From: Bdellovibrionota bacterium FG-2
GTDB lineage: Bacteria > Bdellovibrionota > UBA1018
Reading direction: 5' to 3'
Assembly: GCA_051382305.1 (NCBI GenBank)
Contig: JBBCAV010000102.1
Location: forward strand, 1 to 18,835
DNA: 18,835 bases
Part shown: piece by piece, positions 1 through 18,835 of the stretch
Layout: the number at the start of each line of letters is the position of its first letter
Numbering within the stretch: the first letter of the stretch is position 1
The notes under the pieces: generated by a model
Databases searched by the model: none
What the model saw: the letters and a program-made list of their open reading frames with translations, nothing else
What the model was told of the DNA's origin: nothing
Program-made: the position numbers and the translations under genes

Positions 1-82
1 ATATAATATATACTGTAAAGGGTCGTTTTTATTCTAGGAGATAAGGCATTTCTCGGTGAAAAATATTGTGGCTGGCAGAGAA

Positions 83-110
83 TGTTTACATATTTTTCAT
101 TATGTAAACA
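83..110. promoter_or_regulatory. Perfect 10-bp inverted repeat upstream of the TA operon; probable autoregulatory operator (alternatively a dif-like site)
   Basis: TGTTTACATA (83-92), 8-bp spacer, TATGTAAACA (101-110); 28 bp upstream of the antitoxin ATG. Confidence 0.55.
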
Positions 111-138
111 CTTATGGTAACCTAGTGGTGGAGGGGTT

Positions 139-339
139 ATGGCAAAAAGCAAATCGGTCGCTACTCGAATGGATACCCGAACTTTAATTGAGCTAAAGAA
201 GATATTTCCGAGCGAAAGTCCATCGCAGATCCTCCGAATTCTCGCGGAAGAGCGCATCGCTATTGAGCGCAATACGCAAAGCCTTTATGCGGCCAGAAAA
301 GCTTTGGGTGGAAAGAAATCAAGTAGAGACTTTCTGTGA
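139..339 (+). CDS. Putative antitoxin (small DNA-binding protein, VapB position)
   Basis: 66 aa, GGAGG SD upstream, N-terminal strand-helix-helix pattern (SVATRMDTRTLIELKK...SPSQILRIL), GTGA overlap with the downstream PIN gene. Confidence 0.65.
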   Translation: MAKSKSVATRMDTRTLIELKKIFPSESPSQILRILAEERIAIERNTQSLYAARKALGGKKSSRDFL

Positions 340-728
340 TCGTCGTCGCTGACACGAGCGTGATTCTCGATTTTTTGGATGGAGATATTTCGGATCCGTA
401 CGCCCTTGTTCGCCCCTATCGGCTGATTCTGATTTCTCCCGTGGTTCTTCATGAAGTATTGCGAACCTTTCCTGATGATTATCATTCACAGCTATTCGAA
501 GAACTGCGTCAAGAACTCCTGCCCGCTCCGAGGCTTGAGCATTGGATTGAAGCTGCCCAGGTCATGAGAACCCTGTATTCTCGACGGCATGAAAAGAACA
601 TGGCTAGAATGCAAAATAATATTTTGATCGCGTTAGCTGCCCGTGAGGTTGGCGCCCCCGTTTGGAGCAGGGACGCCGACTTTGAGATTATTTGTAACCA
701 CTTAGGAATTGGACTTCTTAAACAATAG
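336..728 (+). CDS. vapC: PIN-domain (VapC-family) toxin
   Basis: 130 aa; VVADTSVILD, SPVVLHEVL, ILIALAA and VWSRDADF PIN motifs; third acidic position appears to be N rather than D. Confidence 0.85.
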   Translation: MIVVADTSVILDFLDGDISDPYALVRPYRLILISPVVLHEVLRTFPDDYHSQLFEELRQELLPAPRLEHWIEAAQVMRTLYSRRHEKNMARMQNNILIALAAREVGAPVWSRDADFEIICNHLGIGLLKQ

Positions 729-2684
729 GGCCGATTTGAAGCAGAAGCCCAGGAACCGCTTGAATCTAGGGAATTTGTTCGCGATCTTTACCAATTTTCG
801 GGTGATTTTATAGGGTGGGGTTTCAAGGAGTGTGTGAAGTTCGTGGATCTGAAGCTGACGCTCGTGGATTCGCTCATGCAGCCCTTTTCCTTCAAGCTGC
901 AGTTCATGGATTCGTTCGTGTAGCCCTTTTCCTTCAAGCTGCAGTTCATGAATTCGGCCATGCAATCCTACGGCTTGAGTCTCAAGCTCCGCGTTTCGTC
1001 TGAGCGTTTCTTGAATCTGTTCAAGTCTCCGAGCCCGGCTGTATTCTTCTTCTGCTGTCCTAGGCAGGTAGGAGTGATTTAGCGGGTGTTCAAAGGCATT
1101 GAGCAGGGCGGTTTTTATGCGATCTTTCGAAGGCCAGCGCGAGGCCGCTTCTTGAAAAAGAACTTCTTGCTCAAGATCTTCTGCAAACTGAGGATTTACT
1201 CCAAGCACCTGGCAGGTATTTTGGTACAGCTCCCTAAAATTTGAAAAAGGAGGCGCGCCTTGAAAGACCTCAAAGTCCCTGCAAAAAGCGGTGACATTAC
1301 GAAAGATAAACCAGCTCGGGGACACGAGGTGAGGGGATCGCCATTCGAGATCAAAGAGGAAATAGCAGGGCGTCTCTTCTGACGTGAGCGCGTTAATAAA
1401 TACTGCGTCTATTGCCTGGGGGTCGAGCCCCCCTGCTCTTTTCCAGTGTGCAAGAGACCACGCTAAGAAGTCCTCAAACTCTTTGGAAAAAGCCGCCCAA
1501 TTCCCAAAATAGGCGTGATTAACGAGGATCGCTCGCAATGGAGTTCTCGCTATGACGGGCTCAGGTGAGGGTGCCTGCCATTCAAAATTATGGGGAGCGA
1601 TCGTCGAAGAGGCGCCTTCAAGGATTTCTTTTCGAGCCACGAGCTTGTCGCAATTTACGGGAATTTCAAAGACCGTTTTGACGGGCGTTCTTCTGCTGAG
1701 CGAATAATGCCAAGCGAGTTGTTTCTTTCCAATCTCTTGGTTCCTGAGTTTGTTCATTACGTTGGAGCTAGCAGCCAAGCTTGAAACGAGGAGAAACGAA
1801 TTGGAAAACTCAGGCAGAAGTCCTGCTTCTGCAATGCCCCTAAGAGCTAGGTAGTCTGACATGAAACGGGTTTGGGGGCGGCCGTAGTTTTCGAAGCTTT
1901 TTGAAGACGCGAGGTCGGCCAAGAATCCTGAGTGTCCAGGGTCAGAAGAGTCGAGAAGGTTTTTTGAAATCACGGTTGAAGGAATTTTGTAATCCGGAAA
2001 CGGAAAGTACTCTTGCGATTGAGAAAATCCGGAATCAGTCAGAAGAGACAGAATCTCTTTTCGGGAAAACGTCCGAGGAGATGGGTTGCGGGGGTACCCT
2101 GATATGCCATCAAAAAGCCCGCCGGTATGGTCTTCGGCGCAACCGGACCAGTATTTTAGACCCAAGCGGTTTTCGATGGCAAGTATCAGGCAGCCCTCGG
2201 GCTTCAGATGCTCTCTCGCTTGATGGAGGAACGCATGGAAGGGTGTTTTGGCCCCCGAAAGATTTGTAAAAAAGAGCTCTGAATATTCTAAGACTCCAAT
2301 CACACACACAACATCAAATTTGCGCCCCAGGTGAACATCTTGAATGTTGGCTACTTGCCCAGTCCAATTCTTGAGGTCTCTTAAGCGCTCACTCAAGGCG
2401 CCGAAGCGTTTTTGGGTTCCCTCTACAACCGTAAGCGAACGTGCATTTTCTGCGATGAGGCGCGAAACCGCTCCCATGCCTGCGCCTAGTTCCAAGACGT
2501 CAAGGCCGGCAAAATCGAGATGTCTCAGCAAATTAGAGCGCTCAGGAGAGAGGTGGTATCTCACTTCCCACTCCCCATACCGATCTGAGGCGATGTCGCA
2601 GGATGCGTCGAGCTTGGGCGCTCTTCTTAGAAGATCGAGGACTTGATTCTCTTGGGGGATCCCGTCGCAGTAATTAATTGACAT
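702..2684 (-). CDS. Class I SAM-dependent methyltransferase with C-terminal coiled coil (WbdD-like glycan-capping candidate)
   Basis: VLELGAGMGA SAM motif, FDVVCVIGVLEY, LAIENRLGLKYWSG; kinase-like remnant DAVFIN...LFDLEW; C-terminal heptad repeats and basic amphipathic tail. Confidence 0.75.
   Translation of the reverse strand: MSINYCDGIPQENQVLDLLRRAPKLDASCDIASDRYGEWEVRYHLSPERSNLLRHLDFAGLDVLELGAGMGAVSRLIAENARSLTVVEGTQKRFGALSERLRDLKNWTGQVANIQDVHLGRKFDVVCVIGVLEYSELFFTNLSGAKTPFHAFLHQAREHLKPEGCLILAIENRLGLKYWSGCAEDHTGGLFDGISGYPRNPSPRTFSRKEILSLLTDSGFSQSQEYFPFPDYKIPSTVISKNLLDSSDPGHSGFLADLASSKSFENYGRPQTRFMSDYLALRGIAEAGLLPEFSNSFLLVSSLAASSNVMNKLRNQEIGKKQLAWHYSLSRRTPVKTVFEIPVNCDKLVARKEILEGASSTIAPHNFEWQAPSPEPVIARTPLRAILVNHAYFGNWAAFSKEFEDFLAWSLAHWKRAGGLDPQAIDAVFINALTSEETPCYFLFDLEWRSPHLVSPSWFIFRNVTAFCRDFEVFQGAPPFSNFRELYQNTCQVLGVNPQFAEDLEQEVLFQEAASRWPSKDRIKTALLNAFEHPLNHSYLPRTAEEEYSRARRLEQIQETLRRNAELETQAVGLHGRIHELQLEGKGLHERIHELQLEGKGLHERIHERQLQIHELHTLLETPPYKITRKLVKIANKFPRFKRFLGFCFKSALLFKKSNS
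862..965 (-). repeat. 42-bp intragenic tandem repeat (about 2.5 copies) encoding IHELQLEGKGLHER
   Basis: AGCCCTTTTCCTTCAAGCTGCAGTTCATG is identical at 880-908 and 922-950 (period 42), with degenerate flanks. Confidence 0.9.
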
Positions 2685-2698
2685 TGATTAAGGTGATC

Positions 2699-3727
2699 CT
2701 ACCGCGCAAACGTATGGCTGTACCACTCCACCGTTTTGCGCACGCCTTCATCGAAACCATAGCGAGGTTTCCAGTTCAAAACGCGCTTCGCTTTATCGCT
2801 GTTGAGGCACTGAACAGGAATTTCGTTGGAAGCTTCGTTAAGAACTTGCGCCTCCACATCCTTGCGTCCCATCACTTCAAGAATCTTCTCAACGACTTCC
2901 TTAACGGTGAGTCTCAGGCCATATGAAAAGTTGAACGCTTCGCCCGCGTGCTGCACCTTTTTGGTGAGGGGATCCTCTGTCATCAGTTCCGCAAGCGTGA
3001 GGTAGGCATGGGCCCCATCTTCGACGAAGATATAGTCGCGAATATATTTGCCGTTACTTCGAATCACGGGGCGGCGGCCTTCAATCACGTCGCGAATCGT
3101 GCCTGGAAAAATGCGACTAAAATTGAGATCGCCTGGACCAAAGAAGTTCCCACAACGGGTGACCGCAACGGGCAGTCCATACGAGAGCGCATAGCTCCGC
3201 GCTATCAAATCTGTACAGCTTTTTGAAACATCGTAGGGGTGATCGCCCATAAGCGGAAAATTCTCGTCGTAGGCCTCACCTTTGAGGTTTCCATAGGCTT
3301 TGTCCGAAGACGCGATAATCACACGGCGCACTTTCTTTGCATGAATTCGGCAAGCCTCCAACAAATTCCACGTGCCCCCAATGTTTGCTTCAAAAGTCGC
3401 GAGGGGATTGCGGTTAGCGGTGCCCACAATGGTTTGGGCGGCTAGGTGAAAAACGGAATCGATTTCGTATTCGTTTAAAACGCGCTCAAGCAGAGCGAAA
3501 TCTTCAATTTCACCCCTTACCGTAACGACCTTCTTATGAAGAGACCACTCTGGGGCGTCGGAGAAGAAGAGGGATTTAGGAACATTGTCACGAACGAGGG
3601 CGACGACTTCTGCGCCGTTTTCCACGAGCATGCGGGTCAAGTGGGAGCCCAAGAGGCCGGTGCCACCGGTAATGAAAACTTTTGAGTTACGCCATTTGCT
3701 TGGGCCTGAGCTTTGAGGTAGGGTCAT
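2699..3727 (-). CDS. rfbG: NAD-dependent nucleotide-sugar 4,6-dehydratase (CDP-glucose 4,6-dehydratase-like extended SDR)
   Basis: ITGGTGLLG, HLAAQ, SSDKAYG, YDVSK, GNFFGPGD; start placed at ATG 3727 (MTLPQS) because the longer ORF overlaps rfbF on the opposite strand. Confidence 0.75.
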   Translation of the reverse strand: MTLPQSSGPSKWRNSKVFITGGTGLLGSHLTRMLVENGAEVVALVRDNVPKSLFFSDAPEWSLHKKVVTVRGEIEDFALLERVLNEYEIDSVFHLAAQTIVGTANRNPLATFEANIGGTWNLLEACRIHAKKVRRVIIASSDKAYGNLKGEAYDENFPLMGDHPYDVSKSCTDLIARSYALSYGLPVAVTRCGNFFGPGDLNFSRIFPGTIRDVIEGRRPVIRSNGKYIRDYIFVEDGAHAYLTLAELMTEDPLTKKVQHAGEAFNFSYGLRLTVKEVVEKILEVMGRKDVEAQVLNEASNEIPVQCLNSDKAKRVLNWKPRYGFDEGVRKTVEWYSHTFAR

Positions 3728-3749
3728 AGTGAAAAGGTCTATAAAAACT

Positions 3750-4580
3750 ATGACAAAAAAGCAAAATGTTCCGGTGTTTATTTTGGCAGGGGGCTTGGGG
3801 ACCAGGATTTCTGAAGAGACCGACCTTAAGCCAAAACCGATGGTAGAGATCGGAGAAATCCCGATCCTTGTGCACATCATGCGCTGGTATTATGCCGCTG
3901 GTTTTGATGATTTTGTGATTTGTGGCGGCTATCGGTGCTGGGAAATCAAAAACTACTTTTTAAATTACGAGTTTCGACCCAACAATCTTGTGATTGATCA
4001 CCGAAACTCTGGCGATGTGCCGCCGGCTGCTTTTGGACGAAACTCTGCGCAAGAAAAATGGCGAGTGCGTGTGATCGACACCGGACTCAACTGTATGACC
4101 GGAGGTCGAATTGCTCGCGCTTTTGACTTGGTGAGTAACGAAAAGGGTGGAGACACGGATTGCTCCACTTTTGCTGTGACCTATGGGGATGGTTTGTCGG
4201 ATGTGGATTTGGTAAGCGAGCTTGAATTTCACAAGACGCACGGAAAACTTGGGACCGTTTTAGGTGTTCATCCTGCCGCCCGTTTTGGCGAAATTGAACT
4301 TCAGGCAGGGGGGCGGGTAAAATCCTTCGCAGAAAAACCTCAGTCTCGTGAGGGATATATTAACGGCGGATTCTTTTTTTTCCGCTCAGGAGCGCGCAAA
4401 TATCTTCGCGCCGAGCCTGATTGCATTTTGGAGCAAGGCCCGCTGGCGAAGCTCGCGCAGGATAGCGAACTGATGATGCATAAGCACGATGGTTTTTGGC
4501 AGCCCATGGATACGATCCGGGAGAAGCAGCTCCTGCAGGGGCTTTGGGAGAAGGGCGCGCCCTGGCTGGCAAAGGCCTGA
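3750..4580 (+). CDS. rfbF: Glucose-1-phosphate cytidylyltransferase
   Basis: ILAGGLGTRISEET, KPKPMVEIG, TGGRI, TYGDGLSD, INGGFF, GFWQPMDT, APW; start at ATG 3750. Confidence 0.9.
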   Translation: MTKKQNVPVFILAGGLGTRISEETDLKPKPMVEIGEIPILVHIMRWYYAAGFDDFVICGGYRCWEIKNYFLNYEFRPNNLVIDHRNSGDVPPAAFGRNSAQEKWRVRVIDTGLNCMTGGRIARAFDLVSNEKGGDTDCSTFAVTYGDGLSDVDLVSELEFHKTHGKLGTVLGVHPAARFGEIELQAGGRVKSFAEKPQSREGYINGGFFFFRSGARKYLRAEPDCILEQGPLAKLAQDSELMMHKHDGFWQPMDTIREKQLLQGLWEKGAPWLAKA

Positions 4581-4680
4581 GTCGCGGTGCAGCGTTCCTC
4601 TCCAGACCTTCAGTTTTTTCGTCGCTTTTTGGGCCTAAAATAAGTAGGGTTCTAGATAAATTTCTGAGAGGAGCTAAAAA

Positions 4681-5991
4681 ATGGGTCGCGAAAAGACTTT
4701 AGTAGATCGCATTGAGAAAAAAGAAGCGGTGATTTGTATTTTGGGGTTGGGCTATGTCGGTTTACCCTTAATGCTTCGCTACAACGAAATGGGTTACAAA
4801 GTCTTAGGTTTAGACATTGATAAAACTAAAGTCGAAGCCCTTAATCAAGGCCGCTCCTATATTGATCATATTCCCTCTGCGGCTATCCAAAAGGCCGTTA
4901 AGAGTGGTTTTCGCGCGACCACCGATTTTTCTGAAGCCAAGAATACCGACGCGATAATTATCTGCGTGCCTACGCCGCTGAACAAATACCGAGAGCCGGA
5001 TCTGAGTTATGTCTTGGATTCGATGAAAGGCGTCTTGCCCTATCTGCAAAAGGGGCAGGCTGTTTCGCTAGAGAGCACCACTTGGCCCGGGACGACCGAC
5101 GAAGAGCTTAAGCCTTTGATTGAGTCACGTGGGTTCAAGGTCGGCGAAGATGTGTTTCTCCTCTTTTCTCCCGAGCGCGAAGATCCAGGGAATCCAAAAT
5201 TTGAAACCCGTGCGATTCCAAAAGTCGTGAGTGGAACAACCCCCGCATGTCTTGAGGTCTCAAAGGCCCTTTACGGCTGCGTGTTGGACAAGATTGTCCC
5301 GGTGAGCACCACTCGCGTTGCCGAGATGACCAAACTTTTGGAAAACATTCATCGGGCGGTCAATATTGGTCTCGTTAATGAGATGAAGATCGTTTGCGAT
5401 AAGATGGGGATCGACGTTCATGAAGTGATTCGGGCGGCAGCGACCAAGCCCTTTGGTTTTGTGCCCTATTATCCAGGTCCAGGCCTAGGCGGGCATTGTA
5501 TTCCGATTGATCCTTTTTATCTGACCTGGAAGGCCCGTGAGTTTGGGATTCATACTCGTTTTATTGAGCTGGCCGGCGAAGTGAACTGCGGTATGCCGGA
5601 GTGGGTAGTGAACAAAATGGTTCTGGCCTTGAATCACGCAAAGAAGTCCGTGAAGGGGAGCAAAGTGCTTGTTCTCGGGCTTTCGTACAAGAAAAATGTG
5701 GATGATTTGCGGGAATCCCCTTCCTTGCAGGTCATGGAGCTTTTGCGCAAGCTTGGCGCCGACGTGCAGTACTCCGATCCGTTCTTCCCTCGTTTCCCTA
5801 AAATGCATGAACACACTTTCAACTTAGAAGGAGTGCCTTTGACTCCTGAAACGTTGAAGTCTTTTGATCTTGTCTCCGTTCTGACGGATCATGAGAAATT
5901 TGATTACGATTTGATCCAAAAGCATGCTTCGCTCATCGTGGACACGCGAGGGGTGTATACGAAGTCTTTTGATAATGTCGTGAAGGCATAA
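4681..5991 (+). CDS. wbpA: Nucleotide-sugar 6-dehydrogenase (UDP-GlcNAc 6-dehydrogenase, WbpA-like)
   Basis: [34 protein letters not shown], catalytic [34 protein letters not shown]. Confidence 0.85.
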
Positions 5992-5999
5992 GCGATTTC

Positions 6000-7106
6000 G
6001 TGATTCACGTTATTATTGGGACCAAGGCTCAGTTGATTAAAATGGCGCCCATTATGAGGCGCCTGCAGGATTTGGGTATCCCCTATAACTACATTTCCAC
6101 GGGCCAGCACAAGGACACCATGGAGGAAATCCTCGATAACTTCGAGCTGAAAAAGCCTGATGTTCATCTTTATCAGGGGCGGGATATTACGGCGATTCCG
6201 CAAATGGCGATGTGGAGCTTGAGGATCTTGTGGAAGGTGCTCTTTAATCGGGCGGCGGTTTTTAGGCAGAATAACAAAGATAAGAGCGGGATTGTCCTCG
6301 TTCACGGCGACACCTTTTCCACTCTCTTGGGTGCGCTCATGGGCAAGCTTGCAGGACTTAAGGTGGGGCATGTCGAATCGGGCCTTCGTTCTTATAATTG
6401 GTTTCAGCCTTTTCCAGAGGAGCTCACGAGGCTTGCTACATTTAGGCTTTCTGATTTTATGTTTTGCCCAGGTCAGTGGGCGGTGGAGAATCTTAAGCCC
6501 TATTCTGGGGAAAAGGTAAATACCGACGCTAACACGCTTTTGGATTCGTTGTCGTACGCCTTGCCCGGAATCAAAAAACTGCCCGGTGATTATGTGCCCA
6601 CTCGCAGTTTTGGGATCGTAACCCTTCATCGGTTTGAGAATTTTAGAGACGAGGATTCGACGCGGCGAATAGTTGAATGCGTAGAGCAAATCGCTAAGAC
6701 TCAAGATCTGCTTTTTATTTTGCACAAGCCCACGGAGATCAATCTCCGAAAATATGGATTTTATGAGCGGCTGAGAGCTAATCCCCGAATCGAAATGCGC
6801 CCGCGCTATGATTACTTCAAATTCATTAAACTTCTGCTGGGCGCACGTTTCGTTATTAGCGACGGGGGCAGTAACCAAGAAGAATGCTATTATCTTGGAA
6901 AGCCCGTGCTTTTACTTCGGAATGTGACCGAACGCAAAGAGGGTTTAGGAAGAAACGCGGTCATTAGTCAATTTGATCCTAAAGTTATTGATGAGTTCTT
7001 GGGCTCCCTTGATCGTTATACTTTTGATCTTTTGAATCAGGAAAAAAGCCCATCTGCCGTAATTGTTGAAACCTGCAGGCCTTTTGTGGGAGCGGCAATT
7101 GGCTAA
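6000..7106 (+). CDS. UDP-N-acetylglucosamine 2-epimerase family protein (divergent WecB-like)
   Basis: IGTKAQLIKMAP, TGQH, VHGDT, HVESGLRS, FPEE, TLHRFEN, SDGGSNQEE, LRNVTER. Confidence 0.85.
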   Translation: MIHVIIGTKAQLIKMAPIMRRLQDLGIPYNYISTGQHKDTMEEILDNFELKKPDVHLYQGRDITAIPQMAMWSLRILWKVLFNRAAVFRQNNKDKSGIVLVHGDTFSTLLGALMGKLAGLKVGHVESGLRSYNWFQPFPEELTRLATFRLSDFMFCPGQWAVENLKPYSGEKVNTDANTLLDSLSYALPGIKKLPGDYVPTRSFGIVTLHRFENFRDEDSTRRIVECVEQIAKTQDLLFILHKPTEINLRKYGFYERLRANPRIEMRPRYDYFKFIKLLLGARFVISDGGSNQEECYYLGKPVLLLRNVTERKEGLGRNAVISQFDPKVIDEFLGSLDRYTFDLLNQEKSPSAVIVETCRPFVGAAIG

Positions 7107-8046
7107 GAGCTCTTGGATTCAGCGCGCGATGATTGGGTTAATTTTGGCCGCCGCTTGTTTTTTCCTTTTCCGTTATCGCAGGGAGTTTTTAAATATTCGA
7201 ATTCATGAACCCTGGCTTCTCATCCCTCTGAGTTTTCTCGTTGTTGGGTTTTTCTTTACCAATGGATTGCATAATCGGTTTTTTCTCAGGGCTTTTTCGC
7301 TGCGGCTTACGCCCACGGAGTGGTTTGGCCTCTCGGTGGTTAATACCTTGGGCAATTTGCTAACGCCTATGCGTGGGGGGGCGATTTCGAACGCGGTTTA
7401 TCTCAAGCAAAAATACGGATTTTCTTATGCTTCTTATGTGGGCGTGTTGTCCGCGACCTACGTCATAATGTTTTGGATTAATTCGCTGATGGGTTTGCTT
7501 GCACTTGTGGCGGTCGGCGGAGTGCTTGGAGGCGCCGCACACCCCCTGGGGAAACTCATCGCATTGGTTTTTGGCGGAAGTTTTCTGTTTTTTACGCTGA
7601 TTATTTTATTCTCGCCTCGCTTTCCAGCGCCTCAAAACCGATTTTTGGCAAAATGTGTGCATGCTCTCAATGATTGGCATCAGGTGCGGAGTAACCGCCC
7701 AGTTATTGTGGCAACCGCCTCGATTGGTTTCGTCAATGTTCTGCTCATGACTTTGATGGCCTATGTCCAGTTGCGCCTTGTGGGGAGTGCGGTCAGTCTC
7801 GAGAAGTGTATGGTGATTTCTGTGTTTTCATCTTTTTCGCTTTTTCTGAGCATTACGCCTGGAAGTTTAGGAATTCGTGAAGCCTTCGCCGCTGTGTCGG
7901 GCTTCGTCGTGGGGTTGTCTCCTGCGGTCATGGTGGCAGCAAGCGTGATTGAGCGGTTGATTAATTTTGGCTGGTCGCTAGGCCTTGGGTTAGTGTTTTC
8001 GCGGGCGCTGATGCTGCGGGCTTCGAAGACAAAGCGGTCTATTTGA
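7099..8046 (+). CDS. Polytopic membrane protein, LPG-synthase TM / flippase-like family
   Basis: Many hydrophobic segments; NLLTPMRGG and SITPGSLGIRE motifs, ERLINF; TTG start at 7099 with GGGAG upstream, overlapping the epimerase stop. Confidence 0.75.
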   Translation: MAKSSWIQRAMIGLILAAACFFLFRYRREFLNIRIHEPWLLIPLSFLVVGFFFTNGLHNRFFLRAFSLRLTPTEWFGLSVVNTLGNLLTPMRGGAISNAVYLKQKYGFSYASYVGVLSATYVIMFWINSLMGLLALVAVGGVLGGAAHPLGKLIALVFGGSFLFFTLIILFSPRFPAPQNRFLAKCVHALNDWHQVRSNRPVIVATASIGFVNVLLMTLMAYVQLRLVGSAVSLEKCMVISVFSSFSLFLSITPGSLGIREAFAAVSGFVVGLSPAVMVAASVIERLINFGWSLGLGLVFSRALMLRASKTKRSI

Positions 8047-8052
8047 CAAAGT

Positions 8053-8166
8053 GTGACCCACATTAGTTACCCATGTTTCGAGAGAATGTGGCTGCTTCAG
8101 TGCACGCAACGTAATAAGGAGCCGTAAGTGGTGAGTGCCAAATTCACTGGCAGGGTCACTCATGGG
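8053..8166. ncRNA. Candidate structured RNA (four-way junction with possible pseudoknot); strand unknown
   Basis: GTGACCC 8053-59/GGGTCAC 8153-59; ACATT 8060-64/AATGT 8085-89; GGCTGCTT 8090-97/AAGGAGCC 8116-23 (1 mismatch); TGCCA 8136-40/TGGCA 8148-52; CCCATG 8070-75/CATGGG 8161-66. Confidence 0.25.
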
Positions 8167-8192
8167 GGAAACTGTGCCCGGGCCGTTTACCG

Positions 8193-9158
8193 TTATGCCG
8201 TAGAGTGAGTCCAATTATGGTGCGGAGTGCATAGACTGGTAAGGTTTTCCAGCGTGTTTGTTCCTCCTTCGGATATGGGGATTTTATGATGAATCTCAAT
8301 CCACCTGCTTTGATTGCATCGTTTTCCATGGGTAGATGCTCCAGGGGTGCCTGGGGTATCTGCAATATAGGTACATCGGCCTTGGTCTCTTAATCTCACC
8401 TGATGCAGGAGATTAGCCGGGATAGGGACGCGCTTCGCGCGCTGCGCGCGCTCCGCAGGCCGAGAGGCAGCCTGTATCGAGTCAGGTTGTGCGTCTTGGG
8501 TGCCCACAATCGCACCCTTTTTCGCAATCTGCCTTTCGGCGCGACGTACGGGATCACGTCGCCTTAGGTGCTCCTCGGTCATAGTGGCTATCGTCTCCTC
8601 AAGTGAAACCGCGCGCCCCTGGGCTTGACTTAAGAGATCTTGGACGCGCCTTAAGGCCAACATGTCCTTTTCGGAAAGTCCGATCTCTAGTTTTACGCGG
8701 TTCTCGGTCACGTAACTTGCCCGCTCAGGCGTGGCGGTTTGGGGTCTGATTTTCGCGACTTCTTTTTCAAGCTGCCGCTGGGACAAGGATGTGGCTTTCG
8801 CTAGCCACTGTGTTTTGTTCTGTTTTGTAAGGATAGGCGCAATTCTCCTCGCATTAGACAGAGTCATTGAACCGCCGGCAATAAGCTCTTTAAGCTCTGG
8901 CACCTCTCGAGCCTTACGCGCAACCGCAATGAGGTTGTAGGCTACGCTTTCGGACAATCCAAGCTCACGAACGACGTAGAGGAAAAGACTTGAGTGTCCG
9001 TGCTTGAGATAAACGCGGTGACGATCCACTTGATCGAGGATTTCCAGTAATTCAGCCTCGGCTCTTTTGTAGCGGGCGCTAAGTTCTACGGCGCGTTGAT
9101 GGATTTGCAGGGTAAGAGAAGGGATGGGCGTAGGCGACATGGGCGCGGTTCCTTTCAT
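8193..9158 (-). CDS. HNH endonuclease with long helical N-terminal (DUF222-like) region
   Basis: C-terminal VRLRDQGRC...RC...IEIHHKIPISEGGTNTLENLTSLCTPHH; N-terminal YLKHGHSSLFLYVVRELGLSE helical region; alternative start at 9140. Confidence 0.85.
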   Translation of the reverse strand: MKGTAPMSPTPIPSLTLQIHQRAVELSARYKRAEAELLEILDQVDRHRVYLKHGHSSLFLYVVRELGLSESVAYNLIAVARKAREVPELKELIAGGSMTLSNARRIAPILTKQNKTQWLAKATSLSQRQLEKEVAKIRPQTATPERASYVTENRVKLEIGLSEKDMLALRRVQDLLSQAQGRAVSLEETIATMTEEHLRRRDPVRRAERQIAKKGAIVGTQDAQPDSIQAASRPAERAQRAKRVPIPANLLHQVRLRDQGRCTYIADTPGTPGASTHGKRCNQSRWIEIHHKIPISEGGTNTLENLTSLCTPHHNWTHSTA

Positions 9159-9183
9159 GAAAGAAGGTTATATTGACGTCATG

Positions 9184-9237
9184 AAAGTGCGCGACAAGTG
9201 TATTAGAAAAAAACAGTGTATTAAAAAGTCGCACTTT
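9184..9237. promoter_or_regulatory. Inverted repeat enclosing a direct repeat upstream of the HNH gene
   Basis: AAAGTGCG (9184-91)/CGCACTTT (9230-37) enclosing AGTGTATTA at 9197-9205 and 9215-9223. Confidence 0.4.
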
Positions 9238-9417
9238 GACCGTGTAAAGTACCCATTTTGTTGCATGTCTCGAGGCCGTTTTCAATAAAAATTTCGCCAA
9301 AAACCGTGCTGACGAGAGTTAAGGCGGTAAGCAGAACAATCTTGCAAGGTTCAAAAAACCGCGTTTCTTTACCCGCTCGTTTTCCCGAAGAGCCACCATT
9401 TTTTCATGGATCAAATG

Positions 9418-9441
9418 AATTTTGCACAAGGATGCAAAATT
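9418..9441. promoter_or_regulatory. Perfect 9-bp inverted repeat with 6-bp spacer (protein-binding site or hairpin)
   Basis: AATTTTGCA-CAAGGA-TGCAAAATT, 85 bp beyond the kinase stop. Confidence 0.4.
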
Positions 9442-9526
9442 GGCTTATAGATGCGATTTTGGGTCAGCAGGCATCGATGCGGGCGAGCCTTGGACGGAGG
9501 ATTGAAGGAGGCGGCAGGATGCACAT

Positions 9527-11716
9527 TTACACTACGCTATACCACGCCTCTGGAGGTTCCTTGCCCAGTATCCCCGCCAAGAAGTCGAGGCCCTGAAACT
9601 TCTCGGGTTCATACCCGGTTGCGAGGTAGACCTTTTTGAATCCGAGCTCATAAATCTTCCTTGCAACTTCTTCGCCTTTGATGCCCTCGCCTAAATTGGC
9701 GTCGACATAGACGGGAGAGCCTTTTGCAAGGCTGGTTGCGATTTTAAAGAACTGGTCGGGATGAGAAAATGCACGAAGCTTCTTGCCACATTGTTTGGCC
9801 GAGATTTCCCAGTTCATATGGACGAGGCTGTCGTCGTCGAGCAAAATGGCATCGACTAATTCCGCTGCCACCCCAAAGGAGATCGGCACAAAACCCGCCA
9901 AGCCTTTTGGGATGAGGCGCACCTTGAGGCGCTGGCAACCTTCCATGATCTGCTGTTCTTCAAACCGGCTGGTGACAAGAATGCTCTGAGGTCCCAGATT
10001 GAGTTCCTCGATAAGTTTCAGTCCTGTTTCCTTAAAGCCTAATAACTCAAAGTCGGCAAGATAGAGTGCTTGCTCAGCTGCTGCTGGGTTCTCAAAAATC
10101 CAAGCCCGCAACTGCTCTGGAGTTGATAGGTGATGAACATCAATTCCTTTATCCGAGATTCGCAGCGAATCAAACCGGCCTTGCCAGATTTGATGAATAC
10201 TTGAGTCATCATCAAGCACAACGATTTTAGAGTTTGGAATCAGTTTGAGCTCTGAGACGAACCAATCTGGCGAAGGGGCTTGAGGGAGGATGACTCTCAC
10301 CGTGGTACCTTGACCAACTTCTGATTCGATATCGAGTTGCCCGCCCCAGGATTCAACAGCAGTTTTCGCATGATAGAGGCCAAGGCCTGAGCCACCTGTT
10401 TTGCCGTGAGTTTCGCCTTTTTTGCCTAAGTTTTTCAAAATCTCAGGCGTAATGCCTGTGCCATCATCTTGAATCGTGATGGCAATCGTGGATTCGTGAT
10501 TGGTCATGCCGATCGTAATCGCCCCTTTTTCGCCAAGAGCCTCAACGCTGTTGTTGATGAGGTTGGAGAGAACGCGCTTGAATTCGGTGGGTTGAATTTT
10601 CGCAAAAAGTCCATAAGAAGTCACATCAACGCGGCCGTCGATATCGATGCCAATTTTCGAGCGGAACTGCATGCGCTTTTCCGTGACGAGGGGTTCAAGG
10701 AGACTTGAAAGCAAGAGTGTGGCGGTGGGCTCCGCAGTTGTGGAGTGCGGCTCTGTGTTTTCGGTCAGTGCGCCGGCCTTTAGTTTGGCGGTTGCTTCTC
10801 GGTTTTTCTGAAGCAAATTGTTGGCGATATCGTGAATTCGATTGACCGCACTTCGCAGCATGACTCTTGTGTCTTCGGGGAGTGCGGTGAGATCTTTTTC
10901 CATGGAATTTATGGCGGCAAGCGGGGAGCGGATGTCGTGGGCGACTTGGGTTGCTACCTGATTAATGGCATCTTGTTTCTTTTTTTCTGATAATTCATTT
11001 TGCATATTTTGCAGTTGATGCGCTTTGTTGACAAACGCTTCAAAGATCAATGCGATTTCATCTCTCGGACCTTCAAGGCTATTTGTACCGCCGTCGAAAC
11101 TCAAAATTCTTCTCTTTAGGAGGATGACTCTTCGTGAAAGTCTCATCGCAATGGTGCCTAGAACCAAAAGAAAGATAAAAAAGGAAATGAACAGAGAGGT
11201 GAATACCGCCCGTCTCTCAGAATCACCATCCAAGAAGAAGTGAGAAGCATTAAGTTCTGCGTTGACGGTGCCTGCCTTAATGTTTCCGTCCGAGATGACC
11301 AGGTGAAGTGTAATGCGTTTTGATTTGATTTGTTCCTCAAGAGAAATCTGACGATCCATGTTGGCAACTTTGTCTATGTCCGGAACTTTTCCAGCGGAAA
11401 AGACTGGGACGCTATTGGCATCCGATACAACACCCCAAACAAGCGATCGCCCCAGATACACTGACAGGATTCGTCCAATCTCCTTGGAGTTCTGCAATCG
11501 TAAAGGGTCTACAAGCGCATCCTGGAGTGCAGAAACAATTTCGTTTCTCTGGGCTTCGATTCTCGAGGCGGCTCGGTCATTAAGTTCCTTTGAATACCAA
11601 ACTCCGATAGCTATCGACATGACGACAGAAGCGGCCACGATGATTGCAAAGGATTGTCCTATGAAGCTATCAGTGATCTTTCTCAAGTTTGACCTTTCCA
11701 AGATAGAAATTCCCAT
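9527..11716 (-). CDS. Membrane-bound hybrid sensor histidine kinase (2 TM, periplasmic domain, HAMP-like, HisKA, HATPase, two receiver-like domains)
   Basis: H-box QVAHDIRSPL, N-box LSNLINNSVEA, IQDDGTGI, GSGLGL; REC-like VVLDDD...YLADFEL and ILLDDD...YVDANL; start uncertain (ATG 11716 or TTG 11686). Confidence 0.9.
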   Translation of the reverse strand: MGISILERSNLRKITDSFIGQSFAIIVAASVVMSIAIGVWYSKELNDRAASRIEAQRNEIVSALQDALVDPLRLQNSKEIGRILSVYLGRSLVWGVVSDANSVPVFSAGKVPDIDKVANMDRQISLEEQIKSKRITLHLVISDGNIKAGTVNAELNASHFFLDGDSERRAVFTSLFISFFIFLLVLGTIAMRLSRRVILLKRRILSFDGGTNSLEGPRDEIALIFEAFVNKAHQLQNMQNELSEKKKQDAINQVATQVAHDIRSPLAAINSMEKDLTALPEDTRVMLRSAVNRIHDIANNLLQKNREATAKLKAGALTENTEPHSTTAEPTATLLLSSLLEPLVTEKRMQFRSKIGIDIDGRVDVTSYGLFAKIQPTEFKRVLSNLINNSVEALGEKGAITIGMTNHESTIAITIQDDGTGITPEILKNLGKKGETHGKTGGSGLGLYHAKTAVESWGGQLDIESEVGQGTTVRVILPQAPSPDWFVSELKLIPNSKIVVLDDDSSIHQIWQGRFDSLRISDKGIDVHHLSTPEQLRAWIFENPAAAEQALYLADFELLGFKETGLKLIEELNLGPQSILVTSRFEEQQIMEGCQRLKVRLIPKGLAGFVPISFGVAAELVDAILLDDDSLVHMNWEISAKQCGKKLRAFSHPDQFFKIATSLAKGSPVYVDANLGEGIKGEEVARKIYELGFKKVYLATGYEPEKFQGLDFLAGILGKEPPEAWYSVV

Positions 11717-13139
11717 TCATGCCGTTGATCATTGTTAGACCGGACCACTGCTCAGGGATGAGAAATGTGTCGATTCTTCGCGCGAATGGAACCACCCATG
11801 CCTTTGAAATCAGGTGATTTACAAACTTTGCAATCCACTTGGTCCTCAGAAGGGGCTCTGAATCCCTATAATGATCGAGTAAGTTTGCTAGGTCTTTGTC
11901 CACAAATTTAATGAGTTTGTTTTTATCCCTCTGCGAATATACGAAATCTGCCAAAATTCCCTCAGCTAATGGAAAGGGGGATCCAACCCCGCACATAAAG
12001 AGTTCATAGGTGCCCCCAGTGATGTCCTCTTGAGCTTCAGTAAGGGTGCGGCTGACGATATCGATTTGTACTTTTCCTAAACGTGAATTTAACTTGGCAA
12101 CGATGCCTTCGATTGCCTTAATATCTCTTTCGTCGCGGTAAATATTGAGAAATCTAAGTCGGGTTCCTCTTTTTCCTTGTTTCGCCAGTTTCTCACATTT
12201 TGCCAGATCAAATAGTGAGGAGATGGACTTCGAAGGGAGGTAGTTCTCAATCCCGCTGGGGACTACTGATGAGTAGGGAACAGAGTTGCTTTCGAAATAG
12301 GGAATGCTTTTAAGTTCGCTTGGATCCATGCAGGCTGCGACTAGAGTTCGTATCGTTTGATCAACCATGTTGAGGACCATGATATTGACCCTGTGGCTGG
12401 GATAAATGACGCGATTAAAGCCGAGGGGTTTGTTGCTCCCTGTATTGACCTGTAAAAGAGGAAAGAATTGAATTTGCTTACTTAAAAGTTCATCTATTGA
12501 GTAGACCAGTTTATCAAGTCGAACGGCAACAATTTTTGAAATGTCACCTGCCGTAAAATCAACGTTGTTGGGGTTTCGTTGCAAGGTCATTTCGTTCGCA
12601 TTCGCTGAGGTTATGTAGAAAGCCCCAGATCCCAAGGGAAAACCCGCTCCGTCCAATTTCTTTGAAGTCACCGCAAATGAAAGATCAGAAAGGCGTTCAA
12701 TAAAAATTGCACTGGGCCTTTTCAATTCAACGGATAGAACTTGATTCTTGATTGTGATTTTACTGATGTTAGGCAGCAGTTGTGTGCCGTCCGGTGTACT
12801 TCGCTCAAAGGCTTTCTTTATGTCCTCTATTTCTATTGGGGTGCCGTCAGAGAAATGTAGGTTTTCGCGAAAGGTGAATTCATAGATTCGGCGCTCTGCA
12901 GACGTTTTCCAATTTGTGAAAAATGGACTTGATAGCATTGCGTTTTCGGTAATGAGGAAGAGGGGTTCGTAAACCTGTCTTAGAACTTGAGTTTGGTTTG
13001 TAGACCTGGAAAAAATATTAAGTGCGGCCGTTGGAAGTAAGTTGACTCCAAGGCGTAGGGCCGTATTGGCAGCGCCAGAATTAGCGCTCACGGCTAGCGA
13101 CAGATTAATGAAGACCGTTACCCAGCGAAAAATGTTCAC
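11670..13139 (-). CDS. Family-5 (OppA/DppA-like) extracytoplasmic solute-binding protein
   Basis: Signal-peptide-like N terminus; QVYEPLF, YEFTFRENLHFSDGTPIEIEDI, PLGSGAFYI, LQRNPN; GTG 13139 with GGGAGG SD in a GTGA overlap with the upstream stop. Confidence 0.8.
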   Translation of the reverse strand: MNIFRWVTVFINLSLAVSANSGAANTALRLGVNLLPTAALNIFSRSTNQTQVLRQVYEPLFLITENAMLSSPFFTNWKTSAERRIYEFTFRENLHFSDGTPIEIEDIKKAFERSTPDGTQLLPNISKITIKNQVLSVELKRPSAIFIERLSDLSFAVTSKKLDGAGFPLGSGAFYITSANANEMTLQRNPNNVDFTAGDISKIVAVRLDKLVYSIDELLSKQIQFFPLLQVNTGSNKPLGFNRVIYPSHRVNIMVLNMVDQTIRTLVAACMDPSELKSIPYFESNSVPYSSVVPSGIENYLPSKSISSLFDLAKCEKLAKQGKRGTRLRFLNIYRDERDIKAIEGIVAKLNSRLGKVQIDIVSRTLTEAQEDITGGTYELFMCGVGSPFPLAEGILADFVYSQRDKNKLIKFVDKDLANLLDHYRDSEPLLRTKWIAKFVNHLISKAWVVPFARRIDTFLIPEQWSGLTMINGMNGNFYLGKVKLEKDH

Positions 13140-13837
13140 GCGGTGACCTCCCACTTTTCATAGGCGATATCTAAATTGGTTCGTCTTAGAAAGAATCTAA
13201 GAGCTTTGTGGTTGTTGGCAAAAACCTGGAGGTAAAGCGGCGATCCTAGGGTGACTTTTTCTGAAATTTTCTTCATGAGTATTTCCTTGACCGGGCCGTC
13301 ACGGAAGTTCTCGTCGACAATCAATCTCATAAGGAGGTTTATGGTTTTGTTGCCAAACGTTGAGTCGGGGACTACTGCGCCACACGCATGGCCAATCAAC
13401 TTTTCTTGGTGATAGATTTGAACCGTATAGCCATGGTCCTTGATTACTTTGGAGTTCTGTCCAAACAGGGCCTGCATTTCTTTGGGAAATATCACGGAGT
13501 CTCGGTTGTTTCTGGTGGCGAGTTCTAGAACACTTTTGAAATCGTCAATGGGATAGGTTTCCTCAATTCTGTAGTCAGTCGGCAGAGGCTGTGCCTGTCG
13601 CTCAAAAAAGTTTATGGAGTTGGAATGAAGAAGGTAGGAGTAACGTTTTCCAATCGCGAACTCTTCACCCTTTTTTTGAAGGTAGTATATCTTCTTAGCT
13701 TTGCCCTGGTAAGACTTGATAAGGTCGCTTAGGCGCGCTGAGGAGCGAGGTAGGAACTGAATGATGTTTACGGTTTCTCCGTTTTCTGTTTGAAAAATTT
13801 TTTCGGGAGGGCAAATGGGTAATTGTTGGTTAGTCAT
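13136..13837 (-). CDS. Protein with C-terminal GNAT-like acyltransferase fold
   Basis: KLIGHAC strand, motif-A-like RLIVDENFRD, motif-B-like LQVFANNHKALRFF; ATGA overlap with the radical SAM gene. Confidence 0.55.
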   Translation of the reverse strand: MTNQQLPICPPEKIFQTENGETVNIIQFLPRSSARLSDLIKSYQGKAKKIYYLQKKGEEFAIGKRYSYLLHSNSINFFERQAQPLPTDYRIEETYPIDDFKSVLELATRNNRDSVIFPKEMQALFGQNSKVIKDHGYTVQIYHQEKLIGHACGAVVPDSTFGNKTINLLMRLIVDENFRDGPVKEILMKKISEKVTLGSPLYLQVFANNHKALRFFLRRTNLDIAYEKWEVTA

Positions 13838-14745
13838 AATGAATGTTTCGTGTTTGATCGGATTTTGGATAGAATAGATTTGCAGGATGCACAGGGTGAG
13901 GTTACGTCGAAAGGCCCAGTGACGCCAAGATGACTGGCGATTTCTGATAGACTCTTGGAATTGCGGAGGTTGTGGTATGGGTCAGTTCGATTTTTTGATA
14001 GGAAGGCGGTAAAGTCATCATGTCTTTCGACTAGCCCGCAGCGAGCTGAATATGCCGAACAATTTGTGATTTTGCCATTTGTCCAAATGGTGGCTACGTT
14101 GGGTTCTCCGCAGCAGTAATCCGATGGGATATAGTTGTCTGTATATTGTCGCGAGTTCTGAACTTGTGTTGCTCGCCCAAAAAGGGCAATTGGCTGCTTA
14201 ATGATTTCGTTGTATTTAAACTCGTTGCTGTGAATTATCTTTAGAGTTTGGGCAAGTTCGCTCATGGTTTTGTAGGTGATCGAGTATGTAATTCGTATCG
14301 GGAGTTGACGGCAAATTGTGTCGAGGTTCTTGTAATTCGCGAGTGGAATGTGTTCAAGGTGGTAGTTATCAATCGAAACCCAAAGTTCCGATAGGCGGGG
14401 GAATGTACTTATCATGGCGGCTGTGCCTTCGTAGGTCTTGAATTCTCCTGCTCCAGTTGCAACCTTGATAGTTTTTTGTTCTTTGTAGGAAACGATTTTG
14501 GCTATTTCTTGCATTAGCGGCAGATAAAGAAATGGCTCGCCCCCATTAAAATGAACTTCTCGTATTTGTGGGAGCACAGCAACTTGGTGCGCTAGATTTA
14601 GTGCCGTTTGCTCATCTAATTTTGATTGGCTGTTGGGGGTTGCTCTAGCAAAGCAGTGCGAACATTTGCTGTTGCATCGGTTCCCCAGAATAAAGTTTAC
14701 GGCCGATACTTCTGACATTTTATGCTGCAGATTTTTAGTCGCCAT
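13834..14745 (-). CDS. Radical SAM enzyme with Cys-rich C-terminal Twitch/SPASM-like extension
   Basis: CxxxCxxC (CNSKCSHC), FNGGEPF, VSIDNYH; C-terminal CCGEP...IWTNGKITNC...C...CASC. Confidence 0.9.
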   Translation of the reverse strand: MATKNLQHKMSEVSAVNFILGNRCNSKCSHCFARATPNSQSKLDEQTALNLAHQVAVLPQIREVHFNGGEPFLYLPLMQEIAKIVSYKEQKTIKVATGAGEFKTYEGTAAMISTFPRLSELWVSIDNYHLEHIPLANYKNLDTICRQLPIRITYSITYKTMSELAQTLKIIHSNEFKYNEIIKQPIALFGRATQVQNSRQYTDNYIPSDYCCGEPNVATIWTNGKITNCSAYSARCGLVERHDDFTAFLSKNRTDPYHNLRNSKSLSEIASHLGVTGPFDVTSPCASCKSILSKIRSNTKHSL

Positions 14746-14953
14746 CCCATGAGCGGAGTTTCACTTGGCGCTGGATGGAACTCAGTTGATCAGGTGTGAG
14801 GTCACCCATCTTGATTGCATATTCCTCTTCGAATTGTTGAATTAGAGCGTTTCGCTCTTCTGGCAAAAGTGAGTTCCAATCTTGCTGGATTTGATCATTG
14901 AATTTGTCTGAGGGGGACAGGCTCAATAGAAAGGCAATTAGCATTGTATTCAT
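14735..14953 (-). CDS. 72-aa small protein; putative RiPP precursor peptide
   Basis: Strong AAAGGAG SD 6 nt before ATG; first gene of the operon, 11-bp overlap with the radical SAM start; ends in KLRSWDGD. Confidence 0.7.
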   Translation of the reverse strand: MNTMLIAFLLSLSPSDKFNDQIQQDWNSLLPEERNALIQQFEEEYAIKMGDLTPDQLSSIQRQVKLRSWDGD

Positions 14954-14996
14954 ATGGACTCCTTTGAAAATCGCAGTTCGTAGTACCGCGCGTCAA

Positions 14997-15024
14997 ACTA
15001 TAGTGCAACGTGTAATTTTGTCGA
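14997..15024 (-). promoter_or_regulatory. Candidate sigma70-type promoter for the peptide/radical SAM operon
   Basis: Minus strand TCGACA (15024-15019), 16-bp spacer, TATAGT (15002-14997); 43 bp upstream of the ATG. Confidence 0.35.
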
Positions 15025-15395
15025 GGAGGTGTTTTGCAAGCAATTATGGGAATCCCTTCGGTATCCGAGATGTTGTGATGGGTGTTCCTGCTTATGCACT
15101 TGACGAAACCTGCTATTGCGGAAGGGGAACAAGATCCGATCAAATCCGAAAATTGGATAGCGGCTCACAGAAACTTCTATCCGTGGCGTAGAGCGGAGGG
15201 CTGTTTTGAAAGTCATGCTTACTTCCTCGTACACCAGGTAAACAGCATAATTTCAAGCACATATCAGATGACGCAGGCGCTCCTGTCGCGATACAGACCT
15301 TTAGACTAATATAGTCGGACATTTGCAAGAGACCCGTTTCATTCTAGACCTAGGAAAAGGCTGCAAAGAAGGCGGCTTGATTTTCCCGACCTGAC

Positions 15396-17417
15396 CTAAA
15401 ACAACTTCTGCGCCTCATTAATTCTCGTCAACGTCGTAATCGCATCAAGCCCAATAGTGTCGCAATACCACACAAACGATTCAACCCGTGGCGCATTGCC
15501 GGTCTCGGCCTGTTTCAAGCCCTCTTCACGGGTGATGACTCCTTCACGAATTTGATTGCTGCGAAACGTGTCTTGCTCCGTAAAACCAGCCATCGTGTAG
15601 TAGATATAGTTATAGAAGGCGGCCGTGCCATCTCCAATTCGCCAAGAGGATTTTGTGTCTGTCGCGAGTTCCCAGTCGTATTGCCCTAAAAGAGTTTCTT
15701 CGACATCGCGCTCTTCCCAAAGTGTATAGCGGAACAAGTAGACGTACTCTTTAGGGACAACATATGAAGAGAGATAGGCCGTAAAGGTGTCAAAAAGCGA
15801 AGCATTCAAATAGGCGGGATTCGTAAGGTATTGTACGCCATAATACTTGATGAGTTTAAGCGAGTTGAATCGTCCGATGTCATAGGCCTTGCCAACTTTT
15901 GAATCAAGCTCGACGTTTGCAAAACCATATTTGAAATCCGTTTTTTCAAGGGCATTGTCGGCATAAATCACAAGCTTAATGCCGGTGTTTTCCCGTACTT
16001 TATTGAGGTAATAGAAATACTGTTTATCCCCCGCCATGAAAAGTGGGATCATCCCAAGCGCGGGTCTTTTGAGCCAAGCAAGAATGTTTTTTTGAATGTA
16101 ACTTCGCTTCTTCTGAATGTCCGCAGATACCAGGATGTGCTCGACCCCAAGATCGCCAGTCATGCGGGCCTGATTGCGGCGGCCTAAATCGGTGAGCATG
16201 CCCCAATCATAGGAGAAGGCGACGGGCTGGAGGCCAAGGACCTTTTTGGCGTAGTGAAGCGCGTAACTGCTGTCGCGCCCACCACTAAAAGAAACAATGC
16301 AATCCGGCTCGCCCGATTTTTTTCGGTAAGGCGCGATGGCTTTTTCAAGGGACTCTAATCCCTGCGTTTCGCGGGGTTGATGGCGATAGCAGTAGCTGCA
16401 CACGCCTTTTTCATCAAAATGTATAAACGGCATGGTTTCAGGAAGAATGCATTTTGTGCATCTTCTGAGGGCACCGATCACGGGTTTGATGGCAGCGTAT
16501 TCATCCAGCGCGACCTTCTCGATCTCCTTAAAGCGCGGAACGTTGATATGCACCCGTGGAATATAATCTTCGGATCGATCGTCCAGCAGCCGGATTTTCC
16601 GCGAGCAGGTGATTTCAGGCAGTGGAGGTGCCGACGCGTCTGGCTCCGTAAGGGAAAATTCAAATTTCGCAAAATCTTTGAACGAAAGCAGCATCCCCTG
16701 TCCGGGTTTCAATTGCCGGATTTTGAGGTGAGATCGGTGAGCGGGCAGAATTTTTTCCAGCGCGCGATCGACGAACAAAAATTCTGAGGCAAAGGCGAGG
16801 AATCCTCCTCTGGAATCTTCCAGTAGGTAGAGGCTCCCGGTATTGGTCGCTAAAAAGAGCGCGTCGAGATCCTCGAAGAGGGTTGCAATGGAGAAGGACC
16901 CTTTTAGGTCGCAAAGGGCGGTCCGAAAAGCCTCTATTATCGCTTGAGGATTTTTACTTGGAGCTTTGGAGAGTTCGCGTCTCAGCAGTGAGTTGATCAC
17001 TTCGGTATCTACATCGAGCTCTCTTTTGAGGTCGGTGTTTCGGGCCCAAAGTTCGGCGTCATTGACGATGATTCCGTTATGAATGGTTGCGCAGCCGTCT
17101 TTAATGACCGGCTGGTTGTTATAGCTTAAGCGAAACGAACCATTGGTCTCCATTCGGGAGTGACCCATGGCGATAAATCCGGAACTTTGCCCTTTTTGAG
17201 CTTTCAGAAGTTCGCGGGTCGCTTCCTGCGTGAGAAGGAGGTGTGCAGTGACAGATTTCTTTAAGACGAGGATCTCGTTTCCGTCAATAGTCGCAAGCCC
17301 TGAGGAATCTTTGCCTCTTGATTGCGACTCCAAAAGTAAAAACTCCAGCGTGTTTTTACACTTTTCTAAGTCAATTTGAGATGTTACACTCTTGAGCACT
17401 CCAGCAATTCCGCACAT
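15396..17417 (-). CDS. Fusion of class-II (Ntn) glutamine amidotransferase and N-acetyl-sugar amidotransferase (WbpG-like PP-loop) domains
   Basis: N-terminal MCGIAG, RGKDSSG, GHSRMETNG, HNGIIVN, DTEV; C-terminal CTKCILP...CSYC, SGGRDS PP-loop, SNQIREGVITREE. Confidence 0.85.
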   Translation of the reverse strand: MCGIAGVLKSVTSQIDLEKCKNTLEFLLLESQSRGKDSSGLATIDGNEILVLKKSVTAHLLLTQEATRELLKAQKGQSSGFIAMGHSRMETNGSFRLSYNNQPVIKDGCATIHNGIIVNDAELWARNTDLKRELDVDTEVINSLLRRELSKAPSKNPQAIIEAFRTALCDLKGSFSIATLFEDLDALFLATNTGSLYLLEDSRGGFLAFASEFLFVDRALEKILPAHRSHLKIRQLKPGQGMLLSFKDFAKFEFSLTEPDASAPPLPEITCSRKIRLLDDRSEDYIPRVHINVPRFKEIEKVALDEYAAIKPVIGALRRCTKCILPETMPFIHFDEKGVCSYCYRHQPRETQGLESLEKAIAPYRKKSGEPDCIVSFSGGRDSSYALHYAKKVLGLQPVAFSYDWGMLTDLGRRNQARMTGDLGVEHILVSADIQKKRSYIQKNILAWLKRPALGMIPLFMAGDKQYFYYLNKVRENTGIKLVIYADNALEKTDFKYGFANVELDSKVGKAYDIGRFNSLKLIKYYGVQYLTNPAYLNASLFDTFTAYLSSYVVPKEYVYLFRYTLWEERDVEETLLGQYDWELATDTKSSWRIGDGTAAFYNYIYYTMAGFTEQDTFRSNQIREGVITREEGLKQAETGNAPRVESFVWYCDTIGLDAITTLTRINEAQKLF

Positions 17418-17466
17418 AGACCTGAGATTATCGAAAGGTTTGATGCGATTGCAAATGAAAAAAAAT

Positions 17467-18573
17467 ATGCTTTTGGGAAAGACTATAGCCGTTGTTGTTT
17501 CAGCCTATAACGAAGAAACCCAGATCCGGGACGTTTTGGAGTCCCTGCCTGAGTTCGTCGATCGAATTGTGGTGGTTAATGACCACTCTACCGATCGAAC
17601 GGCTGAGGTCGTCGCGGAGGTTATAAAGGACCTAATCAAAGGGGGAGATGGAGCGCCCCTTTCGACTCGTATCTCGGCTCTGAAAAAAAATCGGTATAAT
17701 GCTGCCGAATTCATGAAATTTGCTATCTATGCGGAAGAAGCCAAACAGCTTGTGCCTCATGAAATTGTAAACAAGACGCCTGAGACGGATCGAGTTATTT
17801 TGATCAATCACCTCGTAAACGGCGGTAAAGGCGGGGCGGTCGCGACGGGATACCACTGGTGTCGGGAGTATGGGATTGATTGCACGGTGACCATCGACGG
17901 TGACGGGCAGATGGATCCCTTTGAGATGGAAAAGATTTGCAGGCCGGTCGTGGATTTGAACATTGATTTTGTGAAAGGCAACCGCTTGGCTCATCGGGCG
18001 GCGTCTACGGCGATTCCTTTTATTAGATATTTTGGAAATTCCGTCTTGTCGATTCTAACAAAAATGGCTTCGGGCTACTGGACGGTTTCGGATACGCAGA
18101 CCGGCTACACGGCGATCTCGCTGCGGGCTCTTGATACCCTGAAGCTGCATAAACTCTATCGGCGGTATGGGGTTCCCAATGACATCTTGGTCAAGCTCAA
18201 TATCGCAAGTTGCAGCATTCGCGAAGTGGAGATCAAGCCGGTATATGGGGTTGGCGAGCAGTCTAAGATGAAAATTGGCAAGGTCGCTCCTCGCATCAGC
18301 CTTCTCTTGCTCAAGAGTTTCTTTATCCGGCTGTGGACAAAGTATTTTTTGAAGAGTTTTCACCCCCTATTTTTGCTCTATCACTTGGCTTTTTTTCTTA
18401 TTTTGGTCGCCGTCCCCGGGTTGATTGATGTGATTTATTACGTCTTTATTCGGGGTGGAAAACTGCCGGTGGGAAACTATATCGCTTTTGTCTTTGTCGC
18501 AATCTTGGCCTTTCAGAGTCTGTTTTTTGCGATGTGGATGGATATTCAAGATAATTCAAATCTGGTGAAGTGA
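17467..18573 (+). CDS. Glycosyltransferase family 2 (DPM1-like) with two C-terminal TM helices
   Basis: IAVVVSAYNEE, VVNDHSTDRT, NGGKGGAV, IDGDGQMDP, KGNRL, DTQTGY; start at ATG 17467 or 17455. Confidence 0.88.
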   Translation: MLLGKTIAVVVSAYNEETQIRDVLESLPEFVDRIVVVNDHSTDRTAEVVAEVIKDLIKGGDGAPLSTRISALKKNRYNAAEFMKFAIYAEEAKQLVPHEIVNKTPETDRVILINHLVNGGKGGAVATGYHWCREYGIDCTVTIDGDGQMDPFEMEKICRPVVDLNIDFVKGNRLAHRAASTAIPFIRYFGNSVLSILTKMASGYWTVSDTQTGYTAISLRALDTLKLHKLYRRYGVPNDILVKLNIASCSIREVEIKPVYGVGEQSKMKIGKVAPRISLLLLKSFFIRLWTKYFLKSFHPLFLLYHLAFFLILVAVPGLIDVIYYVFIRGGKLPVGNYIAFVFVAILAFQSLFFAMWMDIQDNSNLVK

Positions 18574-18835
18574 TGGCTCAGCCTTTTCGTGTTCAGGTTG
18601 TCTATCGAAACTATATTCCCCTGAATAGTCCCTATAGTTCTTTTTGGAATAATCCGCCCGAGGGCGTTGAGTTTTTGATTCCCAAGGCGAAACCGTATCT
18701 CCAGAAATTCTTTTGGATCTACCGTTCGTTTGGGAAATTGCCGGGTGTTCGCTGGGCCGTTAAGAAGGCGAATCAGATATTTTTTGAAACGCCTGGCGGG
18801 GGCGGGGCTGCGGCGAAGTTTGATTGTCTTTTTTA
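18573..18835 (+). CDS. 5' part of a CDS running off the window; probably another glycan-locus gene (possibly a glycosyltransferase)
   Basis: TGATG overlap with the GT2 stop; open frame MAQPFRVQVVYRNYIPLNSPYSSFWNNPPEGVEF... to the window end. Confidence 0.7.
   Translation, partial: MAQPFRVQVVYRNYIPLNSPYSSFWNNPPEGVEFLIPKAKPYLQKFFWIYRSFGKLPGVRWAVKKANQIFFETPGGGGAAAKFDCLF

Follow-up and report, generated by a model that had tools for sequence, protein, structure and literature searches.

Introduction

Modified ribosomal peptides are familiar as signals in Gram-positive bacteria, but diderms rarely use them in this way. Examples are the agr and nisin NisK/NisR circuits of peptide autoinduction, which encode the modified ribosomal peptide together with the histidine kinase that senses it. 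In these monoderm hosts the kinase binds the peptide directly, with no solute-binding protein (SBP) in between, and export or processing falls to dedicated exporters or proteases. Radical SAM enzymes also act as maturases of exported proteins, as anSME does for sulfatases and QhpD for the small subunit of quinohemoprotein amine dehydrogenase. Among receptors that work through a periplasmic SBP, LuxP-LuxQ senses the self-made signal AI-2. In CBP-ChiS of Vibrio cholerae, an SBP of the SBP_bac_5 family is paired with a hybrid kinase (PMC8050422).

The nearest characterised relative on the biosynthetic side is the epeXEPAB (yydFGHIJ) operon of Bacillus subtilis, in which a small precursor gene lies directly before the gene for a radical SAM enzyme of about 300 aa, EpeE (YydG), and which also encodes a protease, EpeP, and an ABC transporter, EpeAB. 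This operon type has been reported from Firmicutes (PMC8326336), whereas the locus described here comes from an uncultured bacterium of predatory type, a Bdellovibrionota-type diderm. It shares with epeXEPAB the small gene directly before an enzyme gene of that size, but adds a GNAT-fold protein, an SBP and a hybrid kinase. We put at about even the chance that, as its sequence suggests, these five genes are one island-borne transcription unit for making and sensing a modified small protein.

Five overlapping genes form the unit

The window, the whole 18,835-nucleotide stretch of DNA that was analysed, carries five overlapping, co-oriented genes at 9527-14953 on its minus strand (ORF calls; Table 1). 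A first-pass annotation had proposed this arrangement and its list of parts; the ORFs and the junctions read from the sequence bear out the former, and Pfam support for four of the genes (Radical_SAM, Acetyltransf_1, SBP_bac_5 and HATPase_c) agrees with the latter. AGGAG stands 8 nt 5' of the ATG of the small ORF, which overlaps the radical SAM gene by 11 bp, and the junction with the GNAT-like gene is ATGA. The GNAT/SBP junction is an overlap of 19 bp with the first GTG, at 13154, or GTGA with the GTG at 13139, and the SBP/kinase overlap is 47 bp with the ATG at 11716 or 17 bp with a TTG. Overlap at every junction points to one stoichiometric unit.

Table 1. Features of the five-gene unit and its borders, in presumed order of transcription
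Feature	Position	Strand	Remarks
Sigma-70-like promoter match	14997..15024	-	TCGACA-16-TATAGT, 10/12 consensus positions
Small ORF, presumed substrate and signal	14735..14953	-	72 aa
Radical SAM enzyme	13834..14745	-	303 aa
GNAT-fold protein	13136..13837	-	233 aa
Orphan family-5 solute-binding protein (SBP)	11670..13154	-	494 aa
Hybrid sensor histidine kinase	9527..11716	-	729 aa
Terminator-like hairpin and T-run	9294..9315	-	about 210 nt past kinase stop; consensus match

Homology with the congeneric genome G263 starts about 130 nt 5' of the start codon of the small ORF, and the promoter match sits within this conserved upstream block; it is read as a consensus match only, since such sites are no more frequent in the region than in shuffled sequence. 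Terminator-like sites in the region number 12, compared to 7.2 +/- 2.4 in shuffles. GC content is 0.435-0.45 over 11001-15000 against about 0.48-0.53 in the flanks, and an integrase adjoins the cassette in G263, two features that make the cassette island-like. A Pfam scan of the 15 larger window ORFs found neither an ABC transporter (permease or ATPase) nor a peptidase, and so no equivalent of EpeAB or EpeP, and the cassette holds no response regulator or Hpt gene.

The small protein belongs to a conserved family paired with the radical SAM enzyme

The 72-aa protein consists of a hydrophobic N-terminus with a motif of the F-L-L-G-L-S-P type, a helical middle, a conserved C-terminal R-(S/A)-(aromatic)-D and a variable tail. 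No Pfam or NCBIfam family matches it above cut-off. A search of 1.84 billion representatives gave 15 hits at E<=0.001, and L10, Y45 and R67 are invariant across 17 aligned small proteins; together these results make the small ORF a real protein family. Its C-terminal half appears by eye to be acidic and polar, not hydrophobic or cationic, and the 17-sequence alignment contains no invariant Lys. The N-terminus is predicted, by eye, to resemble a signal peptide. A classic one (K-K plus small-x-small) was seen by eye in three of the 17 proteins, and the positively charged n-region is missing in the other 14. Because F-L-L-G-L-S-P is conserved beyond what is usual for signal peptides, it may instead be an enzyme-recognition motif.

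In RiPP clusters in general, the precursor gene adjoins that of its maturase and is conserved together with it. The same was seen here: the small ORF and the radical SAM gene are paired in all four readable loci of the window family (the window, G263, and the loci L023 and L024), in support of the first-pass proposal of a small ORF directly before the enzyme. The role of the small protein as precursor is putative. It is unrelated to the precursor of epeXEPAB and longer, and it ends in R-S-W-D where that precursor has Val/Ile epimerisation sites.

The radical SAM enzyme resembles EpeE but lacks its hydrogen-donor cysteine

The enzyme scored 36.8 bits against the Radical_SAM Pfam model. Its top NCBIfam match is YydG (TIGR04078) with 63.8 bits (E 1.8e-17), below the curated equivalog cut-off of 300 bits; the enzymes of four distant cassettes described below score 62.7-86.9 bits. 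Homology to EpeE/YydG nevertheless extends over the full length when family profiles are compared (E 9.3e-23, profile 8-288 of 294). An AF2 model of the enzyme (pLDDT 88.3) retrieved EpeE structures at the top of a fold search (E 5.9e-17, TMq 0.74) and SkfB next (1.3e-8, TMq 0.56), with anSME structures among the weaker matches. Like anSME and QhpD, it would be a cytoplasmic radical SAM enzyme with one or more auxiliary clusters that modifies a polypeptide exported later, but it has no sequence-level membership in their families, and their products are enzyme cofactors or cross-links rather than presumed ligands.

The CX3CX2C motif (C24, C28 and C31) is invariant in 13 of 13 members, and four more invariant cysteines (C212, C229, C285 and C288) align with cysteines of the EpeE chains 8ai1/8ai3. 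The latter four are probably the ligands of an auxiliary cluster, the C-terminal domain of EpeE being described as an extended twitch, or T-SPASM, with a single auxiliary [4Fe-4S] cluster (PMC13012085). The homology to EpeE/YydG thus supports a twitch-type, one-auxiliary-cluster, peptide-modifying enzyme, in line with the Twitch/SPASM-type enzyme proposed in the first-pass annotation.

Cys223 of EpeE is reported to donate the hydrogen atom to the C-alpha radical (PMC5682303, PMC13012085). In its place the window enzyme has Ser230; of the 13 family members, 12 carry Ser here and one carries Gly. The local motif is N-C-S-A in the window family, compared to P-C-C-S in wild-type EpeE and P-C-A-S in the C223A crystal variant, whereas C-C is kept in all eight distant cassette enzymes. 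An EpeE C223S variant is described as a poor epimerase (PMC13012085). As the hydrogen-donor cysteine is absent from the window enzyme, neither a change of -2 Da nor epimerisation is to be assumed as its outcome.

The N-terminal core of the enzyme also matches viperin- and MoaA-type enzymes (E ~1e-10 to 1e-7), which act on nucleotides. Such matches would suit a unit in which the radical SAM enzyme and the GNAT-like protein produce or modify a small molecule other than a peptide for the SBP to bind, the small ORF being an unrelated exported protein. However, they span the first ~100 residues only while the full-length homology is to EpeE, and the small ORF both overlaps the enzyme gene and co-occurs with it in every readable family locus; we regard this explanation as very improbable.

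The GNAT-fold protein

Acetyltransf_1 (PF00583) matches the third protein marginally, with 23.4 bits against a cut-off of 20.7, over residues 115-218 in its C-terminal half, a match that excludes the N-terminal ~110 aa. Its nearest Atlas clusters are all GNAT (0.94-0.95), and its model, of only moderate confidence (pLDDT 66), has tandem-GNAT proteins as best Foldseek folds, with TM < 0.5. The acyl-CoA pyrophosphate-binding loop of GNATs reads R/Q-x-x-G-x-G/A; the stretch at this position is F-R-D-G-P-V-K, which is conserved in part among relatives. In another genome, G223, a GNAT-like gene 40% identical to that of the window adjoins SBP_bac_5 genes, and the window radical SAM query had no match there at E<=1e-5, which indicates a GNAT-SBP link independent of the peptide.

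The binding protein and the kinase

SBP_bac_5 (PF00496) matches the window SBP with 78.9 bits against a cut-off of 32.4, while its NCBIfam matches are weak and of the NikA/Opp type only. The protein has six close relatives and, by eye, a hydrophobic, signal-like N-terminus. That no permease or ATPase accompanies it among the window ORFs scanned marks it as a signalling-type orphan. SBP_bac_5 proteins that act on signalling receptors are described for CBP-ChiS, DppA-Tap and AibA-TlpB (PMC8050422).

The kinase has two TM segments around an outer domain of ~130 aa, followed by an H-box (H260), HATPase_c (81.5 bits) and two receiver-like domains. HisKA scored 17.6 against a cut-off of 26.9, although the H-D-I-R-S-P-L box is invariant. 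The NF041832 hybrid-kinase model aligns up to residue 604. Pfam matched neither the outer domain alone nor the C-terminal part alone, and Response_reg matches weakly in the L033 orthologue. By eye, the alignment places the D-D, D, T and K positions at D503, D504, D555, T582 and K604 in the first receiver-like domain and at D628, D629, D672, T700 and K719 in the second, and the D-D, D, T/S and K positions are kept in both. On these sequence features the protein is a hybrid two-component sensor histidine kinase.

As in CBP-ChiS and LuxP-LuxQ, a periplasmic-type SBP without a transporter of its own is encoded beside a membrane kinase, a likeness at the level of gene adjacency. The differences are that the presumed ligand is an enzyme-modified ribosomal protein from the same operon, and that the kinase carries two tandem receivers and an outer domain outside any recognised fold family. 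Paralogues of the kinase occur in 209 of 401 genomes of the phylum, several copies each, and membership in so large a paralogous family makes the receptor half a generic module.

The linkage recurs across Bdellovibrionota

L023 has all five genes in the same order, with identities to the window of 50, 45, 40, 46 and 38%; G263 has the first four, its contig stopping inside the SBP gene, and L024 conserves the unit in part. Such conservation speaks against a chance arrangement. Well beyond these relatives, the peptide/enzyme/SBP/kinase linkage recurs in very divergent cassettes of the phylum. Matches to the radical SAM enzyme were present in 33 genomes of the phylum, or 31 apart from the window's genome and G263, and the eight best distant YydG-like matches from these 31 were inspected. 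All eight loci have a small or exported-looking protein 5' of the radical SAM gene and a family-5-type SBP 3' of it (by Pfam in L033 and L037, by BLAST links in the rest). A middle gene of 204-244 aa is present in six, with weak GNAT matches in three, and a kinase follows in all five whose contig continues. The linkage of exported protein, enzyme, SBP and kinase is kept across radical SAM identities of only 16-22%.

Starting from the kinase instead, we fetched 20 paralogue loci, 15 of which had enough upstream DNA. An SBP_bac_5 gene lies 5' of ten of these 15 kinases and was not seen 5' of the other five. Six of the ten SBP-kinase loci have a YcaO, B12-radical SAM or other radical SAM gene within ~4 kb; in the scanned part of the other four no modifying-enzyme gene was seen, their other upstream ORFs lying outside the Pfam scan. 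Genomes carry several of these cassettes, and each cassette has its own receptor.

These data also bear on the possibility that the SBP and kinase sense an unrelated external cue, such as prey peptides or oligosaccharides, and that the small protein, radical SAM enzyme and GNAT-like protein are an output or accessory, for example a periplasmic modulator. The generic, multi-copy kinase family, the four SBP-kinase pairs with no enzyme gene seen and the GNAT-like/SBP pair of G223 would all fit it. Family-5 SBPs also bind many types of ligand, and the sole SBP_bac_5-kinase pair known, as PMC8050422 presents it, senses chitin oligosaccharides. Yet an accessory role does not lead one to expect full linkage at such low enzyme identities, linkage across the unrelated enzyme classes YcaO, B12-radical SAM and other radical SAM, or overlap at every junction, and we consider it unlikely. 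The comparative evidence supports a module that makes a modified peptide and senses it.

Proposed mechanism and significance

In the make-and-sense model, the 72-aa protein would be the substrate of the EpeE/YydG-like enzyme, which would take a C-alpha hydrogen, most likely from the conserved C-terminal R-S-W-D region. With Ser in place of the donor cysteine in the window clade, the radical is perhaps not resolved as a simple epimerisation; the outcome could be a slow epimerisation with a different donor, loss of the variable tail by backbone cleavage, or a cross-link. The GNAT-fold protein may then add or transfer an acyl or aminoacyl group to the product; its marginal match and the lack of an invariant Lys in the small protein count against this step. 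The product would leave the cytoplasm by Sec through its hydrophobic N-terminus, the unit having no exporter or protease gene, and in the periplasm would be bound by the orphan SBP, which would dock on the outer domain of the kinase. The two receivers would feed a phosphorelay common to many of the paralogous kinases. The first-pass annotation saw in the product a quorum or kin signal, for which leaving the cell would be needed; this is a candidate role.

The modified peptide could also be mainly a weapon or membrane-active effector like the Bacillus epipeptide, with the SBP and kinase there to induce its synthesis or to protect the producer, as happens in lantibiotic systems such as NisK/NisR. 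The island-like character of the cassette is consistent with this, and the nearest characterised relative does yield an antimicrobial, membrane-perturbing peptide that its producer is described as sensing by a two-component system (PMC8326336, PMC5682303, PMC7026026). However, the scan of window ORFs turned up no immunity transporter or protease like EpeAB or EpeP, the acidic and polar C-terminal half is unlike such a peptide, and the cysteine donor for the two epimerisations that give epipeptides their activity is absent. The presence of several cassettes in a genome, each served by its own receptor, looks more like signalling than a weapon, and we think a primary weapon role improbable.

Both halves of the unit, RiPP maturation and an SBP-dependent kinase, are of known kinds; their combination, with which the first-pass annotation was likewise unfamiliar, had no description in the literature searched. 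A RiPP-type maturase is here hard-wired to an SBP/kinase receptor, and Bdellovibrionota, a predatory phylum, repeat this wiring with several classes of enzyme and in several copies per genome. As a speculation that we hold to be more doubtful than the make-and-sense model itself, Bdellovibrionota might run a large multi-copy signalling system, not described in the literature searched, in which RiPP-type enzymes (YydG-like, B12-dependent and other radical SAMs, and YcaO) decorate Sec-exported small proteins, each read by its own family-5 SBP and double-receiver kinase. The window clade would then be a natural 'C223S' relative of EpeE with switched C-alpha chemistry at R-S-W-D, for example backbone scission that frees the variable tail, and its product would define a new class of RiPP that signals within the periplasm or between cells in a diderm.

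If the small proteins are ligands, self-made peptide signals of Bdellovibrionota and their receptors become experimentally accessible, epipeptide-type radical SAM enzymes gain a physiological role outside Firmicutes, and the window clade offers a natural test case for an EpeE-like enzyme without the hydrogen-donor cysteine. The cassettes would also provide matched sets of ligand, SBP and kinase in which to study how SBPs switch kinases. Profile comparison of the small-protein families from the two types of cassette showed no similarity, and the SBPs of the cassettes bear, by eye, signal or lipoprotein-type N-termini.

Organization and conservation of the five-gene cassette

Re-reading the ORFs and their junctions in the sequence showed the first-pass annotation to be accurate in describing five co-oriented genes that overlap at each junction. 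The small ORF and the radical SAM gene share 11 bp, and the radical SAM and GNAT-like genes meet at ATGA. The GNAT-like gene overlaps the solute-binding protein (SBP) gene by 19 bp, or by GTGA if an internal GTG is the start, and the SBP and kinase genes overlap by 47 bp, or by 17 bp with a TTG start. AGGAG lies 8 nt before the small ORF, with a sigma-70-like site approximately 45 nt farther 5', and a terminator-like hairpin stands approximately 210 nt after the kinase stop codon; site and hairpin are consensus matches only. Seven sigma-54 sites (at most two mismatches) occur in the window vs 8.5 expected, none of them upstream of the small ORF. An upstream riboswitch or other RNA was rejected, as an Rfam search (E≤1) of the window, the corresponding locus of the congeneric genome G263 (L021) and two metagenome loci of the same family (L023 and L024) returned a single chance-level snoRNA match, located elsewhere.

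Coordinates of the cassette genes and of other features. G000 is the genome of FG-2, G263 a congeneric genome and G223 another genome of the phylum; L numbers are fetched loci.
Feature	Location	Strand	Remark
Small ORF, 72 aa	window 14735-14953	minus	cassette gene 1
Radical SAM protein, 303 aa	window 13834-14745	minus	cassette gene 2
GNAT-like protein, 233 aa	window 13136-13837	minus	cassette gene 3
Family-5 SBP, 494 aa	window 11670-13154	minus	cassette gene 4
Histidine kinase, 729 aa	window 9527-11716	minus	cassette gene 5
673-aa ORF	window 15396-17417	minus	upstream of cassette
321-aa ORF	window 8193-9158	minus	directly 3' of cassette
PIN-domain ORF	window 336-728	plus	near contig start
Phage-type integrase gene	L021 (G263:C250) 3066-4262		~450 nt 5' of cassette
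SBP segment unlike window	L021 7358-7439		reaches contig end
GNAT-like and SBP genes	L029 (G223:C1) 8711-12210		adjoin ftsA/ftsZ
Genes before radical SAM	L032:10156-11094; L034:9545-10498		312-317-aa exported-looking proteins
Kinase paralogue	G000:C340 (L068:209-2332)		
YcaO, nitroreductase-family gene	G263:C233 (L069:673-7950)		enzyme-bearing locus
367-aa radical SAM, 118-aa exported ORF, sigma-54 activator	G000:C168 (L085:334-7301)	minus	enzyme-bearing locus
B12-binding radical SAMs	three loci, two in FG-2: G000:C123 (L084), G000:C129 (L082)		enzyme-bearing loci, one (L082) divergently oriented
YydG-like fragment			one enzyme-bearing locus

The window is a complete 18.8-kb contig (C102) of a genome bin that is 85% complete, and its nearest relative is G263, recorded as an Oligoflexia bacterium. 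Polysaccharide-synthesis genes and an HNH-domain gene flank the cassette. The 673-aa ORF, set among the polysaccharide genes, is a fusion of two parts, a glutamine amidotransferase domain and a WbuX-type N-acetyl-sugar amidotransferase (136 bits, under the cut-off of 203). The 321-aa ORF has an HNH nuclease motif in its C-terminal part, weakly matches His-tRNA synthetase in its N-terminal part and has a weak PADLOC match to a type IV restriction enzyme.

The five-gene unit is real and conserved. L023 contains all five genes in the window order at 50, 45, 40, 46 and 38% identity, and L024 has the small ORF and radical SAM gene as far as its contig end. G263 has genes 1 to 4 at 93-96% identity; likeness in its SBP ends approximately 80 nt short of the contig end, so that an ORF of 288 aa remains, and this break may reflect an insertion, a rearrangement or a join made in assembly. 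Close relatives are few: 12 for the radical SAM protein (40-93% identity) in a search of 5.8 billion clusters, 15 for the small protein (E≤0.001) among 1.84 billion representatives, and six for the SBP.

The radical SAM enzyme

A profile of the 13-member enzyme family matched the solved Bacillus peptide epimerase EpeE/YydG over its full length (E 9.3e-23). The top structural matches of the AlphaFold model (pLDDT 88.3) were likewise EpeE (E 5.9e-17, TMq 0.74), followed by SkfB (1.3e-8, TMq 0.56). CX3CX2C and four more Cys residues are invariant, and these four align with Cys residues of the single-auxiliary-cluster domain of EpeE, marking them as putative cluster ligands; together with the full-length homology, this bears out the earlier assignment to the Twitch/SPASM type. 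Against the curated YydG family the enzyme scored 63.8 bits (cut-off 300) and falls outside it. An anti-phage defence system was rejected, as PADLOC found only viperin-like matches to the enzyme's first ~100 residues and none for the other four proteins.

EpeE numbering was anchored on three PDB sequence sets (wild-type EpeE and its C223A and D210A variants). At the position of Cys222-Cys223, 12 of the 13 members of the window family read Cys-Ser and the remaining one reads Cys-Gly. Epimerisation is described as being completed by hydrogen donation from Cys223 (PMC5682303), and a C223S variant as still forming the C-alpha radical, with slow quenching and less product (PMC13012085); one review mentions peptide breakage upon Cys223 mutation (PMC8326336). 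On this evidence the window enzyme has an EpeE-like fold and probably shares EpeE's first step, and its end chemistry may differ.

EpeE and its epipeptide operon epeXEPAB are the closest enzyme system, with the fold and the precursor-maturase layout in common; the window cassette does not share its donor Cys, its protease and transporter, or its host group. An antimicrobial peptide, paired with a sensor for autoinduction or immunity, is an unlikely product of the cassette in our estimation; a small-molecule product is very improbable.

The small protein

The 17 aligned small proteins have three features in common. Their N-terminus is hydrophobic and carries an F-L-L-G-(L/I)-(S/A/T)-P motif, their central part is acidic and helical (W26, L29, E-Y45), and their C-terminal R62...R67-(S/A)-(W/Y/F, rarely I/L/E)-D70 motif is followed by a tail of between 2 and 23 residues. 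Thioether chemistry is excluded, because they have no conserved Cys. Judged by eye, three of the 17 have a classic signal peptide with K-K, a hydrophobic core and small-x-small, and the rest lack the positive charge; the N-terminus may serve in Sec export, in recognition by the enzyme or in both. An Atlas search with the small protein gave no usable match. Complex prediction for the mature SBP (28-494) and small protein (16-72), each supplied as an alignment, scored 0.00 in a run without controls and with an uncertain partner fold, and carries no weight on binding in either direction.

The GNAT-like protein, SBP and kinase

The GNAT-like protein is barely above the Pfam cut-off, its Atlas neighbours are GNATs throughout, and its model (pLDDT 66, moderate confidence) resembles tandem-GNAT proteins. 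The SBP matches SBP_bac_5 at 78.9 bits and has a signal-like N-terminus; no transporter partner was found among the window ORFs scanned. In the kinase, two transmembrane segments bracket an outer domain of approximately 130 aa, followed by an invariant H-box, HATPase_c and two receiver-like domains, in both of which the acidic pair, the acceptor Asp, Thr/Ser and Lys are retained. Neither the outer domain nor the double-receiver part, each searched alone, matched Pfam, and the five-gene unit holds no Hpt or response-regulator gene. The closest receptor systems to the SBP-kinase pair are CBP-ChiS and LuxP-LuxQ, as described in PMC8050422.

In G223, a 40%-identical GNAT-like gene directly follows one SBP_bac_5 gene and is convergent with a second. 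That genome gave no match to the radical SAM query at E≤1e-5, and neither a kinase nor a small ORF was seen at the locus, so the GNAT-SBP pairing exists on its own.

Recurrence of the cassette

Among 401 genomes of the phylum, 33 matched the radical SAM query, two of them (FG-2 and G263) within the close family. The eight best distant matches (16-22% identity) all keep Cys-Cys, and YydG was the best-scoring family for each of the four tested. Upstream of all eight genes lies one for an exported-looking protein, either small or of roughly 300 aa, and downstream one for a family-5-type SBP; a 204-244-aa middle gene is present at six loci, with weak GNAT matches in three, and a kinase is next at each of the five loci long enough to show it. 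At L032 and L034 the upstream protein is not a small peptide but has 312-317 aa, so the substrates of these two enzymes may be full-size secreted proteins. Kinship between the small-protein families of the window type and this Cys-Cys type was rejected (hhalign probability 0.2%).

The double-receiver C-terminus of the kinase occurs in 209 of the 401 genomes, often in several copies, with at least seven in FG-2. Of the 20 best paralogue loci, 15 had at least 1.5 kb of upstream DNA, and SBP_bac_5 lay upstream of the kinase in ten (nine adjoining, one with a single gene between) and was absent in five. A peptide-modifying enzyme gene was present within approximately 4 kb at six of the ten SBP-kinase loci, the other four being scanned in part. 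The SBP and double-receiver kinase are thus a generic receptor module of the phylum, and RiPP-type enzymes and small exported proteins accompany it time and again.

At the FG-2 locus on C168, genes for a sigma-54-dependent response regulator, a 76-aa ORF and the radical SAM protein precede the exported-looking ORF, SBP_bac_5 and a double-receiver hybrid kinase; its apparent logic is that of the window cassette with a different enzyme. The YcaO-type cassette of G263 runs from a 101-aa exported-looking ORF through YcaO, a 302-aa ORF, SBP_bac_5 and the nitroreductase-family protein to a hybrid kinase. On C123 and C129, SBP_bac_5/hybrid-kinase pairs adjoin the B12-binding radical SAM genes, and on C123 the SBP domain lies behind a membrane part, fused in an 894-aa ORF.

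A candidate make-and-sense mechanism

The first-pass proposal that the operon couples a peptide maker to its receptor gains from a linkage that recurs from both the enzyme and the kinase sides. The analysis establishes this recurrent synteny along with the gene anatomy, the homologies and the Cys-to-Ser change; the biochemical steps that follow are all inferred. In the four-step mechanism proposed, the radical SAM enzyme would modify the small protein in the cytoplasm near its R-S-W-D motif, perhaps with a further modification by the GNAT; the product would leave via Sec, the SBP would bind it, and the SBP would switch the hybrid kinase. Our judgement of this mechanism is evenly balanced. The atypical signal peptide, missing donor Cys, marginal GNAT, GNAT-like/SBP pair of G223, five paralogous kinases without an SBP and unlike small-protein families of different cassettes all argue against it. 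Alternatively, the SBP and kinase could sense an external cue and the small protein could be an output or accessory of that sensor, which we find unlikely.

The full-text literature searched, outside which most subscription journals lie, held neither a cassette of radical SAM, SBP and kinase nor epipeptide-type loci in Bdellovibrio-like bacteria, and absence is unproven. The cassette would surprise signalling or RiPP specialists, and the question that it raises about how diderm predators use peptide signals is open to direct testing.

Island character and the kinase transmitter

The window and G263 are alike from approximately 130 nt 5' of the small ORF and unrelated farther out, where G263 carries a phage-type integrase; the cassette thus acts like a mobile island. 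It is flanked by neither direct repeats of at least 14 nt nor a tRNA. GC content is 0.435-0.45 over window positions 11001-15000 (small ORF, radical SAM, GNAT and SBP) vs approximately 0.48-0.53 on either side, and approximately 0.49 in the kinase region, above the rest of the cassette. The C340 paralogue and the window kinase share 89% identity from residue 235 to 727, a span that takes in DHp, ATPase and both receivers, and are unlike in the first 234 residues, the sensor part. This mosaic suggests that sensor modules were swapped or that the transmitter underwent gene conversion, and the GC profile is in keeping with an acquired island that adjoins a homogenised kinase transmitter.
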